Positions 1-64,000 of a stretch of DNA of 64,000 bases are shown piece after piece. A model generated the notes under the pieces. It saw only the letters and a list, made by a program, of their open reading frames with translations. It searched no databases and had not been told where the DNA came from. Source of the stretch: Candidatus Parcubacteria bacterium (lineage in GTDB: Bacteria; Patescibacteriota; Minisyncoccia; Sungbacterales; SURF-37); the NCBI GenBank assembly GCA_003599755.1, contig QZJO01000011.1:2424-66423 (forward strand), in the 5' to 3' direction. Position numbers and translations under genes: made by a program. Positions within the stretch are counted from its first letter, which is position 1; each line of letters begins with the position of its first letter.

Positions 1-320
1 TTCGCCTTTTCGATCATGCGCCGCAGCTGTTCAGATGCAAATTGCATATGCCATTCCTCCGACCCCGCGCGCCATCCCGCGGCCAGCGCCATGATCAGGG
101 AGTAGCCCATGACGAGTATGATCGTGACCATAATGAAGAGCGACATAATTCGTTTGCTGAGATCATGATTCGATTTCTTCGATTTGTCGCGAGGACTGAT
201 GGCGACAAAGAGCCACGGGAAGCGTTTGCGCAGGGCGAGCACCAATGACCCGCCGCCGATAATCGACAAATGGGCGATCAATGAAAGACCAGAGAACGGT
301 GAGCCCGAGAGTGGAGACAT
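1..320 (-). CDS. Polytopic membrane protein, 3' end off-window (N-terminus MSPLSGSPFSGLSLIAHLSIIGGGSLVL...); likely co-transcribed downstream of the GT2 gene
   Basis: Minus-strand frame translated by hand is open from the ATG at 318-320 to the window edge. Hydrophobic helices. Begins 5 nt after the stop of the upstream GT2 gene. Not in the ORF track because it has no in-window stop. Confidence 0.45.
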   Translation of the reverse strand, partial: MSPLSGSPFSGLSLIAHLSIIGGGSLVLALRKRFPWLFVAISPRDKSKKSNHDLSKRIMSLFIMVTIILVMGYSLIMALAAGWRAGSEEWHMQFASEQLRRMIEKA

Positions 321-325
321 CATAG

Positions 326-1342
326 TTATATATTTACTCGTTCCGGCTTGAACCAATTAAGATTTTTCTTCCGGAGTACGACCTCTTTGACCATCTGCTC
401 CAGGAATACGTATGCGTTGATGAATACGAGAAGCAGGAATGGGATCGGTACGATGAGCATCTCCCACCGCCGCTCATGCCAAAACGCGAATATGGCAAAC
501 CCCATGGCAACAATGAAGTACGAGAGAATAAACGTCGCAAAGAAGCGCAGGCTGAGAAGCGGAAGCATAATGAGGAGAACAGAGAAGATGATGCCTTCGG
601 AGTACAGAAGCGTCAGCTCGGCCGCGGCTTTCGGTTCGCGGATCGCGATATCCCAATGCTTGATCAGGCATTGCCAGCCGCCGCCGAACCAGCGGCGCAC
701 CTGGTTGACGTAAGCGCCGAGCGTGACCGGATCCTGCGTGAATGCGACAATGCGGCGGTCATAGAAAATTTTCATCCCGAGCTTGTGGAGGCGGTAGGTG
801 AAATCGAGATCCTCGGTCAGCGTGTCGTGATCGAACGCGATATATTTAAGAAACTCTTTCGTACGGAACGCGCCTGCCACGCCGGGGATCACGAATAGAA
901 AACCGATGTAGGACTGTGCGAGCTTATGGAGGTTTTGGCCAACGGCGTACTCAAACGCACGGCATGCGGTCAGCCAGTTGTATTTCATGCTGCGCACGTA
1001 TCCGCCGATGGCCATTACTCGCTTGTCGCGAAAATCCTCTTCAACGTACTCGACAAAGCGTGGGTCAAGAATGGTATCGCCGTCCGTCGCGATGAATACG
1101 TCCGATGTGATAAATTTCAGCCCATATTCTTGGGCATGGCTTTTGTTGCCGGTCGCGATCGGGATAGTAAGGACACGGATCTTGTCGCCGAAGCTCTTGA
1201 GGATTTCGCCGGTGCGATCGGTGCTGCCGTCGTTTACCACGAGTATTTCATCCGGTTTTCGGGTTTGTTTCAGGCACGACAAAACGCACGCCGTGATCGA
1301 GCGCTCTTCATTGTGAGCCGGTATGAGGATGGAAATCCGCAT
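326..1342 (-). CDS. Family 2 glycosyltransferase with C-terminal TM helices (processive GT2 / PgaC-like architecture)
   Basis: ILIPAHNEERSI...VVNDGSTDRT, DGD and QxRRW-like (QVRRWFGGGW) motifs, then hydrophobic C-terminus. Start set at MRISILIP (ATG 1340-1342); the ORF track extends to 1390. Confidence 0.8.
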   Translation of the reverse strand: MRISILIPAHNEERSITACVLSCLKQTRKPDEILVVNDGSTDRTGEILKSFGDKIRVLTIPIATGNKSHAQEYGLKFITSDVFIATDGDTILDPRFVEYVEEDFRDKRVMAIGGYVRSMKYNWLTACRAFEYAVGQNLHKLAQSYIGFLFVIPGVAGAFRTKEFLKYIAFDHDTLTEDLDFTYRLHKLGMKIFYDRRIVAFTQDPVTLGAYVNQVRRWFGGGWQCLIKHWDIAIREPKAAAELTLLYSEGIIFSVLLIMLPLLSLRFFATFILSYFIVAMGFAIFAFWHERRWEMLIVPIPFLLLVFINAYVFLEQMVKEVVLRKKNLNWFKPERVNI

Positions 1343-1407
1343 AAATATTTGGGAATTCCCGGCAGTCCAGGAATCCCCGTCGCGGATCAATATGTGGCAT
1401 ATGTTGC

Positions 1408-1422
1408 AAAATTAGTCAAGTA
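1408..1422 (-). promoter_or_regulatory. Conserved upstream motif AAAATTAGTCAAGTA (gene orientation TACTTGACTAATTTT, contains -35-like TTGACT); copy 1, about 70 nt upstream of the GT2 start
   Basis: Identical 15-mer recurs at 1996-2010 and a close variant at 50279-50289. All three lie upstream of minus-strand gene starts. Confidence 0.4.
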
Positions 1423-1530
1423 GTGGCATATCTTTCGATTTGGCCGCATTTGAATGCGAAACCGCCCCGGCGAATGCTTTGCCGGGGCGGTTGATTCTTG
1501 TTGCTGGACGCCGTGTTCGGCGGGAGTCCC

Positions 1531-1935
1531 CTACGCGGGGATTCCCTCGAGCTCGACGCTCGGTGCAGGTGCGGCGGTGTGGCAGTACTCGATGAACTCG
1601 GGTGTGAACGCGAGCGAATCCTCGCCGATCGTGGCCAGGAACGCGGCGAGGATCTCCCATCCTCGCGTGAAGTCCTGCCTGATCGCGCGGCCCGTGATCC
1701 CGAGCTTCGCGCCGGAGCGGTCGAGGTACGCCCGTGCCTCCTTCTTGGTGGAGATGAGCCACTTGCCGCGCTCCTGCGCCAGGCCCACGACCGCGGTCGC
1801 CACGGTGTCGGCCTCGCGGCGGCAGAACAGGCCCGCCAGCGCGTCGCCGGTGATGCGGATGTCGGCCGGTCGGATGGGGTGATGAGGCCCGTTTGCCTCG
1901 TTGACGATGACTGCTCGTGCTGCCGATTGCGTCAT
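1531..1935 (-). CDS. Hypothetical 134-aa cytoplasmic protein
   Basis: Clean ORF with a strong GGGAGGA Shine-Dalgarno 5 nt before the ATG and the conserved TTGACT-containing motif about 65 nt upstream. No family recognised with confidence. Confidence 0.5.
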   Translation of the reverse strand: MTQSAARAVIVNEANGPHHPIRPADIRITGDALAGLFCRREADTVATAVVGLAQERGKWLISTKKEARAYLDRSGAKLGITGRAIRQDFTRGWEILAAFLATIGEDSLAFTPEFIEYCHTAAPAPSVELEGIPA

Positions 1936-1995
1936 GCGCGTCCTCCCTCGTCGTGAGAACAGATGTAGAGCTTAAACTGCTTTAGCACTATATAT

Positions 1996-2010
1996 AAAAT
2001 TAGTCAAGTA
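1996..2010 (-). promoter_or_regulatory. Conserved upstream motif AAAATTAGTCAAGTA, copy 2 (promoter candidate for the 1531-1935 gene)
   Basis: Exact repeat of the 15-mer at 1408-1422. Followed in gene orientation by AT-rich TATATATAGT and the GGGAGGA RBS. Confidence 0.4.
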
Positions 2011-2081
2011 TCATCGCAGCGTGAACATGCAGTGCGCCGAACGGTAGCACGAAATCCCGTCTAACGGTTGTCGCGCGACGG

Positions 2082-2726
2082 CTATTTGCGCCGGCGTACG
2101 GCGTAGTGGAATGTACCGCGCCGGCGCAATGGACTTTTTGCCGGCGCTCCCCGCTTCTTCCATGCGGGCGTCTCGCGCCGGAAGAACGTCAAACGCACGC
2201 GCGCGACATCCGACGGCGCGGCCGCATGGCGCACGCGTATGGCCGCAGGCGGGAATGTCGTCTGTATTTTCTTGGCAAGTTTGGCCGCGAGTTGGTTTTC
2301 GGTGGTAGTCACGACGATGTCTCGGTCGCGCTCCCGGATGGCAATCACACGGTCTTGCGGATCGATCTGGAACGCGCGTGCTCCGAAAGCGCGCACCACG
2401 CTGAGAAGTTCCTCGAGAAATCGCTGCGGTGGATTCTCGAGAACCAGCTCGCCTTCGTATTGACCGTTCGTGATCATGGCGCATGCCGGGCAGAGCGCTC
2501 GGCCGGGCTGCGGCGCGGGGCGGCCGAATTTCTCCATGAACACGGTCGGATGGTGCCACGATTTTTTATAAAATACCGACATGCATCGTTTGCATGACCG
2601 GATGCCTTCTGGGCTTTTCCCGAATTCCGCCTCATCGGCGCGAGGCCGAGGCTGCTTTTTCTTGCTGATGATTCTCAATTTCTTGGACATATGCGTAGTG
2701 ACTGTTTTCCGGTGCTGGATAGCCAA
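2082..2726 (-). CDS. Zinc-ribbon (CxxC...CxxC) protein, basic N- and C-termini; possibly an RNA/ribosome-associated factor
   Basis: CKRCMSVFYKK...CPACAM pairs of cysteines followed by a globular domain and a K/R-rich tail. Family not confidently recognised. Start may be the internal MSKKLRII. Confidence 0.4.
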   Translation of the reverse strand: MAIQHRKTVTTHMSKKLRIISKKKQPRPRADEAEFGKSPEGIRSCKRCMSVFYKKSWHHPTVFMEKFGRPAPQPGRALCPACAMITNGQYEGELVLENPPQRFLEELLSVVRAFGARAFQIDPQDRVIAIRERDRDIVVTTTENQLAAKLAKKIQTTFPPAAIRVRHAAAPSDVARVRLTFFRRETPAWKKRGAPAKSPLRRRGTFHYAVRRRK

Positions 2727-2834
2727 GAATACGCTCGTAGCCGCTGCGCGGCTTCAGTCATAACTATCCCCTTCCTTCACGACTGCTGCAATAGGAGTCG
2801 CGGTATCGGCAGGCGCGGCTCCCGCTGAACGGTT

Positions 2835-3407
2835 TCATGCCGAGGATTGGCGGGGGTCCGTCTCGCGTATCGGTACGTTCCGATGCTCCGAAGACGTGGC
2901 GCGCGGCGTCGCGATCCACAGCACGGCGCCGAGGGCGGAGCCGATCGCGCCCGCGGCCAAATCCGTCATGGTATCGGTGAACTCCGTGGCGTATGCGGAA
3001 AGCACCACATCGGCGAGCCACTCGGCAATTTCCCAGAGTCCGGCGAGTGCCAAACCAACGGCCGCGGCAACGGCGGCTGCAGCCCACGCAGGCATGGGAC
3101 GCATGCGGTCAGGAAAGAGCGCGGATCCCGCTAAAAATGCGCATGCGCCGGGGATCATGGTGTGCAGGAATATATCGTACAAGCCGAATCGTCCATAGAG
3201 ATCGAAAAACCATCCCAGCACGCCAAGCATCAACGCGAGCGGTACCAGCGGCGCGAGGTGCGGAGGGATGATCCGGTGCCTCAGTATGAGTGCGATGCCG
3301 CCGAACAAGGATCCGTATCCGAGGACACGCATATGCTCGCCGCGCACGAGCCCCGCGGCGAGTAGTACGGCAACAAGCGCCATGAGCCGCCAGGTACCGG
3401 ATCGCAT
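2835..3407 (-). CDS. Hypothetical polytopic membrane protein (about 190 aa)
   Basis: Hydrophobic helices throughout, starting from MRSGTWRLMALVAVLLAAGL (ATG at 3405-3407). The ORF track's 5' extension to 3689 is Arg/Pro-rich and overlaps the DedA gene, so it was trimmed. Confidence 0.45.
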   Translation of the reverse strand: MRSGTWRLMALVAVLLAAGLVRGEHMRVLGYGSLFGGIALILRHRIIPPHLAPLVPLALMLGVLGWFFDLYGRFGLYDIFLHTMIPGACAFLAGSALFPDRMRPMPAWAAAAVAAAVGLALAGLWEIAEWLADVVLSAYATEFTDTMTDLAAGAIGSALGAVLWIATPRATSSEHRNVPIRETDPRQSSA

Positions 3408-3448
3408 ATTCAAGTAGACGCGCCGATGCGCGGAAATTACCGGCCGCG

Positions 3449-4039
3449 CTAGGAGAAGACGTACTGGAGAAATTCGGCCGCGTGCGGCGCGAGATGCGCG
3501 AGCGATATGTTGAATACGGCATTGCCGAGGACCAGCGGCAGCATGATGCGCCAAAACGGGACGCGCGCGATGCCTGCCGGAATAGTAAGGAAATCGTTCG
3601 AAGCCGGGATGACGCAGCCGTAGGCAAAGCAGACGAACATGAATAACCGCGGACGCTCTATCGCGATCCGGTAGATACGCTGGAACCAAATGCTCGTATG
3701 CTCGGGCAAGAGGGCGCGGCTTTGGTATCCGACAAAATACGATGTCGAATCTCCGGTCGTGACCCCGAGCGTCGCGAGGACGCCGAGGAGCAACGGGTTG
3801 AGCCCGCCCACGGCCAGCGTGATGAGGAGGAGATGATACGGGACAAGGTTGAACGTCGTGAATCCGCCGGCGATCGCCGTGAAGAATATGAGGACGTACG
3901 CATTCTCGACGCCGAGGTATGCGACGATGCGCTCGGGCGTATATACGAGCGAAATGAAAAGCGATATCCCGATGAGTATCGCGAGCGGGAGCAATGCCAA
4001 GAGATACCGCGTCAGTTTTCGTTGCGGGAGCCGAAGCAT
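3449..4039 (-). CDS. DedA / VTT (TVP38/TMEM64) family membrane protein
   Basis: Polytopic protein of DedA size with a VTT-domain-like hydrophobic pattern (YVLIFFTAIAGGF..., GDSTSYFVGY). Confidence 0.6.
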   Translation of the reverse strand: MLRLPQRKLTRYLLALLPLAILIGISLFISLVYTPERIVAYLGVENAYVLIFFTAIAGGFTTFNLVPYHLLLITLAVGGLNPLLLGVLATLGVTTGDSTSYFVGYQSRALLPEHTSIWFQRIYRIAIERPRLFMFVCFAYGCVIPASNDFLTIPAGIARVPFWRIMLPLVLGNAVFNISLAHLAPHAAEFLQYVFS

Positions 4040-4040
4040 G

Positions 4041-4445
4041 TCAGCGCGGGATGAGCGATTTGCCGGCGGGCAGGCGCGGGTCGCCTTCCAGAATTACGAT
4101 GCGCGTCGCGGCGATGTCGCCGTTGCGGCGCGCGCCGAATACCATGACAAACTCCCCTCCCTGCAGCGATGGCAGGCCGACCAGCGTCCGGCCTGCCCGC
4201 AATTCCGTATCGTTCCCGAGTATAATGCGGATTGCAATTGCCTCTTGGTTTTCGATGACGATATAGCCGGCGCCGGTTTCGATCACGCGGCCGGCCAGCC
4301 GCTCGTGGCCCCAGAATCGAACAAAGTTGAACGCGGCAAACCCGACGAGTGCCAGGACTGCGACAAGCAGTGCGATGGTCAGCCACCGGGAACCGACGTT
4401 GCTGCGGCGGCCGGAAGCAGGGGCCGTCGGTGCCTCGGCGTGCAT
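4041..4445 (-). CDS. Small N-terminally anchored protein (134 aa), unknown function
   Basis: Internal ATG (4443-4445) precedes a single TM helix (WLTIALLVAVLALVGFAAF) and a soluble domain. The upstream part of the ORF is Arg-rich and unlikely to be coding. Confidence 0.4.
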   Translation of the reverse strand: MHAEAPTAPASGRRSNVGSRWLTIALLVAVLALVGFAAFNFVRFWGHERLAGRVIETGAGYIVIENQEAIAIRIILGNDTELRAGRTLVGLPSLQGGEFVMVFGARRNGDIAATRIVILEGDPRLPAGKSLIPR

Positions 4446-4456
4446 GGCGGAATATC

Positions 4457-4930
4457 TTAGCCGATTAATGTCCGGAGCGCGGGGAATCTGCGGCAGATCG
4501 GCAAGTTCGCGCACCAGGACTCCAATCCCCACACGCGCCCTGCGCGAACGGCGGCGAGGTATAAGAGCGCCGCGGCATATACGACGTGCTCGTCCACGAC
4601 CAGGGAGTTCGGGCTGGGATACGGGAATCCGAGCGGCGCATAGTACAAAAGCATGAGCGCGGCGCCAAGGATGGATGCTAATCGCACGCCGATGCCGAGG
4701 ATCAATGACACGCCCAACAGGGTTAATCCCCACTCGTTAACGAAGTTCGTGATCGGGAGGATGCCGGGGCTTGCCAGCCACTGATATAATTCGCCGAACG
4801 CTTTCGCGTTTCTCAAGTATCCGGCAGCCGACCATGCGGGGTTTACTATCTTCGTCACGCCGGCATAGAAAAAGAGCCATCCGAGCGAAATGCGCAAGAC
4901 GGTGAGCCAAATTTTTTGTGCGGTAGTCAT
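4457..4930 (-). CDS. DoxX family membrane protein
   Basis: MTTAQKIWLTVLRISLGWLFFYAGVTKIVNP... is a typical DoxX N-terminus. Start trimmed to ATG 4928-4930. Confidence 0.6.
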   Translation of the reverse strand: MTTAQKIWLTVLRISLGWLFFYAGVTKIVNPAWSAAGYLRNAKAFGELYQWLASPGILPITNFVNEWGLTLLGVSLILGIGVRLASILGAALMLLYYAPLGFPYPSPNSLVVDEHVVYAAALLYLAAVRAGRVWGLESWCANLPICRRFPALRTLIG

Positions 4931-4961
4931 GGCCTCATGATACCAAGATGGGTGCCGCCGG

Positions 4962-5627
4962 TTATTCACTGCCGGGAATCCGCGTCCCGTCGACCGCGCG
5001 CCAGAGGTACCACGAAGCGATTGAGGCGTATTGGCGCCATGGCCGGGCAAGCTCCTCCATGCGTTTCGGGCTCGGCATTCGTTTGAGCTCGTAGACGATC
5101 TGGAATCCCTTTCTGATGCCGAGGTCCCCGGTCGGCAGAATATCGGGCCGCCGCAGGGTGAAAAGCAGGAACATGTGCGCGGTCCAGACGCCGATGCCCT
5201 TTACCCGGACCAGGTGCGCGATGATCTCGTCGTTTGCCATGCGTCCGAATCGGCGGGGCTGGATAGTACCATCCGAGAATTTTCTTGCGAGATCTTTAAT
5301 ATAGAGCGCCTTTTGATTCGAGAGGCCTGCGGCGCGCAGTTTCGACATGGGCATGGCCAAGACCATTGCCGGCGTCGGAAATTGCTTGCCGCCGAATAGG
5401 GCAAGAAACTTCGCGAGAATGGACGAGGCCGCCTTGCCGGAAATCTGCTGATATACGATGGCGCGCACGAGCGCGCGGAACGGATCTCGATTGCGGCTGA
5501 AATCCGGCGGCCCGTGCCGTTTGATGAGCGGCCGGAACCGCGGATCCATCCGGAGGAACCGCACCGAATCAAAAATCGTACCCTGCTTGAGCGGCATTGC
5601 ATTGATGGGCCGCGGATAGCGCGGCAT
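4962..5627 (-). CDS. alkA: DNA-3-methyladenine glycosylase II / HhH-GPD family base-excision glycosylase (AlkA-like)
   Basis: HhH-GPD helix-hairpin-helix region (LVRVKGIGVWTAHMFLLFTLRRPDILPTGDLGIRKG) with the catalytic Asp context. Confidence 0.7.
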   Translation of the reverse strand: MPRYPRPINAMPLKQGTIFDSVRFLRMDPRFRPLIKRHGPPDFSRNRDPFRALVRAIVYQQISGKAASSILAKFLALFGGKQFPTPAMVLAMPMSKLRAAGLSNQKALYIKDLARKFSDGTIQPRRFGRMANDEIIAHLVRVKGIGVWTAHMFLLFTLRRPDILPTGDLGIRKGFQIVYELKRMPSPKRMEELARPWRQYASIASWYLWRAVDGTRIPGSE

Positions 5628-5781
5628 TATACGCTCTGCGATCGCTTTTCTTTCCGTTTCGGGGTCGTGCCGAATCTCTTGACGCTCCCCTCAAGGCGAG
5701 ACGCCCGGGGCCGGCCGCGGAATTGATCGGGATGCGCGCGTCCGCGCGATGGTTTGCCTTTCATGCGTAGTGATGCTGGCG

Positions 5782-6366
5782 CTATTGCGCCGCGTGCGCC
5801 TTGAGCCGTTCTTTGAGTTCGCCGACCTCTGTTTCGAGTTCGCTGACGCGCCGTGCGCGCTCTTTGAGATACGCGTTCAGCCGCTCTAATTCCTCGATAT
5901 ATTGTTTTGTTTGTCCGGCGAATGCTTTGCGGATCGTGGCATCCGGTTCGATGCCGATAAAGAATTTCACGTCGCCCGCATCATCGAGCACCGGAAAAAT
6001 ATGGAGCTCCTGCCAGTATAGCTCGCCGTCTTTGTTGCGATTTTGCACGTCGCCGATGAACGGGCGTTTCTCTTCTTTGATGGTCTTCCACATCCGTTCG
6101 TAAAAGTCCTTGTCCATGATCCCGCCCCAAAGATCCCCGGGATTTTTTCCCAGGATTTCGGCGGGCGGGAATCCCGTGTGTTTTTCAACGGCATCATTCG
6201 CGTATACGATGCTTCCCTCGGGATCCGTAATTACGACGTGCTCGCCGATCAGGTCAAATCCCTCGCTCAGCGTACTGATCTCCGAGCGAAGCTGTTTCAG
6301 CTGTTCCGGCGGAAGCGGTGTATGGCGGCTCATGGGTATGGCGCCGAAGGGGTTACGGTACGGCAA
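5782..6366 (-). CDS. Stand-alone PAS-domain protein with C-terminal coiled coil
   Basis: PAS core ...VVITDPEGSIVYANDAVEKHTGFPPAEILGKNPGDLWGG... is about 60% identical to the sensor domain of the histidine kinase at 13554-14696. C-terminus is heptad-like (ELERLNAYLKERARRVSELETEVGELKERLK). Confidence 0.75.
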   Translation of the reverse strand: MPYRNPFGAIPMSRHTPLPPEQLKQLRSEISTLSEGFDLIGEHVVITDPEGSIVYANDAVEKHTGFPPAEILGKNPGDLWGGIMDKDFYERMWKTIKEEKRPFIGDVQNRNKDGELYWQELHIFPVLDDAGDVKFFIGIEPDATIRKAFAGQTKQYIEELERLNAYLKERARRVSELETEVGELKERLKAHAAQ

Positions 6367-6450
6367 GTATCGGGGTGGCGATCAGCGGATTCTGCGCCAA
6401 AACTATCATGAATGCACATACACTTCAATGGCCCGGCCGCGGCGCGTTCC

Positions 6451-7425
6451 TTACACGGCACCGCGCTTCCGAGCTTCTATGGTCGCGAGTTTCTGTCTGA
6501 TGGCGCGCATGCGTTCGGGATCGTGAATGGAAAACGCCGTGACGTTCGGGTTCAGATTCCGCAGGGATGCGATTTTCTTTTCCAGATCCGAGGCGTCTTT
6601 GGTATCGCTTTTAGAAAGGAGCACATGTTCTTCTTTTTCGGTCAGGCCCCGGGCATACGCGCCAAGTTCCGCGCGGACCGTGCGGTAATCGCGGACCGGA
6701 TCATCGGATTCCGCGCTGATGAGATGGAATAGCGTCCGCGTGCGCTCAATATGCTGCAGGAATTTTGTGCCCAATCCCTTTCCGCGCGAAGCGCCTTCGA
6801 TGAGCCCCGGGATATCGGCAAGAACGAGTTCGCCGAACGTACCGAGATTCGGCTCGAGCGTGGTGAATTCGTAGTTCCCTACTTTGGCCCGCGCGCGCGT
6901 GAGTTCATTGAGCAGGCTCGTCTTTCCGGCATTCGGCAGGCCGACGAGTCCGATGTCGGCAATGAGCTTTAATGAAAGACGGAGCGAATAATGCTGACCG
7001 GGCTTTCCGTATTCGAATTGTTTCGGCCGCGTGTTGGTGGAGGAGCGGAAGTGGAAATTCCCCCTGCCGCCGATGCCGCCGCGTGCGACGAGTACTGGCT
7101 TTCCGAGGGTGATGATATCGTAAGTTGCCCCGTTAGTGAGGTTCTCGATTGTCGTCCCCATGGGGACGGACAGCGTTAGATCTTTGCCGTCGGTGCCGTC
7201 GCGGCTTTGTCCGCGGCCGTCGCCGCCGTTGTCCGCCGCAAACACCTTTTTATACCGATAGTTCCTCAATATGCCGAGGTCCGATGATCCGATGAAATAA
7301 ATACTCCCGCCCTTCCCGCCGGATCCACCGACCGGGCCGTATTGATGCAGATTTTTATTGAAGCGGACCGCGCCTTTGCCGCCATCTCCGGCGCGGACCG
7401 CGATAGTGATGTCATCGATGAGCAT
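6451..7425 (-). CDS. obg: GTPase Obg/CgtA
   Basis: Obg fold N-domain (AGDGGKGAVRF, GG repeats) and G domain (GLVGLPNAGKTSLL, DIPGLIEGA). Start chosen at MLIDDITIAVRAGDGG to match the canonical Obg N-terminus; the ORF track starts at 7449. Confidence 0.9.
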   Translation of the reverse strand: MLIDDITIAVRAGDGGKGAVRFNKNLHQYGPVGGSGGKGGSIYFIGSSDLGILRNYRYKKVFAADNGGDGRGQSRDGTDGKDLTLSVPMGTTIENLTNGATYDIITLGKPVLVARGGIGGRGNFHFRSSTNTRPKQFEYGKPGQHYSLRLSLKLIADIGLVGLPNAGKTSLLNELTRARAKVGNYEFTTLEPNLGTFGELVLADIPGLIEGASRGKGLGTKFLQHIERTRTLFHLISAESDDPVRDYRTVRAELGAYARGLTEKEEHVLLSKSDTKDASDLEKKIASLRNLNPNVTAFSIHDPERMRAIRQKLATIEARKRGAV

Positions 7426-8875
7426 ACGCTGCCAGGTCGAGATAGTCATCGATCCGGATACTCTTGAGGAAATCCGGAACGTGACTGATAAGGATCATCG
7501 CGCCCGCGTATTGGTCGAGCGCCTGGGCGATTACGGGAATATGGCGGAAATTAATGTGATTGGTCGGCTCGTCGAGCAGAAGAAGGCCGGGTTTCTGGAG
7601 GACGAGCCGCGCAAACGAAAGCAAGCCCTTTTGTCCCTCCGATAAGCTCTCGATACGGTTTTGCATAAGCTCGCCGGTGATGAGAAAGCCGGCCGCCACC
7701 GAGCGGAGCTTTTGCTCGTCCGGCTCGCTCATGACCTCCGCGAGCGTCGCATAGACGGTTTTGGAAAAATCGAGCGTCGAAAAATCCTGGCCATAGTAAC
7801 CGACTCGGACGCCCGGGGCGACAGCCGCGCCGGGTGCGGTACCGGCGGCCAGCGCCTTGACGAGCGTACTTTTGCCGATGCCGTTCGGCCCCGTGATGGC
7901 CAGGTGCTGGTTCTTGCCGAGTTCGATGTTGGCCGGATACGAATGCGGCGCGTCGTCCCGCATCGCGGAAACGGCGGTTATGCGTATGATCGCGCCGACG
8001 AGATCCTCTTGGACGGGAATGACGAACGGCCGGATGGTCTTGTCGTCGCGGCGCACATCCACCATCGCTTCCTCGAGCTCTTCGGCTTTCTCCCGCATGC
8101 GCGTGGCAACCAGACGCATCTGCCCGCCCTTGAACGCGAATTTATTCGCCTGTTCTTTCTTCTCTTGAATGGTTTTGAGCAGCTGGGCGTTTTTGCGCTG
8201 TTCTTTCTCGATGCGCGCGGCGATCTGGTCTACCACGGCGAAATAGTTGCCGACGTATTGCTCGATCTGATGGGTAAACGAATCAAGATAGAGTACGCCC
8301 TTGGTGAAAGCATTAAGGAAATTGGCATCATGAGAAATAACTACGCACGTTTTTGGATAGTCGATCAAAAATTGTCGCAGATGCGCGATACCCGCGGCAT
8401 CGAGATTGTTCGTTGGCTCGTCCAAAAGCAGGAGGTCGGGGTTTTGAATAAGCGCTGATGCGAGCAGAAGCCGCGCCTGTTGGCCGCCCGAAAAACTGCT
8501 GATGAGCCGATCGTGGCCGGCCTTGAGGTTCACCGTTTCCAGTACTGCGTCGATGCGCGGATCAATGTCATATACCTTGTTCGGAAAGCACGCCTGGAAG
8601 AATTCGCGCACGGTGAATTGCATCTGGCCGCGCGAGATGACCTGCGGTGCGGTTGCGATGGTGATATTCGGTTCGCTATGGATTGCGCCCGATTCGGGCG
8701 CCAATGATCCGGTAATGAGCTTGAACAGCGATGTCTTGCCCGCGCCGTTTTGGCCCATGAGCGTGAGTTTGGCGCCGGTGCGGAGCGTAAAGCTAACCTC
8801 GTGCAGGACAGGTTTCTTCGGTCCGTAGCCGAACGTTACGTTTTCGAATCTGGCGATGATATTGCCGCGCGCCAT
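7412..8875 (-). CDS. ABC-F family ATPase (tandem ABC domains, no TM domain)
   Basis: Two Walker A motifs (GQNGAGKTSLFK; GPNGIGKSTLVK), two signature/Walker B regions and an inter-domain linker. Overlaps the obg start by about 14 nt. Confidence 0.85.
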   Translation of the reverse strand: MARGNIIARFENVTFGYGPKKPVLHEVSFTLRTGAKLTLMGQNGAGKTSLFKLITGSLAPESGAIHSEPNITIATAPQVISRGQMQFTVREFFQACFPNKVYDIDPRIDAVLETVNLKAGHDRLISSFSGGQQARLLLASALIQNPDLLLLDEPTNNLDAAGIAHLRQFLIDYPKTCVVISHDANFLNAFTKGVLYLDSFTHQIEQYVGNYFAVVDQIAARIEKEQRKNAQLLKTIQEKKEQANKFAFKGGQMRLVATRMREKAEELEEAMVDVRRDDKTIRPFVIPVQEDLVGAIIRITAVSAMRDDAPHSYPANIELGKNQHLAITGPNGIGKSTLVKALAAGTAPGAAVAPGVRVGYYGQDFSTLDFSKTVYATLAEVMSEPDEQKLRSVAAGFLITGELMQNRIESLSEGQKGLLSFARLVLQKPGLLLLDEPTNHINFRHIPVIAQALDQYAGAMILISHVPDFLKSIRIDDYLDLAAYAHR

Positions 8876-8930
8876 GGTGTTGCCAACAAAAAAGAGCCGG
8901 TGCGGCCCTCTCGTGTTTCGGCAGGGCTGT

Positions 8931-9155
8931 TCAGTGATGCGTATTATGCCAGTCCATAAAGCGTTTTCGATGCTTGTCGATGGACCAGGCGTTGCCGTCT
9001 TTGAACAAAAGCGGGTATGCCAATTGAAATTTTCGGAGCCTTTCCGGGGACGCTTTGGGAAATCCGGGCGGCAACGTCTTGTTGTATTCCACGGCGAAGT
9101 CGTCGAGGGACACTATTGCTTCATTCAATTCGCGTTGCTTATCGACGCGCTTCAT
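8931..9155 (-). CDS. Hypothetical small protein (about 74 aa)
   Basis: ORF with charged, soluble composition. Start placed at MKRVDK. No family recognised. Confidence 0.3.
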   Translation of the reverse strand: MKRVDKQRELNEAIVSLDDFAVEYNKTLPPGFPKASPERLRKFQLAYPLLFKDGNAWSIDKHRKRFMDWHNTHH

Positions 9156-9242
9156 GAATAAATAATACCACGCATAATCGAAAAATGCAACCACAGTGCA
9201 TGGCTGCATTTTCCCGGTGATGGCGCCGTCTCTGGGGGAGCA

Positions 9243-9491
9243 CTACGACAAATGCTGGGAAACGAGCTTGGTCATCTCAAACATGCTCACCGTTTCCTTG
9301 CCGCCGAATACCTGCTTCAGATCCGCATCGGCGTTGATATTGCGCTTGTTCTCCTTATCTTGGAGGCCGTTTTTCTTGATGTATACCCAGAGCTTTTTGA
9401 CGACCTCGGATCGCGGCATCGGGCCCGAGCCGACGATCGCGGCAAGCTCGGGGCTGATCTTCATCGGCTTCATGAATGCGGCGTTGGCCAT
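9243..9491 (-). CDS. SWIB/MDM2 domain protein
   Basis: MKPMKISPELAAIVGSGPMPRSEVVKKLWVYIKKNGLQD... is the canonical stand-alone SWIB pattern. Confidence 0.75.
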   Translation of the reverse strand: MANAAFMKPMKISPELAAIVGSGPMPRSEVVKKLWVYIKKNGLQDKENKRNINADADLKQVFGGKETVSMFEMTKLVSQHLS

Positions 9492-9529
9492 AGCGGTATC
9501 TCGTTACCAATTATCGGTATAACCTTCTC

Positions 9530-10312
9530 TTAAGTAGTATCCCTTTTTTGCATCCATTTTGCGAACCCTTCGAACGAACGGAGGATTTCCAGCGGAACGG
9601 TGAAGACGACGGTGTTGGACTGATCCGACGAGATGTCGTTGATGGACTGCAGCGTCCGCAGATGCAGCGCGCCCTCGGTGGATGCCAGAATCTTTGCGGC
9701 TTCGGACATGTTTTTCGCCGCTGCCAGCTCCCCTTCCGAGTTGATGATGACCGCGCGCTTTTCGCGTTCGGCTTCGGCTTGCTTGGCAATGGTCCGCTCC
9801 ATGTCCGCGGGCAAGCTGATGTCTTTCAATTCCACGTTGTTCACCTTGAGGCCCCAGGCATCGGTTTCCTTGTCCACGATTTCCCGGATCCGGTCGGCCA
9901 GCTTTTCGCGGTTTGTCAGAAGCTCGTCGAGCGATACTTCGCCGACGATGTTGCGCATGGTCGTCTGGGCATATTGCGAAATCGCGTAGCGAAAATCTTC
10001 TACCTCGAGAATGGCTTTTTCCGCGGATTCGACGCGGTAGTAAATGACGGCGTTGACCGTGACCGAAACGTTATCCTGGGTGATGGCTTTCTGGTCCGGC
10101 ACGTCCACCGCTTTGACGCGCATGTCTACCTTGCGGTAGCCCTGGAAGATCGGGATGACGATGCGCCAGCCCGGATCCATTATGCCGGTAAACCGGCCCA
10201 TGGTGAATCTGAGGCCGCGCTCGTATTGGTTGATCTGTTTCAGACTGACGAGAATCAGAACGACGATGAATGCGCCGATCGAGTAGAGCCAGATCTCAGC
10301 GGTAGTCAGCAT
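9530..10312 (-). CDS. SPFH/Band-7 (stomatin/prohibitin-like) membrane protein
   Basis: N-terminal TM helix followed by an SPFH domain (MRVKAVDVPDQKAITQDNVSV..., coiled AKQAEAEREKRA segment). Confidence 0.8.
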   Translation of the reverse strand: MLTTAEIWLYSIGAFIVVLILVSLKQINQYERGLRFTMGRFTGIMDPGWRIVIPIFQGYRKVDMRVKAVDVPDQKAITQDNVSVTVNAVIYYRVESAEKAILEVEDFRYAISQYAQTTMRNIVGEVSLDELLTNREKLADRIREIVDKETDAWGLKVNNVELKDISLPADMERTIAKQAEAEREKRAVIINSEGELAAAKNMSEAAKILASTEGALHLRTLQSINDISSDQSNTVVFTVPLEILRSFEGFAKWMQKRDTT

Positions 10313-10423
10313 AGGTCATAGTGAGCGGGTAATGCCCCATTTTCTCCATATCGGTATCGAGAAGCCGCGTCAATAATGGTGATGACATTCCGGCTGCGGC
10401 CGGAGCGGCGTCGGGCCGTATCA

Positions 10424-11842
10424 CTAGCGCGTTTTAAGCGAATCGAGTCCGCGGACCTCGATGCTCGCGCCGGCCTCCGGATCGTTGCGTTGGGGCGCGG
10501 GGATATTCTGCGCGGGCCGTTCGCTCACTTTGCCGTATCCGCATTGCGGGCCCGGATCGGGCACGGTCGTGCCGTCAGTTGCCACTACCGCGCCGCCGCG
10601 GGCCGCGTGCCAGTGATCAGCCCCGCAGCCGATTTCGCTTTCTACTTTGAGCTGGCTGACGGGCAGGTACTTTCCATTGTATTCGATGACCGTAATCATC
10701 GGCGTATCGCCCACGAATTGCCGGATGCCCTGGATTTCCTCGTCGGTCATCGTGTCCAAAAGCGTTCCGGTCGGATGGCCTTCCCAGGTCTGCGTGAAAG
10801 CCCAAGATAGAAGTGTAATTCCCTCCCACGGGCCATAATTGACGATTTGGTTGTTGCGGATCTCCACGGTTTCGGTGCCTTCGGGCGTAGCCGGATCGTT
10901 GATATCCAGATACGTCTGGCCGTTCGCTTGGTGGATGCCGGTAACGGTGACCATGTGCCCGCCGACGATTTGGGTGCCGGCCGCATTGGCGAACTTGATG
11001 CGAAGCTCCACCGCATCTCCCTGTTGGAGCGCGTCGCGGATCGCATCCACGGTCGAGAGGCCGTGCGTATCCCCCACTTTTTCGGTGCGGATGGGTACGC
11101 CCGCGGCCGCAGCCCAGCGGTTCTTGCCGGCCACGAAATCATCGGGCGGCACGCCGTTTTGCGGCGTCCAGTTCATGTGGCGCTTGAGGTTTTCGATGAA
11201 ATCCTGCGGATCGCCGGGGATGAGATCTTCGCCGCCGTTTTTGGCGACAAGCGAGATCAAGCTGTTGGCCGCGGCGGTCGGCGCGCATTCGCCCTTGCGC
11301 TGCGAAAGATCGGGCACGCCGCCGGTCGTGATTCCCACCGGTCCGCTCTGGTCTTGTGCCTGCGCGACCGCGATTCCCCAGCCCTTGGTCGCGTTTTCGG
11401 GATCGGTAATCGACGCGAGGTCCAAAAGTTCCCCAACTTCCATGGTCTTGGCCGCGACCGTCGCGTCGTATTCGGCGCCGTTGATCGTTACGCGGGCCTT
11501 GGCGCCCTCGGCCGGCGGCGTGGCAGCCGCAACATACACGCCGCTTGCCCAATTGGCTTGCGGATGTACCGGCGCGTTCCGAACCAGGTATTCATCGTCC
11601 GCGAACGATTCGTCGCCGTCTGCATCGGCCGCGACGCTCATCGCCGCCCGGCCATCGAGCCCACGGATAAACGGCATCTGCACCAGGAGTTTGCCGGTCG
11701 CCTGTCCATTGCTGGTAAATGCGGTAACCAGGACGGTATCGCCGACCAGTGCGCCTCCATTCGGATTCGATGCGGTGTTCCAGGCAAACAGCAGTCCGGC
11801 GAGAATGACGATTGCCGCGCCGATCATCAGGGCATTCTTCAT
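10424..11842 (-). CDS. Secreted/anchored 472-aa protein of unknown function with candidate Cys...His dyad
   Basis: N-terminal signal/anchor (MKNALMIGAAIVILAGLLFA). Internal QRKGECAPTAAANSL and, about 110 aa later, IVGGHMVTVTG, reminiscent of papain-like or transglutaminase-like hydrolases. C-terminal GCGADHWH. Confidence 0.5.
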   Translation of the reverse strand: MKNALMIGAAIVILAGLLFAWNTASNPNGGALVGDTVLVTAFTSNGQATGKLLVQMPFIRGLDGRAAMSVAADADGDESFADDEYLVRNAPVHPQANWASGVYVAAATPPAEGAKARVTINGAEYDATVAAKTMEVGELLDLASITDPENATKGWGIAVAQAQDQSGPVGITTGGVPDLSQRKGECAPTAAANSLISLVAKNGGEDLIPGDPQDFIENLKRHMNWTPQNGVPPDDFVAGKNRWAAAAGVPIRTEKVGDTHGLSTVDAIRDALQQGDAVELRIKFANAAGTQIVGGHMVTVTGIHQANGQTYLDINDPATPEGTETVEIRNNQIVNYGPWEGITLLSWAFTQTWEGHPTGTLLDTMTDEEIQGIRQFVGDTPMITVIEYNGKYLPVSQLKVESEIGCGADHWHAARGGAVVATDGTTVPDPGPQCGYGKVSERPAQNIPAPQRNDPEAGASIEVRGLDSLKTR

Positions 11843-11890
11843 AGTATGGAGACAGTACCAAATACCGCGGCAATGCTCAACGCCGGCGTG

Positions 11891-13561
11891 TTACGCAGCC
11901 AATGCGCCATGCTGCTCCGTTTTCAGCCGGGCCAACGTTTTTGCGTTCCATTGCTCGCTTTTGAGTACGCGCGCGATCCATTCCCCGCCGAGCGTATGCG
12001 GCATCATGACGAAGTCGGCCCCGTGCTGGTAGAGCGCCGCGGCGTCGGCCGCGTGGTAGGCATTCGCAATGATAAGCGCATCTTTGTTGGACTTGCGCAC
12101 GAACTTCATCAAGTTGATCTGGTCATCCACGGCCGGGATGGTCATGATGACGATTCTGCTCGCGGCGATCGACAGGCCTTCCAGAAATTCAATATCGGCG
12201 ATATCGCCGAAGTAAAACGGGATATCGGCTTTGCGGAGCCGCGCGACGGCGGCCGGATCGAAATCGACGACGGCAAAATTCGTTTTCAGATCAGCCATTG
12301 CCTCGGCTACTTTCATGCCGATGCGGTGATAGCCGATGATCCAGGCGTCATACTGTTCGGGGGCGCGATCTTGCTGGCGGTATTTGTCTGGTCCGAATCG
12401 GCGGAAAAACGGCAGAAGCATGCGATAGATTTTCTCGTTATAGGAAATCAGATACGAAGAGGCGAAAATGGTGGCAATGGCTACGGCCGTGAAAATCGCA
12501 ACCTCGTCGCCCTCGATGTGCCCGGCCTGCCGGCCGGCGAACAAAAGCACGAACCCGAACTCGCTGACCTGTGCCGCGGTCAGGCCGGCCAAAAAGCTGT
12601 TGCGCCGCGTAAAGCGCAACGTCCGAAACAATATATAGAGGATCAACGGATTGCCAATAAGAATGAAGAGCGAGAGTACGATGGCCGGTGTCGCGATGGT
12701 CTCGAGCGAGCTGAGGCCCATTTCGCTGCCGAGCACGATGAAAAAGAGAATCAAGAAAAAGTCGCGCAGGGGCCGGATGCGGCTCGCGATTTCCAATTGG
12801 TACGGCGACGAGCTCAGCGCGATGCCGGATATGATCGCGCCGATCTCGAGCGAAAATCCGAGCGCGTAAAGCGTGCTTGCCACGCCGAAGCACCAGGCAA
12901 GCGTGAATAGGAATAAGAGTTCGCTCGAATCGGCGATTCTGTCGAGTAATTTCGGCAAAAGATATCTACTCGCCAGATACAAAACGCCGGCTATGGCCGG
13001 GAGCATCACGATCATCGTGCCAAGATCACTTCCCCCGCTCGCCCGTTCGCCCTGGATCATGCCGAGCGCGATCACGAGGATAACGGCGATCACGTCCTGC
13101 ACGAGCATGAGGCCGATGGTATGGCGGCCGTACATGGTGTCGGTATCCTTTTTGTCCGACAGCAATTTCATGATGATGATCGTGCTCGAAAACGTGATGG
13201 CCACGGCCAAATAGAGCGCGGCTACCAGCGGCATGCCCAGCATCAAAAGCAGCACCGTGCCGATGCTTGCCGTGAAGATTACTTGGCCAAGCCCCGTGAT
13301 GAGGGATACTTTGCCGATGGATTTGAGGTGGTTGAAGTTGAGGTTCAGTCCGATGATGAAGAGCAATAGCACCACGCCGAATTGCGCGAATGTTTCATAC
13401 AGTTCATGGTCGCCGTGGAAGAGATTCAGGATGAACGGGCCGGCGATGATGCCGGCGAAAATATAGGCAACGATCAGGGGTTGGCGGAGCAGCTTCACGG
13501 CAAAAGCAACGCCGACCGTCACCGCCAAAAGCAAACTGGTTTGTACGAAAATGCTATCCAT
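11891..13561 (-). CDS. Monovalent cation:proton antiporter-2 (CPA2, Kef-type) with C-terminal RCK/TrkA-N domain
   Basis: About 12 TM helices followed by a Rossmann-type TrkA-N region (WIIGYHRIGMKVAEAM...VVDFDP). Confidence 0.8.
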   Translation of the reverse strand: MDSIFVQTSLLLAVTVGVAFAVKLLRQPLIVAYIFAGIIAGPFILNLFHGDHELYETFAQFGVVLLLFIIGLNLNFNHLKSIGKVSLITGLGQVIFTASIGTVLLLMLGMPLVAALYLAVAITFSSTIIIMKLLSDKKDTDTMYGRHTIGLMLVQDVIAVILVIALGMIQGERASGGSDLGTMIVMLPAIAGVLYLASRYLLPKLLDRIADSSELLFLFTLAWCFGVASTLYALGFSLEIGAIISGIALSSSPYQLEIASRIRPLRDFFLILFFIVLGSEMGLSSLETIATPAIVLSLFILIGNPLILYILFRTLRFTRRNSFLAGLTAAQVSEFGFVLLFAGRQAGHIEGDEVAIFTAVAIATIFASSYLISYNEKIYRMLLPFFRRFGPDKYRQQDRAPEQYDAWIIGYHRIGMKVAEAMADLKTNFAVVDFDPAAVARLRKADIPFYFGDIADIEFLEGLSIAASRIVIMTIPAVDDQINLMKFVRKSNKDALIIANAYHAADAAALYQHGADFVMMPHTLGGEWIARVLKSEQWNAKTLARLKTEQHGALAA

Positions 13562-14696
13562 GGCGTGCTGCCAGTTCGCGAGCGCGTCCCTCTTGCATCG
13601 GATGACGAGTTGGAATAACGATACGGAAAACTACCCCGGTTTCTTTTCCTGGCGGCGGGCTTTCGAACCAGATCTTCCAGCCGAAATGGTCGGTGATCAA
13701 TTTCACGAGATAGAGGCCAATGCCGCTGCCGGATGATTTGCGCGCTTCGGCGCTTTTGGTGCGGTAGACGCGCGTGAAAATTTTGTCTCGTTCATCCGGG
13801 AGAATGACGAGGCCGTTATTCTCGCACGAAAATAGAAACCCCTCGTCGTTGCGGACGAGTCGGACTTCGACGCGGCCGTTGCCCGGATCGCAGTATTCAG
13901 CCGCGTTCGAGATGACATTGAAAAAGACGATGAGGGCAAGCTGGCGTTCCACGGTGATAACGGCCGGCTCGCTGGGCTGTTCGAACGAGATATGAACCGT
14001 GGGATGCGCTTTTTGAACCTCTGCGATAATCTTGGTGATTTCTTCTTCGAGCCGGAGCGGTTCCTTACCGGATACGGCGCCCTGCAGGCGGCTTGCGGCA
14101 AGAAGGTCAGTAACGAAGTAGATCAGGTCCTGATTTTTGCGATATACCTCGTCGAGAATCTCACGGTCTTTCGGGTCGAGCTTGCCGCGCAATCTGAGCC
14201 AGTCAAGCAGCCATTTCGTGGCGGTGAGCGGATTTTTCAGCTGATGTCCGACGATGGAGATGAATTCCGCGCGGAATGCCTCCTGCTCCTTCCGGTCGGT
14301 GATGTCGGGCTCCACGCCGATGAAGAATCGGACGTTTCCTTCTTGATCAAGAATCGGCGCGATATGGAGCTCCTGCCAGTAGTGCGTTCCGTCTTTTCGC
14401 GTATTCTTCACTTCGCCGACAAAGGGCTCTTTGGTTTCCTTAATCGTGCGCCACATATTCTCATAGAATGCCTGCGGCATCTCGCCGCCCCAAAGATCCC
14501 CCGGATTCTTTCCGATGATTTCGCTGATCGGGAAACCAGTGCGCTCCTCAACGGTTTTGTTCGCATACAGAATATTGGCATTCGCGTCGGTGATGACGAC
14601 GTGATCGCGCAATAAATCGAATCCGCGTTTGAGCGGCTCGATTTCCCGCAAATATGTTTCGAGATCGGCTCGCGAAAGCGGAGTACGGATAGCCAT
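13554..14696 (-). CDS. PAS-domain sensor histidine kinase (cytoplasmic)
   Basis: PAS core shared with 5782-6366. HisKA H-box FISIVGHQLKNPL. HATPase_c region (N, G1/G2 boxes: NAAEYCDPG..., GSGIGLYLVK). The 3' end overlaps the Kef gene start by 8 nt. No response regulator in the window. Confidence 0.85.
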   Translation of the reverse strand: MAIRTPLSRADLETYLREIEPLKRGFDLLRDHVVITDANANILYANKTVEERTGFPISEIIGKNPGDLWGGEMPQAFYENMWRTIKETKEPFVGEVKNTRKDGTHYWQELHIAPILDQEGNVRFFIGVEPDITDRKEQEAFRAEFISIVGHQLKNPLTATKWLLDWLRLRGKLDPKDREILDEVYRKNQDLIYFVTDLLAASRLQGAVSGKEPLRLEEEITKIIAEVQKAHPTVHISFEQPSEPAVITVERQLALIVFFNVISNAAEYCDPGNGRVEVRLVRNDEGFLFSCENNGLVILPDERDKIFTRVYRTKSAEARKSSGSGIGLYLVKLITDHFGWKIWFESPPPGKETGVVFRIVIPTRHPMQEGRARELAARHG

Positions 14697-14707
14697 GGTC
14701 CGGATTC

Positions 14708-15619
14708 CTATTTGAGAATGCAGTTTTTATATGTTTCGCCGCCGCCGGCTTCGGTGATGAATGCCGTATCGCCTTTGTTCCAGAACACGAACGACTCGTC
14801 GGCTTTGGCATAGCGCGCGCCGGAAGCCGATAGCGCGCGCGGCACGGAAAGTTTTCTGCCATCGCTCAGCACGAGGTCGACGTACTTGTCGTCTCCGATG
14901 TAGAACGACGCTTGGATGGTTCTATCGTCTGCACACTGGAAGGTGACGGTCTTGGGCTGGGTCGCCGTGCAGTACTGCTCCCAGCTGCGCTCGCAGGCCT
15001 GGCGCGCTTCGCACCAGGAGTAACCGGCAGCAATCAGGCAGCCGTGCTCGTCCGTTTGGCCGCCGATGGTTTGATCATTGATGTCTTTGAGTTGCATTGC
15101 CTCGGCATCCAGTATGAGCCGCGCGCTTTTACCGACCGACGGCCGTGCCGTCATGGGTTCGCCCGGTTGGCGATCGGCGTAGTTTACGACAATGGTATTT
15201 CCCGGGCCCGATTCGATGGTTTGGGGCGCGATGCGGTCCCCGAGCAGAAATGCCTGCGAGCCGACGTATCCGGTTTCGGTGTTGAGCGCCGCGACAACGT
15301 AGAAAAACGTCCCCGATCCCCCGGTCTCTTGCGTCAGAAGGAACGCTACGTCTTCCCGCCCGTCACCGTTCAAGTCCTTGCGGACTTCGTTGCCGAAGTA
15401 GCGCGTGACGATTTTCGACGCAGACCCCGGAGCCGCTTCCAGCTCCGATATGCCGTTTGCCAGCGTAATCACGCGGCCCTCGATCACGTACGTCGCATCC
15501 TTTTCGCTCGCCGCCGGGCGCTGGTCGCCCTGCTTTTCGGTGTAGATATAGTCATTCAGGAAGTAAAATCCGCCTACGATGAGCACCACCACTACGATTG
15601 CCCATAACAGTATTTTCAT
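14708..15619 (-). CDS. N-terminally anchored extracytoplasmic protein with C-terminal MliC-type (membrane-bound lysozyme inhibitor of C-type lysozyme) domain
   Basis: Signal/anchor helix. C-terminal TVTFQCADDRTIQASFY...LSVPRALSASGARYAKADESFVFWNKGDTAF...C matches the MliC/PliC SxSGAxY core with flanking Cys. Upstream is a Cys-rich segment (CLIAAGYSWCEARQACERSWEQYC). Confidence 0.65.
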   Translation of the reverse strand: MKILLWAIVVVVLIVGGFYFLNDYIYTEKQGDQRPAASEKDATYVIEGRVITLANGISELEAAPGSASKIVTRYFGNEVRKDLNGDGREDVAFLLTQETGGSGTFFYVVAALNTETGYVGSQAFLLGDRIAPQTIESGPGNTIVVNYADRQPGEPMTARPSVGKSARLILDAEAMQLKDINDQTIGGQTDEHGCLIAAGYSWCEARQACERSWEQYCTATQPKTVTFQCADDRTIQASFYIGDDKYVDLVLSDGRKLSVPRALSASGARYAKADESFVFWNKGDTAFITEAGGGETYKNCILK

Positions 15620-16131
15620 ACCTGTTCGTATTGTACTTGGATAATACCATGCTCCAATTTTTGGACCGATTTGAACTGCAACGACATGGTGAAATCCCTG
15701 TGCGCGAATACGGGTTTTCCCGCACCGACGATCACCGGCTCGATGTTGAAAATAACCTCATGAACAAGCCCTGCCTGCATGAATGCGGAATTCACCGTCG
15801 GGCCGCCGCCGACGAGGACGGATGCTATCCCCTGCGCTGAAAGTTTTTGCAGCGCGTCTTCCGGCGAAGCGGCAGCAATGAACCCCGTTTTCAGCTGATT
15901 GGGCCGGGATGTTATGACGACGCGCGGAATATCGGCCAGATCATCGAAACTGTAATCGGCATCCCAACTCGCTACCGTCTCCAATGTTTTCCGGCCGATG
16001 ATGAGCGCTCCCTTCTCCCGAGCAAGAGCGCAAAATACGGTCCAGTTGGCATCTGAAATAAAATCCTCGCTACCGGATTCATCGGCCACGAAGCCGTTGA
16101 GCGACATGGCCATGAATAACGCGACGCGCAT
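15616..16131 (-). CDS. Dihydrofolate reductase-family protein (RibD C-terminal domain type)
   Basis: MRVALFMAMSLNGFVADESG...LIIGRKTLE...VLVGGGPTVNSAF; start trimmed to ATG 16129-16131. Paralogous to 16789-17385. Confidence 0.7.
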   Translation of the reverse strand: MRVALFMAMSLNGFVADESGSEDFISDANWTVFCALAREKGALIIGRKTLETVASWDADYSFDDLADIPRVVITSRPNQLKTGFIAAASPEDALQKLSAQGIASVLVGGGPTVNSAFMQAGLVHEVIFNIEPVIVGAGKPVFAHRDFTMSLQFKSVQKLEHGIIQVQYEQV

Positions 16132-16190
16132 AGCTGAAGCATCGCGCAAATCCAAAACGCCCACAAGGGGCGTTTTGGCATCCCGTTATG

Positions 16191-16745
16191 TTATTGGAAC
16201 GTCACCGTACCGAGGATCGTATCGAAGTCCTCGAGGATCATATCCTTGTCGGTGATCCAGGTGACCGAGAATACATATGCGTTGTTGCCGTAGCTGACGA
16301 TGACCGATTTGCCGGCATAGAGGCCGTCCCATCGGTATTCGAGGCCGGAGATTCCGCTTACGGTGCGCCCAACAGGCGTCTGCGGGAAATTCTTGATCCA
16401 ATTGGTGCTCTGCTGCAGCCAGGCATCCGGGGCAAGATTATTCGGATTGGCGTATACGTCGATGGTTATCGAGGTCGGCCCTTCGCTTTGGCCCGAAGCG
16501 CGGCCTTCGAGATAATCCCGGTTTGCCTGGGTATCTTCGATCAAAACGACGCCGTCGGCATTCTCTTTGAGATAGTAGCCCTTCGGATACTGAAAACTGA
16601 ATCCGTGCGAAGCCGATGCGTGCGACTGGAGCTTGTCGGTGCCGTTATTGGCCTGCTTTTCGGCGTAGATATATTGATTGAGCGCGTAAAAACCGCCGAG
16701 TGCCAGCGCCGCAATGACGATTACTGCGATGAGTGTTGCTTTCAT
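16191..16745 (-). CDS. N-terminally anchored extracytoplasmic protein, unknown function (N-terminus paralogous to the MliC-domain protein)
   Basis: MKATLIAVIVIAALALGGFYALNQYIYAEKQ versus MKILLWAIVVVVLIVGGFYFLNDYIYTEKQ at 15619. Remainder has beta-rich composition with no recognised family. Confidence 0.55.
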   Translation of the reverse strand: MKATLIAVIVIAALALGGFYALNQYIYAEKQANNGTDKLQSHASASHGFSFQYPKGYYLKENADGVVLIEDTQANRDYLEGRASGQSEGPTSITIDVYANPNNLAPDAWLQQSTNWIKNFPQTPVGRTVSGISGLEYRWDGLYAGKSVIVSYGNNAYVFSVTWITDKDMILEDFDTILGTVTFQ

Positions 16746-16788
16746 ATGCTTGGATATACGAGGCCGCCGAGCCGGCGTAACAACTCGA

Positions 16789-17385
16789 TCAGAACGATCC
16801 GGTTTTCACCTCTCCCGCCCGTTCGTAGTTGGCGACAATCACGCCTTTGGGCGATGTTTTCGAATCTTTGAGCGTGAACGCCGCCGGGATCGTGCCCTCG
16901 CCGAACAAGCGTTTTCCCGGTCCCAGCGTGACCGGGAATATTTTCAACCAAAACTCATCCACGAGGTCGTGCTGCAGAAGCGTCTGGATGAATTCGCTGC
17001 TGCCATGCACTTGCAGCTCGGGACCATCTCCCGCCTTGAGCTGCTTCACCGCTTCGACGACATCACCGGCCAGAAGCACGGAGTTCTCCCATTCGGGCGT
17101 CAGCGGCGAATGCGAGGCAACGTATTTTGCCGCCTTATTAAGCGCGCTGCCTTCTTCCGGGTGATGCGGCCAGTACGATGCGAATATGTCGTAGGTCTTT
17201 CTGCCGAGCAAGAGGGCAAAGGGATGGCCCATTTGCTCGTCCATGACGTTGCCGAGAAATTCGTCGAAATACGGGACGGTCCAGCCGCCGTATTTGAACC
17301 CGCCGGAGGTATCTTCCTGGGGGCCGCCCGGCGCTTGCATGACGCCGTCGAGGGAAATGAACGTAAGGACAATGAGTTTGCGCAT
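16789..17385 (-). CDS. Dihydrofolate reductase-family protein (RibD C-terminal domain type), second paralog
   Basis: MRKLIVLTFISLDGVMQAPGGP...LLLGRKTYDIF...LQVHGSSEFIQTLL is the typical YyaP/RibD_C signature. Confidence 0.75.
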   Translation of the reverse strand: MRKLIVLTFISLDGVMQAPGGPQEDTSGGFKYGGWTVPYFDEFLGNVMDEQMGHPFALLLGRKTYDIFASYWPHHPEEGSALNKAAKYVASHSPLTPEWENSVLLAGDVVEAVKQLKAGDGPELQVHGSSEFIQTLLQHDLVDEFWLKIFPVTLGPGKRLFGEGTIPAAFTLKDSKTSPKGVIVANYERAGEVKTGSF

Positions 17386-17503
17386 AATGGGGTGGTATGG
17401 GTATTAGGAGATTGTTGGGGTCTTTACAGTATAGCAGACCGAGGCAGGTCGGAAGCATTACCGTCCGGGACAAGGGGTGCTTCGGGACGCCGAATCCGCT
17501 AGA

Positions 17504-18370
17504 ATGGCCGCGATGGGTTTCCGCCGAAAGAATGGAATTCTGGTTGTAGCTATGGCTGCGATACTGGCAGCCGCTTTTGTGTTGGTTCGACTATCGCGCG
17601 AACAGGCCCCGCCGCCAGTCGCATCCTTGGCGGGTTCGGACCAAGAAGAACCGTCCGGATGCGGCCTCCCCGATACCCCGCCCGAACAAGGGCCGCTGTC
17701 GAAATACGTCGAAATCATCGATTCATGCGGCCCCGATTTCGAAGGGGCGTGCGTCAATGCGCGCACCCGGCCCGATACGTCTGCCCCGGTGGCGGCGCGT
17801 TTGCGAACCGGCATCGTTCTGAAAATTTCGGATACCGTCGTCGGTGATGGCCGATCGTGGTATCGCATCGCGTTCGATGAGGCAATCCGTTATCCCGAAC
17901 GGATCACCAGCGAATGGTATATTACCAGCGAGCACGCGCATCTCATTGAAATTCGAGGCGTTGAAGAACTCCTCGGCGATGCGGTGATAACGACGGAAAA
18001 AGAGATCATCGTGGATCTTTCCGAACAGAAACTGTACGCGTACGAACGCGATGCACTCATCGCCGAAGAATACGTCTCAACCGGCGTGCCGGAGGCCCCG
18101 ACGCCGCGCGGTCCATTCCGCATCTACAAGAAAATGCCGTCGCGCTATATGCAGGGTCCGCTTCCCGGCATTTCGGACCAATATTTCGATCTGCCGGGCG
18201 TGCCGTGGAATCTTTATTTCACGGAACAGGGCGGTGCGATCCATGGCACCTACTGGCACGATCAATTCGGGAAGCGCTGGTCGCATGGCTGCGTCAATCT
18301 TCCGGTCGGGGCCGCAAAGACGCTCTACGAATGGGCGGATCTCGGAACGCGGGTCATCGTGCGCGACTGA
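17504..18370 (+). CDS. L,D-transpeptidase (YkuD domain) with N-terminal anchor and SH3-like domain
   Basis: Catalytic HGCVNLP motif near the C-terminus. SH3b-like segment (TGIVLKISDTVVGDGRSWYRI). TM helix near the N-terminus. Exact start is uncertain; the ORF track begins at a GTG at 17477. Confidence 0.8.
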   Translation: MAAMGFRRKNGILVVAMAAILAAAFVLVRLSREQAPPPVASLAGSDQEEPSGCGLPDTPPEQGPLSKYVEIIDSCGPDFEGACVNARTRPDTSAPVAARLRTGIVLKISDTVVGDGRSWYRIAFDEAIRYPERITSEWYITSEHAHLIEIRGVEELLGDAVITTEKEIIVDLSEQKLYAYERDALIAEEYVSTGVPEAPTPRGPFRIYKKMPSRYMQGPLPGISDQYFDLPGVPWNLYFTEQGGAIHGTYWHDQFGKRWSHGCVNLPVGAAKTLYEWADLGTRVIVRD

Positions 18371-18434
18371 GGGCGTTTCCGCGTTCAGCGGTCTTGGGAG
18401 GCGGCCGATGGCCGCGGCTAGTTTTGCCCCCGAT

Positions 18435-18707
18435 TTATTCGAAGAAGAAAGTTTCTCCTATTAGCAAGGCGAGCGCCAGAGCGCCGATGGCGGTCGCGAA
18501 ATATACGAGCGCATTGCGCTCTTTGTGCCGTATCACCGCAATCAGCCCGAGGACGAAGGCAATGATTCCGAGAAATACGGATGACAATCCGGCGTATGGC
18601 TGGAAACCTTCCACGACGGCAAGCGGAAACAGGGCAAGTGCGGCAATGGCGAGCCCAATAGCCCACCGCGCTACCCAAGATTCAGGAATGATTCTCCGCT
18701 CTTCCAT
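18435..18707 (-). CDS. Small membrane protein (about 90 aa, three TM helices)
   Basis: Hydrophobic helices (WAIGLAIAALALFPLAVV..., IIAFVLGLIAVI..., FATAIGALALALLIG). Start trimmed to avoid overlap with the upstream gene. Confidence 0.4.
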   Translation of the reverse strand: MEERRIIPESWVARWAIGLAIAALALFPLAVVEGFQPYAGLSSVFLGIIAFVLGLIAVIRHKERNALVYFATAIGALALALLIGETFFFE

Positions 18708-18726
18708 ACGATGTGCCCGGATGATG

Positions 18727-19644
18727 CTATTGGCCTCCGTAGGCCTTCTCGAGCGCTGCAACATCGAACTTCTTCATGGGGAGGAACGCTTGGGTCACGC
18801 GGTTGATCTGCTCGGGCGTCCCCCGTTCCATCATCTCCCCCATCCGGTCCGGCACGATCTGCCACGAGACGCCGTATTTGTCTTTCAGCCAGCCGCATTG
18901 CTCGGCCTCCGGAACCGCCGAGAGTTTTTCCCAGTAATAGTCGATCTCCGCCTGATCTTCGCAGTGGACGATCATCGAGATGGCTTCGTTGAACGAGAAA
19001 TCATGCTGGCGCGCGCTGGCATCCATCGCAGCAAACCACTGTCCGAGAAGCTTGAAGTCAGAAAACATAATTGCACCCTCCTTGTTCGGTTCCATGCCGG
19101 CAGGATATCGCGCGATCGCGCCGCGTTTTGCATCCTTAAATACCGAGAGATAAAAGTCGGTCGCTTCTTCGGCAATTTCACCGGTGTCGCTTACAAACAT
19201 CAGAGTAGGGATGATGAGCGGCCGCTCTTCCCCTTCCGGATTCGTAAAGATCAGTTGCCACGAGAGGCCATAGCGATCCTCCACCCAGCCGTAGCGTTCG
19301 CTAAAAGGATATTTGTCCAGTGGCATCAGAATTTTTCCGCCTTCGGTGAGTTTATTCCATACTTGGTCTATTCGTGCTCTCGCGTCGGTATCCTGGGACG
19401 GATCGAAGTTGACCATGAACGAGATCGACGGGTTGAATTTGAACAAGGGCCCCGCGCTAATTGCCTGAAACGAATAGCCCCAAAGATCGAACGAGACGAC
19501 ATCAACGTCTCCCGACGGCGTGTCGTGGAGCGCGGTGACGTTCGTGATACTCGACTGGGGAAAGAGCGACGTATAGAATTCGGCCGCCTCTTTTGCCTCC
19601 TTGTCGAACCAAAGATGCGGAACGATTTTTTGCTTGCGCAACAT
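18727..19644 (-). CDS. VOC/glyoxalase-superfamily protein of the PhnB / 3-demethylubiquinone-9 3-methyltransferase-like type (tandem domains)
   Basis: N-terminus [18 protein letters not shown] is the typical PhnB-like start. Second repeat ...[23 protein letters not shown]... Confidence 0.65.
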
Positions 19645-19699
19645 AGGTATGGATGACGTTTCTGACTTAATTTCCTTGCGCGAATGACGTCGCCGAGTT

Positions 19700-20908
19700 T
19701 TACCGGCGGGAAAGCACGAAGAGCACGAGCCACGACGCCCACGCCAAGATGCCTGCGGCGATGAATGGGGTCTGGATGCCGAGGGCCCCCGAACCCACGC
19801 CGGCGATGAACGGGATCAGGCCTTGCGAGAATGCGAGCAGCGACGCATTGATGCCGAGGGCCGCGCCTTGTTCGTCGGGCGAAACGCTTTTCGAAACGAG
19901 CGCCCCGAGATTGGCCATGGTCAGCCCCTGCGGGATGGCTACGAGCGGGATTATGGCATACAGATACGCCGTATTGGGAAGAAATGGATACAGGATGAAG
20001 AAAAATCCGATGATCGGCATGGTGAAGTAGAGGATCGAGCGCTCGCTGTATTTCCGCACGAGTATGCGAAGGATAAACAGCTGCGTCACCGTGACCCAGG
20101 CGCCTACGATACCGAAAAACGTTCCGATCCCCGCCTCCGAAAAACCGAACCGGTTGATCAAGAGGATGCCGATGAACGATGTAAAAAATGCGAAGCCCGC
20201 AAAATACAGGAAGTTCGTGATATATACCGGCCGGGCATCGCGGTCGCGCCATGCAGCGCGCAAGTTGTGAATGCCTTTCAACATATGGAACGAGCGCGCC
20301 GCGCTGCGTTCTTTGCGGGTTTCGGGCAAAAAGAGCGTAATGGACATCGTATTTACGATTCCGAGTAGCCCGGCGAACCAGAAGGGTGCGGCAGCGCTTC
20401 CGGTAAATTCCGCGATCAAGCCGCCGAGGATCGGCCCGAGAATGAATCCGATGCCGAATGCGCCGCCGATCAGCCCGAAGTTTTTGGCGCGGTCTTTGGG
20501 TTCGGTGATGTCGGCAATGGTCGCTTGGGCAACGGCAAGGTTGGCGCCGGCGATGCCCGATAACGCTCGGGCAAGGATCAAAAGCCAGAGCATCTTTGCC
20601 ATGATCCCGAAGCCGAAGAGGAATTGCGCGATCGCTAGCACCCCGACGCCCGCAGTCAGAATGCGTTTTCGTCCGTATACGTCCGAGAGCTCCCCCACGA
20701 TGGGTGCCGCAAAAAATTGGAACAAGCCGAAGAGTGCGGTAATGATGCCCGCGATCAGATATTGCGAGCTTTGCGAATAACCCTGTAACAGGAACGACGG
20801 CGAGGAGGGATCGGTGAAGATGACCGGGATAATAGGAAAGAGCATCCCGAGCCCGACCATATCTAAAAGTAGCGTCGCGAAGAGAATGGGGAGAATTTTG
20901 CGGGACAT
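19700..20908 (-). CDS. MFS transporter (DHA1/TetA-like, 12 TM)
   Basis: MFS motif A-like [11 protein letters not shown] and 12 predicted TM helices. Confidence 0.8.
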
Positions 20909-21052
20909 GGAAGAATTAATCGATGAGGAAAATCGAGCTGCACCTCAGGGATGCCGATGGACTTGCCGCATTCCACCGCATCCTTCCCAGTAGATTTATC
21001 TCAGAAATGGGGCAGAACAAAACCGCCCCAGCATAGCCAAGTTGGCGGCGCT

Positions 21053-21244
21053 TCAGTTCGAGTTTTTGCGGTGCATGATATACGCCGCGGCAAGTCCGAT
21101 AATAGCGGCGGTTGTGGTCGTAGCGTCCCACTGCCACCCGCTGCCGTGGAAATAGACGCTCCACAAATATGCGACTACGACGTTGGCGGCAAACGCCACC
21201 ACGAAAACCACCGCGAATATCTTCCAAAACGATGGGGTATTCAT
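21053..21244 (-). CDS. Small two-TM membrane protein (63 aa)
   Basis: MNTPSFWKIFAVVFVVAFAANVVVAYLWSVYF... short hydrophobic ORF upstream of creD. Confidence 0.35.
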   Translation of the reverse strand: MNTPSFWKIFAVVFVVAFAANVVVAYLWSVYFHGSGWQWDATTTTAAIIGLAAAYIMHRKNSN

Positions 21245-21322
21245 GGTTCCAGTATACCGCTAGCGCCGGCAATATGTCGCGCCCAGGGACGAGCTCGAAC
21301 GTTTGGAAAAGGCGGGACGACG

Positions 21323-22576
21323 CTACGCCGGCTTTTTGCCGAGCGCGTACCAATCGATGTCGCGCGTCAGGTACATGATTCCGCCCAGAAGCATGAACAA
21401 AAGCAGCGAACCGAACAAGAGGGCGTAATCCTCGAGCTGGAGGACGAAATACAAATATCCGTAGAGCGCGACCAGCATGACGGCAATGGGAACTGCCCGG
21501 CGCTTGCTCCGCAACACGAATGCGCTGTAGAGCGATACCAAGAGCGTGATCATCGCGGTTGCCGTGATATATGCGGCGATGAATCCGATCTGCTCGGCCA
21601 GAGACAGAAGCAAGATATAAAAGAGGGCAAGGGCCGAGCCGATCAGGAGATACTGAATCGGGTGCACGCGGACTCTTGCCAGCACGTCGAACAAAAAGAA
21701 CACGGCAAACGTGATGATAATGAAGAGCACCGCGTATTTCACGCTGCGAAAGATCATGTCGTAGGCGTCCACGCCGGGGTATAGATCAACGCCGAACGTG
21801 GATGCCGACAATTGCGCCGCCGATACCTCATCCCCCCGCCATGTTTGGGGGAATGACCGTCCGAATGAAGAGAGCCGCCATTCTGCCTGGAATCCGGACG
21901 CGTTCACGTCCCGCTGGGACGGAAGAAATGTTCCGGTGAATTTCGGCGATTGCCACGGCGAAGACATGACGACGATCGTTTCTTTGCCTACGGGCGTGAA
22001 CGAAATTCCTTCGCTGCCTTTGATTTGGAATGCAAGCGAAAACGGAATAGTCCCGGCGTTCGCATCCACGGGAACCGCCGCGTGGAGGCCTGAACCTTCT
22101 TGGAATCCCGCTCCGGGCCCCGGCTCGAAGGCATAGTTCGCGCCCGCCCAGGTCAGGGTGAGCTCTTCCTCTATTCCCCGGGTATCGGTGATGGGAAGAG
22201 AGAACACGGCCGTGCCGGATCGCCCGCGCGCGAGTTCGGCTGCCGAAAATTCGCCCGAAATTTTGACGGCGCTCGAATATACGACCACGTCAAAGATTCC
22301 CCGCGAGCGCGTCTCGGGGAGCATGGTGGCTTCGATCCGCGTGTTTTCCGGGAGAATATACGTCCGCGTCGGCGTTTCTTCCTCTGTTTCGGCCACGACC
22401 ATCGGGCCGGTTATTACCTGCCGTTGGCCCCACTGGGACGCGATTTCCCGCCTTGCGTCCGACAGCCGATCCCGCCGCTCCTCCACGAGCGCCAACGCCA
22501 ACAGGCTCGCGACAAAACAGGCGCCTGCAATCACGGCGATAGCGAGAAGTTTGAGAGAAATGCCGTCCTGGTTCAT
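21323..22576 (-). CDS. creD: Cell envelope integrity inner-membrane protein CreD
   Basis: CreD architecture: N-terminal TM, large periplasmic domain (...VYSSAVKISGEF...), then a C-terminal cluster of TM helices. 417 aa. Confidence 0.7.
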   Translation of the reverse strand: MNQDGISLKLLAIAVIAGACFVASLLALALVEERRDRLSDARREIASQWGQRQVITGPMVVAETEEETPTRTYILPENTRIEATMLPETRSRGIFDVVVYSSAVKISGEFSAAELARGRSGTAVFSLPITDTRGIEEELTLTWAGANYAFEPGPGAGFQEGSGLHAAVPVDANAGTIPFSLAFQIKGSEGISFTPVGKETIVVMSSPWQSPKFTGTFLPSQRDVNASGFQAEWRLSSFGRSFPQTWRGDEVSAAQLSASTFGVDLYPGVDAYDMIFRSVKYAVLFIIITFAVFFLFDVLARVRVHPIQYLLIGSALALFYILLLSLAEQIGFIAAYITATAMITLLVSLYSAFVLRSKRRAVPIAVMLVALYGYLYFVLQLEDYALLFGSLLLFMLLGGIMYLTRDIDWYALGKKPA

Positions 22577-22739
22577 TGCGGGAGTGCCAATACTGGGTAT
22601 ACCGGCTGGTGCGGTGAGATGGTTTTCATCTGGGTGAAATTCGAATATCCCTATAGGGCCGGGCCCTCGGGCTGTAGGCGAATATCGAAATTCGAAACAA
22701 ACTCAAAATTCGAATGGCCAAATACTGAAACCCGGTCGC

Positions 22740-23498
22740 TTAGGCCGTTGGTCTTGAGTTAGCGGCACTCGCTTGCCGAAAGAGCAGCGCGGAACCGACA
22801 AACGCCATCACCCAGAAAGTATTGAGCGTGAAGACGCGTACGACCCCGGGGGCGAAGTCCGGCGTCCCGATGATGAGCGCGATGACGGGGATCGCGAATT
22901 GGACCAATGCCGCGGCAAAGAGTACGTAGGACATGCCGCGCGGCTTGAGGCGCGCAATGATGGCGCCGATGAAGAGCGTGAAGATCACGCCGGCGTAGAG
23001 CACATTGACGTCGCTACCGCCGATAATGCCCACAGCACCGTTGACCCAGGCCAGAAGAAGCATTGCCGCAACGGCCATGCCAACGGCAAACCGATATGCG
23101 GCATTGCCCGATGTTCTGGCAATAAGTTCATAGAGAAGCGCGGAACCGAAGAGCACGACGACGGCAAACACGAAATCGCCTCGCGTCCAAGGCCATTGCG
23201 CCAGCAGCGGTATCATGAGAATCGCCACAACGAGGACGGCCCATATGCTCAATCGTTTTATGGTAGTTTGCATACTGATGCGCGTTAAATGTTCCCTGAT
23301 AATCCCTGCGAATGTTTCGACAAATATCCAGAGGGCGAAACCGAGCAATTCCCTGCTTGCCCCTTGGCGCTCGCGGAGCATATCGCCGAAGGTCTGCTCC
23401 ATCCCCTCGCCGAAGCACTCGCGGTACGGCTTCGGATAGAGGCGAACGAGGGTTGCGTACCAAGTACGGTATCGCCGTATCGAGCGGTCATGCTGCAT
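22740..23498 (-). CDS. Polytopic membrane protein encoded immediately downstream of and overlapping a PadR regulator gene
   Basis: Soluble N-terminal about 60 aa followed by about 6 TM helices. The 11-nt overlap with the PadR gene suggests a regulator plus membrane partner pair. Confidence 0.55.
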   Translation of the reverse strand: MQHDRSIRRYRTWYATLVRLYPKPYRECFGEGMEQTFGDMLRERQGASRELLGFALWIFVETFAGIIREHLTRISMQTTIKRLSIWAVLVVAILMIPLLAQWPWTRGDFVFAVVVLFGSALLYELIARTSGNAAYRFAVGMAVAAMLLLAWVNGAVGIIGGSDVNVLYAGVIFTLFIGAIIARLKPRGMSYVLFAAALVQFAIPVIALIIGTPDFAPGVVRVFTLNTFWVMAFVGSALLFRQASAANSRPTA

Positions 23499-23844
23499 AC
23501 CCGAACGTATTCGATGAAAGCCGTTTGGCGACCGCTACGACCTCGCGGTATCGTTCCAATTCGGCCGCAAGCGCTTTTTGGCCGAGGCCGGTGATTTTGT
23601 AGTAAATCCGCCGCTCATCATCTATTGCCGGGTCAATCTTTTTGTCGCTTTCTCGTATCAGTCCGGCTTCGATCATGCGGCTGAGAGAGCCGTAGAGCGT
23701 GCCCGGCCCCATGGCCACCTTCCCCTGTGAATCGGCCTCGACCTGCTTCATAATTCCGTAGCCGTGCCGCTCTATGGCCGAGAGCGCTAGGAGGATATGC
23801 AGCACGGCCGGCGTGAGAGGTGTATTGGCGATGGTTTTAGGCAT
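23488..23844 (-). CDS. PadR family transcriptional regulator
   Basis: Winged-helix PadR signature LHILLALSAIERHGYGIMKQVEADSQGKVAMGPGTLYGSLSRMIEAGLI. Start trimmed to MPKTIANT (ATG 23842-23844). Confidence 0.8.
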   Translation of the reverse strand: MPKTIANTPLTPAVLHILLALSAIERHGYGIMKQVEADSQGKVAMGPGTLYGSLSRMIEAGLIRESDKKIDPAIDDERRIYYKITGLGQKALAAELERYREVVAVAKRLSSNTFGYAA

Positions 23845-23977
23845 ATTTCGCACTATATCTGTTGCGGATATAGTTGGTACTCCCCCGCTCTTCGTGCGGT
23901 TTCGCATTGAGCGAAACCAAAAACGCCCCTACGTGGCGTTGAAAAATCATTCGTTTTGAGGCATAATCGAACCGCAT

Positions 23978-24048
23978 TGGGGAGTCGTCTAATGGTAGGA
24001 CATCGCCCTTTGGAGGCGAGTATCGGGGTTCGAATCCCTGCTCCCCAG
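23978..24048 (+). tRNA. tRNA-Gln (anticodon UUG); CCA not encoded
   Basis: Hand-folded cloverleaf: acceptor UGGGGAG/CUCCCCA with U1:A72 and G73 discriminator (as in bacterial tRNA-Gln), D stem GUCU/GGAC, anticodon stem UCGCC/GGCGA with loop CUUUGGA, T arm CGGGG-UUCGAAU-CCCUG. Confidence 0.7.
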
Positions 24049-24428
24049 CAACACATCGGTGCAGTGAGTGTTGACTCCCCACGCCGCAACATGGCACTAT
24101 CGTTGGGTCACGTTGCAATTCGATCTGAAAGAATTTGCGGGCGTTTGTCGGGCGTCCGCCGCATACCAATAGCGCATGTATTCGCATATGATTGACGCAA
24201 TCATTCGCGCAGAGGGTGACGACCAGACCGAACAGGGCGAGGAAACCAAGGAAGGGGGCGAATCGTCCGAAGAGAGCAAATAGGCCAATCCCCGCGCCGG
24301 AATCCGGCGCGGGGATTGCGTTTGGCCGTCACTCTTGGCGGAAATCCGAAATCCTAAAAGCGTTTTGAATTTTTGATCATTCGATACTGTTTCGAGTTTC
24401 GATATTCGTGCTTCGGATTTTATACATG

Positions 24429-25142
24429 CTAAATCACGTCCTTGCGTTCCACCACGACTTCCCAATTTTTCTTGCGCGCGTATTTGTATAACTTCATCGA
24501 AGGGTTGAATGCGATGGGCCGGTCCACCAGTTCAAGAAACGCGATGTCGGATTCCGTGTCCCCCACGCCGACCGAGCCGTCCAGCGTCAGGCCTTCCTTC
24601 TGAATAGCGCGGCGCAGCACAATGGCCTTGTCGCGGATCACGTCCTCATACAGCACTTTGCCGGTGAAGCGGACTTTTTCGTCCACTTCATAGACCATGG
24701 CATAAACCTTGTCGAAACCAAGTGAGCGCGCGAACGGTGCGACGGCCTCATAGGGCGAATGTGAAATGGCCAGGAGATAGTGCGTTTTGTTGAGTTGCTT
24801 TACCAGATCGCGCGTGTAGCGGTACAGGCGCACGCGATGGAAGGCGACCACCTTCTCGGCCACGGCCCAGATGTCGGCGCGGCGCACGCCTTGGATGTGC
24901 TTGAGATACGCTTCGATGACGCTCTCGATGAATTCGTAATAGGAAAAGCCGGTCTTGGCCGAACCCTCGCGCGCCTGCCATTTGCGCCAGGCATCGGAAT
25001 ATTCATTGCGCGCGGCTTTGGGAAAAATGCCGGCCGCGATCAGGGCCTCGACCATTTCAACCAAAAGAGATGAGCGGAAGATGGTACCGTCGATGTCGAA
25101 GACGGCGACTTTCCTAAGCAGTTTTGTTCTCTTGGTCGGCAT
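24429..25142 (-). CDS. HAD-superfamily hydrolase (HAD-IB / phosphoserine-phosphatase-like)
   Basis: Motif I VAVFDIDGTIF; C-terminal GDTESD motif IV. Confidence 0.7.
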   Translation of the reverse strand: MPTKRTKLLRKVAVFDIDGTIFRSSLLVEMVEALIAAGIFPKAARNEYSDAWRKWQAREGSAKTGFSYYEFIESVIEAYLKHIQGVRRADIWAVAEKVVAFHRVRLYRYTRDLVKQLNKTHYLLAISHSPYEAVAPFARSLGFDKVYAMVYEVDEKVRFTGKVLYEDVIRDKAIVLRRAIQKEGLTLDGSVGVGDTESDIAFLELVDRPIAFNPSMKLYKYARKKNWEVVVERKDVI

Positions 25143-26232
25143 TGATGATTTCCACTAATGCTAATTCAAGCGGTAACTGCGGAATAGGGCTTCGCTTCGC
25201 CAACTCTGCGGCATCGATGAGTGCGGCAATGGCGCGCGCCAGATCATTCGCGGAATATGCCGCAAGATGGGCGGCCAGCGCCTCGCGGCCTTCGGGCAGC
25301 ATGCTTGCCTCGGGCGCGCCGTCGGGATTGGTGGTGGTCTTTGCCAGAAGCGCGTCGCGGAAAAAGCCGATTAAAAGCTTGGCAAGATAATCCATTTCAT
25401 AGCCGCGGTAGTAGAGCGAATTCAAAAGCTCAATTGCCTCTTTGAGGTGCCGGCGGCCGATATGCTCGGAAAGCGTCAGCAGCGCCTCGCGCTTCGGGAT
25501 ACCGAGGATTTCCTCGACATCGCCCAGCGCGATGGGGTTCGTGCCGGTGGCGAGGATTTTGCCGAGCATGCTTTCGGCGTCGCGCATCGCACCTTCGGCC
25601 ACGAACGCGATCGCGGCCGCGGCGTCCGGTTCGAGCTTCGCGCCTTCGGCTTTGGCGATTGCCAAGATGCGGTCGCGGATCACGGTTTCGCGGGGCCGGC
25701 GGAAATCGAAATGCTGGGTGCGAGAAACAATCGTCGGCAATACTTTGTCGAGTTCCGTGGTCGCGAGGATGAACATCGCGTGGGGTGGCGGCTCTTCAAG
25801 GGTTTTCAAGAGTGCGTTGAATGCATCTTTGGTGAGCTGGTGGACTTCGTCGATGATATAGACCTTCATGCGGCCTTCGGCCGGCGCAAAGCGCACGGCA
25901 TCGCGCAGTTCGCGGATCTCATCGATGCCGCGGTTTGAAGCGGCATCGATCTCGATGAGATTCAGCGCCCGGCCGGCATTGAAGGCCTCGCAGGACGGGC
26001 AGGCGTTGCAGGGCGCTTCTTTCTTGGATCCGGTGACCGTGCAATTCGCGGCTTTGGCGACGATGCGAGCGACCGTGGTCTTGCCCACGCCGCGCGGACC
26101 AGAAAACAGATACGCGTGCGCGACGCGGCCGGATTGGATCTGGCGTTTCAGTACCGAGACGATATGATCCTGCCCCATGACTTCGGCGAAGTCCTTGGGA
26201 CGGTATTTTCGGTACAGTACTTGGTACTCCAT
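25114..26232 (-). CDS. dnaX: DNA polymerase III subunit gamma/tau, short form (372 aa)
   Basis: YRPKDFAEVMGQDHIV, Walker A GPRGVGKTT, zinc module CxxCxxC (CNACPSCEAF), DEVH box (IIDEVHQL) and sensor regions. Confidence 0.9.
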   Translation of the reverse strand: MEYQVLYRKYRPKDFAEVMGQDHIVSVLKRQIQSGRVAHAYLFSGPRGVGKTTVARIVAKAANCTVTGSKKEAPCNACPSCEAFNAGRALNLIEIDAASNRGIDEIRELRDAVRFAPAEGRMKVYIIDEVHQLTKDAFNALLKTLEEPPPHAMFILATTELDKVLPTIVSRTQHFDFRRPRETVIRDRILAIAKAEGAKLEPDAAAAIAFVAEGAMRDAESMLGKILATGTNPIALGDVEEILGIPKREALLTLSEHIGRRHLKEAIELLNSLYYRGYEMDYLAKLLIGFFRDALLAKTTTNPDGAPEASMLPEGREALAAHLAAYSANDLARAIAALIDAAELAKRSPIPQLPLELALVEIINADQENKTA

Positions 26233-26290
26233 AAGAATTTATAATGCGGAATTTAGAGCGCAGAAATATTGCAGCGGGTCGGCAGGTCGT

Positions 26291-26716
26291 CTAATTCTGA
26301 ATTCTTGCTTCTGAATTTTTAACTATGATATAGCGCGTCTCGATCGTCTGCTTGCCGTAGCGGTTTTTTGCCACGAAATCGAGTCGGTTGACGCCGTTAA
26401 ACAGCTGGAGGCGTTCGGAAAATTCACCGGTCGGCGCTATGTACAGCGGCCTGCCGTTGATTGAGACGTCGGCGTCCGGATCCGTGCGGCCGCGCACGTC
26501 ATATACGGTCTCGGCGATGGCGATGTCGCGCTCCGGCGCGATAAGCGTCAAATCGGGCGCAGTGAGAAATCGCGACTCATAGACGAAAAATCCGACAATG
26601 CCGGCCGCGAGTATGACTGCCAGAGCGCGTTTGACGTTTTTACGCGAGACGTATCCTTCGGAAATCGGACGCCGGATCACCTGCATATTGTAGCGCACCG
26701 GCCGGGTATTCCGCAT
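26291..26716 (-). CDS. N-terminally anchored hypothetical protein (141 aa)
   Basis: Single TM (ALAVILAAGIVGFFVY) then a soluble beta-rich domain. Confidence 0.4.
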   Translation of the reverse strand: MRNTRPVRYNMQVIRRPISEGYVSRKNVKRALAVILAAGIVGFFVYESRFLTAPDLTLIAPERDIAIAETVYDVRGRTDPDADVSINGRPLYIAPTGEFSERLQLFNGVNRLDFVAKNRYGKQTIETRYIIVKNSEARIQN

Positions 26717-26771
26717 CTTTACCCAGCCATATTTTGGGGTACGCCATTACGAGGGCTGGGTTTACAGAGTT

Positions 26772-26804
26772 AAAAAACTGCGCTCCGGCCGTGCGGGGCC
26801 GGAG
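26772..26804 (-). terminator. Intrinsic terminator (perfect 8-bp GC stem CTCCGGCC/GGCCGGAG, then a T-run on the minus strand)
   Basis: On the minus strand the hairpin is followed by CGCAGTTTTTT. Lies 25 nt downstream of the small ORF stop. Confidence 0.55.
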
Positions 26805-26828
26805 CGGAAACAAGCGGGGTTCACAGGG

Positions 26829-26960
26829 CTAGCTGCAGCCGTACCTGGCGCAGAAGTCGGACGCGCCGGCGATGCCCAGGATAGCGAGCGCCGCGGCGAG
26901 GGCGAGGTACTCTCGCCAGTGATCTGCGACGTGATCGAGGAAACGGTAGAATCGGTCCAC
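26829..26960 (-). CDS. Small ORF (43 codons, GTG start): (M)DRFYRFLDHVADHWREYLALAAALAILGIAGASDFCARYGCS; candidate small hydrophobic peptide, toxin or bacteriocin-like
   Basis: Not in the ORF track because of the GTG start. GGAGGG RBS 4 nt upstream. Near-consensus sigma-70 promoter upstream. Intrinsic terminator downstream. One predicted TM helix and a C-terminal CxxxGC. Confidence 0.4.
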   Translation of the reverse strand: MDRFYRFLDHVADHWREYLALAAALAILGIAGASDFCARYGCS

Positions 26961-27004
26961 GAAACCCTCCAAGCACGGAAATGAGCTCCACGCTTCTAAA
27001 TATT

Positions 27005-27033
27005 ATTATATACTATATTTATAAATAAATCAA
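27005..27033 (-). promoter_or_regulatory. Near-consensus sigma-70 promoter (TTGATT - 17 nt - TATAAT) in an AT-rich island, driving the small ORF
   Basis: Minus-strand reading TTGATTtatttataaatatagtaTATAATaat. -35 at 27028-27033, -10 at 27005-27010. Local GC is far below the window average. Confidence 0.55.
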
Positions 27034-27050
27034 GAGGCAGGCAGTTTAGC

Positions 27051-27085
27051 AAAAAGATAACCGCCCCGGTGCTGCCGAGGCGGTT
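27051..27085 (-). terminator. Intrinsic terminator for the two-gene small-membrane-protein unit (stem AACCGCC/GGCGGTT, T-run ATCTTTTT on the minus strand)
   Basis: Hairpin 16 nt downstream of the stop of the 27101-27349 gene, followed on the minus strand by TCTTTTTGC. Confidence 0.5.
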
Positions 27086-27100
27086 AGGTTGCTTGTTGGC

Positions 27101-27349
27101 CTAGGCCATTTTCTTCTTGTCTTCTTCCTCCATCTTCTTGAGTGCTTCTTCTTCCCATTTCGGCATGGGACTGGTGAGGTCGGCGAATACCACGATAGGT
27201 AGAAGCGAGCAGAGGAAGAGAGCGAGGAGGAGGCCGCCGCCCGAACGTGCGCCGGGAAAGAGTACGATGAGCAGAATGCCGATGGCTGAAGCTACGGCAT
27301 TCCCCGCGTACCATAGGCATCTGTCTTTTGTCATCTTACGGATGCGCAT
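27101..27349 (-). CDS. Small membrane protein (82 aa) with acidic/lysine-rich C-terminal tail
   Basis: Two hydrophobic helices, then KWEEEALKKMEEEDKKKMA. Confidence 0.4.
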   Translation of the reverse strand: MRIRKMTKDRCLWYAGNAVASAIGILLIVLFPGARSGGGLLLALFLCSLLPIVVFADLTSPMPKWEEEALKKMEEEDKKKMA

Positions 27350-27352
27350 GAC

Positions 27353-27778
27353 TCACCTCCAAGGAAGTTGTAGGACGGAAGCCATACCGACCACCACCCA
27401 GATTGCGAAGAATACGTAGCCGAGATATTTAATGATCTGGTGAGTGGTTGTGCCTTGCCGCGCGTTGATGTACTCGCGACCTCCGAAAATGAAGACTGAT
27501 TGGCTGCTTGCCTGTTCGAGCGCCACAAGCCGGAAGTCCCAGTAGTCCAGCCAGTGGATGCTTCGTCGATTTGTCAGCACCCAGAGTACTGCGAAGTATG
27601 CGCCAAGGGCGCATGCTATCGCCTGCGCACCCGATCCAAACTTCAGATAGGTTACGACAAAGGACAATCCTGCCGAATGGATGAGGAAGAAGAGCTGAGT
27701 CCTGGTCCATCGAAGCGTTGTCTCATTCGTACGGAGCGCGATGAGGCCGGCATACATCGTCCGCTGGTCATCGGTCAT
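27353..27778 (-). CDS. Membrane protein (141 aa, 3-4 TM), unknown function
   Basis: Hydrophobic helices (LFFLIHSAGLSFVVTYL; AIACALGAYFAVLWVL; YLGYVFFAIWVVVGMASVL). Stop-start coupled to the next gene (4-nt gap). Confidence 0.45.
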   Translation of the reverse strand: MTDDQRTMYAGLIALRTNETTLRWTRTQLFFLIHSAGLSFVVTYLKFGSGAQAIACALGAYFAVLWVLTNRRSIHWLDYWDFRLVALEQASSQSVFIFGGREYINARQGTTTHQIIKYLGYVFFAIWVVVGMASVLQLPWR

Positions 27779-27891
27779 CGTCGTCCTCCTGGACGGTGTC
27801 GAAGTGCTCGCGCAAGTATACTACGAAATACAAAATTGTCCAGATATACTATCTGTCTGTAAGCCAATCGGAGAATAAATACTTCGAGATT

Positions 27892-30087
27892 CTACGCCTC
27901 GACGGTCGGTTCTTCGGCCGGCTCCCCTGCTCCTTCGGCTTTGACGAGTACTTCGCGGGGCTTGGCGCCGTCGCCCGGGCCGATAACGCCCCGCTCTTCG
28001 AGAATATCGAGGAGCCGCGCGGCGCGCGCATAGCCGATTTTCAGGCGGCGCTGCAAATATGACGCCGAGGCCTTGCCGGCGCGCACCACCGTGTCGCGCG
28101 CTTCTTCGTAGAGCGGATCGTCGTCGCCGTCCTCGGTGTCATCGCCGCCGAGCGCATCGGCAATCGTGCCCGCGCCGGGCTTGGGTTCGAACATTTCGGT
28201 CTCGGCGGTCTGATCCGGAATAAGATCCACCTGGTCGCGGATGAATTTGACCACGCTTTGGATTTCCTTGTCCGATACGAATCCGCCCTGGATGCGCTTG
28301 GGCTTGGCCGTGTCGCCGGCAAGGAAGAGCATGTCGCCGTTGCCCAACAGTTTTTCGGCGCCGCTGCCGTCCAAGATGGTACGCGAGTCGATCTGCGAGG
28401 CGACCTGGAACGCGACGCGCGAGGTGATGTTGGCCTTGATGAGGCCGGTGATGACTTCGACCGACGGCCGCTGGGTCGCGACGATCAGGTGAATGCCGAC
28501 CGCGCGGGCCATCTGGGCGATGCGCACGATCGAGCCCTCGACTTCGCGCGGAAAGCTCATCATGAGGTCGGCCAATTCGTCGATCACGATCACGAGCCAT
28601 GGCATCGGCTCGGGCTTATCCTCGCCTCTCGTTTTTTTCATGATGCTCTCGTTGTAGGACGCGATGTCGCGCACGCCCGCGGCCGAGAGCACCTGGTAGC
28701 GTTTCTCCATTTCCTTCACCGCCCAGCGCAGCGCCTGGATCATCTTTTTCGAATCGGTGATGGGCGGCGTGAGCAAATGCGGGATGCCTTCGTAGACGGA
28801 AAGTTCCACGCGCTTGGGGTCGAGCATGATGAGTTTGAGCATCTCGGGCGGGTTGCGGTAGAGGAACGATGTGACGATGGCATGGATCCCGACGCTTTTG
28901 CCCGATCCGGTCGCGCCCGCGATCATCATGTGCGGCATTTTCGCGAGGTTGGCGTAGACCGGCGCGCCGGCCACGTCGCGGCCGAGCGCAAAGAGAAGCG
29001 GCGCGGACGATTCCTGGAACACGTCGTGCTCGAACAAACTCCGCAGGCCGACCAGGGCAATGGAGCGGTTCGGCACTTCGATACCGACTAGGGATTTGCC
29101 CGGGATCGGCGCTTCGATCCGGATCGGATGCGCGGCAAGAGCCAAGGCAAGATCGTTTTGCAGGCCGACGATGCGCGCAAGCTTCACGCCTTCGGCCGGC
29201 TTCAATGTATATTGCGTGACGGTCGGGCCGATGGAGATGTCTCCCATTTCGACGTCCACGCCGAAGTTCAGAAGCGTACGCTTGATGATGTTGGCATTGG
29301 CGCGCACATCGCCCGAGGAAGGCGTGCCGCGATCGTCATCCAGAAGATCGAGCGGCGGGAAGCGGTACGCCGAGCGCAGGCGCCGTTTGGCGATGGAAAA
29401 TTCTTCGTCGTCGCCCTTGCGGTCCCCGGGACCGACCGTAACCTTGGAGCCCGACGCGGCCGGAGCGGCGGGTTTGACGGCGACTTTGTCGGCAAGGCCG
29501 GTCACGGCGCTTGCCGCCATGGCAACCGCGCCGGCCGATTCGGGTGCGCCGGTGACAACGGTTTCTTCATCCAGCTTACGGATGCGCCAGATCGGAATGT
29601 TGGCGGCGATGAGAATCGCGACCGCAAAGAGCGCGATCTCGATGACGAGCGCGCCCCAGAACGCGAACGCTTGTTCAAGCGGCCAGTTGGCCGCGTAGCC
29701 GATCCACCCGCCCGTGCGATCCTCGAAAAAGAGTTCGATGAGCGCCAGGCCGGTAATGAGAAACAAGCCCGCCCCGACAAATGAGCCGGCGAGACGCGGC
29801 CGATGGAAACTGCGCACGAGGGATCCGGCGGCGACCAAGAGCGTCAGCGGCGCCAGGAAGTATACGTTGCCGACCGCGAGCGATATGCCGGCGGCGATAT
29901 AGCTGCCGAGCATTCCGGCGAGATTCCAGTATGCAAGCAGCGTGAGAATGGCGAGCGCCGCGCAGAGGATCGCCAGGGCGCTTCGCTTCGTTTCCGGAGC
30001 TAGATGGTCGTGCCAGCGGATACGGGGCGCGTCGTCGTCTAGGTCGTCTTCGTCGCGGCGGCGGCGCTTATGGTCTTTTTTCGCCAT
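27892..30087 (-). CDS. ftsK: DNA translocase FtsK/SpoIIIE
   Basis: N-terminal TM helices, Pro/Ala-rich linker, motor domain with Walker A (IAGATGSGKSVGI) and Walker B (VIVIDELADL), and C-terminal gamma winged-helix region. Start set at ATG 30085-30087 (MAKKDHKRRRR); the ORF track begins at a TTG at 30123. Confidence 0.9.
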   Translation of the reverse strand: MAKKDHKRRRRDEDDLDDDAPRIRWHDHLAPETKRSALAILCAALAILTLLAYWNLAGMLGSYIAAGISLAVGNVYFLAPLTLLVAAGSLVRSFHRPRLAGSFVGAGLFLITGLALIELFFEDRTGGWIGYAANWPLEQAFAFWGALVIEIALFAVAILIAANIPIWRIRKLDEETVVTGAPESAGAVAMAASAVTGLADKVAVKPAAPAASGSKVTVGPGDRKGDDEEFSIAKRRLRSAYRFPPLDLLDDDRGTPSSGDVRANANIIKRTLLNFGVDVEMGDISIGPTVTQYTLKPAEGVKLARIVGLQNDLALALAAHPIRIEAPIPGKSLVGIEVPNRSIALVGLRSLFEHDVFQESSAPLLFALGRDVAGAPVYANLAKMPHMMIAGATGSGKSVGIHAIVTSFLYRNPPEMLKLIMLDPKRVELSVYEGIPHLLTPPITDSKKMIQALRWAVKEMEKRYQVLSAAGVRDIASYNESIMKKTRGEDKPEPMPWLVIVIDELADLMMSFPREVEGSIVRIAQMARAVGIHLIVATQRPSVEVITGLIKANITSRVAFQVASQIDSRTILDGSGAEKLLGNGDMLFLAGDTAKPKRIQGGFVSDKEIQSVVKFIRDQVDLIPDQTAETEMFEPKPGAGTIADALGGDDTEDGDDDPLYEEARDTVVRAGKASASYLQRRLKIGYARAARLLDILEERGVIGPGDGAKPREVLVKAEGAGEPAEEPTVEA

Positions 30088-30094
30088 GAAAACA

Positions 30095-30200
30095 GTATAC
30101 CCTGCACTATGCGATGCAACCAAAGTTGATTTTTCCGATGAGTATCGATGGCAGTTAGACGACTATCCTAGGAACCCGGCGGACCATAGTGCAGGGTATA
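30095..30200. repeat. Perfect 17-bp inverted repeat pair (GTATACCCTGCACTATG ... CATAGTGCAGGGTATAC) separated by a 72-nt spacer, overlapping the ftsK RBS region
   Basis: Arms at 30095-30111 and 30184-30200. The left arm lies 8 nt upstream of the ftsK ATG. Lies in the 177-nt gap between the Fis-type HTH gene and ftsK. Confidence 0.6.
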
Positions 30201-30264
30201 CCCGGATGCCAAAAACTGAGAGCCGGCCCGCGGGGGCGACCGCGGGCCGGGCGATGAGGTGGGC

Positions 30265-30567
30265 TTATCGACAGCGGGACGGCCGAACCGCCGACTGCGG
30301 GGTGCTGCGCGGCACGACATGAGGCGGCACGCTGTTGGGATGCCGCTTCGGTCTGGCCCGCGGGCGCCAGAGGTCGTTGTGCTTGCAGATGCGGCGGAGC
30401 GTACCGGAGCTGCACTCCAGCCGCTGAGCCGCCTCTTCGGTGCTCCGGGAATCCCGGAGTACCCGGCGGATCAACTGCAGCTGCCAGGGCTCGAAGCGGT
30501 ACGGTTCGCTTCCCTTTGGATCGAGCTTTTCGTCGTGATCGAGCTGCCACCAGGGGTCCAGAGCCAT
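30265..30567 (-). CDS. Small Fis-type helix-turn-helix DNA-binding protein (100 aa)
   Basis: WQLQLIRRVLRDSRSTEEAAQRLECSSGTLRRICKHNDL resembles the Fis/NtrC C-terminal HTH; basic tail. Confidence 0.55.
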   Translation of the reverse strand: MALDPWWQLDHDEKLDPKGSEPYRFEPWQLQLIRRVLRDSRSTEEAAQRLECSSGTLRRICKHNDLWRPRARPKRHPNSVPPHVVPRSTPQSAVRPSRCR

Positions 30568-30783
30568 TCGCCACCTCAGGTACGGAGTGTGCTGCCGTCC
30601 CCTACCCTAGGAAAAAGACAGGAAAGGGTCAACCACCGACAGATAAAGAAATTCCAAATTCCAGTATCCAAATTCCAAACAAAAGATCGATGCTCGAATG
30701 ATCAAATAATCAAAAACGAGTTTCGGTTATTGAAATTTTATTGGTATTTGTTTGGTGCTTGGGATTTGATGCTTGGTACTTCC

Positions 30784-31257
30784 CTACTTGCATCCTTCTC
30801 CGTATGTGATCGCGATCTCGTGATCGGGATTGTCATGGTCGTGGAGCGTCACGCCGTCCAGCCCCGGATAGCGAATGTCGAAGATCTCGGCTTCGCCCGG
30901 GGCGATATCCGGATACTGCGAGCCCGGGTCTTCGCCGTCTTCGTTGTGCGGCCCGACGCGGATCGTGATGGGCTTGGACGTGGCGTTTTGGATCGAGATG
31001 AGACAGCCGAGCGAATCGGTGATCTTGACGGTAAGTTCGGTCGGATGGAAACCCGCGGTATCGTAGCGGATCGGGCGGGAATCCGACGGGATAATGGAAA
31101 CCTCGCTTTCGTCGAGATCGCGCGGCGCCTCGCCGCCGTCGGAAATCATACGCACGGCCAGCCACGCGCCGAATATGAGTACAACGGCGAATCCGGCTGC
31201 AATGGCGAGGATACGGTACCAACGATTCTGGCTCGCGGGTTGTTGGTCTGGAGGCAT
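30784..31257 (-). CDS. Secreted/anchored small protein with His-rich C-terminus (possible metal-binding, beta-sandwich)
   Basis: Signal/anchor helix, then beta-rich domain ending ...GVTLHDHDNPDHEIAITYGEGCK. Confidence 0.45.
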   Translation of the reverse strand: MPPDQQPASQNRWYRILAIAAGFAVVLIFGAWLAVRMISDGGEAPRDLDESEVSIIPSDSRPIRYDTAGFHPTELTVKITDSLGCLISIQNATSKPITIRVGPHNEDGEDPGSQYPDIAPGEAEIFDIRYPGLDGVTLHDHDNPDHEIAITYGEGCK

Positions 31258-31345
31258 AGAACGAGTGTTTAGTGATTAGTGATGAGTGACGAGTGGCGGT
31301 CAGATCATCGTGATCGTGCGCTCACGGCTGACGACTATTCACTGA

Positions 31346-32203
31346 TCAACTCCGTATTGCGATGCGGCCGCCGCGCCGATGGATCAGGCCTTCGGCGAGC
31401 AGGGCGGCGAGCGTTGCATCAAATACTCTGGCTGAAATTTTCCTTCCCTGCAAGAGCGTTTGTACGCGCGCGCGAATCGCTGGTGCCGAACCGCCGCCAT
31501 CCAGCAGCGCCTGCACGATCTTGCCGCGAAGCTCTCTTCGTGATCCGGCGAATTTCGCCTGAATCGCGTAGACGCGGGCGCGGCGGTTGGGATTCGGCAC
31601 GCCGGCAAGCGCGGCCGAGCCGTAATCCATGAGCGCCCAGTACCATTTGCGAAAATCTTTTTTCGGCAGCGTGCGCGCTACCCAGGCCGCGACTGCGCTA
31701 TCCGGGACGTCGGTTTTGCCGGGAAAGAAATGATGGAGGTACGTGCGGCGGATATTGGTTTCAATAAATACAGCCGGGCGGTCGAACGCGAACGCCAGGA
31801 TGGAGCCGGCGGTGTTCCTGCCAATGCCCGGCAGAGCTTGTAAGCGCTCGATATCAGCGGGTACGCGGCCGCCGTGTTCGGCTTCGATGATGCGGGCCGC
31901 GCGCTGGAGATATGCGGCGCGGCGGTTGTAGCCCATGCCGCGCCAGGCAGCGAGTACTTCTCTGAGCGGTGCCGTGGCCAGGGCGCGGGGCGTAGGAAAT
32001 CGGCGGATGAATTGCGGCCAGATGTCCGCCACGCGCGAAACTTGGGTTTGTTGGAGCATGACTTCAGATACGAAGATATGCCACGGCTCATCGGTATGCC
32101 GCCACGTCAAATCGTGCCGGCCGTTTTTGCGGTACCAAGTCCATATGAAATTCCGGAACTGAGCGGGCGTCATGGTTGTGGGGTGTGGAGATCCCAGCCC
32201 CAT
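31346..32203 (-). CDS. HhH-GPD DNA glycosylase of MutY/Nth type, N-terminal domain only, apparently lacking the 4Fe-4S Cys cluster
   Basis: MutY-like N-terminus (FRNFIWTWYRKNGRHDLTWRHTDEPWHIFVSEVMLQQTQV), HhH (LQALPGIGRNTAGSILAFAF) and catalytic Asp (VFIETNIRR). No Cx6CxxCx5C segment and no Nudix domain. Confidence 0.7.
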   Translation of the reverse strand: MGLGSPHPTTMTPAQFRNFIWTWYRKNGRHDLTWRHTDEPWHIFVSEVMLQQTQVSRVADIWPQFIRRFPTPRALATAPLREVLAAWRGMGYNRRAAYLQRAARIIEAEHGGRVPADIERLQALPGIGRNTAGSILAFAFDRPAVFIETNIRRTYLHHFFPGKTDVPDSAVAAWVARTLPKKDFRKWYWALMDYGSAALAGVPNPNRRARVYAIQAKFAGSRRELRGKIVQALLDGGGSAPAIRARVQTLLQGRKISARVFDATLAALLAEGLIHRRGGRIAIRS

Positions 32204-32403
32204 CGACGAACGGCGTTCGGGCTGACAGCGACATCATGCCAGGAATCCGTTCCGCGGAGAAATGCATGTCCAACCATCGGATACCGCCAATGGGGCTGGA
32301 TTTGCGATTCGTTTCTGCGTAAACTCGCTGCGGTTCATTCTTGCAGGCAAATCGAGAAGGTTCGAGCCCGCGCGCGGGCGGGCTCGAGATACTACGAAAT
32401 TGG

Positions 32404-32748
32404 TCAGGAGGTACGGACGCGGCTCGTCCGCCGCGGCCGAATCGCAAGGGTCGTCACGGTAGCGGGATACTGCGTGATCCAAGCGGCAGACGGCACGCCC
32501 TCGTTCGCGAAGACATCTATGAGGGCCTTGTGCAGGAAGTCGGCGTTGACTTCCCGGACGGCGCCGAGGAGCACGGTCTTGCCGGGGCGCATCGGCCGGT
32601 CTCCCTTGCCGGGAAGCAGCTCATGCCCTTGGCCGAAGAGCGTCATGATATTCGTGGCGCCATGGCGCTCCATGGCGCTGATCAGGGTCTCGAGCAGGCC
32701 TGGCTGGCCTTCGAACACCACCCGCGTTTCGATGACTGCGCTTGGCAT
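32404..32748 (-). CDS. Small GlnB/P-II-like (DUF190-like) protein
   Basis: MPSAVIETRVVFEGQPGLLETLISAMERHGATNIMTLFGQGHE... has a P-II-like beta-alpha-beta pattern and size. The overlapping 271-aa ORF-track extension is Arg/Pro-rich junk. Confidence 0.4.
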   Translation of the reverse strand: MPSAVIETRVVFEGQPGLLETLISAMERHGATNIMTLFGQGHELLPGKGDRPMRPGKTVLLGAVREVNADFLHKALIDVFANEGVPSAAWITQYPATVTTLAIRPRRTSRVRTS

Positions 32749-32770
32749 ACGGCTCCTTTGCGAGATGGCA

Positions 32771-32808
32771 AAAAGTTGATGCCCGTCCCGACACGATGTC
32801 GGGACGGG
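32771..32808 (-). terminator. Intrinsic terminator (perfect 12-bp stem CCCGTCCCGACA/TGTCGGGACGGG, then a T-run on the minus strand) only about 23 nt upstream of the P-II-like gene start
   Basis: Minus-strand reading: hairpin, then CATCAACTTTTT. Lies 18 nt downstream of the stop of the 32826-33227 ORF. Confidence 0.5.
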
Positions 32809-32825
32809 CGGGGCGGGAACGGCGG

Positions 32826-33227
32826 CTAGGCGATGGTCGCCGCGGCGCGGCGCTCGCGGTCCGAGCGGATGATGTCGGCCCTTCGGAACTGCTGTTCGAG
32901 CGCCTTCTTCTTCCGGCGAAAGGCGGCGACGACCTCGGGGTTCATTCGGAGACCCATCCAGGAATCCATGTGGCCGACGACGCGGCACTCGGCCGGCCTC
33001 CAGGTGTCCATCTGGCCGATGCGGTTCCGGTCGCGCGGATCCCGGGCGTCGAGGACGAAGACCTTCAGCGGGCCCTGGCGTTGCACCTGCTCGACGAGCG
33101 CGGTGACGCCGCCTCGTTCGATGATGATGCCCGGTCGGTATGCCGTACCGTTCCCTGCGTTTTCGTGCATGCAGTCCTCCTGGGTTGGGGGTGTGCTGCT
33201 GGGCTTGTGTATACCACACTCCCGCAT
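32826..33227 (-). CDS. Hypothetical protein (about 115-133 aa)
   Basis: ORF with plausible composition (GIIIERGGVTALVEQVQRQGPLKVFVLDARD...); family not recognised; start uncertain. Confidence 0.3.
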   Translation of the reverse strand: MRECGIHKPSSTPPTQEDCMHENAGNGTAYRPGIIIERGGVTALVEQVQRQGPLKVFVLDARDPRDRNRIGQMDTWRPAECRVVGHMDSWMGLRMNPEVVAAFRRKKKALEQQFRRADIIRSDRERRAAATIA

Positions 33228-33306
33228 AAAATCAATGGCGCGGTTGCGCCGGCTGAGGATAGTTCGCTACACTGAATACGCCGTATCAATTGTAACCTTC
33301 TTTCTC

Positions 33307-33894
33307 ATGTTCAGAGTCGATCAACCGTTTCCCGATTTCTCGCTCGAGGTCTATCGGCCCGAGACCAAAGACGAAGGCACCATCACGAAGCAGGATCTGG
33401 CCGGCAAATGGGTGGTACTCTTCTGGTATCCGGCCGATTTTACGTACGTCTGCCCGACCGAATTGGCGGACATGCAGCGGCGGTACGACGAATTCAAAAA
33501 GCTCGGCGCCGAGATCGTCGGCGCGTCAACGGATACCACGGTCACGCACAAAGCGTGGGTAGAAACCGAAGAGCTGCTTGCCGATCTTCGCTATCCTCTT
33601 GCCGCGGACCACAATGGCGCGCTCTCGCGCGCGCTGGAGATCTACGATGAATCCAATGGCCGGGCGCAACGCGCCGCGTTCATTATTGACCCTGACGGGG
33701 TGCTTCGCGCCGTGGACATTGTCGCCGATGCGATCGGCCGGAGTGCCGGCGAACTCCTGCGCAAGACCAAGGCCCTGAAATTCGTGCGCGAGAATCCAGG
33801 TAAGGTCTGCCCGGCCTCGTGGGACGAGGGTGCGCCCACGCTTTCGCCGTCGCTCGGAATATCGGGCAAGGTGGCCAAGGCCCTCGGTCAATAA
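33307..33894 (+). CDS. ahpC: Peroxiredoxin (AhpC/Prx1-type 2-Cys)
   Basis: Peroxidatic Cys motif FTYVCPTE (FYPADFTYVCPTELADM) and resolving Cys near the C-terminus (VCPASW). Start at ATG 33307 (MFRVDQPFPDF); the upstream ORF-track extension is spurious. Confidence 0.85.
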   Translation: MFRVDQPFPDFSLEVYRPETKDEGTITKQDLAGKWVVLFWYPADFTYVCPTELADMQRRYDEFKKLGAEIVGASTDTTVTHKAWVETEELLADLRYPLAADHNGALSRALEIYDESNGRAQRAAFIIDPDGVLRAVDIVADAIGRSAGELLRKTKALKFVRENPGKVCPASWDEGAPTLSPSLGISGKVAKALGQ

Positions 33895-34103
33895 TAGTCG
33901 GTTCAAAAATCGCGTCCTGCTCCACTGGGGATGTGATTTTGGCATCGAATCGCGCGCGCTTCCCCACTGGGGAGGTGTGCAGAACTGCCATAGCTCCGTG
34001 AGAAGACGGTGCTATACTGAAATTGCTTGGTTTTATCAACCCCGCCAGCGTTTGACGCGGCGCGGGAAAAAGGTCGGGATTCTCAATCCGTACGCCAACT
34101 TCT

Positions 34104-34517
34104 GTGAACCCAAAGCAATTTCTCTTGATCGGCGGCATAATACTCGTCGCCCTCGGCGTGCTCGGCATGGTAGGCGTGCTCGGTCCCACGCAGGACGAGA
34201 GCGTGCTTGTCGACATGGGCCTCGACTGGTGGTTCGATGATGCCGAAAACTGGGCGCACTTGGTCCTCGGCGTTATTGCCCTGGCCGCGGCATTCGTCGT
34301 GCCTGCCGGCATGCAGCGCTGGCTCGTGCTGGCCGTCGGCGTGCTCGGCATACTCGTCGGGCTCTACAGCGTCTTAAACGATACGGTCCTCTGGGGCGCG
34401 AACCTCCAGAACCCGGAAGACACGCTGTTGCACCTCGTCGTCGGCGCATGGGCACTGGCTGCCTCGTGGAAAAAATCCGAGGCCGCAGCCCCGATGTCGC
34501 CTACGATGCCGATGTAG
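34104..34517 (+). CDS. Small membrane protein (137 aa, 4 TM)
   Basis: Four hydrophobic helices. Confidence 0.4.
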   Translation: MNPKQFLLIGGIILVALGVLGMVGVLGPTQDESVLVDMGLDWWFDDAENWAHLVLGVIALAAAFVVPAGMQRWLVLAVGVLGILVGLYSVLNDTVLWGANLQNPEDTLLHLVVGAWALAASWKKSEAAAPMSPTMPM

Positions 34518-34752
34518 CGCGAACGTACGAACGCGTCGTTGCGCCGCGGGAGCCCCTGAATGAGGGCTCCCGCGTTTCAATTTCAACGGTGGCGGATTTC
34601 GGCCCGCCTTTGGTATCATGGCGGCATGCCCGGTAGTACAACTTCGAAGGCCTTTGCCGCCTGCTATTCGAGCAACGGGATTTCTAAGAATCATCCATGC
34701 TGGTACGCGCCATCGGTTTTGCGCCATTAATTTTGAAGTCGTCCTACCGGGT

Positions 34753-35190
34753 ATGATCAGACTCGTCGTTTGGCTGCTGATTCTGGGTGCCATCGGGTAC
34801 GGCGCGGCGCGCTTTATCCCGGATGACACCCGCCGTGCGGCGCTTGCGAGTATCGGCCTGGATACGTTTTTCGAGACCACCGCGCCGAATTTCATCCGCG
34901 AGAAGTTGGCCATTGGCCGCGATCCGGCGGCAGAGCGCAAAGCGCGCATTGACGAGCTCGGACTGCATCTGGGGGACGTGCGCCAGAACCTCGATTCGAT
35001 CGCTTCGGCCAAGACGCCCGACGAGATCGCGCGCCACGTCGCCGAGGCGCGCGAAGAGCTTGCCAAGGCCGAGTCGCTCGCGACCGAGGCGGGTGCGCTA
35101 TCGTCCGACACGGGACTCGTGAAAAGAACCACCGCGCGCCTGATCGATAGCGTTTTGCCCGCACCGGCCGCGGCTTGTCCTGCCGAATAA
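34753..35190 (+). CDS. N-terminally anchored hypothetical protein (145 aa), alpha-helical
   Basis: Start at ATG 34753 (MIRLVVWLLILGAIGYGAA). 7 nt upstream of the hydrolase gene. Confidence 0.4.
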   Translation: MIRLVVWLLILGAIGYGAARFIPDDTRRAALASIGLDTFFETTAPNFIREKLAIGRDPAAERKARIDELGLHLGDVRQNLDSIASAKTPDEIARHVAEAREELAKAESLATEAGALSSDTGLVKRTTARLIDSVLPAPAAACPAE

Positions 35191-35196
35191 CGCAGC

Positions 35197-36144
35197 ATGA
35201 GCGCGCCGGCTATGCAAAAGATGCGCCTGATCCAGCGGCCGCCCGAATCGGTTCCTCACCGCCTCGGCCGCCTGCGCGCATTTAGTATTTTTCTCCTGAT
35301 CGTCGTTCCGGTCTTCGCGTGGCTCCTCTGGGTAAGTTTCGGAGCGTTTCGCGATTTGGCTTCCCCTACCTATCGGCCGTCGGGCGTGGTGCCCGGACAA
35401 TATCATTTGGCGTTTGAAGCGGTTTCGATTCCGGCTGCGGACGGCGCGGTGCTGGCGGGCTGGCTCATACCGGCTGCGAACCCGGCGGCGCGCGAAGCCG
35501 TGGTGCTTGTCGCGCCCGAAGGAACGGACAAGGGCTCGCTCATGCCGATCGCGGCGCGCCTCCATGACCGCTTCCATGTGCTCGCCATGGATATTCGCGC
35601 GTCAGGCGAAAGCGGCGGGCGGTGGAGTACGCTCGGTCTTGCCGAGGCCGGCGACGTGGAGCGGGCGGCCGCATTTTTGCGCGAAAACGGCGCCGAGCGC
35701 GTCGGCGTATTCGGTTCATCCGTCGGCGCGGCCGCGGCGGTGCTTGCCGCAGCGGCTGACCCCGGCATAATGGCGATCGCGCTCTGGGCGCCGTATACCG
35801 ACGTGCCGTCGCTTGCGCGCGGATACTACGGCGGCATCGCGCCGCTTGCGGCATTACGCGAGCAGTCGCTCTTCGGCTGGGGTCGGCTTTTGTTAGGCGG
35901 GAATCTGGACACCGTCTCGCCGGTAACCGCGGCGCGCGGCGTGACACAGCCGGTCTTTTTGATCCACAGCCGGGCCGATGCCTTCGTGCCGTTCGAGCAC
36001 GCCCGGCGTTTTCAACAGGCATTCGCCGATCACGCGTTCGCGGAATTTTACTTCACCGATCGGGGCGGCCACGGAGAATATCCGACAGATCTCGCAGACC
36101 GGCTATTGGATTTCTTTTCCCGTGCGCTCGCCACGGCGCGCTGA
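35197..36144 (+). CDS. Alpha/beta hydrolase (dienelactone hydrolase / S9-like) with N-terminal TM anchor
   Basis: Nucleophile elbow GSSVGAAAA (G-x-S-x-G), Asp and His toward the C-terminus (HSRAD..., TDRGGHGEY). Confidence 0.7.
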   Translation: MSAPAMQKMRLIQRPPESVPHRLGRLRAFSIFLLIVVPVFAWLLWVSFGAFRDLASPTYRPSGVVPGQYHLAFEAVSIPAADGAVLAGWLIPAANPAAREAVVLVAPEGTDKGSLMPIAARLHDRFHVLAMDIRASGESGGRWSTLGLAEAGDVERAAAFLRENGAERVGVFGSSVGAAAAVLAAAADPGIMAIALWAPYTDVPSLARGYYGGIAPLAALREQSLFGWGRLLLGGNLDTVSPVTAARGVTQPVFLIHSRADAFVPFEHARRFQQAFADHAFAEFYFTDRGGHGEYPTDLADRLLDFFSRALATAR

Positions 36145-36156
36145 GCTCGGAGAACC

Positions 36157-36187
36157 AAAACCGCCCCGATGTTCATCGGGACGGTTT
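36157..36187. terminator. Bidirectional intrinsic terminator between convergent genes (AAAACCGCCCCGATG...CATCGGGGACGGTTTT)
   Basis: GC-rich hairpin flanked by an A-run on one side and a T-run on the other. Confidence 0.6.
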
Positions 36188-36206
36188 TGGCTTCAGCGGC
36201 GGCGGT

Positions 36207-37184
36207 TTACGGCTGCAGAATATCTTCAGTGCGTCCGTCGATCGATAGCACGACGCTCGATACGGTCGGGAACTGCTTGAGTGTTTCGGTAATCTGTGCG
36301 CGGATCGCCGAGACGCGGCAGGAGCCCCCGACCGCGCGTTCCAATTCATTCGAGAAGTCCACGCGCGCCACGCCGTTGGCGATCGTCAGGGATTGGATCA
36401 TGACGCCCGGATTGATGCTCGTGAAGTAGCCCGCTTGCACCTCGGTGCCGGTCGGACCTCCGAGCAGTTCTTCGAGCGCGGCGCGGGCCACGGCGGTCGT
36501 CCGCTCGATGCGCCGATCCACCGGAAAGACGCGATTGCAGGAGAATTCCGGATCGAGCGCGCTGTTGTTGAAGAACGCCTTGACCGTTATGGGATCGCTG
36601 ATGGCAGCCCGAGGCGCGAAACGCACGGGCACGCGCAATTCATTGGCGTGTTCGGGGAGGCCCGACGGGTTATCCTTTTCGAGCACGAGCGTGCCGGTCT
36701 CGGTTGTCGGCGGATCAAAGTACAGGACCGCGCGGAACGGAACGAAATCGGTCGTCATCCACTCCCCTTGCGCCTGGGCGGGAATCACGCCGAGTTCGCG
36801 GTTGTCGGCATCGAAAATCCTAATCGGAAACGACGCTTCGAAATACCAATTGCCGCGCGCTTCACCCTCCAGCACGAGCGGCGAGGATACGACTTCGTTT
36901 TGGAGCGGCCGGTCGAGCACGATCAGGTCCGGAATTTGAGCTCGCTCATTTTGCGGCGGCGCGACGGATTCGGTGAATGTTTTGTCGCCCGCTCGGCACT
37001 GGCGCGGGTGGGACTCGGTGACCGGGAATCCGCGCGCTACGCAGGTCGCGAAGTCATTGGTCGCCCGGACCTTTTGCCACTCGAACCAGAAACACCAGTC
37101 GTCCTCGCAAGTATAGAGAAGCGCCGTGGCCAGGCCGATGAGTGCTGCGATAATGAGAATCGTGATGACGAGTCCGGTGCGCAT
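36207..37184 (-). CDS. GerMN domain protein with N-terminal anchor and Ig-like (Gmad2-type) domain
   Basis: C-terminal GerMN signature (VKAFFNNSALDPEFSCNRVFPVDRRIERTTAVARAALEELLGGPTGTE...SIANGVARVDFSNEL). Confidence 0.65.
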   Translation of the reverse strand: MRTGLVITILIIAALIGLATALLYTCEDDWCFWFEWQKVRATNDFATCVARGFPVTESHPRQCRAGDKTFTESVAPPQNERAQIPDLIVLDRPLQNEVVSSPLVLEGEARGNWYFEASFPIRIFDADNRELGVIPAQAQGEWMTTDFVPFRAVLYFDPPTTETGTLVLEKDNPSGLPEHANELRVPVRFAPRAAISDPITVKAFFNNSALDPEFSCNRVFPVDRRIERTTAVARAALEELLGGPTGTEVQAGYFTSINPGVMIQSLTIANGVARVDFSNELERAVGGSCRVSAIRAQITETLKQFPTVSSVVLSIDGRTEDILQP

Positions 37185-37263
37185 AGATGGGATTCGTTAT
37201 GGGATAATCGGCATTTCGGGTGCTGAATGTGACGTTAATACTACCGTTGGACTTTCGGTCCCG

Positions 37264-38514
37264 TTACTCATAGCGTAGGGCCTCGATGGGCGCTTTTTGC
37301 GCGGCCCGGCGCGCCGGATAGAGCCCGAAGATAATGCCGGTGACCGATGCGACGAGTACGGCCGAGAGGATGGCCGATGCCGGCATCGCGAATGCCCAAT
37401 CGAACGTCGAAAATTGCGTTACGGCAACGTATACGCCGGCCGCCAACAGCGCGCCGAGCGCAATGCCCGCGATGCCGCCCACGATCGAAAGCATGATCGC
37501 TTCGACGAGGAACTGCATGAGAATGTCGCGATTCGTGGCGCCCACTGCCTTGCGCAACCCGATCTCGCGCGTTCGTTCCACGACCGAGACAAGCATGATG
37601 TTCATCACGCCGATGCCGCCGACGATGAGCGAGATGGAGGCGATCGCCGTCAGAAAGAGCGTGAGAACGGAGGTAACCGTGCCCAAGAGGTCGAGCGCCT
37701 CGGCTTGCGTGCGAACCGTGAAATCATCTTTGTCGGGATCCGTGATGCGGTGGTTTTGGCGCAGGAGCGATATGATGCGCGACTTCACGAATTCGACGTC
37801 GTAGCCGTCAGCCGCTTTGACCGCGATTTCGTTATAGTAATTGATGCCGAGGAGCTGCTTTTGCGCGACCGACATCGGGATCAATACCATGTCGCTCATG
37901 GCCGAGCCGAGAAGGCCGAGTCCCTCGGCGGATATAACGCCGACGACGCGGAATGTTTTGTCCTTGATGCGGATCGTCTTACCGATGGGATTGCGCTCGC
38001 CGAAGAGTTCGTCGGCCAGCCCCGGCCCAAGGATCGCGACGGGTGCGGCGGAATCATCGTCGAACGGGGTGAAGCGGCCGCCGGATTCGAATTCGAGATT
38101 GATGATGTCGAAGTATTCCCCGGTGACGCCGATATAGGTCGTCGCGAGGTCGTTGTTTTCAAAGATGACGCGCGCGCTGCCGCGGACCTCGGCCGACACG
38201 CCGGCCACGGACGGTTCGCGGCGGATGGTATCCAGATCCCGCTCGTTGAGCGTTTTGATCACGATCCCGAGTACGGCCGGCGGCGGGCTGAAGCGCGAGC
38301 TCGAGCTGCCGCCCGGCTGGATTGAGATGAGGTTCGAGCCAAACCGCTCGACCTGGTCCACGATCAGGCGCTCGGCCGAGGTGCCGATGGACATCAAGAG
38401 CATTACCGACGCGATGCCGATGACAATGCCGAGGATCGTCAGGAGCGATCTGACTTTGGCATGACGGAGGCCCGCGCTTGCGGTTTTGACGGTGTCGACG
38501 AAGCGCATGAGCAA
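37264..38514 (-). CDS. ABC transporter permease, FtsX/MacB type
   Basis: N-terminal TM, large periplasmic MacB-like domain, C-terminal FtsX four-helix bundle (LTLFLTAIASISLIVGGIGVMNIMLVSV...). Confidence 0.85.
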   Translation of the reverse strand: MLMRFVDTVKTASAGLRHAKVRSLLTILGIVIGIASVMLLMSIGTSAERLIVDQVERFGSNLISIQPGGSSSSRFSPPPAVLGIVIKTLNERDLDTIRREPSVAGVSAEVRGSARVIFENNDLATTYIGVTGEYFDIINLEFESGGRFTPFDDDSAAPVAILGPGLADELFGERNPIGKTIRIKDKTFRVVGVISAEGLGLLGSAMSDMVLIPMSVAQKQLLGINYYNEIAVKAADGYDVEFVKSRIISLLRQNHRITDPDKDDFTVRTQAEALDLLGTVTSVLTLFLTAIASISLIVGGIGVMNIMLVSVVERTREIGLRKAVGATNRDILMQFLVEAIMLSIVGGIAGIALGALLAAGVYVAVTQFSTFDWAFAMPASAILSAVLVASVTGIIFGLYPARRAAQKAPIEALRYE

Positions 38515-39225
38515 TTATTTGAAGAATCCGTCTATGCCCGTGCGCCGTTTGCCGGGCTTCGAGTCTGATTCGATTTTCCCGTCGCGGAGACGAATATGCC
38601 GATCGGCGTATTCGGCCGTATACGTCTCGTGCGTGACAAGAATGATCGTGCGGCCTTCGTTGTTGAGCCGTTCCAGAATTTCCATGACCTGCGCGCCGGA
38701 CGCCGAATCTAAGTTGCCGGTCGGTTCGTCGGCGAAGATAACTTGGGGGTCGTTGACGAGTGCCCGCGCGATCGCAACGCGCTGTTTTTGGCCGCCCGAG
38801 AGGCGGCTCGCTTCCACCAATAGCTTATCGGTCAGTCCTACCGCGCCGACGGCCCGTTCGACTTTCGCTTTGCGCTCGCGGGGTGGGACTGCGGAATATA
38901 ACAGCGGCAGCTCGACGTTTTCATAGACCGACGAGCGGCCGAGTAGATTAAATGATTGGAATACGAAACCAAGTTCCCGGTTGCGGATGCCGGCAAGGTC
39001 GGCGTCCGCGAGCGATGTCATATCCCGGCCGCCGAACTGATACGCGCCTTCGGTCGGTCGCTCGAGAAATGAGAGGATATGCAGGAGTGTGGATTTACCC
39101 GAGCCCGACGGCCCCATAATGGCCACGAATTCGCCGGGATCGATCGTGATGTTTACGTGATCCAACGCTCGGGTGCGTGCGCCGCCGGTGGCGTAGTCCT
39201 TTACGAGGCGTTCGGCATGGATCAT
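38515..39225 (-). CDS. ABC transporter ATP-binding protein (MacB/LolD-type)
   Basis: Walker A GPSGSGKST, signature LSGGQKQRVAIARAL, Walker B VIFADEPTGNLD. Stop/start abuts the permease gene. Confidence 0.9.
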   Translation of the reverse strand: MIHAERLVKDYATGGARTRALDHVNITIDPGEFVAIMGPSGSGKSTLLHILSFLERPTEGAYQFGGRDMTSLADADLAGIRNRELGFVFQSFNLLGRSSVYENVELPLLYSAVPPRERKAKVERAVGAVGLTDKLLVEASRLSGGQKQRVAIARALVNDPQVIFADEPTGNLDSASGAQVMEILERLNNEGRTIILVTHETYTAEYADRHIRLRDGKIESDSKPGKRRTGIDGFFK

Positions 39226-39294
39226 TTGTTTGTTTTCAGGAAATCCCGCCTGCCGGCAGGCAGGCCGCGGCCGGGAGGCCGCGGAGCTCCTCGT

Positions 39295-40845
39295 TCATTG
39301 GGACGGTCGGCGCCCTACGTCGACGACGCGGTCGCCCTCGGTAACGCCTTCCAAGATTTCCACGTTACCGTCCGTACCGCGCAGACCGAGCGTGACGGCA
39401 ACGTCAGCCGCGTCGGGCGTGCCCCACGGGCGCACGAACGTGCCGTCGTCGGTTTCAATAATGGCGTAGGCGGGGAGAATTAATACGCCCTCTTTCTTTT
39501 GCGCTTCGATATCGAGATTCGCGGTCAGGCCGCTTTTTAGCCGATCATCGGGTGTCTCAAACAGGATGCGGACCTTGTAATTGACTACGCCGTCGATGAT
39601 GGTCTCGCCCGGTTCAATCGACACGACGCTGCCGCGAAACGCTTCTCCCGGGAATGCGTCGAGCGTAATGCGCACGGGATTGCCGCGGTTTACTTTGCCG
39701 ATATCCACTTCGGGAACGTTGGCCTCGATCTCCATGCGGTCCTGCGAAATAAGCGAAACGAGCGCGGTATTGGCTTGCACGATTTCCCCCACCTTGGCGT
39801 CTTGTTTGGTGACGAGGCCGGCGAAGGGCGCGCTCATGACGGTCTCGGCCAGCTGGGCGCGGAGCACGTCGCGGCGCGCTTCGGCTTGGCGCAGCTTTGC
39901 TTCGGCCGAGGCGATGGCCTCGAGCGTGGCGCCGGCTTCCTTCAGGGCAAGTTCGTTTTCGGCAACGGCGAGGTTGGATTCGGCGGTGCGCAACTTTTCC
40001 TCGGCGGAAACGAGGTTCGCCAGCGCGGTATTCACGTTCGTGCGGCCGGTGGATACGTCGGATTTCCAGCCGTCGATGGTTGTCTGGGAAAGTCCGGTCG
40101 TGGAAATCGCCCCGTTCAGCACCATGGCGACGCGGTCCAAAAACGTGCGGATGGCCAGAAGCGTCGCGCGCGCTTCGGCCACGCCATTCTCGGGCCGCGC
40201 GGCAGGATCATCGATCGTTGCGCGCCATGTCACGAGGCGCTGTTCGATCGCTCCGCGTTCGGATTCCACGGTGATTTCCAGCGTAGGATCGGCAACGACG
40301 AATGCGAGCTGGGGGTTGGTCCGCGGATTCGAGAAAAATTGGTCGGCCTTGACCCGGACCGCGTCGTCGGATTTGGTGTAGGCGTCCGAAAGCCGATCGG
40401 CAAGATTTGCCATAGCATCGGCAAGCGCCGTGCGGGCGTTTTCCACTTTTACTTCTTGAATGCGAAGTTCTTCCGGCCGCGTGCCGCGCCGGACTTCCGC
40501 AAGGTTGGCTTGAGCTTCGCCGACGCTCGCCTCGGCTTCGCGGAGCGATGCGGCTAATTCGCCCTGATCGAGCGTTGCCAGGGCCTGGCCGGCGCGTACT
40601 TCGGTTCCCGCTTCGGCAAGGACGCTTGCGACGCGGCCGGTGCGGACGAACGCGAGATTGACGCTTTTGGCCGCCTTCGTGCTGCCGGTCACGCGGACTT
40701 CGGCAACGACCGTCCCCCGCTGCACCTCGATCGCCTCCACCGTATCCGGCTGCTGGGCGTACCAATACCAACCGCCGCCCGCGACGGCGATCGCGAGCGG
40801 GATATAGATAAGCGGCTTTCGAATCAACGCAAAAAGGCGAAGCAT
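39295..40845 (-). CDS. HlyD/MacA-family periplasmic adaptor with extended coiled-coil hairpin
   Basis: N-terminal anchor, beta-barrel/lipoyl segments flanking a very long alpha-helical hairpin (about 250 aa of heptad repeats), C-terminal MP domain. Confidence 0.8.
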   Translation of the reverse strand: MLRLFALIRKPLIYIPLAIAVAGGGWYWYAQQPDTVEAIEVQRGTVVAEVRVTGSTKAAKSVNLAFVRTGRVASVLAEAGTEVRAGQALATLDQGELAASLREAEASVGEAQANLAEVRRGTRPEELRIQEVKVENARTALADAMANLADRLSDAYTKSDDAVRVKADQFFSNPRTNPQLAFVVADPTLEITVESERGAIEQRLVTWRATIDDPAARPENGVAEARATLLAIRTFLDRVAMVLNGAISTTGLSQTTIDGWKSDVSTGRTNVNTALANLVSAEEKLRTAESNLAVAENELALKEAGATLEAIASAEAKLRQAEARRDVLRAQLAETVMSAPFAGLVTKQDAKVGEIVQANTALVSLISQDRMEIEANVPEVDIGKVNRGNPVRITLDAFPGEAFRGSVVSIEPGETIIDGVVNYKVRILFETPDDRLKSGLTANLDIEAQKKEGVLILPAYAIIETDDGTFVRPWGTPDAADVAVTLGLRGTDGNVEILEGVTEGDRVVDVGRRPSQ

Positions 40846-40901
40846 GTCCGTCCCAGTGTATCAAGTTTGACTCGAGAGGCAAGCGGTGGCCGGCCGCGCT
40901 A

Positions 40902-41201
40902 TCACTGCTTTCGTTCTTCGGTGTGGTCCGCCTGCTCTTGGCGCTTGAGAAAGCGCGTGAGATAGACGCTCGCGATCACGACGAGCAGCGTGATGACGAT
41001 GGCATAGATGAATTTCGCGATGACGGTATTTTTCTCGACGTTGATGAAATATCCGATCAATTCGGAGACGGCTTCGTTCCAGGCAAGGCCGGCCACGAGG
41101 CCGAACGCGGTCAAGATGTAACCAAGCGTGCGCTCGCGCACTTCGCGGCGGATTTCTTTCCCCTCTGCGCCTATCTTTTTGAATTCAGAAGTGAATGGCA
41201 T
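40902..41201 (-). CDS. Small two-TM membrane protein (DUF5654-like)
   Basis: Charged N-terminus, two TM helices (LTAFGLVAGLAWNEAVSELIGYF; FIYAIVITLLVVIASVYL), charged tail. Confidence 0.45.
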   Translation of the reverse strand: MPFTSEFKKIGAEGKEIRREVRERTLGYILTAFGLVAGLAWNEAVSELIGYFINVEKNTVIAKFIYAIVITLLVVIASVYLTRFLKRQEQADHTEERKQ

Positions 41202-41210
41202 ACCGGGCTC

Positions 41211-41426
41211 TTAGCGCCGCACGAGGGCATAGGCGCCGTTTTGATAGATCAGCGTGTACTGGCGGTCTTCGTCATCTTCGAATTGCGCCGACCCTTTGGT
41301 GCGGGCTTGGTCGAAAAATACCCGCGCCTCGTCGCTGGAAAGATCGTCGCGCAGATGCCGGATTCCTTCTTCGGCATTATCTTCGTACGAGACCGTCATG
41401 CCGTGGACTGTGGTTTTTTCTGCCAT
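41211..41426 (-). CDS. Small acidic hypothetical protein (71 aa)
   Basis: Compact ORF between two supported genes. Confidence 0.35.
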   Translation of the reverse strand: MAEKTTVHGMTVSYEDNAEEGIRHLRDDLSSDEARVFFDQARTKGSAQFEDDEDRQYTLIYQNGAYALVRR

Positions 41427-41434
41427 AATTTTGG

Positions 41435-41974
41435 TTACAATCCCTGTCCCCGTTTACTCACGCGCGCGACCAGCTCATCACGCAAGCGCTCGGCTTCTTC
41501 GCGATCCAATCCCGGCAGGCGGCCTTCGCTTAGCGCGCCCGTGCGGTTGTATGAAGCGCTGATGCCTGCGGTTTGGATATGGAGATCCGAAAGGCCGAGC
41601 AGGCGCGCAAGGATGCCGCGGTAGATATCCACATTTTGGATGCGATCGTAGGGAATGGTTACGGACTGCTTCCAGATAACGCCGGATTCTTTGCGGAAGC
41701 CCAGATCGCTCAATTCATAGCGATAGTAATAGTACGAGAGACGCGCCCAGACATACGCAAGCGCGAGCACGAGGATGAAGATCGAAATCGTAATTACGCC
41801 CGCCGTGCTGATGGCACCGAGAGCCACATCGAATGACATGTCGCCGTCCTGCGGCGCGCGAGAATTGACAGCGGCGAAGAACGAAATAAAGCTCGCCACC
41901 GCTGCCGCGACAATTGCGGCGCCGGCAAACTGGAAGAAAAATAGCCATACGGCGCGCGGATGGAGTTGCTTCAT
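41435..41974 (-). CDS. Bacterial PH-domain (membrane-flanked, DUF304/YdbT-like) protein
   Basis: Two N-terminal TM helices then a PH-like domain (FRKESGVIWKQSVTIPYDRIQNVDIYRGILARLLGLSDLHIQTAG). Confidence 0.6.
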   Translation of the reverse strand: MKQLHPRAVWLFFFQFAGAAIVAAAVASFISFFAAVNSRAPQDGDMSFDVALGAISTAGVITISIFILVLALAYVWARLSYYYYRYELSDLGFRKESGVIWKQSVTIPYDRIQNVDIYRGILARLLGLSDLHIQTAGISASYNRTGALSEGRLPGLDREEAERLRDELVARVSKRGQGL

Positions 41975-42008
41975 ATATTCCTATGGTAGCGCCGCGGAGA
42001 ATCCGGCG

Positions 42009-42335
42009 CTAGCGGATCGATGCACCGGGCGGCACCTCGCGGTCCGGCACGAGGAGGGCCGGTCCATCCCCGGAATCCGCCGCTAACAGCATGCCCTGGC
42101 TCTCTAAGCCCATGAGGGCGCGGGGCTCAAGATTCGCAACAATGATGATCTGGCGGCCGATCAGCGTATCGGGTTCGTAGCGCTTGCCGATGCCGGCCAG
42201 GATCTGGCGCTCCCCGATCTCGGCGCCGAGATCCACGCGGAGCTTCAGGAGTTTTTCCGATCCCTCTACGCGTTCGGCTTCGCGAATGGTTCCGGCGCGG
42301 AGATCGATTTTTTTGAAATCGTCGAATGGGATCAT
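42009..42335 (-). CDS. csaA: tRNA-binding protein (CsaA/Trbp111, EMAP-II-like OB fold)
   Basis: FKKIDLRAGTIREAERVEGSEKLLKLRVDLG...RQIIIVANLEPRALMGLESQGMLLAA is the canonical tRNA-binding OB-fold pattern. Confidence 0.8.
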   Translation of the reverse strand: MIPFDDFKKIDLRAGTIREAERVEGSEKLLKLRVDLGAEIGERQILAGIGKRYEPDTLIGRQIIIVANLEPRALMGLESQGMLLAADSGDGPALLVPDREVPPGASIR

Positions 42336-42338
42336 GTT

Positions 42339-42782
42339 TCAGAATTCGTGGAGCCCTTCGAAATTCGCAAAAAATTTTCTGATCGCAATCTGACTGCTCT
42401 CAGCAGCACGCAGATGATTGACCGTCATCGAGGCCTTTTGAAGTTCGTTGGCAAAAAATTCCTGCTCTTTCTCGGACGTATCGAATTTCGGGCTGCCGTA
42501 TGCCCCGCAATCGGCATGGACCATAAGGCCGATGGCTCTGGGCTTGTGGAGCTTGATGGATTTGGCGATCTGATCGAGTAGATATACGCGATCGGTCTCG
42601 CCCGGCTGGCCGGCAAGGCCCTTGGCGCCGCCGGCGACTTTGATGAGGTCCACGTGCTGCCAGCCCTGCCTTGCGACCAGTTCCCCGAGGAGCGGCGAGA
42701 ATCGATCATCGAAGCACCAGATGATGCAAATGTCGGCTTCGTAATGATGGGCATCGGACGGATGCGGGAGAATGGTTTGCAT
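42339..42782 (-). CDS. Beta-class carbonic anhydrase, minimal Cab-type (147 aa)
   Basis: Zinc-ligand and dyad motifs CIIWCFDDRF (C-x-D-x-R) and MVHADCGAYG (H-x-x-C-G), plus KVAGGA, compared by eye to archaeal Cab (CIITCMDSRL, VGHTDCGMA, VIKNAGN). Confidence 0.65.
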   Translation of the reverse strand: MQTILPHPSDAHHYEADICIIWCFDDRFSPLLGELVARQGWQHVDLIKVAGGAKGLAGQPGETDRVYLLDQIAKSIKLHKPRAIGLMVHADCGAYGSPKFDTSEKEQEFFANELQKASMTVNHLRAAESSQIAIRKFFANFEGLHEF

Positions 42783-42855
42783 GGATTTTTTCTACACCAA
42801 AACGCCATTAAAGGGAATCCGCGGACGGCGACTGTGCCGTCCGCGGAGTTCGAGA

Positions 42856-43584
42856 TCACTGCTCGCCCTGTTCGTAGGGCAATGCCGATAGGAGTTGCAT
42901 CCGTTCGCCGGATGCGAGCCAGGCCTCCCAGCGCTGGGGATCGACGAAGTACGATCGCTTCGTACCGTGGCGCCAGATGGAGCAGTTGATGCGGAGCCAG
43001 AGCATGATCCGGCCGAGTATCGAGCGATACGCGTACCCCGCTTCCTGATAGCGGAACCTCCGGAAGTGCTGTACGCCCCACGAAATCTGGATGCAGGGAG
43101 CGATGGCGAACCGCTTGCCGGCATCCTCGCCGAGCTCTTCTTCGGCGGCGGCCCGGATGCGGCGCTTGGCGGCGACGATGCCGCCGATCACCTGCTCGGG
43201 ATCCATCTTATGCGCGTGCGCCGCGCCGCAGGGCGCATGGCCGAGCGCGATGACCACGTCGATGTTCTTGAGCTTGAGGCCCTTGATGATGTGACGCACG
43301 AGGACTGCGCCGTCGGGCAGGCCGACGCTGAGCGGCGAATCCTCGGGCGCGAGGAGCGGACCGCCGTTGAGTGCAACCAGGTGCACGCGCGGACCGTTGC
43401 CGTGGCGCCGGCAGATGCCGGACAGGAAATCGAACACGTCTTCACTTTGGTCTCCGTCGCCGCAGATTGCGGCGACCACGCCCTGCTGCGGTTGGAGCCG
43501 GTGGCCGTCGACGTCCTTCAAGACGCCGAAGCGCCGCATCGCGCGATACTCCATTGCGTGGCGAAGGGTGAGCGCGAGGCCCAA
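42856..43584 (-). CDS. Divergent beta-carbonic-anhydrase-family paralog with altered dyad (C-G-D-G-D) and 100-aa C-terminal extension
   Basis: AAICGDGDQ ... VHLVALNGGP ... VVIALGHAPCGAAHAH keeps the Cys/His/Cys ligand spacing, but the conserved Arg of CxDxR is replaced by Asp. Start may be an internal Met. Confidence 0.5.
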   Translation of the reverse strand: MGLALTLRHAMEYRAMRRFGVLKDVDGHRLQPQQGVVAAICGDGDQSEDVFDFLSGICRRHGNGPRVHLVALNGGPLLAPEDSPLSVGLPDGAVLVRHIIKGLKLKNIDVVIALGHAPCGAAHAHKMDPEQVIGGIVAAKRRIRAAAEEELGEDAGKRFAIAPCIQISWGVQHFRRFRYQEAGYAYRSILGRIMLWLRINCSIWRHGTKRSYFVDPQRWEAWLASGERMQLLSALPYEQGEQ

Positions 43585-43723
43585 GCGGTATCCTCCCTTG
43601 GAAAGGGTTGGTAGCGTGCTCGTGAGCGGATTTGCTCACCGCCGCATCTTCCTTCTGGAATTCGAATATGTCAAGGGCGCCGCTACGCGAAATAGCCGCA
43701 TTTATGTGCGTTTTTTGCCTTAA

Positions 43724-43963
43724 CTAATCGAGGAGTACCTTTACGTGGTTCTCGGCGTCCATTTCCAAAAATCCCCCGCTTGTCGCAAGTTCTTTTTTTG
43801 AGCCGTCGGGCGCGGTGATGACCGCCTCGCCCGGCGCAAGCACGGTGATGAGCGGCCGATGGTGATCCAAAATCGTGATCTCGCCGCTTTGGGTTTTGAC
43901 GGTGAAGGCAGAGGCCTCGCCGTCGAAATCCACGCCGCGTAATGATGCAATGGTGAGCTTCAT
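43724..43963 (-). CDS. atpC: F0F1 ATP synthase subunit epsilon, N-terminal beta-sandwich domain only (79 aa)
   Basis: MKLTIASLRGVDFDGEASAFTVKTQSGEITILDHHRPLITVLAPGEAVI... is the typical epsilon N-domain; no C-terminal helical hairpin. Confidence 0.75.
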   Translation of the reverse strand: MKLTIASLRGVDFDGEASAFTVKTQSGEITILDHHRPLITVLAPGEAVITAPDGSKKELATSGGFLEMDAENHVKVLLD

Positions 43964-43971
43964 ACTTGTGC

Positions 43972-44268
43972 CTATGTGGCGTCTTCAAAATCTATGCCGA
44001 TGGAACCCGCATCCATCGCGCCGATTTTTTCGGCCGCAGATCTGTGCAGCGGATGGTTTCGATATGCGTCCAGTGCATCTCGATCGCGTACCATTACAAC
44101 GAATGCGTGCGTATATCCTTCATTCCATTTCGAGAAGTTTTTGCCGCACCGAATATCGATGATGCCATCGATCTGTCCTTTGAGCGTCCGAATGTCTTTC
44201 ATGATAGAGATAGTTTCCTCTTCTGTCGTGCCAGGTTTCCAACGGAATATCGCGATATGCGTGATCAT
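43972..44268 (-). CDS. Dabb-family stress-responsive dimeric alpha/beta-barrel protein, inserted between atpD and atpC
   Basis: MITHIAIFRWKPGTTEEE...GYTHAFVVMVRDRDALDAYRNHPLH matches the Dabb (stress-responsive A/B barrel) signature. Confidence 0.7.
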   Translation of the reverse strand: MITHIAIFRWKPGTTEEETISIMKDIRTLKGQIDGIIDIRCGKNFSKWNEGYTHAFVVMVRDRDALDAYRNHPLHRSAAEKIGAMDAGSIGIDFEDAT

Positions 44269-44277
44269 GAGTGTTTA

Positions 44278-44303
44278 TTCTAATGTTCTTAAGAACATTA
44301 GAA
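44278..44303. repeat. Perfect 26-bp palindrome TTCTAATGTTCTTAAGAACATTAGAA between atpD and the Dabb gene
   Basis: Read directly; the right half is the exact reverse complement of the left. 10 nt upstream of the Dabb start codon. Confidence 0.7.
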
Positions 44304-44351
44304 TGTACTTTGCGGATGCTGGCCGATAACTTAATGACCAGTGACCAATGA

Positions 44352-45776
<1,425 letters not shown>

Positions 45777-46718
45777 CTATGCCAGTGCGCTTTGCGTTGA
45801 GGTAATTTCGATCAGTTCCTTGGTAATGGCTGCTTGGCGCGCCTTGTTGAACTCGATCAAAAGCTTCCCGGAAATGTCATCGGCGTTATCCGATGCATTT
45901 TTCATCGCCACGCGGCGCGCGGAATGTTCCGAGGCGTTGGCCTCGAGCACAAGGTCGTAGATTTGCATGCGAATCAAGTGCGGCACAAGCGCGGCCAGCG
46001 CTTCGGCCGGGGACGGTTCGAAAATAAATTCGATCGGCTCGGCGTTGCGCCCGCCCGCTTCCGGGCTTTTGCCGAGCTCGGCGAAGCGGCCATGTTCGGG
46101 CACGATCTCATCCACGGTTTCGCGGATTTTTGCCATATCGGTCGGCAGGATTTGGCGGGCAAGCGGATCTTGGCGCAGCGTCGTGCGAAAATGCGTGGAA
46201 ATTGTCATGACGCGGTCCCAGGAGCCATCGACAAATCCTTGGACCAAAAGATCGGCAAGCGGCGTGATCTCTTCGGTATCGGCATAATCGCCAAAGCCCT
46301 CGAAGCGGGCGACAATATTCCAATTTCGTTTCTCGGCATAGCGGATCGCCTTGCGGCCCACCGCAATGACCACGAAACGATGGTCGGCGTCGGTACGGTA
46401 TTCGTCGGTCGCGAGCAATTCCTCCATTTTGCGGAATACTTGCGTGTTGAACGAGCCGGCGAGCCCTCGATCCGAGGCGACAAGCAGCAAAGCGGTTGCG
46501 GCGATCGGTCGCGCGGCCATGAGCGGCGAGAGAATCGGAGCGTTCGCCGATACGCGGCCGAGAATTTCAAGCGCCAAAAAAGCGTACGCGCGCGAGGCGA
46601 GCGCGAGTTCTTGGGCGCGGCGCATCTTCGTGGCCGAGACCACTTCCATGGCACGCGTAATCTGGCCGATGTTTTGGACCGCGCGGCGGCGGGATTTGAT
46701 TGTCTGGAGAGATTCCAT
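45777..46718 (-). CDS. atpG: F0F1 ATP synthase subunit gamma
   Basis: MESLQTIKSRRRAVQNIGQITRAMEVVSATKMRRAQ... and C-terminal ...ITKELIEI. Confidence 0.9.
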   Translation of the reverse strand: MESLQTIKSRRRAVQNIGQITRAMEVVSATKMRRAQELALASRAYAFLALEILGRVSANAPILSPLMAARPIAATALLLVASDRGLAGSFNTQVFRKMEELLATDEYRTDADHRFVVIAVGRKAIRYAEKRNWNIVARFEGFGDYADTEEITPLADLLVQGFVDGSWDRVMTISTHFRTTLRQDPLARQILPTDMAKIRETVDEIVPEHGRFAELGKSPEAGGRNAEPIEFIFEPSPAEALAALVPHLIRMQIYDLVLEANASEHSARRVAMKNASDNADDISGKLLIEFNKARQAAITKELIEITSTQSALA

Positions 46719-46720
46719 GG

Positions 46721-48247
46721 TTACATGCGCTTGGCTTCCTCGATCGCAGCCGTAAGCGCGGCTTCGGCCGCATCATCCAATGCGCCGGATTTGGCGATTG
46801 GCGCGAGAATAGTATCGCGGTAGCGTTTGTCGAGATAATCGAGGAGTTTGGCCTCGAACGCTTTGACGTCGGCGATGGCGATATCATCCAAATATCCATT
46901 GAGTGCCGCATAGAGCACTACCACTTGTCGCTCGAACGGCACGGGTTCGATGTCGGATTGCTTAAGAATTTCCGTGAGCAGTTCGCCGCGGCGAATTTTT
47001 GCTTTTGTCGCCTCGTCCAGATCCGACGCAAACTGCACGAATGCGGCCAGTTCCCGGAATTGCGCGAGTTCGAGGCGCAAGCGGCCAGCAACTTTTTTCA
47101 TGGCTTTAGTCTGGGCGGTCGAGCCGACGCGCGACACCGAGATGCCGACGTTGACCGCCGGCCGGATGCCGGCGAAAAAGAGTTCGCTCTGGAGGAAAAT
47201 CTGGCCATCGGTGATGGAGATGACGTTGGTCGGAATGTAGGCGGCCACGTCGCCCAGCTTCGTTTCGATAATCGGCAGCGCGGTCAGCGATCCCCCGCCG
47301 TGCTCTTCAGAGAGCTTGGCCGCGCGCTCCAAGAGCCGGGAATGGAGATAGAAAATATCGCCCGGATACGCTTCGCGCCCCGGCGGGCGGCGAAGCAATA
47401 GCGACAATTGGCGATAGGCATCGGCATGCTTGGAAAGATCATCGTAGACCACGAGCGCGTCTTGGCCGCTTTCCATGAAGTATTCGCCGATTGCCGCGCC
47501 GGCGAATGGGGCCAAATATTGCAGCGCTGCCGGCGCAGATGCGGGGGCGGAGACGACGATCGTGTAGGCAAGCGCGCCCTGCTCTTCCAAGAGCTTCACG
47601 ATCTTGGCCACTTTGGAATTTTTCTGGCCGATGGCCACGTAGATGCAGATCACCTGGCGGCGGCCCGGATCTTGGCGCTGGTTCAGAATCGTATCGAGCG
47701 CGATCGCGGTTTTGCCGGTCTGGCGATCGCCGATAATAAGCTCGCGCTGGCCCCGGCCGATCGGAATCATCGCATCGATGGATTTGATGCCGGTGTGCAG
47801 CGGCACGTTGACCGACTCGCGCGCGACCACCGAGGGCGCGTTTTTCTCAAGGCGATTTCTTTGGGCGTTTGCGGCATCCTTGAATATGACGCCCTTGCCG
47901 TCGAGCGGTTCGCCGAGCGGATCGACCACCCGGCCGATAAGCTCGCGGCCCACGGGGATGGAAAGCACCGCGCCGGTTTTTTTCACGCGGTCGCCCACGC
48001 GTACCGCATCGGCATTGCCGAGGATAATCGCGCCGATAAACGCTTCTTCAAGGTTTGCCGCCAAGGCGGTCACCTCGCCCGATGCGGTTTCGATCGCCAA
48101 GAGTTCCTGCGAAACGGCCTCGCCGAGGCCGGATATTTTGGCGATGCCGTCCCCGGTTTCGGTCACGGTCCCGATGCGTTCAAATTCGGGCTCGTCACGG
48201 AAGCCGGCGATTTCGCGTTTCAGTTGTTCGACGATTTCGTGTGCCAT
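46721..48247 (-). CDS. atpA: F0F1 ATP synthase subunit alpha
   Basis: Walker [12 protein letters not shown]; alpha-subunit conserved blocks. Confidence 0.95.
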
Positions 48248-48262
48248 GCTGCAGTCAGTGTG

Positions 48263-48649
48263 TTATCGCGATCCGGAGAACAGGCGGTTGAGTTTGCGCG
48301 CGAATGACATATCGAGCTCTTCTTCGCCGTCGACGGTGACGCGCGCGCCGGCGATGAGCGACGGATCGACGGCCGTCTCGACATGATCGGGCGCGGGAAA
48401 GCGCTTGCGGAATCGTGCGACGATTTCGTTGGATGCCGGCCGCGCGAACGTCACGCGGACCCAGCGGCCGCCGCGGCTTTTGACCAAGCGTCGTTCGATG
48501 GCCGCGACGATATCGTTCGCGCGCGATAGGTCGCCGTGCTTGGCGACCGCTTGGACGAATCGGCGCACGATGCGGGCGTGCTGGCCGGCAGGCGCTTCGT
48601 CGATGGCGGCAAGGAAAGCAGCTGCGTAGCGATCCGTAGTATGGCGCAT
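48263..48649 (-). CDS. atpH: F0F1 ATP synthase subunit delta (OSCP), short form (128 aa)
   Basis: Positional (between atpF and atpA) and OSCP-like start (YAAAFLAAIDE...); unusually short. Confidence 0.65.
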   Translation of the reverse strand: MRHTTDRYAAAFLAAIDEAPAGQHARIVRRFVQAVAKHGDLSRANDIVAAIERRLVKSRGGRWVRVTFARPASNEIVARFRKRFPAPDHVETAVDPSLIAGARVTVDGEEELDMSFARKLNRLFSGSR

Positions 48650-48654
48650 AGCGG

Positions 48655-49146
48655 TCAGCGGCTTTCGAGCGCTCGACGAATGAGCGCTTCGTCCACGGCC
48701 TTGGGATCTAGTTCGACGGTTTTGGCGATTGCCGCACGGATGATGCCCTGCGCCTCGCGGGAGACCGCATCAAGGGAGGCCAGTCGCTGGCGTTCGAGGG
48801 TTTGGGCCGCTTGGCGGGCGACCTCGTCTGATTTTTTCATCGCCACGGCGAGGATTTCTTGGGCGCGGTGCTTGCCCTCGCCCTCGGCTTTGCCGATGAT
48901 CTCGGCTGCTGCGGCGTCGGCTTCGAGGAGTTTCGCGGTGCGTTCTTCTTCGATCGCGGCAAGGCGGCGTTCCGCTTCTGCGGCGCCGGCGAGGCCGAAT
49001 TCGATCCGCTGGCGGCGCTCGGCCAATAGCGCCAAGAGCGGGCGCCAGACCAAGAAAGTGAGCGCGGCGAGGATTAAAAAGAAATTAACTCCCTGCGCGA
49101 TGAGGAGCCGCCAATCGATACCGAGTTGGTGGAAGAGATCGGACAC
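48655..49146 (-). CDS. atpF: F0F1 ATP synthase subunit b
   Basis: Single N-terminal TM helix then a long charged alpha-helix; positional. Confidence 0.8.
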   Translation of the reverse strand: MSDLFHQLGIDWRLLIAQGVNFFLILAALTFLVWRPLLALLAERRQRIEFGLAGAAEAERRLAAIEEERTAKLLEADAAAAEIIGKAEGEGKHRAQEILAVAMKKSDEVARQAAQTLERQRLASLDAVSREAQGIIRAAIAKTVELDPKAVDEALIRRALESR

Positions 49147-49161
49147 GGAACGCGAACGTTG

Positions 49162-49392
49162 TTATTCAACGAATTTGAGGATGAGCGCGGTTACCAGCGC
49201 ATAGATGGCGATGGCTTCGGCAAACGCGATCGCGAGAATCATCGCGGTCTGGACTTTGGGGGCTGCCTCGGGGTTGCGGCCAATGGCATCGGCGCCTTTC
49301 GAGCCGATCCAGCCGATGGCAACCGCCGGCGCGATCGTGCCGAGCGCCATGATGCCGGCGATCGCGAAGAGTCGAGCGGTTTCTGCTTCCAT
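49162..49392 (-). CDS. atpE: F0F1 ATP synthase subunit c
   Basis: Two-helix hairpin with GxGxGxG packing motif and conserved carboxylate (AIAFAEAIAIYALV). Confidence 0.9.
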   Translation of the reverse strand: MEAETARLFAIAGIMALGTIAPAVAIGWIGSKGADAIGRNPEAAPKVQTAMILAIAFAEAIAIYALVTALILKFVE

Positions 49393-49442
49393 GGGTTCTT
49401 TCTTGCGGAATTAAGCGGAACGACCTTTATCAATCATGCCGG

Positions 49443-50192
49443 TCAGTGATGCGCGGCATCTTCCCGTACGGCTGACGCGATGAACACGAGCGTCAGCATG
49501 GAAAAGATGAGCGCCTGCACGAACCCGACGAAGATTTCCAAAAAAAGAAACGGCAGGGGGATGAAGTATGGGACGAGGAATCCGACGATCGTCAGCAATA
49601 CTTCCCCTGCGAATACGTTCCCGAACAACCGGAACGAGAACGAGATGATCTTAACAAATTCGGAGATAAATTCAAGGATTCCGGCGAAGGTGAGGATCGG
49701 GCTTTGGAGCGTGAAAAACTTCCCGAAATGGCGGAAAAAGCCGATTGCGGTTACGCCCAGGATGTTGGTCGCGAAGACCGATATAACCGCAAGCGCCAGC
49801 GTGAAGTTGAGGTCCGCCGCCGGAGCGCGGAACAGCGGCACCAAGACGCGATGGCCGTCGTGTTCCTGATATAGGCCGATGGATCCGATGCCCGGCAGAA
49901 GGCCGAGCCAGTTGGATATAAGAATGAAGAGAAAGACGGTGGCGATGAGCGGGAAGTAGCGTACGGACAGGTGCCGGCTGCCGAACAGCGTATCCATGAG
50001 CCCAAGCCCCTGCTCAATGAAGAGCTCGACGATGCTTTGCAGCCTTCCCGGTACAGGGGCCAGCGAGCGGCGCAGCGCAAAACCAATCGCGGCGAGAAGC
50101 AACACCGCGATGGTGGAAAGCAGGAGGGCGTTGGTGACCGCGAGCGGTCCGAGGTGAAAAAGTTCTTCGGCGCGGATGGATATTTCGGGCAT
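49443..50192 (-). CDS. atpB: F0F1 ATP synthase subunit a
   Basis: Five-TM subunit-a pattern with the conserved Arg in the penultimate helix (FSFRLFGNVFAGE). Confidence 0.9.
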   Translation of the reverse strand: MPEISIRAEELFHLGPLAVTNALLLSTIAVLLLAAIGFALRRSLAPVPGRLQSIVELFIEQGLGLMDTLFGSRHLSVRYFPLIATVFLFILISNWLGLLPGIGSIGLYQEHDGHRVLVPLFRAPAADLNFTLALAVISVFATNILGVTAIGFFRHFGKFFTLQSPILTFAGILEFISEFVKIISFSFRLFGNVFAGEVLLTIVGFLVPYFIPLPFLFLEIFVGFVQALIFSMLTLVFIASAVREDAAHH

Positions 50193-50278
50193 AACGAAAC
50201 GATTCTAGCCATTTTTCGGCTATTCGGCAAGGCTGCGGGTGCTTGCGATGTTTTTCGAGTTGACACGTGTATCACAAC

Positions 50279-50289
50279 TTAGTCAAATA
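50279..50289 (-). promoter_or_regulatory. Third copy of the TTAGTCAA(A/G)TA upstream motif, about 90 nt upstream of atpB (candidate atp operon promoter)
   Basis: TTAGTCAAATA, versus TTAGTCAAGTA at 1412-1422 and 2000-2010. Gene-orientation reading contains TTGACT. Confidence 0.35.
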
Positions 50290-50470
50290 TTGACCCGCTG
50301 GTTACTTTGATGTATCGAATACGGTCCCAGGAATTGAGAGCATTGTCGCGCCGACCCCTTCTGCCCCGAGCGCCTCGTTGGGCCTTCCGGGGAGGAGGGA
50401 TCGGGACATCTCAGTGTCCGGCCGCATGTCGAGTGGCTCAAGGGTAAAGCGCCCCCTCCACGCACGACCT

Positions 50471-50614
50471 ATGCGCCGAGTACTGGGCCTTGCCCTGCTG
50501 ATCATCGTGCTCCGAATCCTCGTGCCGCGGATTTATGCCGCGTTCGAGGGTTTCTCGGTCACGGCGTTCGGCCAGGCCGCCACCCTTCTCAATAGCCTGC
50601 CGCCGCGCGAATAG
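50471..50614 (+). CDS. Possible small membrane protein (47 aa), MRRVLGLALLIIVLRILVPRIYAAFEGF...
   Basis: Followed 17 nt later by a strong plus-strand intrinsic terminator. No clear SD, so weak. Confidence 0.25.
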   Translation: MRRVLGLALLIIVLRILVPRIYAAFEGFSVTAFGQAATLLNSLPPRE

Positions 50615-50630
50615 GCGGCAGCATCAAAGC

Positions 50631-50664
50631 AACGGACGTTCCCAGCCGGGAACGTCCGTTTTGC
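50631..50664 (+). terminator. Intrinsic terminator (perfect 12-bp stem ACGGACGTTCCC/GGGAACGTCCGT, then TTTT)
   Basis: Read directly; T-run on the plus strand. Confidence 0.6.
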
Positions 50665-50717
50665 AGGTATGACGGACTTATGAAAACACTACCTGTTCGG
50701 TGTGGGTCCTCCCTGCT

Positions 50718-51293
50718 CTAGCCGGTAAAAAAGCGCCGCAGGAATCCGGCAAGCTTATCCCCTTTGCCGGCGATCAAGCCAAGGATAATCAGCGCGGCGG
50801 CAAAAACAATGAAATAGTACCACCCGCTCTGATAGAATGTGCCACCGATAAGGAAAAAGATGATCGTCCCGGGCAAATTGCCGATAAGCGTTGAGAAGAA
50901 AAATTTCCAAAAACCGACCGTGGTCAGACCCGCTGCGTAGCTGATGTAGTCGAATACCGCATTGGACGGCAGGCGCAAGAGCACGAGCGTCCAGAATTTG
51001 CTCCGTTCGGAAATTTGGCGCTCCCATTCGGCAAGCTTCCCGAGCGACGCGAAGCGTCGCACTGCGGGCTCGCGGAAGCGCCGCGCGATCAAAAACGCCG
51101 TCGAGGCGCCGAACATTAGGCCGATCTCGCCGAGAATGAACGCTCGAATCGGTCCGAACAGAGCCATGCCGGCAAGATCAATAAATCCGCCCGGAATCGG
51201 CGGGATAATAATGGCCAGCGCTCGGATTGCTGTATAGAAGACCGGCGCGAGCACCGGATAGCCGGCAAGAAACTGCTGGAGACCCTCCCCCAT
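50718..51293 (-). CDS. DedA / VTT (TVP38/TMEM64) family membrane protein, second copy in the window
   Basis: VTT-domain-like pattern (...IIPPIPGGFIDLAGMALFGPIRAF...RLPSNAVFDYISYAAG...). Confidence 0.6.
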   Translation of the reverse strand: MGEGLQQFLAGYPVLAPVFYTAIRALAIIIPPIPGGFIDLAGMALFGPIRAFILGEIGLMFGASTAFLIARRFREPAVRRFASLGKLAEWERQISERSKFWTLVLLRLPSNAVFDYISYAAGLTTVGFWKFFFSTLIGNLPGTIIFFLIGGTFYQSGWYYFIVFAAALIILGLIAGKGDKLAGFLRRFFTG

Positions 51294-51361
51294 AGGTAAG
51301 ATTTGACTTTATACGTCGTCTGGTATATTACGAACGGCACCACGCACCAGGAGGTGCACCG

Positions 51362-51598
51362 ATGGAGAAGCACATTGGGAGCGCATTGGCGATCCTTTCG
51401 GTCGTCGCGACGTACGGATACATGGCGTGGGATTTTTATTGGCATCCCCCGTGTCCGGCATGCGGCGACAACCTCCGTGGGAACCCTCGCCGGATCTCCC
51501 GGTTTCGCGGAACATGCCAGATCCACGGCGAGTTCGGGAGTGCTGCCTGGGACTGGCCGCGGTGGGCTTTGGCGCGGGCTACACCTCCTCGATCGTAG
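51362..51598 (+). CDS. Small protein (78 aa) with N-terminal TM helix and CPxCG...CxxH zinc-ribbon-like segment
   Basis: AGGAGG RBS 7 nt upstream of the ATG. Strong intrinsic terminator 13 nt downstream. Confidence 0.45.
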   Translation: MEKHIGSALAILSVVATYGYMAWDFYWHPPCPACGDNLRGNPRRISRFRGTCQIHGEFGSAAWDWPRWALARATPPRS

Positions 51599-51611
51599 CA
51601 GAGCAGCAAGC

Positions 51612-51648
51612 GGCGTCCCGATCCATTGGGACGCCGCGCATTTTATTT
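51612..51648 (+). terminator. Intrinsic terminator (GGCGTCCC...GGGACGCC, then GCGCATTTTATTT)
   Basis: Read directly; between convergent genes. Confidence 0.55.
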
Positions 51649-51657
51649 AAAGAAATG

Positions 51658-52077
51658 TTATTGCCACGCGCCGATAATCGCGCCCATGACCAGTAGCGAG
51701 ACGAGCCACTGAGCGCCGTTGAGCGCGACGAGTCCCCAGGGCTTCCCTTCCCAAAGCGCGGCGCCCGCCGTGATCGGGAGGACGAACCCGAGCCAGTTCC
51801 AAAACGCGCCCTGCAGTCCGGCATTGATGCCCGACGCGTTGGTGTAGGCCATGCCGAACTCGATCGAGTGCGCGAGGACGTAGGCCATGACGAGCGCGCC
51901 GATGAATCCGCCGATGGTTGCTCCCAGCGGCGTCATCTTCATGGCCTTCATGCTTTCACCCGTGAAGCCCATGTAGCGCTTCCACATGCTGCCGAACAGG
52001 GGGCCGTACCAGAGAAACCCGACCGCCATACTCGCGACCGCAGCTGCAACTACCGCGACGTAATTGATAGGAACCAT
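51658..52077 (-). CDS. DUF1761-like membrane protein (139 aa)
   Basis: MVPINYVAVVAAAVASMAVGFLWYGPLFG... is the typical DUF1761 start and size. Confidence 0.5.
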   Translation of the reverse strand: MVPINYVAVVAAAVASMAVGFLWYGPLFGSMWKRYMGFTGESMKAMKMTPLGATIGGFIGALVMAYVLAHSIEFGMAYTNASGINAGLQGAFWNWLGFVLPITAGAALWEGKPWGLVALNGAQWLVSLLVMGAIIGAWQ

Positions 52078-52080
52078 GGG

Positions 52081-53163
52081 TTACTGCCTTAGGGGCTTAT
52101 TATCCTCACTATAAGGAGGACGGGAATGTAAGACAAACATGGCGTCCCCAAAGGAGAACAGCCGGAACCGGCGGCGAATCGCCGTGCGATACAGCCCGAG
52201 GAGTTTTGCCCGGCCCACGAACGCGGCGACGAGCATCAGTAAACTGGATTTGGGGACGTGGAAATTTGTAATCATGCCGTCCACGAATTGGAATCGGTAG
52301 CCGGGGCGAATGAAGAGGCGCGTTTTGCCGGTTCGTTTTCGCAATACGCCCCTTGCATCGGCGGCCGATTCGAGCGCGCGTACAACCGTGGTGCCGACCG
52401 CAATGATCGGCCGGCCTTGTTGCTTTGCGCGTTCCAGGCGTCGCGCAGCCGCGGCCGGAATCGCATAGTACTCCGCATGCAGCCGGCCGGTCCGGATTGC
52501 GCGATCATTGAGCGGCGCGAATGTCCCAAGGTGCACGTGCAAGGTGATGCGTTCGATCGCGATCCCCCGCCGCTCGAGTTTTTTCATAAGCGCGGGCGTG
52601 AAATGGAGCGATGCGGTCGGCGCGGCCACGGAACCGGGCACGCGGGCAAACACGCTTTGGTACTCGCGGTGAAGCTTGCGGGCCGAGAGCGGCGTTCCTT
52701 TGATATAGGGCGGAATCGGCGCCTGGCCGTAGCGTTCCAGGATCGTTCGCAAGCGGCGCATGGGGAACAAGAGCTTGATGCGCCACGCTTCGCCGACGCG
52801 ACGGAGTACCCGGAAGCGCGTTTGCTCGGGCCCGCAAAGCAGCATGCCTGGCGCGAGCGCTTTGGGCGCGAGCGCGAGAAAACCTCGCCGATCAAACGAG
52901 AGCGCGAGTAATGCCACCGCGCCGCCGCTCGCCTTGTGCACGACCAGGCGCGCGGGAATGACTTTCGTTTCGTTGATGACGAGCACCGCGCGGTCCGGCA
53001 GATAGCGGCCGATATTCCGGAATACGTCGAATGCCGTGCGCCCGGTACGCATATCGTGCACGAGCAGCCGCGCGCTATCGCGCGGCTTGGCCGGTTTGTT
53101 GGCGATGAGGTGCGCCGGCGCGCGATAGTCGTAGGGCGCGAGCGCGGCGAGGCGCGAGGTCAT
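52081..53163 (-). CDS. queA: S-adenosylmethionine:tRNA ribosyltransferase-isomerase
   Basis: Conserved QueA blocks (YDYRAPAHLIANKPA...; LHFTPALMKKLERRGIAIERITLHVHLGTFAPL). Start trimmed to MTSRL (ATG 53161-53163); the ORF track starts at 53217. Confidence 0.85.
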   Translation of the reverse strand: MTSRLAALAPYDYRAPAHLIANKPAKPRDSARLLVHDMRTGRTAFDVFRNIGRYLPDRAVLVINETKVIPARLVVHKASGGAVALLALSFDRRGFLALAPKALAPGMLLCGPEQTRFRVLRRVGEAWRIKLLFPMRRLRTILERYGQAPIPPYIKGTPLSARKLHREYQSVFARVPGSVAAPTASLHFTPALMKKLERRGIAIERITLHVHLGTFAPLNDRAIRTGRLHAEYYAIPAAAARRLERAKQQGRPIIAVGTTVVRALESAADARGVLRKRTGKTRLFIRPGYRFQFVDGMITNFHVPKSSLLMLVAAFVGRAKLLGLYRTAIRRRFRLFSFGDAMFVLHSRPPYSEDNKPLRQ

Positions 53164-54296
53164 ACCGTACCCCGCCGAATCCCCTCCCGGATGCGCGCTA
53201 CGTACGCATTGAACCAAAAGAGATTATGGAACGTGATGAGGGTAAGCGGCGTGATCTCATGCGCGCGCAACAGATGCGTGAGGTACGCGCGGCTATAGTT
53301 TTTACACGTGGGGCAGGCACAGGCCGCGTCGATCGGCCGATGGTCATTGAGGCACGACCGCCTTTTCAGATCCAAGCGTCCCTTGGCAACAAATGCGATG
53401 CCGCGGCGGGCGTAATGAGTCGGCACGATACAATCGAACGTATCCACGCCCGCGCGTATGATTTTCGGGATATCTTCGGGGTAGCCGATGCCGAGTAGGT
53501 GGCGCGGTTTTTCTTCGGGCAGCGTGTCGGTTACCCATCGAATCATGCGGATCATCTCGGGTTTTGAAGCGCCGAATTCGCCGCCGATGCCGAACCCCTC
53601 AAATCCGAGCTTGCCGATGAACAGAGCGCTTTTCTGGCGAAGGTCCTGGTATTTCCCGCCCTGCACGATGCCGTAGAGCGCCTGCTTCTTCGAATGCTCG
53701 TTGAGCGACAGTTCGGCCCAGCGGTGCGTGCGCCGCAGCGATTCTTCGTGATACGCGCGCGTGGCCTGCGGCGGCGGGCATTCGTCGAAGGCGAACGCGA
53801 TATCCGCGCCGAGCGCGGCCTGGATACGCATGGACGATTTTGGATCAAGGTAGAGTTTTTTGCCGTCGATGTACGAGCGGAACGTCACGCCGCGCTCATC
53901 GATCCGTACGAGTTTGGGCTGGGAGCCGGGCTTGATGATCGGGCGCTTGTCCTCCTTGAGAATTTTGGTGGTACCCCGATCCATGCCGAACCCGAGCGAG
54001 AATACTTGGAAGCCGCCCGAGTCGGTCATGAGCGGCCGCGGCCAATGCATGAACGCATGCAGGCCGCCGTGCTTTTTCACGATCCCTTCGCCCGGCCGGA
54101 GATGCAGGTGGTACGTATTGCAAATCAGAAGCTGAGTACCGGTTGCAAGCACCTGGTCGGCAGTCATGGCTTTGACCGTCGCTTGGGTGGCAACGGGTAC
54201 GAGCGTCGGAGTTTGGACTTCGCCGTGCGGCGTCTTCAATAAGCCGAGGCGCGCGCGGCTTTTCTTTGACTCCTGGAGAATGCGGAATGAAATCAT
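53160..54296 (-). CDS. tgt: Queuine tRNA-ribosyltransferase (tRNA-guanine transglycosylase)
   Basis: TPHGEVQTPTLVPVATQATVK, DSGGFQV, and zinc site CxCxxC...H (CACPTCKNYSRAYLTHL). 4-nt overlap with queA. Confidence 0.9.
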   Translation of the reverse strand: MISFRILQESKKSRARLGLLKTPHGEVQTPTLVPVATQATVKAMTADQVLATGTQLLICNTYHLHLRPGEGIVKKHGGLHAFMHWPRPLMTDSGGFQVFSLGFGMDRGTTKILKEDKRPIIKPGSQPKLVRIDERGVTFRSYIDGKKLYLDPKSSMRIQAALGADIAFAFDECPPPQATRAYHEESLRRTHRWAELSLNEHSKKQALYGIVQGGKYQDLRQKSALFIGKLGFEGFGIGGEFGASKPEMIRMIRWVTDTLPEEKPRHLLGIGYPEDIPKIIRAGVDTFDCIVPTHYARRGIAFVAKGRLDLKRRSCLNDHRPIDAACACPTCKNYSRAYLTHLLRAHEITPLTLITFHNLFWFNAYVARIREGIRRGTV

Positions 54297-54517
54297 AAAT
54301 CGGCGATCTCGATAACCTTGGTGCGGCTTGCCGCGCCGGATGTGATGCGCACGGCTGACGGCGGGACATCGAAATGTTCGGCGATCGCGCGGATCACTGC
54401 TTCGTTGGCTCTGCCATCAACGGGGCGTTCGCGTACGCGCACGCGAAACTCCAGCGGTCCGATCCCATCAACGGAGACCATGCGGCTTCCGGTCGTTACG
54501 TGTATGCGGATGCGCAT
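54293..54517 (-). CDS. DUF167 (YggU-like) small protein
   Basis: VRERPVDGRANEAVIRAIAEHFDVPPSAVRITSGAASRTKVIEI is the DUF167 signature. Overlaps the tgt start by 4 nt. Confidence 0.7.
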   Translation of the reverse strand: MRIRIHVTTGSRMVSVDGIGPLEFRVRVRERPVDGRANEAVIRAIAEHFDVPPSAVRITSGAASRTKVIEIADL

Positions 54518-54553
54518 CTCGGTAGTGAGGTCTCGAAATTAGTCGGAAGTAGG

Positions 54554-54994
54554 TCAGTCCTTGAGCAGCGACTCTAATGTTTTGTCGACAGTGATTCGTG
54601 CATTTCGCTCCCGTAGGGTATGCACGAGAGCATAGAGCTGCTGCCGTGTGAACGGCCGCGTATGGATCGTGAACGCGAATTGCCCGTTTCTGTCGTAAAC
54701 GTCAATTAAAGGGAATCGTTGCGAGGTTAAGCGAAATGCAGGCCTCACTACGATCTTTACAATGTCATCGACAAGAATACGCCGACGCACGAAGAAAAAA
54801 GCTGATTCGAGAGAGCCGCCCTCTAGTCGTAGCCAAGTACCACGAAGGATAAGGAATAAGAACGCCAACGCCCCTATAACGATCAACGCCCCGAAAAGCA
54901 ATGCTGCAAGCGTTCCCGCGGCCGAAACGAGAATAGCACCCATGAGCATTAACAGGGGGAGGATCCAATTGGTGGAAAACGGAGGTCGATACAT
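54554..54994 (-). CDS. Membrane protein with two N-terminal TM helices and a small C-terminal domain (146 aa)
   Basis: Hydrophobic N-half; soluble C-half; no family assigned. Confidence 0.4.
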   Translation of the reverse strand: MYRPPFSTNWILPLLMLMGAILVSAAGTLAALLFGALIVIGALAFLFLILRGTWLRLEGGSLESAFFFVRRRILVDDIVKIVVRPAFRLTSQRFPLIDVYDRNGQFAFTIHTRPFTRQQLYALVHTLRERNARITVDKTLESLLKD

Positions 54995-55036
54995 GAGTGT
55001 AGTGGCTTATCACGCAGCGCATGCTTTTACATATGG

Positions 55037-55321
55037 TCAGCGACGCCTCCAGAACCGGCGTCGTTTGACGTAGATTTCCTGCCACCAAAATTGGCCTGCC
55101 GAAAATCCCGCCAATGCCCCGGCTGCCAGGAGGATGAATGAAAGGATGTTGTGGATGAGGACCCAGGTCTCCCAGGTCCAGCCGAATCCGTAGCGTGAAA
55201 AGTCCTCAAGAAGCAACCCGATGTACCAGGTTTCGATGACCGCATGGGCGATGAATTGTACGAGGATGCCGAGTACGGTAAACGCGGCGATGTAGACGAC
55301 GCGCTTCGAAAGAGAGCTCAT
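55037..55321 (-). CDS. Small membrane protein (94 aa), Trp-rich
   Basis: Three hydrophobic helices, basic tail RRRFWRRR. Confidence 0.4.
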   Translation of the reverse strand: MSSLSKRVVYIAAFTVLGILVQFIAHAVIETWYIGLLLEDFSRYGFGWTWETWVLIHNILSFILLAAGALAGFSAGQFWWQEIYVKRRRFWRRR

Positions 55322-55391
55322 GCCAGCAGTATAGCATTTTTTTAAATGAGCGCGGGACCGGCGGCTGCCGGTCCCGGGATTGGCTGGAGAG

Positions 55392-57002
55392 TCAGTGTCT
55401 GAAGCCGCGGATCTTGCGGTCCGGGGCGGTGATCATGCGCCGCCCGTCTTGACAGAACGCGTTGAGAACCGATTTATCGCGGATTGAACCGGTGGAAGCG
55501 AGTAGTGTGTGGACGCCAGCATCGCGGAGCACTTCTGCGCCGTCCGGAAACGGAAAGAAGCTGTCACTGTACGCCGCCGCGCCTGCGATGGAATGTCCGG
55601 CGCGCTGTGCGAGGAGTACGGCGATGTGGGCCCCGAACCAGCGGTCCTTCTGGCCGACGCCGTTGCCGATCAGCATCCGATTGCGGACGATGCTGATGGT
55701 GTTCGAGAAGGAAGTACTGCCGACCGCCCAGGCGAGCATCATGTCATCCTCATCCTGAAGCGGCGGCATCCCGTGGTCCGCGGCGTCGTGGTACTTCAGG
55801 TCAGGATCTCTGAGGTTCAGCACATAGGTATAGTTCGGCTGGGTGACCCAGCCGCCGCGGATAGAGCGCATGCGCGGCGCCGTATCCAAGCTGTAGCGCG
55901 AGAGATTCTCGAGTGCCTGATTCGCGAGGAAACGGCATTCACCCTTTTTACGCTCCAGGCGTTCCACTGCGCTGTCGGTAAATGCAGGCGCCATAATGCC
56001 GCTGATGACGCGTCGCTGGCCGGGTGGCATGCCATGAGTGAGCAGGAGTTCGGCGATATCGTCATCCACCGGGAAGTTGAACCCCATGAAGCCGCCGAAG
56101 ATGGCGATCGGATCGCCATCGATCATGTTGCGGACGGCTGTATCGCGGTATGAACTGACCGCCGCGCCGCACGGATTTGTGTGCTTATCTGCGACGGCGA
56201 TGTACGGTACATAGCCACGGTTGACATCCCAGACAGCCGCGATGTGCGTTGTGGTCTGAAGCACCGCATCCGCATCGACGAGGTTGTTGTAGCTCGGCGC
56301 ATTGCCGGCCAGTTGCTTGAAGTTGTGCAGAGCGAGCGGATCTTCCCAGCCGCCGGCATAGTGCGCCGCTGGCGACTGCCATGGGTTTTCGCCGTAGGCG
56401 CATTCCTGGACCCGTTCGCCGATGAAGCCGTTGATCGCGCCGCGGCTTAGAAAGCGCGCGGAGTCGAGACTGTAGCGCGCGACGCGGCCTTCGGTGATGC
56501 CGGCCATGCGTCGTCGCAGCATGAACGAATCGAGATCTGGCGATTCGATAGCGGCCAGCGCTATGCCATAGTCCTTGGGGCTGCTCACGATGAGCCGCCG
56601 GCCCTTAGCGGCGGAGCGCAGCATGGCCGGACCGCCGATGTCGGTGAGCGCGAGAACGGATTCTTCGGTCGCATCCGGCAAGGCGATCGCTTCCTCGAGC
56701 GGGTAGAGCCCGACGCAGAGCAAGTCGAAGCGCGGTATACCGCGCTCTTCCCGTTCGATCTCCTGCTCCGGGCCGGTGATGAGGCCGCCGTGGATCTTCG
56801 GGTGGAGCGTGACCACGCGGTGATCCAGCATGGCTGGCTCGCCGGTGATGCCGGCCACATCGGTGACCGGGAAGCCCGCCTTGGCGAGGAACTTCGCGGT
56901 GCCGCCGGACGAGACGAGTTCCCAGCCGCGTTCGTGTAGTGCGCGCGCGAAGTCGAGAAACGGCTCATCCTTCTTGTAGACTGACAGGAGCGCTCGGGGC
57001 AT
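55392..57002 (-). CDS. purH: Bifunctional AICAR transformylase / IMP cyclohydrolase
   Basis: N-terminal MGS-like domain (RALLSVYKKDEPFLDFARALHERGWELVSSGGTAKFLAKAGFPVTDV...LHPKIHGG) and C-terminal AICARFT domain. Confidence 0.85.
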   Translation of the reverse strand: MPRALLSVYKKDEPFLDFARALHERGWELVSSGGTAKFLAKAGFPVTDVAGITGEPAMLDHRVVTLHPKIHGGLITGPEQEIEREERGIPRFDLLCVGLYPLEEAIALPDATEESVLALTDIGGPAMLRSAAKGRRLIVSSPKDYGIALAAIESPDLDSFMLRRRMAGITEGRVARYSLDSARFLSRGAINGFIGERVQECAYGENPWQSPAAHYAGGWEDPLALHNFKQLAGNAPSYNNLVDADAVLQTTTHIAAVWDVNRGYVPYIAVADKHTNPCGAAVSSYRDTAVRNMIDGDPIAIFGGFMGFNFPVDDDIAELLLTHGMPPGQRRVISGIMAPAFTDSAVERLERKKGECRFLANQALENLSRYSLDTAPRMRSIRGGWVTQPNYTYVLNLRDPDLKYHDAADHGMPPLQDEDDMMLAWAVGSTSFSNTISIVRNRMLIGNGVGQKDRWFGAHIAVLLAQRAGHSIAGAAAYSDSFFPFPDGAEVLRDAGVHTLLASTGSIRDKSVLNAFCQDGRRMITAPDRKIRGFRH

Positions 57003-57125
57003 GGTTGATTCTCCTTTCTCAAGGTGCGGGCGCGGCGGGATGCGCTGATAGATCAGCGCGGGAACGAAACTGCCTTATTGGTAGCTGAAATAGCGCTTTT
57101 GGGCAATTGAAAAATTCCGACGACA

Positions 57126-57151
57126 TTCTAACATTCTTGAGAATGTTGGAA
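57126..57151. repeat. 26-bp near-palindrome TTCTAACATTCTTGAGAATGTTGGAA upstream of purH (same length and TTCTAA flanks as the atp palindrome, different inner half-sites)
   Basis: Read directly; 18-bp core AACATTCTTGAGAATGTT has one central mismatch. Confidence 0.5.
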
Positions 57152-57197
57152 TGTTGATCCGGGGAGAATCAGCTACCAAATATACGGAGAAGACCGG

Positions 57198-57551
57198 CTA
57201 CTGCAGCGCGTCGATTTTGGCGGCGAGGATAAAATCGTTTTCCGAAAGCCCGCCGATGGCATGCGTCCAGAGCTCCAGTGCCACGTTGTCGTAATCTACT
57301 TCGATCGTGGGATGATGCTTTTCTGATTCTGCGAGAGCCGCGACTTTGTCCACGAAGTCCACGGCTTGCTTGAAATCCGCGAATTTGAATTCCCGCCGGA
57401 TCTTTTTGCCGTCGATGATATTCCAAGCCAGATCGATTTCCGGCTGCAGTCGCTCGATGGCATCGTGATCCAGTGGCGGCATGCCGCCTTCGCACGGAAC
57501 GCATTTTTTCTCGCGCAGCGATCCCCATTTTGGCAGATCTTTTTGATCCAT
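57198..57551 (-). CDS. phhB: Pterin-4a-carbinolamine dehydratase (PCD/PhhB)
   Basis: ...EKHHPTIEVDYDNVALELWTHAIGGLSENDF contains the conserved PCD HHP...H motif. Confidence 0.75.
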   Translation of the reverse strand: MDQKDLPKWGSLREKKCVPCEGGMPPLDHDAIERLQPEIDLAWNIIDGKKIRREFKFADFKQAVDFVDKVAALAESEKHHPTIEVDYDNVALELWTHAIGGLSENDFILAAKIDALQ

Positions 57552-57566
57552 AGTTTCAGGTTGTTA

Positions 57567-57986
57567 TTACGATTTTTGGAGATCGAGGCAAACCGAATTG
57601 ATGCAGTAGCGCTTCCCGCCTTTTTCGGCCGGGCCGCCCGCCTTGTCTCGCGGCAGGTCATCGAATACATGCCCCAGATGCGAGCCGCAGCGTTTGCAGC
57701 GCACTTCGACGCGATGCATGCCGTGCGATGTATCTTCGCGTAATTCTATGTTCTCGCGGTTCGCGGCTTCTGTGAAGCTCGGCCAGCCGGTGCCCGAGTC
57801 GAATTTCGTGTTCGATGAAAACAACTCAGCCCCGCAAGCCGCACAGCGGTACATCCCTTCTTCATGCGAGTCGACATATTTGCCGGTAAAGGGGGCCTCG
57901 GTCCCCTGCTCGCGCATGACATGGTATTGCTCCGGCGTGAGCTTTTGCTTTAGTTCCTCTTCGGTCGGCGTTGTACGGTCAGGCAT
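57567..57986 (-). CDS. msrB: Peptide-methionine (R)-S-oxide reductase
   Basis: Two CxxC zinc pairs (CAACGAELF; CKRCGSHLGHVF) and GTGWPSF. Confidence 0.9.
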   Translation of the reverse strand: MPDRTTPTEEELKQKLTPEQYHVMREQGTEAPFTGKYVDSHEEGMYRCAACGAELFSSNTKFDSGTGWPSFTEAANRENIELREDTSHGMHRVEVRCKRCGSHLGHVFDDLPRDKAGGPAEKGGKRYCINSVCLDLQKS

Positions 57987-58000
57987 AGAACCCGCAGAAA

Positions 58001-59191
58001 TTATTGGATATGAGATGGAAAGCGCGGTGCTCTTCGGCGCTCGAGCCGCGCCAGCGCCCGATCGCGCTCTTGCGGCGCCCAGCGCGCACGGCGCACGGCC
58101 GCGGCAAGAATGCTAATGACTTCGTCATAGGTTGGCCGGTCCACGGGGTACGGTGTCGCATCCTTGCCGCCGTGGGCGAAGCTGTAGCGCGCCGGGTCTT
58201 CGTATGACGGCTTTGCGCCATAAATTATTTCGCCGACGAGGGCCAATGCGCGCACGGTTTTCGGGCCCACGCCCTCGGTGGCGACGAGCGCTTCATAATT
58301 CTTCGGCTTGTCGCCGGCCAGGCGGCCGAGAATTTTGTCCAGGTACCGACTTTTTGAAAAATTTTCGTATACCACGGGATGATGTCTGAATTCGGTGTCG
58401 GCGAGTTCGAGGAGTGTGAGTTGCCTGCCCGTTCTGCCGTTAGCCATTTTCACCATGCGCGAAAGCGAGGAAGAATGTTTGCGCAAGATCGTGACGTCCT
58501 TCATGAGCGCGGGTAGGCCGGCATTGACCATATCGACCGAAAGCGCGCGCGTGGCCGCGCTTTGCCGCGAGACCAGGTTTAGCGCCTTAGACACTGTCGC
58601 TTCCGAAGCGATTGCCGCATGCGGCTCGGATACCAAGTCCTGGGCGCTTTCGGAATGCCAGTGGTATCGGCGCGCCGCGCCCGCATCGGCATTCATCCCC
58701 TGCTGCACCACGGCCCAGGCGCCGGTTCGCGAAAAGAAGAAGCTGTGATGGTAAATCTGGAATCCGTCCTGCACGAGCGCTGAATCTACTTTGGCGCTCA
58801 TTTTTGAATTATAGGCAAGGTTTCTGATTTTGTTTTCGGCCAAATATATCCGGTCGCCCCATTGGAGAATTTCTTCGGGCGTGCGGCGCGAGGTTTTGCC
58901 TTTGCCGCCGCAGATGAATACGCCCAGGTCCTTTTCCTGTCCGCGGATGGCCTCTTTGAGCGCGGCGGTCAGGATCGTGGTCAGGCCCGAGGCATTCCAG
59001 TCGAATGCCAGCACCGTACCGAGCGATTGGAACCAGACCGGATCGGCAATGCGCCGGACAAACTCGTCCGGTCCGAATTCGTCCACGAGCACCTCGGTCA
59101 CGCTCCGGCCCAGGCGCACCATGCGCGCAAAGAGCCACGGCGGGCAGCGGCCGGTATCGAGCGTGAATGTGGCGATACCGCGGTGAATCAT
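58001..59191 (-). CDS. DUF763 family protein (396 aa)
   Basis: N-terminus MIHRGIATFTLDTGRCPPWLFARM resembles the conserved DUF763 start as recalled from memory; unverified. Confidence 0.5.
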   Translation of the reverse strand: MIHRGIATFTLDTGRCPPWLFARMVRLGRSVTEVLVDEFGPDEFVRRIADPVWFQSLGTVLAFDWNASGLTTILTAALKEAIRGQEKDLGVFICGGKGKTSRRTPEEILQWGDRIYLAENKIRNLAYNSKMSAKVDSALVQDGFQIYHHSFFFSRTGAWAVVQQGMNADAGAARRYHWHSESAQDLVSEPHAAIASEATVSKALNLVSRQSAATRALSVDMVNAGLPALMKDVTILRKHSSSLSRMVKMANGRTGRQLTLLELADTEFRHHPVVYENFSKSRYLDKILGRLAGDKPKNYEALVATEGVGPKTVRALALVGEIIYGAKPSYEDPARYSFAHGGKDATPYPVDRPTYDEVISILAAAVRRARWAPQERDRALARLERRRAPRFPSHIQ

Positions 59192-59230
59192 ACGCTCATC
59201 ATACCAGTCCTTGATGAGACGAAGAATGCT

Positions 59231-59275
59231 CGCCTGCTCGCCTCGCTGAAACTTGTGCGAAGCGGGCCGGACGGA
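59231..59275. repeat. 45-bp direct repeat, copy 1 (intergenic); 43/45 identical to 59890-59934 inside the DEAD-box helicase coding region
   Basis: CGCCTGCTCGCCTCGCTGAAACTTGTGCGAAGCGGGCCGGACGGA versus CGCCTGCTCGCCTCGCTGAAACTTGGGCGAAGCGGGTCGGACGGG. Confidence 0.7.
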
Positions 59276-59290
59276 CAGACACCGCGGCCG

Positions 59291-59683
59291 TTACGCGCCG
59301 TCCCGCTTCCTGCGCTTTTTTTCGGCCGCGCGCACGCGATGTTCGTCCATGCCGAAATGGTGCGCGATCTCGTGCCAGACCGTATCGCGCACGATCGCGC
59401 GCACGGCATCGGGCGAATCGGCCGCTGCGATGATGGGTTTGCGAAAAATTGTGATTTTATCCGGCAGCACGCCGAAATAATGTGGTCCGCGGCGCGTATG
59501 GGGGATGCCCTCGTATAATCCGAACAGCGTCATACGGTGCGAGAGACGCATCCTTCTCCTCTGTTCGAGCGAGGGCTCGTCTTCGATGACGACGGCGACG
59601 TTATCGAGCAATTTGGTGAAGCGTTCGGGAATCGCCGCAAGTCCTTCGGCGACCAGTTCCTCGAATTCTTCGGGCGTTACCAT
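59291..59683 (-). CDS. Minimal zinc metallopeptidase-like protein (COG3824-type, HExxH)
   Basis: VWHEIAHHFG near the C-terminus; about 130 aa. 7-nt overlap with the helicase gene. Confidence 0.6.
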   Translation of the reverse strand: MVTPEEFEELVAEGLAAIPERFTKLLDNVAVVIEDEPSLEQRRRMRLSHRMTLFGLYEGIPHTRRGPHYFGVLPDKITIFRKPIIAAADSPDAVRAIVRDTVWHEIAHHFGMDEHRVRAAEKKRRKRDGA

Positions 59684-61143
59684 GGGCGATACATCGGACC
59701 GTCGGGCGGGAACCGTCCGCGCCGCTTTTGCGGCGGCTGGCCGGAGTGCCGGCGCGGCTGCGCGCCGCGTTCCTGTTGTCCTTGCGGCCCGCCTGCCGGT
59801 CGGGCAGGCCGCGGTTCGCGCGGCTGAAATCCTTGTCCCTGGGGTCGCGGTCCATTGGGCCCGCGCGAGAATCCTTGCGGCCGATATCCCGCCTGCTCGC
59901 CTCGCTGAAACTTGGGCGAAGCGGGTCGGACGGGCGGGCGGCGCCCTTGCTGACCGCGGCGTTGCGGGAACTGGCGTGGCGGCAACTGCGGCAGGGCGCG
60001 TGCCGGCGGCAATTCAGGAACCGCTGAAATGGGCAACGCCTTGCGCGTGAGGCGCTCGATATCGCGCACCGCTCCCCGCTCTTCCGGCGTCGCAAGCGTG
60101 ATCGCGTGCCCGCCCGCGCCCGCGCGGGCGGTGCGGCCGATCCGATGAACGTAGTCCTCGGCATTGGTCGGCACGTCGTAATTAATGACCAGTTCAATCC
60201 CCGTGACATCAATGCCGCGCGAAGCGATGTCGGTCGCGATGAGTACGCGGTATTTGCCGGTTTTGAAGCCGTCGAGCGCTTCGCGCCGTTGGTTGAGCGA
60301 GCGGTTCGCGTGCAGTTCGGCCGACGTATGGCCCATGGTGCGCACTGCGCGGGCGATTTTCCGTGCGCCGTGCTTCGTCCGCGAAAATACGAGCGTGCTG
60401 CCCTGGTAATCGGTGAGCAGGCGCTCGAGCATCTGGAGTTTTTTGTCGCGTTGCACAATAAAAAGTTCTTGACTGACGCGCTCGGCCGTGGTTCCGGGCG
60501 GTGCGATTTCCACGCGGATGGGCAGCTTCATGTACCGCGTGGCCATGGCCGTGATCTCCGGCGGCATAGTCGCCGAAAACAGCATGGTCTGGCGCTCGCG
60601 CGGCAGAGTTTGGAAGATGCGCTGAATTTGAGGCGCAAAACCCATGTCGAGCATGCGATCGGCCTCGTCGAGCACCGCGATCTGTACCCGGTCGAGCAAA
60701 ACGGTTTTTTGGTTGAGATGGTCGATCAAGCGGCCGGGCGTGGCGATGACGATGTGCGGATTCTGCCGTATAGCGGCGACTTGCGGACCGAGCGACATTC
60801 CGCCGATAAGCACCGCGGTGCGCAGCCCCAAGCCGTCGCCGACGCGATGCAGCATCTCGTCTACCTGGAGTGCGAGCTCCCGCGTGGGCAGTACGACCAG
60901 GCCTTGGCCTTTGGACTGGGCGAGGCGTTGGATCATCGGGATGCCGAAGGCAAGGGTTTTGCCCGTACCGGTCTGGGCGATGCCGACTACGTCCTTGCCC
61001 TGAATCGCGACCGGAATGGATTGGCGCTGGATGGGCGTGGGCTGGACGAATTGCATCCGCGCAAGAATTTCCAAAAACGCCGGCGCGATGCCGAGACCAT
61101 GGAATCCCGTTTCAGCGGGAGTATTGCCCGAATGCGGAGACAT
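59677..61143 (-). CDS. DEAD-box ATP-dependent RNA helicase with Arg/Gly/Pro/Gln-rich C-terminal tail
   Basis: Q motif, Walker A AQTGTGKT, PTRELA, DEAD (VLDEADRM), SAT, HRIGRTARAG. About 110-aa low-complexity tail. Confidence 0.9.
   Translation of the reverse strand: MSPHSGNTPAETGFHGLGIAPAFLEILARMQFVQPTPIQRQSIPVAIQGKDVVGIAQTGTGKTLAFGIPMIQRLAQSKGQGLVVLPTRELALQVDEMLHRVGDGLGLRTAVLIGGMSLGPQVAAIRQNPHIVIATPGRLIDHLNQKTVLLDRVQIAVLDEADRMLDMGFAPQIQRIFQTLPRERQTMLFSATMPPEITAMATRYMKLPIRVEIAPPGTTAERVSQELFIVQRDKKLQMLERLLTDYQGSTLVFSRTKHGARKIARAVRTMGHTSAELHANRSLNQRREALDGFKTGKYRVLIATDIASRGIDVTGIELVINYDVPTNAEDYVHRIGRTARAGAGGHAITLATPEERGAVRDIERLTRKALPISAVPELPPARALPQLPPRQFPQRRGQQGRRPPVRPASPKFQRGEQAGYRPQGFSRGPNGPRPQGQGFQPREPRPARPAGGPQGQQERGAQPRRHSGQPPQKRRGRFPPDGPMYRPW
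59890..59934. repeat. 45-bp direct repeat, copy 2 (within the helicase C-terminal tail coding sequence, encoding ...RPASPKFQRGEQAG...)
   Basis: See copy 1. Confidence 0.7.
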
Positions 61144-61167
61144 GTGCGCGGAGCGATGCCGGGGCCG

Positions 61168-61842
61168 TTACTGCCCGGTTTGGGCGACCTCGACGCTCGT
61201 GATGGTTATCGGCTGGAGCGGGCGGTCGCTTTCGCTGACCGCAACCCCGCCGATCGCGTCCACGACGTCCTGTCCCGCCACGACGGTTCCAAAGATCGTG
61301 TAGTTACGGGGCAGGGGCGTGTCCTGGAGCATGATGAAAAACTGGCTGCCGTTGGTATGGGGACCCGCGTTGGCCATAGCCACGATCCCCTTCTTGTAGC
61401 CGTTGCGGTAGCTTTCGGTGTCGGGATTCAATTCATCGTTGAACATGTATCCCGGGCCGCCGGCTCCGCAGGGACCCGTGGCGCGGCTCGGGGTGCAGTT
61501 GGGGTCGCCGCCTTGGATGACGAAATTTTTCACGACGCGATGGAACGTCAGGCCATCGTAGAAGCCGGATGCGGCGAGCGTAACGAAATTCTCGACCGTG
61601 CGCGGCGCGTCGGCGTCAAAGGTTTCGAATGTGATATCGCCGCTTGAGGTATGGAGGGTGATGCGATGCATGCGGTTTTGGGTATTGGTCGGCGGCGGCG
61701 TCGGTGCCGCGCCGGCGGGAGGATTAATGGATGGCGAAGCGGTCTCGGGTACGGGTTCGGGCGCGAGGAACGCGAAATAGCCGGCCGCGCCGATCATCGT
61801 GATGCCAATAACGATAAATGCGATGGTACGAAAGGAATTCAT
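61168..61842 (-). CDS. Cyclophilin-type peptidyl-prolyl cis-trans isomerase with N-terminal anchor and Pro-rich linker
   Basis: TVENFVTLAASGFYDGLTFHRVVKNFVIQGGDP... Start trimmed to MNSFRTIAFIV (ATG 61840-61842). Confidence 0.85.
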   Translation of the reverse strand: MNSFRTIAFIVIGITMIGAAGYFAFLAPEPVPETASPSINPPAGAAPTPPPTNTQNRMHRITLHTSSGDITFETFDADAPRTVENFVTLAASGFYDGLTFHRVVKNFVIQGGDPNCTPSRATGPCGAGGPGYMFNDELNPDTESYRNGYKKGIVAMANAGPHTNGSQFFIMLQDTPLPRNYTIFGTVVAGQDVVDAIGGVAVSESDRPLQPITITSVEVAQTGQ

Positions 61843-61903
61843 CGGAGGTCTAAGCTCTTTTGAAATAGCACGATTTGGGGCGTCGCGCAAGCAGTACGCG
61901 CAT

Positions 61904-62854
61904 TCAGCGGATGCTTTGGATGATATCGATCGGCATGCCGCCGCCCAAAAGCACGGACGCCGCGCCGCGGCTCGCCGGATGGAACGACCATGCACCGGGA
62001 AATTCGAAGAACTTCGGTTGGCCGAGCGCGAACCAGACGAGCGCGCCCGCGATGCCAAGCGCGATGAGCGCGACCAAACGCCCGCGAAGGCGTTTGGCGA
62101 CGCGCGGTTCGCGCGCGGTATGCGCCCGAGCCAGATCCTGCCACAGGCGCCAAGAAAATATGACGCCCAGCGGCAGTGCGATCGCGTTGAAGAATACGAT
62201 CTGGGTGAGCGGGAGAATCATGGCAGGCGCCTCCTTAAGCGAGGCGAACGCCATTCGTCCGGCAATGCTGGCGATAATGCTTATGAGTATGCCAAGCGCG
62301 GCAATCATGACGGCGAACGCAAGAAAGCGCCAAGCGACCGAAAGCCAACTGCCGCGCACGGCCTGCCAGCTTGCCACGAGCGCGGCAAGGCCGGTTTTGT
62401 GGCCGCCGACGAGCGCATAGGCGGGAAACGAAAGCCATACGGAAAGGAGGATCCCGGGCAGCACGAACAGGACCATGCCGCCGAGGATAGCGATTCCGGC
62501 CAAGATGCTGATCCAGAGGAACGGCCCGAAGAATGCCACGGCGTGTTGATACGCGCCGGTGACGCCGCCGGCCGGGGCGCCGCGTTCGGAAACTGTCGCG
62601 ATGAACGCGAGCCGGCCGAGCAGCGTCGCGATGCCGCTCAATAAAAATGCAATGGCGGCGATGGGTAACGGACTTTCCTCGAGTAAGAGCGCGACGAGCG
62701 AGACGGCGGTCGGCACGGTGCTGATGCCGATAAAGATGCGCGCATGCCGCTGATAAAACATCCATGCGCCGAGCATCAATTCTCCCGCCGAGACGAGCGG
62801 TGGGCGGCGAACGGGTTCCAGCGCGATGCTTGGCGCAAGCGATGAGAGGGCCAT
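61904..62854 (-). CDS. Polytopic membrane protein (316 aa, about 8 TM), unknown function
   Basis: Hydrophobic helices throughout; no family assigned. Confidence 0.45.
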   Translation of the reverse strand: MALSSLAPSIALEPVRRPPLVSAGELMLGAWMFYQRHARIFIGISTVPTAVSLVALLLEESPLPIAAIAFLLSGIATLLGRLAFIATVSERGAPAGGVTGAYQHAVAFFGPFLWISILAGIAILGGMVLFVLPGILLSVWLSFPAYALVGGHKTGLAALVASWQAVRGSWLSVAWRFLAFAVMIAALGILISIIASIAGRMAFASLKEAPAMILPLTQIVFFNAIALPLGVIFSWRLWQDLARAHTAREPRVAKRLRGRLVALIALGIAGALVWFALGQPKFFEFPGAWSFHPASRGAASVLLGGGMPIDIIQSIR

Positions 62855-63028
62855 GGGATCCTTTCTATTAGAACATCCGTTGTCCGAACGGACAACGCGC
62901 TATTGAAGCAGCGGCGGTATGGCTGGTTGTGGCGGCGGTTCTGTCCGTGGAGCGGGCGCGGGAGCGGCGGGACGTTCGGTCACCAGCGGCTGCGCAAGGC
63001 GCCAAAGATATTCCAGCCGAACCGCTGA

Positions 63029-63685
63029 TTATCGAAGTTGCGCAAGGTCGGCCAGTGCCAGGGCCTTGTCGAGCGTAAAATCCCCCACCCGCGTGCGCTC
63101 AAGGGCTGCCAGATACCCGCCGGTGCCGAGTGTCGCGCCAAGATCGCGTGCGAGCGCGCGGATATATACGCCCGGACCCGTGAGGATGCGGAGCCGAAGG
63201 TCTGGCCAGGCATAGCTCAAGAGTTCGATCGCATAAATGGAAACCGTGCGCGGTCGCATGACGGGCATCTCGCCCCTGCGCGCGCGTCGATGCGCGCTCA
63301 TGCCGCTGATTTTGAGGGCGCTGAAGGCAGGCGGCGTCTGTTCGATAGTACCGGCGAATTGTTGCAGCACGGCGCGGACCGCTTCTTCCGAGGGCGCGAT
63401 GGCAGCCGGCTGTTCGCTGATCGGGCCCTCGGCATCGTCCGTGGCGCTGGTCGCGCCGAGGCGCACGGTCGCGATGTATTCTTTTTCGGCGCCGACGATA
63501 TTCTTGAGCTTGCGCGTCGCCTCCCGGCCGATGCCAATAACGAGCACGCCGGATGCGAGCGGATCGAGCGTTCCGGCATGGCCTACGGTTTTCTCCCCAC
63601 TTGCCCGGCGCACGGCGTCAACCACGTCATGCGACGTGGGACCGACGGGCTTGGCGACGGCGATGATTCGGTCCGCATTTACCAT
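63029..63685 (-). CDS. truB: tRNA pseudouridine(55) synthase, short form lacking the PUA domain
   Basis: AKPVGPTSHDVVDAVRR...GHAGTLDPLASGVLVIGIG with the catalytic Asp. Confidence 0.9.
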   Translation of the reverse strand: MVNADRIIAVAKPVGPTSHDVVDAVRRASGEKTVGHAGTLDPLASGVLVIGIGREATRKLKNIVGAEKEYIATVRLGATSATDDAEGPISEQPAAIAPSEEAVRAVLQQFAGTIEQTPPAFSALKISGMSAHRRARRGEMPVMRPRTVSIYAIELLSYAWPDLRLRILTGPGVYIRALARDLGATLGTGGYLAALERTRVGDFTLDKALALADLAQLR

Positions 63686-64000
63686 AGAGTATCGCCGGAC
63701 GCTATATTGAGATGCCGGGCAGCATTTCCGCCTTGCATCACGATCTCGAGAAAGCGCTTTCGACCAAGGCCCGAGCTACCAGTGATGAGCGCTGTCTTAT
63801 TGTCCGGTACGTTGCGCAGCGCGGGGATAAATGCCAGGGGACCGTGTCGCGTAGAGAGCGACGCTCCCGGCATCAGCGCGAGCTCATCCGACGTGATCGT
63901 TGTCTTGCAATTTCCGAAATTATCTACCCACCAGACGGCATGGGGCGCATCTGGAATTGCCTCCCAGGATAAAGGAGTACCGGCTGCATGTTTATGACGT
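63679..64000 (-). CDS. C-terminal part of a DUF62 (SAM hydroxide adenosyltransferase / fluorinase-chlorinase fold) family protein, 5' end off-window
   Basis: Hand translation of the minus strand is open to the window edge. ...VWWVDNFGNCKTTITSDE... matches the D-x-FGN-x-T-N C-terminal domain motif. Overlaps the truB start by 7 nt. Confidence 0.4.
   Translation of the reverse strand, partial: RHKHAAGTPLSWEAIPDAPHAVWWVDNFGNCKTTITSDELALMPGASLSTRHGPLAFIPALRNVPDNKTALITGSSGLGRKRFLEIVMQGGNAARHLNIASGDTLW

Follow-up and report, generated by a model that had tools for sequence, protein, structure and literature searches.

Organization of the locus

The window, i.e., the whole stretch of DNA analyzed here, comprises 64,000 nucleotides from a Candidatus Parcubacteria MAG (CPR). 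Two neighboring genes on its minus strand encode proteins of 147 aa (protein 1; 42339..42782) and 242 aa (protein 2; 42856..43584), at the coordinates given in an earlier reading of the sequence alone (hereafter the sequence-only reading). On the coding strand, the protein 2 gene is located upstream and the protein 1 gene downstream, and the pair makes up the 3' end of an atp operon with the gene order atpBEFHAGD-Dabb-atpC-protein2-protein1-tRNA_bind. The earlier placement of the pair upstream of the ATP synthase operon has to be corrected, as both genes lie downstream of atpC.

The remaining F1Fo operon genes, from atpD to atpB, occupy 44352..50192 of the minus strand: atpD (44352-45773), atpG (45777-46718), atpA (46721-48247), atpH (48263-48649), atpF (48655-49146), atpE (49162-49392) and atpB (49443-50192). 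The epsilon subunit encoded by atpC (43724..43963, minus strand) has 79 aa and consists of the N-terminal beta-sandwich only, without the C-terminal helical regulatory domain. Between atpD and atpC, a lineage-specific gene for a Dabb protein (stress-responsive A/B barrel; 43972..44268, minus strand) with a low GC content (0.485) was found.

The 3' neighbor of protein 1 encodes a stand-alone tRNA-binding-domain protein (42009..42335, minus strand). Its ATG lies 3 nt past the stop codon of protein 1, so the two genes are probably translationally coupled. The same gene is also present downstream of PF20393, the family of protein 1, in Sungbacteria-like relatives. This neighbor had been named csaA, but its product passes the NCBIfam model for the MetG C-terminal tRNA-binding domain and not that for CsaA.

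Several putative signals surround protein 2. Its TTG start is preceded, with a spacer of 6 nt, by the strong Shine-Dalgarno sequence AAGGGAGGA (43591..43599, minus strand); based on this, the 242-aa start is considered better than that of the database annotation (232 aa). A perfect -35-like hexamer, TTGACA (43669..43674, minus strand), is located in the spacer between atpC and protein 2. Its -10 element is weak and a consensus promoter scan did not call the site, which may nevertheless represent a separate promoter. Between protein 2 and protein 1 there is a GC-rich hairpin with a 12-bp stem (42818..42847, minus strand; dG about -29 kcal/mol), followed by a moderately U-rich tract, and this element may terminate or attenuate transcription or affect the stability of the mRNA. 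Because protein 2 is flanked by the stable hairpin and the possible promoter, its co-transcription with the atp genes is only putative here. Sungbacteria-like relatives share the same gene backbone without protein 2 or Dabb, and the GC3 of protein 2 is deviant (0.84), which together indicates a probable insertion of protein 2 between atpC and protein 1 in its own lineage.

Protein 1 as a member of PF20393

Protein 1 is a beta-carbonic anhydrase (beta-CA)-fold protein of the Pfam family PF20393 (Pro_CA_2, "putative carbonic anhydrase"). It scores 31.5 bits (E = 2.3e-7), barely above the gathering threshold of 30 bits (a margin of 1.5 bits); among 55 relatives of protein 1, 53 were already annotated with this family. 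The Pfam search gave no match of protein 1 to PF00484, and no significant sequence match was obtained against solved beta-CAs (best profile E = 0.065). An NCBIfam search of both proteins returned no matches, and a literature search for PF20393 yielded no paper and no characterized member.

The protein contains the motifs ADICIIWCFDDRF, IKVAGGAKG and LMVHADCGAYG. The putative zinc ligands are C23, H89 and C92 (codons 42714-16, 42516-18 and 42507-09, minus strand), and the dyad is formed by D25 and R27 (codons 42708-10 and 42702-04, minus strand). None of the five residues varies among 30 aligned relatives, and 55/55 relatives contain both CxDxR and HxxCG. Judging by these motifs, protein 1 keeps all of the residues used by beta-CAs in catalysis, namely the Cys-His-Cys ligands and the Asp-Arg dyad.

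The AF2 model of protein 1 has a pLDDT of 95.2, and its best matches in a Foldseek search of the PDB were nearly all beta-CAs. The clade-D enzymes Rv1284 (1YLK) and Cab (1G5C) came first, with E about 2e-4 and a probability of 1.00, and the TM-scores were modest (0.44-0.61, query-normalized). Protein 2 behaved similarly: its model has a pLDDT of 92.4, its matches were again nearly all beta-CAs, and the TM-scores were modest as well (0.24-0.40, query-normalized); for the two proteins together, the probabilities of the top matches ranged from 0.96 to 1.00. In both models, the ligand context is beta-CA-like, with the first Cys directly after strand 1, the His ending strand 3 and the second Cys three residues further on. 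The family 1 profile aligns over HxxCG of Rv1284 and over the Cys32 region of Cab. In hhalign comparisons with E. coli Can, which have a low probability owing to a template of only two sequences, C23/D25/R27/H89/C92 of protein 1 correspond to C42/D44/R46/H98/C101, and so do C31/D33/D35/H106/C109 of the protein 2 family. The beta-CA fold proposed for both proteins in the sequence-only reading is thus borne out, and Cys/Asp/His/Cys stand in register with the beta-CA ligands, albeit with weak statistics; neither a different fold nor a positional mismatch of the Cys and His residues emerged for either protein.

Like Cab and Rv1284, protein 1 belongs to the minimal size class (about 150-170 aa) and shows the C-x-D-x-R ... 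H-x-x-C-G order in a similar secondary-structure context. Unlike them, it has neither significant sequence similarity to these enzymes nor a PF00484 match, and PF20393 possesses its own invariant residues (Y14, D45, H79 and Y95). The Cys-to-His spacing of protein 1, 66 aa, equals the family median and is longer than the 55 aa of Cab. The description of protein 1 as a canonical Cab-type enzyme therefore goes too far for a protein that lacks a PF00484 match and only just passes PF20393. Most likely, protein 1 is an active zinc enzyme catalyzing CO2 + H2O <-> HCO3- + H+, where zinc binding and CA activity are inferred from the fold and the motif conservation.

Protein 2 and its Arg-less family

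Protein 2 represents an unannotated family homologous to PF20393 (family 2). Neither Pfam nor NCBIfam has a model for family 2, which is labeled "hypothetical" in almost all annotations. It comprises about 600-770 clusters at 50% identity and is apparently restricted to CPR. A metagenome scan with a tighter sub-alignment of the family was also successful. The profiles of families 1 and 2 align with a probability of 94.4% (hhalign, E = 9e-8). Protein 2 itself does not pass PF20393, and one of 23 family 2 members matches this model (E = 0.091). With PF00484, protein 2 reaches 13.5 bits, which is below the cut-off of 25.7, and weak matches were seen in 3/23 members (best E = 0.0041). According to these profile comparisons, family 2 is a homologous but separate family from PF20393. 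A definition of family 2 would improve the annotation of hundreds of CPR genomes.

The characteristic motifs of protein 2 are AAICGDGDQ and ALGHAPCGAAHAH. In the 242-aa numbering, C41, D43, H116 and C119 are the counterparts of the conserved site residues, and D45 and Q46 stand at the place of the dyad Arg. The Cys-to-His spacing is 75 aa, again the family median, and the two measured values agree with the range of about 66-75 aa estimated previously. Across 244 sequences of family 2, the C, D, H and C residues are 100% conserved, H58, K96 and P108 reach 98%, and Y202 reaches 95%. In protein 2 (242-aa numbering), the near-invariant residues are H68, K106 and Y212, and Q166 occupies a position with His in 90% of the family. 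The motif C-[GAS]-D-G-D-Q, with Gln at +5, occurs in 90/117 relatives, and Arg is present at +5, one position later than the dyad Arg, in only 9/117. The register at the dyad Arg of protein 2 is ambiguous, i.e., the replacement can be read as Arg->Asp or as Arg->Gln. The dyad Arg is indeed absent, as had been noticed; it is, however, a trait of the whole family and not a private mutation of protein 2.

The extra length of protein 2 (the median of family 2 is 191 aa) had been ascribed to a C-terminal extension of about 100 aa. Instead, about 18 residues are added at the N-terminus, some 40 aa form a helical insertion that separates the last two beta-strands, and the protein ends in a short tail, also helical; the insertion is common only to the four closest relatives. 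A similarity of protein 2 to TAL effectors (E = 3.5e-14) was discarded, as it consists of summed weak repeat-protein matches, each stretch having an i-Evalue of 0.33 or worse.

In beta-CAs, the Asp-Arg dyad holds the zinc-bound water or hydroxide, and the gatekeeper Arg prevents the Asp from ligating zinc. With this Arg replaced in family 2, the Asp could ligate zinc, or the site could be rewired. Protein 2 is most likely such a closed-site or rewired paralog: the predicted zinc site is either closed, with Cys2-His-Asp coordination and little or no constitutive CA activity, or rewired around the near-invariant His, Lys and Tyr of the family. A decaying pseudo-enzyme was rejected, because conservation of the metal site and the extra polar residues reaches 95-100% among 244 diverse sequences. 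Type II beta-CAs (E. coli Can, H. influenzae HICA) have the beta-CA fold in common with protein 2. In their closed T-state, the Asp is released from the disrupted dyad and becomes a zinc ligand, which leaves the enzyme inactive, and the same state is predicted for protein 2. These enzymes retain the Arg and can switch back and forth in response to pH and bicarbonate, whereas the Arg is permanently missing from family 2, which PF00484 does not recognize. The loss of Arg need not abolish catalysis, since Arg-to-Ala dyad variants of Cab keep some activity. Dyad mutants of DabA2 are impaired (PMC13144422). Family 2, with its strictly conserved metal site, offers a natural experiment on how a beta-CA site works when the gatekeeper arginine is missing.

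Gene neighborhoods in CPR and Acidobacteriota

The placement of PF20393 directly after atpC is near-universal in CPR, a fact missed by the sequence-only reading: it was found in 38/39 CPR loci versus 0/40 Acidobacteriota loci. The gap between atpC and PF20393 has a median of 25 bp and does not exceed 20 bp in 22/46 junctions, some of which overlap. This recurrent position of a CA-like gene at the tail of the CPR atp operon is the main new result, and no earlier description of it was found in the literature; searches on CA, CPR and ATP synthase and on CPR epsilon subunits gave nothing relevant. In Acidobacteriota, the neighborhoods of PF20393 offered no CO2-related clue and included an unknown 179-aa protein, a glycosyltransferase and PAP2. 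Because PF20393 has no atp linkage there, its chemistry should be independent of an ATPase.

Family 2 is attached to the atp operon less regularly. It adjoins atp and/or PF20393 in 12/27 informative loci, and neither is nearby in the other 15/27. In eight loci, family 2 follows atpC with no PF20393 between them, seven directly and one (L116) with a gap of about 0.8 kb; in L096, it begins directly after atpC with a gap of 1 nt. As for the conservation of the pair, which the sequence-only reading had proposed to check, PF20393 and family 2 do recur side by side, variously oriented, in a large number of CPR lineages, but the nearest relatives (Sungbacteria-like, 55-57% identity) carry them unlinked. 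The convergent genes of 179-184 aa beside PF20393 in Sungbacteria-like loci were considered as family 2 candidates and turned out to encode unrelated membrane proteins.

Proposed role and alternative explanations

We tentatively favor the following explanation. Two soluble cytoplasmic beta-CA-fold proteins would form the tail of the F1Fo operon, one being an active CO2/bicarbonate enzyme and the other a functionally distinct paralog. Neither protein has a transmembrane segment (maximum Kyte-Doolittle 19-residue average of 1.1). In CPR, PF20393 would belong to the atp operon proper, as its last gene, so that its expression would be tied to the ATPase. Protein 1 would equilibrate CO2, bicarbonate and protons at the cytoplasmic face of the ATPase, an apparently H+-coupled enzyme without the epsilon C-terminal domain that takes up or releases protons there, and bicarbonate may double as an activating oxyanion. 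F1 inhibition is relieved by oxyanions, bicarbonate among them, and the sensitivity to oxyanions increased when the epsilon C-terminal domain was lost (PMC3603449, PMC8039183). Protein 2, which may be gated, regulatory or specific for a different substrate, would work in the same physiological context, because family 2 is recurrently attached to the atp operon. The coupling to the ATPase is inferred from synteny.

Much of bacterial diversity belongs to the CPR, whose members have minimal genomes and acquire energy in ways that are poorly understood. A gene that minimal genomes retain in a fixed position as the last of the atp genes probably has a bearing on how the ATPase is used, and, if the CA-like proteins are active, the equilibration of inorganic carbon and protons would be linked to ATPase function in CPR. 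Both proteins are small and soluble and provide an experimentally tractable entry point.

Protein 1 could also be a housekeeping CA supplying bicarbonate for carboxylation, like E. coli Can, and simply ride a constitutive atp operon, with protein 2 as a functionally unrelated insert. The Acidobacteriota loci without atp linkage agree with this, and protein 2 and Dabb as lineage-specific insertions suggest that the operon tail tolerates cargo; GIY-YIG (L096) and DUF5698 (L090) genes are also inserted within CPR atp operons. However, the adjacency is kept in many CPR lineages separated by deep divergences, where the genes overlap or lie very close together, and the same slot is occupied by a second, independent family (family 2) and by a third paralog type, which hitch-hiking alone hardly explains. 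We regard this explanation as unlikely, though worth keeping in view.

Rather improbable, in our estimation, is a heteromeric enzyme in which protein 2 serves as a catalytically dead partner dimerizing with protein 1. Beta-CAs are obligate dimers, and the two families are convergent or co-directional neighbors in a number of loci (L004-6, L011, L014, L015, L019, L037, L040, L042, L046, L101, L103, L110-112, L115, L118, L131, L132, L134, L136 and L137). CsoSCA and DabA2 are precedents for an intact and a defunct beta-CA-like module working together, but they are fused pseudo-dimers in one polypeptide, whereas proteins 1 and 2 are separate, small and soluble, and no fusion of families 1 and 2 was seen. 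Moreover, family 2 often occurs without PF20393 nearby, including the loci where it follows atpC by itself, and the closest orthologues are unlinked. The convergent orientation is common, which excludes co-translation, and the strict conservation of the extra polar residues in family 2 favors a functional site of its own.

PF20393 and family 2 as an accessory module of the CPR F1Fo enzyme, coupling CO2/HCO3-/H+ chemistry physically or kinetically to the rotary machine, would be a stronger claim, which we consider quite improbable. Such a module could supply protons or bicarbonate, or it could be a regulator that senses CO2 or pH and takes the place of the missing epsilon C-terminal domain, by analogy with gamma-CA on plant complex I, CupA/CupB on cyanobacterial NDH-1 and DabA on DabB. 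The gamma-CA subunits and CupA/CupB represent the same theme of CO2/bicarbonate chemistry beside a proton-handling machine, but their folds and complexes differ, and here the observed link is one of operon position. With DabA2, there is a precedent for energetic coupling between a beta-CA-like protein and a membrane partner that translocates protons. It has a transmembrane finger and its partner DabB, a Mrp/Nuo-type subunit, whereas proteins 1 and 2 have no transmembrane segment and adjoin a rotary ATPase. At the locus, there was no PF10070 match and no PF00361 neighbor, and both proteins are single-domain.

We see only a slight chance that the CA-like proteins are non-enzymatic regulatory or assembly subunits of the ATP synthase, offsetting, for example, the missing epsilon C-terminal domain by means of a structural or sensory zinc. 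The atpC junctions look translationally coupled, and the epsilon subunit has 78-92 aa in all 49 loci with PF20393 after atpC and is full length in 4/7 loci where only family 2 follows atpC, although this correlation is partial and confounded by phylogeny. Against this explanation, the full catalytic pentad, needless for a structural role, is invariant in PF20393, which also exists without atp linkage in Acidobacteriota.

Very improbable, too, is a neofunctionalized hydrolase, with protein 2 or both proteins acting on a CO2 analogue (COS, CS2 or cyanate-derived species) through the beta-CA zinc site. Known COS and CS2 hydrolases retain the Asp-Arg dyad and combine it with a narrow hydrophobic tunnel for the substrate, shaped by terminal extensions or by oligomerization, while protein 2 lacks the Arg, and no sulfur-metabolism or cyanase neighbors occurred in any of the loci examined. 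The pocket of family 2 does seem remodeled and conserved, and the COS hydrolase 3vqj gave the best query TM-score for protein 1 (0.61), but it ranked only 26th by E-value in the Foldseek search.

Gene Order at the End of the ATP Synthase Operon

Protein 1 (42339-42782, 147 aa) and protein 2 (42856-43584, 242 aa from a TTG start) are genuine minus-strand ORFs, and both were found in the window sequence together with all the motifs quoted in the sequence-only reading. The window belongs to a MAG assigned to Candidatus Parcubacteria. Read along the coding strand, the genes run atpB-E-F-H-A-G-D, a Dabb (stress-responsive A/B barrel) gene (43972-44268, minus strand), atpC encoding the epsilon subunit (43724-43963, minus strand, 79 aa), protein 2, protein 1, a tRNA-binding-domain gene (42009-42335, minus strand), bPH_2, a 71-aa ORF and DUF5654. 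Therefore, the pair closes the ATP synthase operon and, contrary to the sequence-only reading, does not precede it. The tRNA-binding-domain gene, whose ATG is 3 nt past the stop codon of protein 1, had been read as csaA; it fell below the CsaA model (74.5 against a cut-off of 119.65) and passed the NCBIfam model for the MetG C-terminal tRNA-binding domain (122.4 bits against 116.65). A tRNA_bind gene downstream of PF20393 was also present in Sungbacteria-like relatives.

Upstream of the TTG start of protein 2 at 43584, and separated from it by 6 nt, lies AAGGGAGGA, a strong Shine-Dalgarno site; the database ATG (C4552_03690, 232 aa; window 43554) has no comparable site. Since the N-terminal length of the homologues also corresponds to the TTG start, the public annotation C4552_03690 probably begins ten codons too late.

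Family Assignment and Fold

Protein 1 matched PF20393 (Pro_CA_2, "putative carbonic anhydrase") with 31.5 bits (cut-off 30) and gave no PF00484 match in Pfam, so that its description as canonical Cab-type gives way to membership of PF20393. Protein 2 reached PF00484 only below the threshold (13.5 bits against 25.7). Neither protein matched an NCBIfam model, and neither found solved beta-carbonic anhydrases (beta-CAs) in sequence searches. Among 55 relatives of protein 1 (family 1), 53 were already annotated as PF20393, and a few were called "carbonic anhydrase" by their source. No Pfam domain occurs in the relatives of protein 2 (family 2), nearly all of which are labelled "hypothetical". An exhaustive profile search returned 768 family-2 representatives at 50% identity (E <= 1e-3; 617 at E <= 1e-10); all named sources were Patescibacteria, and only 3/23 members matched PF00484, weakly. 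These data make family 2 a sizeable, unannotated and apparently CPR-restricted family. A TAL-effector kinship of protein 2 (residues 26-94, phmmer E = 3.5e-14) was rejected as a statistical artefact, because the score sums many weak matches to 34-aa TAL repeats, each with an i-Evalue of 0.33 or worse.

Homology between the two families is shown by hhalign (probability 94.4%, E = 9e-8, 105 columns), and BLASTP aligned the two proteins at 32% identity across 44 aa. With the family alignments as input, AlphaFold2 gave high-confidence models with a pLDDT of 95.2 for protein 1 and 92.4 for protein 2. Foldseek searches of the PDB returned almost only beta-CAs for both (probability 0.96-1.00, E ~1e-4 to 1e-3, modest TM-scores), led by Rv1284 and Cab for protein 1 and by CafC, TvaCA1, HICA and CafD for protein 2. 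Both models thus have the beta-CA fold, as the sequence-only reading had proposed. In each, the first Cys comes right after strand 1, the His stands at the end of strand 3, and the second Cys lies three residues on, as in beta-CAs. The family-1 profile gave weak alignments, with Rv1284 across HxxCG and with Cab around Cys32. With low probability, since the template comprised only two sequences (E. coli Can/CynT), hhalign placed family-1 C23/D25/R27/H89/C92 and family-2 C31/D33/D35/H106/C109 (232-aa numbering; add 10 for the window protein) opposite Can C42/D44/R46/H98/C101. The Cys and His residues thus align in register with the beta-CA zinc ligands, so that neither the fold nor the residue positions contradict the sequence-only reading.

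Active Sites and Extra Length

Both are soluble proteins in which the metal ligands and the catalytic Asp are retained; protein 1 has the Arg as well. In family 1, CxDxR and HxxCG occur in 55/55 sequences, and the invariant residues are Y14, C23, D25, R27, D45, AGGA (50-53), L78, H79, H89, C92, G93, A94 and Y95. Protein 1 may be likened in its working to a minimal Cab/Rv1284-type beta-CA, from which it differs in belonging to PF20393 and not PF00484.

Across 244 family-2 sequences (232-aa numbering), C31, D33, G64, G65, H106 and C109 are conserved in 100%, H58, K96 and P108 in 98%, Y202 in 95%, H156 in 90% (Gln in the window protein), N63 in 87% and D35 in 85%. Such strict conservation argues against protein 2 being a decaying pseudo-enzyme. 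The family motif reads C-[GAS]-D-G-D-Q; its +5 position is Gln in 90/117 and Arg in only 9/117. Several atp-linked members carry C-x-D-G/C-D-R. The hhalign comparison of the families gives family 2 one inserted residue, which sets family-1 R27 opposite the +5 position, whereas the alignment to E. coli Can sets D35 opposite Arg46. The proposed replacement of the dyad Arg by Asp therefore stands as to the absence of Arg, which holds in either register; Asp as its replacement depends on the register. Mutants of the DabA2 dyad are impaired (PMC13144422). The site of protein 2 may be closed, or rewired around H58, K96 and Y202. Protein 2 is comparable to a beta-CA in a locked state, lacking the gatekeeper.

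The excess length of protein 2 had been placed in a C-terminal addition of about 100 aa. It is in fact spread over three places: ~18 residues at the N-terminus, a helical insertion of ~40 aa that separates the final two strands and is shared by the four closest relatives alone, and a tail that is likewise helical. The median length of family 2 is 191 aa.

Synteny of the Two Families

When one genome was scanned for each species, PF20393 relatives were found in 364 genomes, and 80 loci were analysed. In 38/39 CPR or unlabelled loci, PF20393 is the next gene after atpC and shares its strand (order atpA-G-D-C-PF20393); atp genes were near PF20393 in 0/40 Acidobacteriota loci and absent from the single Actinomycetota locus. 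Between atpC and PF20393, the median gap is 25 bp, and in 22/46 the genes are <=20 bp apart or overlap. In two Sungbacteria-like relatives (P0003 and P0006, 53-56% identity), the order atpBEFHAGDC-PF20393-...-tRNA_bind-DUF5654-YknX-ABC-FtsX reproduces the window backbone without protein 2 or Dabb; the protein 2 orthologue lies elsewhere, beside truB.

The Acidobacteriota loci (L026-L087) have another conserved context. In 30/41 non-CPR loci (40 Acidobacteriota and one Actinomycetota), a conserved same-strand protein of ~170-180 aa, without a Pfam hit, lies immediately downstream of PF20393, and beyond it there is often a Glyco_trans_1_3 glycosyltransferase and a PAP2 phosphatase. Foreign genes between atpA and atpG in CPR atp operons are a GIY-YIG nuclease in Magasanikbacteria (L096:706-1086) and DUF5698 in a Sungbacteria-like genome (L090:3359-3628).

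A survey built around family 2 took in 51 loci, 27 of them with enough flanking sequence; atp genes and/or PF20393 adjoin family 2 in 12/27. Four arrangements were seen. Family 2 follows atpC with no PF20393 between them in L096 (1-nt gap), L108, L114, L116, L117, L120, L121 and L127, directly in all but L116 (gap ~0.8 kb). It is convergent to an atp...C-PF20393 array in L004-6, L011, L014, L015, L019, L046, L101, L103, L110, L112, L115, L118, L131, L134, L136 and L137, and follows PF20393 co-directionally in L037, L040, L042, L111 and L132. The order atpC-family 2-PF20393 occurs in the window only. The pair is therefore recurrent across loci and not obligatory, as the truB-linked orthologue also indicates, and each family, independently of the other, tends to sit at the end of the atp operon in CPR.

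In some Paceibacteria-like genomes, the gene directly after PF20393 encodes a third, shorter beta-CA-like paralog type (~145-165 aa; C-S-D-R-R ... P-G-G/A ... H-N-x-C), which has no Gly after the Cys and gave no Pfam hit (L029:7461-7943, L031:7463-7963, L033:1731-2222, L048:7526-7957). Tandem family-2 duplicates with no atp genes nearby were seen in L124:1530-3004, L126:1458-2932 and L098:3959-5363.

Proposed Role

We infer that protein 1 would act on CO2/HCO3- as a functional enzyme whose expression keeps pace with that of the ATPase. In the window, the c-subunit motif AFAEAIAIY has no Ser/Thr after the carboxylate, a feature that points to H+ coupling, and this suggests an H+-coupled ATP synthase. 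The window epsilon consists of the N-terminal beta-sandwich, without the C-terminal helical regulatory domain. Epsilon measures 78-92 aa in all 49 loci with PF20393 after atpC (L008-L091 among them) and 140-150 aa in 4/7 loci with family 2 directly after atpC. Oxyanions, including bicarbonate, relieve F1 inhibition, and in P. denitrificans loss of the epsilon C-terminal domain raises oxyanion sensitivity (PMC3603449, PMC8039183). Speculatively, taking these features together, a CA placed next to the ATPase could serve as a buffer or source of protons, or control the bicarbonate level locally. A plain housekeeping CA hitch-hiking on the constitutive atp operon is a serious rival to such a coupled role.

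An intact module paired with a defunct one has precedents in CsoSCA and DabA2, and DabA2 also provides one for coupling to a proton machine. The chemistry of the pair is probably ordinary; the linkage to the atp operon and the Arg-less family 2 are undescribed and testable, the literature searched having no mention of PF20393 or of a CA-like gene in CPR atp operons.

Transcription-Unit Features

The atpC-protein 2 spacer (~140 bp) holds a perfect TTGACA at 43669-43674. Between protein 2 and protein 1 lies a 12-bp GC-rich hairpin (42818-42847, dG ~ -29 kcal/mol) with a moderately U-rich tail. Given these details and the 3-nt junction downstream of protein 1, its co-transcription with atp in the window genome is plausible at most. 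GC3 is 0.84 in protein 2 and 0.54 in Dabb, against 0.66 (protein 1) to 0.75 in the operon neighbours, so both genes look like insertions. The Dabb gene has an unusually low GC content (0.485), and the relatives have no Dabb between atpD and atpC. Immediately upstream of it, a perfect 28-bp AT-rich palindrome (ATTCTAATGTTCTTAAGAACATTAGAAT) at 44277-44304 may represent an operator or the scar of an insertion.

Follow-up and report, generated by a model that had tools for sequence, protein, structure and literature searches.

In the genome of this Candidatus Parcubacteria bacterium, the distal part of the atp operon probably brings together three features that are unrelated to one another: an epsilon subunit of the standard form for the clade, a recently inserted Dabb gene, and an older putative operator separated from its regulator gene. 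We consider the three to be independent because the Dabb gene is unique to this genome at this position, because an epsilon subunit of 79 aa is normal in the clade, and because the closest relative, L007, has the palindrome without the Dabb gene. The same observations on Dabb and on the palindrome of L007 contradict the first-pass annotation, which had proposed that the Dabb gene and the palindrome substitute for epsilon regulation. The features concerned are listed below; the window, to which all the coordinates refer, is the whole 64-kb stretch of DNA analysed.

49443-50192, minus strand: atpB (Pfam ATP-synt_A)
49162-49392, minus strand: atpE (Pfam ATP-synt_C)
48655-49146, minus strand: atpF (Pfam ATP-synt_B)
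48263-48649, minus strand: atpH (Pfam OSCP)
46721-48247, minus strand: atpA (Pfam ATP-synt_ab)
45777-46718, minus strand: atpG (Pfam ATP-synt)
45777-50192, minus strand: upstream part of the operon (atpB, atpE, atpF, atpH, atpA, atpG)
44352-45773, minus strand: atpD, beta subunit, 473 aa (Pfam PF00006, E 6.9e-75)
44333-44356: tandem array of 3.4 heptads, consensus AATGACC (TRF score 34)
44269-44351: spacer of 83 nt between atpD and the Dabb gene
44277-44304: perfect 28-bp palindrome ATTCTAATGTTCTTAAGAACATTAGAAT, subtype 2 of the 13-2-13 family
43972-44268, minus strand: Dabb-family gene, 98 aa (PF07876, E 4.4e-20)
43724-43963, minus strand: atpC, epsilon subunit, 79 aa (PF02823 only, E 6.6e-18)

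Pfam assignments and coordinates uphold the gene order first described on the minus strand, a canonical atpB-E-F-H-A-G-D followed by the spacer, the Dabb gene and atpC. The Dabb gene starts 8 nt past the palindrome, and atpC starts 8 nt past the Dabb stop codon. At the amino acid level AtpD is 94% identical to that of L007 and 71-81% identical to those of other Patescibacteria. The palindrome had been given a length of 26 bp (44278-44303); it is indeed perfect and located in the spacer, but it extends over 28 bp with no loop. The TGAC(C/T)A direct repeats noted in the same spacer are present as the 7-nt tandem array, which overlaps the atpD stop codon, occurs once in the window and was not found in L007. 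Directly downstream of the heptads, the spacer contains a TAAGTTATC stretch that is common to the spacer of L008. Several other observations concern the surroundings of these genes. The delta subunit encoded by atpH has only 128 aa and matches positions 61-168 of the 172 of the OSCP profile, so that its N-terminal part appears to be shortened too. A 242-aa ORF directly downstream of atpC (42856-43584) has no Pfam match and has a TTGACA box in front of it, also kept in L007. G+C-rich hairpins of the terminator type are found in the window at 1460-1492, 24286-24318, 36155-36190 and 42816-42849, and contrast with the A+T-rich family palindromes (GC of 0.21 and 0.31).

As judged from its homologues, the short epsilon subunit is a lineage trait, the standard form in Parcubacteria rather than a truncation in the window genome. 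The product of atpC was correctly described as a beta-sandwich of 79 aa: the PF02823 match covers residues 1-78, there is no Pfam match beyond it, and the ORF stops at residue 79 with no C-terminal two-helix hairpin. A longer form produced by a frameshift or a downstream exon was considered and rejected, as the three frames past the stop codon are closed and the homologues stop at the matching position. The word 'truncated' was misleading all the same, the 79-aa protein being the normal form in the clade. Among 5.8 billion proteins searched we found 28 homologues, assigned where named to Parcubacteria, Giovannonibacteria or Paceibacterota. All but one of these have 79-86 aa, with a C-terminal ...VLxD and the same terminal residue; the exception (98 aa) has an unaligned C-terminal tail and is encoded on a 654-bp contig. 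We also examined the atp loci of 66 species-representative Patescibacteria genomes with a relative of the window atpC. Epsilon has 65-92 aa (mode 79) in 62 of these 66 species, and forms of 124-143 aa occur only in one Gracilibacteria, one Dojkabacteria-like and one further locus. The helical C-terminal domain would have been lost in an ancestor of the clade and not in the window genome. This domain normally blocks ATP hydrolysis, and for that reason its absence may fit a mode of life in which these organisms, thought to be fermenters, use F1Fo chiefly to pump protons at the expense of ATP. Naturally shortened epsilon subunits are known elsewhere, and all keep the beta-sandwich, the domain by which gamma is coupled to the c-ring, while part or all of the hairpin is gone. 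In most alpha-proteobacteria the epsilon C-terminus is truncated and non-inhibitory (PMC9317440). The window protein differs from the alpha-proteobacterial ones in that the entire helical domain is missing, a loss common to Parcubacteria. Our literature search found no paper on the epsilon subunit of Parcubacteria.

The Dabb gene is, on the evidence of gene order and composition, a one-off, recent and lineage-specific insertion that is incidental to the operon. Its identification was sound: the ORF is intact and its product matches PF07876 over the full length (profile positions 1-95 of 96; 72.6 bits for a curated cut-off of 25), resembling other Dabb proteins (stress-responsive dimeric alpha/beta barrel) in its size of about 100 aa and its single domain. 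The question of whether Dabb is always found between atpD and atpC could be answered in the negative. The arrangement occurs in the window genome only and in none of the 66 other atp loci, and a tblastn search up to 10 kb from atpC detected no homologue of Dabb in any of the 66 Patescibacteria species. In L007, whose atpD and atpC are 88 and 82% identical to those of the window at the nucleotide level, the order is atpD, palindrome, atpC; in L008-L011, which also have no Dabb gene, atpD runs straight to atpC. Dabb does not behave as a conserved atp accessory gene in the manner of atpI, being absent from L007-L011 as well as from the 66 species loci. The homologues closest to it, at 61-68% identity, are neighbours of DIT1_PvcA, acetyltransferase and luciferase-like genes or of a methyltransferase gene, and none of them is near atp genes. 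These homologues occupy unrelated neighbourhoods with no conserved functional context, and only in the window genome does a Dabb gene stand in an atp operon. The base composition of the gene (GC 0.48, GC3 0.54) also departs from that of the atp genes (GC 0.57-0.65, GC3 0.69-0.75). Dabb is probably co-transcribed with atpC, and nothing in the analysis ties it to F1.

Insertions at this junction are not restricted to the window genome. In about 12 of the 66 species, other, unrelated genes separate atpD from atpC (for example L012 9115-9742, L015 9583-10001, L027 8928-9394 and L045 6355-10001). They code for SET, 23S_rRNA_IVP (23S-rRNA-intervening-sequence protein), methyltransferase, PDDEXK_3 (PD-(D/E)XK) and membrane proteins, as well as for a 558-aa Cys-rich protein and a 1183-aa PKD/CARDB protein, and are usually lower in GC than their locus. 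The junction tolerates foreign genes and looks like an insertion hotspot, of which Dabb would be one insert. The palindrome motif was not found beside the other junction inserts in the 66 atp loci. The insert in L014 (2853-4529) codes for a member of a Cys-rich family that Pfam does not recognise (about 560-580 aa), and genes of this family also adjoin palindrome sites on L130, L089, L131 and L156.

The palindrome belongs to a family that has a second member in the window, in a different context:

57123-57154: second family palindrome ACATTCTAACATTCTTGAGAATGTTGGAATGT, subtype 1, between the two genes below
57198-57551: pterin-4a-carbinolamine dehydratase gene
55392-57002: purH

The copy in the atp operon scores 44.8 bits with the weight matrix, with no matches in shuffled sequence; at up to three mismatches it has no other match in the window and none in 100 shuffles. 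The second copy scores 49.9 bits, shows one T.G departure from perfect symmetry and precedes the start of purH by 120 nt. In L007 a perfect 38-mer occupies the space between atpD and atpC, and its 28-bp core differs from that of the window at two positions that mirror each other (A..T to C..G), within a spacer that is otherwise not alignable. As this copy stands at the atpD-atpC junction with no Dabb gene beside it, the palindrome was in place before the Dabb gene was inserted. Further copies separate atpD from atpC in L018 and atpH from atpA in L026 (a Yanofskybacteria atp operon), or stand directly after atpC in L008-L011; L026 also has a spacing variant, TTCTAAAATTCGTATAAGAATTTTAGAA, between atpE and atpF (1359-1386). 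The same operon contains two extra small genes between atpA and atpG (4553-5203). The link of the palindrome to atp operons is sporadic. Family sites were present in only 2 of the 66 atp-centred species loci. Scanning 1.13 Mb of such loci with the weight matrix added no others, and shuffled sequence gave no hits; among the 120 motif-selected contigs listed, no site lies beside atp genes.

Scanning public metagenomes with ATTCTMANNTTCTNNAGAANNTNNGAAT identified at least 120 contigs carrying such sites, from hosts with a GC content of 0.24 to 0.69. The consensus has a 13-2-13 layout, (a)AC-ATTCT[CA]A[CT]ATTCT-NN-AGAAT..T..AGAAT-GT(t). Among the matches listed, 84% of the sites are intergenic by a crude gene call, and the flanking genes are heterogeneous, with 18 convergent and 17 divergent contexts, a mixture as compatible with a dispersed repeat as with a regulon. 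A coherent regulon was sought by clustering the flanking genes and was rejected, the only strong recurrent neighbour among the matches listed being the regulator itself. The two half-sites resemble each other more than independence would predict; this excess of symmetry, seen inside subtypes and in the flanks as well, is unusual for plain operators.

This recurrent neighbour makes the family interpretable. Sites repeatedly come in pairs, spaced by about 300-320 nt, and each pair encloses a gene for a protein of about 90 aa that matches HTH_5/ArsR (E 3.5e-9); its nearest solved relatives in a PDB profile search are HlyU (E 2.5e-11), CadC, CzrA and SmtB. The winged-helix gene directly adjoins a site on 34 contigs among the 120 matches listed, and has one site about 15-95 nt upstream of its start, one overlapping its 3' end, or both. 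On L120 the sites bracket a 173-aa gene as well. The linkage was confirmed independently: three of three regulator genes picked by protein similarity alone were bracketed by two sites (45-53 bits), and at these three independent loci the bracketing sites were the only ones in 20 kb. At E 1e-5 or better, at least 6871 proteins belong to the regulator family, with generic names only. The regulator is about 88-95 aa long and has a short C-terminal helix.

There are two types of paralogue, each with its own subtype of site, and L120 bears both types and both subtypes. Proteins of type 1 end in ...SPYGK.F..FxKTF and are paired with AAC-flanked sites, the subtype of the purH copy. Those of type 2, to whose subtype the atp copy belongs, end in ...ILKFLRTLE, and their nine last codons, followed by the stop, are the palindrome itself (L156 2077-2346, L125, L170, L188 and others), so that the operator and the C-terminal helix share the same DNA. 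A minus-strand frame through the window palindrome (44278-44316) reads ...SAKYILMFLRTLE and then stop, like the C-terminus of a type 2 regulator (tblastn E 0.019). We rejected the possibility that it is the remnant of a regulator gene, as this reading is mostly dictated by the palindrome. In the regulator promoters a TATAAT box follows the site at a distance of a few to about 17 nt, and the site consequently covers the -35 region. This overlap, at the regulator's own gene, implies autorepression as far as promoter layout can tell.

The resemblance to ArsR/SmtB operators is clear in several respects: the protein is a small dimeric one of the winged-helix type, and its site is a palindrome that covers part of the promoter of its own gene. 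The sites of SmtB and CzrA have a 12-2-12 layout, which the 13-2-13 layout of the family resembles, the window copy being perfect and two-fold symmetric. SqrR, another repressor of the ArsR family, is a relative of HlyU. The family palindrome is built from the same tetranucleotides, ATTC and GAAT, as the SqrR core but in a different spacing. This core has been described as ATTC-N8-GAAT (bioRxiv 10.64898/2026.05.15.721447). The family departs from known ArsR/SmtB systems in that each half-site holds two ATTCT units, the second site overlaps the 3' end of the gene, the last nine codons of type 2 genes are the palindrome, and orphan sites occur inside operons. It also differs in the sensor itself. 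An alignment of 30 regulator sequences shows no invariant or near-invariant cysteine, and none of the known ArsR sensing sites (the alpha3 Cys motif, the alpha5 His/Asp/Glu site, the SqrR/HlyU cysteine pair) was recognised in it; we regard the regulator as having no recognised sensing site because of this lack of an invariant cysteine, and it has no recognisable alpha5 metal site, unlike the ArsR/SmtB sensors. Literature searches found no paper with the motif sequence and none on ArsR operators in Patescibacteria. The palindrome family is widespread in Parcubacteria and apparently undescribed.

The suggestion that the palindrome is operator-like is thereby strengthened, as the family brackets an ArsR-type winged-helix gene and overlaps the promoter of that gene. 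The window palindrome is best read as an orphan site, the putative operator of a winged-helix regulator of the ArsR family. The regulator gene was not found within the 64-kb window, and we assume that the organism has one. A sigma-70-type scan detected no promoter at the atp palindrome, and inspection by hand found no -10 box at the distances seen in the regulator promoters. The regulator would bind within the operon and hinder the read-through of RNA polymerase from atpD, and such hindrance would adjust how strongly the genes beyond it, at present Dabb and atpC, are expressed. We infer that a roadblock to read-through of this kind is the most likely action at the DNA level. An intrinsic terminator was rejected: the palindrome has a GC content of 0.21 and is followed by AAACACUC, with no U tract, and a terminator scan was negative.

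A broader version of this proposal is, in our opinion, unlikely. The palindrome and the protein of about 90 aa would constitute an undescribed module, with an operator that also codes for the C-terminal helix of the regulator, found throughout Parcubacteria and repeatedly recruited into atp operons, where it would control distal subunits, epsilon in particular. The proposed sites of recruitment are atpD-atpC (window, L007, L018), atpH-atpA and atpE-atpF (L026) and the position after atpC (L008-L011).

The palindromes might instead be REP-like dispersed repeats, possibly mobile or recombination-prone, with the bracketed winged-helix gene as the associated protein and the solo copies as non-regulatory relics; solo copies might then favour local insertions such as Dabb. 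REPtrons provide a precedent, being dispersed palindromes of the REP/BIME type with an associated gene flanked by the repeats, whose product is a tyrosine transposase. Like REP/BIME palindromes, the family sites are intergenic and dispersed, and two copies bracket a single gene, be it that of the regulator or the 173-aa gene of L120. The flanking genes are heterogeneous with orientations that look random, the symmetry is perfect and reaches into variable flanks, Dabb follows immediately after the palindrome, and the minus-strand reading at the palindrome resembles the C-terminus of the type 2 protein. Nevertheless, we find this explanation quite improbable. The associated protein is a predicted DNA-binding regulator with no nuclease or transposase domain, not a tyrosine transposase as in REPtrons. 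The copy number is low, with two sites in the 64 kb of the window and only the two bracketing ones in each of the three 20-kb loci, and the overlap with the -35 region of the regulator promoter is that of an operator. Moreover, the other atpD-atpC inserts are not flanked by the motif, and the C-terminus-like reading is mostly a consequence of the palindromic sequence.

Alternatively, the palindrome could fold into a hairpin once transcribed as part of the atp mRNA and so lower epsilon relative to beta, whether by partial termination, by RNase III cleavage or by stabilisation of the 3' end. A 12-bp stem with a 4-nt loop is possible, the 111-nt region has an MFE of -26.1 kcal/mol (z -2.7), and the half-sites covary, flanks included. 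Unrelated, perfect zero-loop palindromes are also found in the same spacer of L012 (9144-9195, 52 bp), L017 (5359-5402, 44 bp) and L056 (445-480, 36 bp). Such long palindromes are, however, not clearly commoner at this junction than in other intergenic DNA (about 5-6 of 66 loci for a rough expectation of about 4, an unconvincing enrichment), and the stem in the window is AT-rich with no U tract after it. Among 28 asymmetric sites between co-directional genes, the strand permitting G.U in place of a mismatch was the transcribed one in 14 and the opposite one in 14, which lends no support to a hairpin. The primary sequence is kept across the whole range of host GC, which structure alone would not require. 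Rfam 15 contains no match to the palindrome, its two matches elsewhere in 43400-44600 being at chance level. A role as RNA hairpin is, in our view, very unlikely.

Finally, it is highly improbable that the Dabb protein acts together with the palindrome as a replacement F1 regulatory module to compensate for the missing epsilon C-terminal domain, as the adjacency of the features at 8-nt intervals and the intact, full-profile Dabb ORF are outweighed by a short epsilon with no Dabb nearby in 62 of 66 species, by the Dabb-less operon of L007, by the outlying composition of the gene and the position of its closest homologues outside atp operons, and by the occurrence of the palindrome without Dabb and in many non-atp contexts.

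The reading that we prefer, that of three independent features, makes the Dabb and epsilon part of the locus ordinary. It leaves two by-products of some value. One is the observation that the whole inhibitory domain of epsilon is missing across Parcubacteria. The other is the conserved operator-regulator pair to which the palindrome led; a candidate DNA site together with its protein is useful in uncultivated Parcubacteria, where gene regulation is almost unknown. If the recruitment of this pair into atp operons were true, it would offer the first experimentally tractable handle on the transcriptional control of energy metabolism in bacteria of the candidate phyla radiation.
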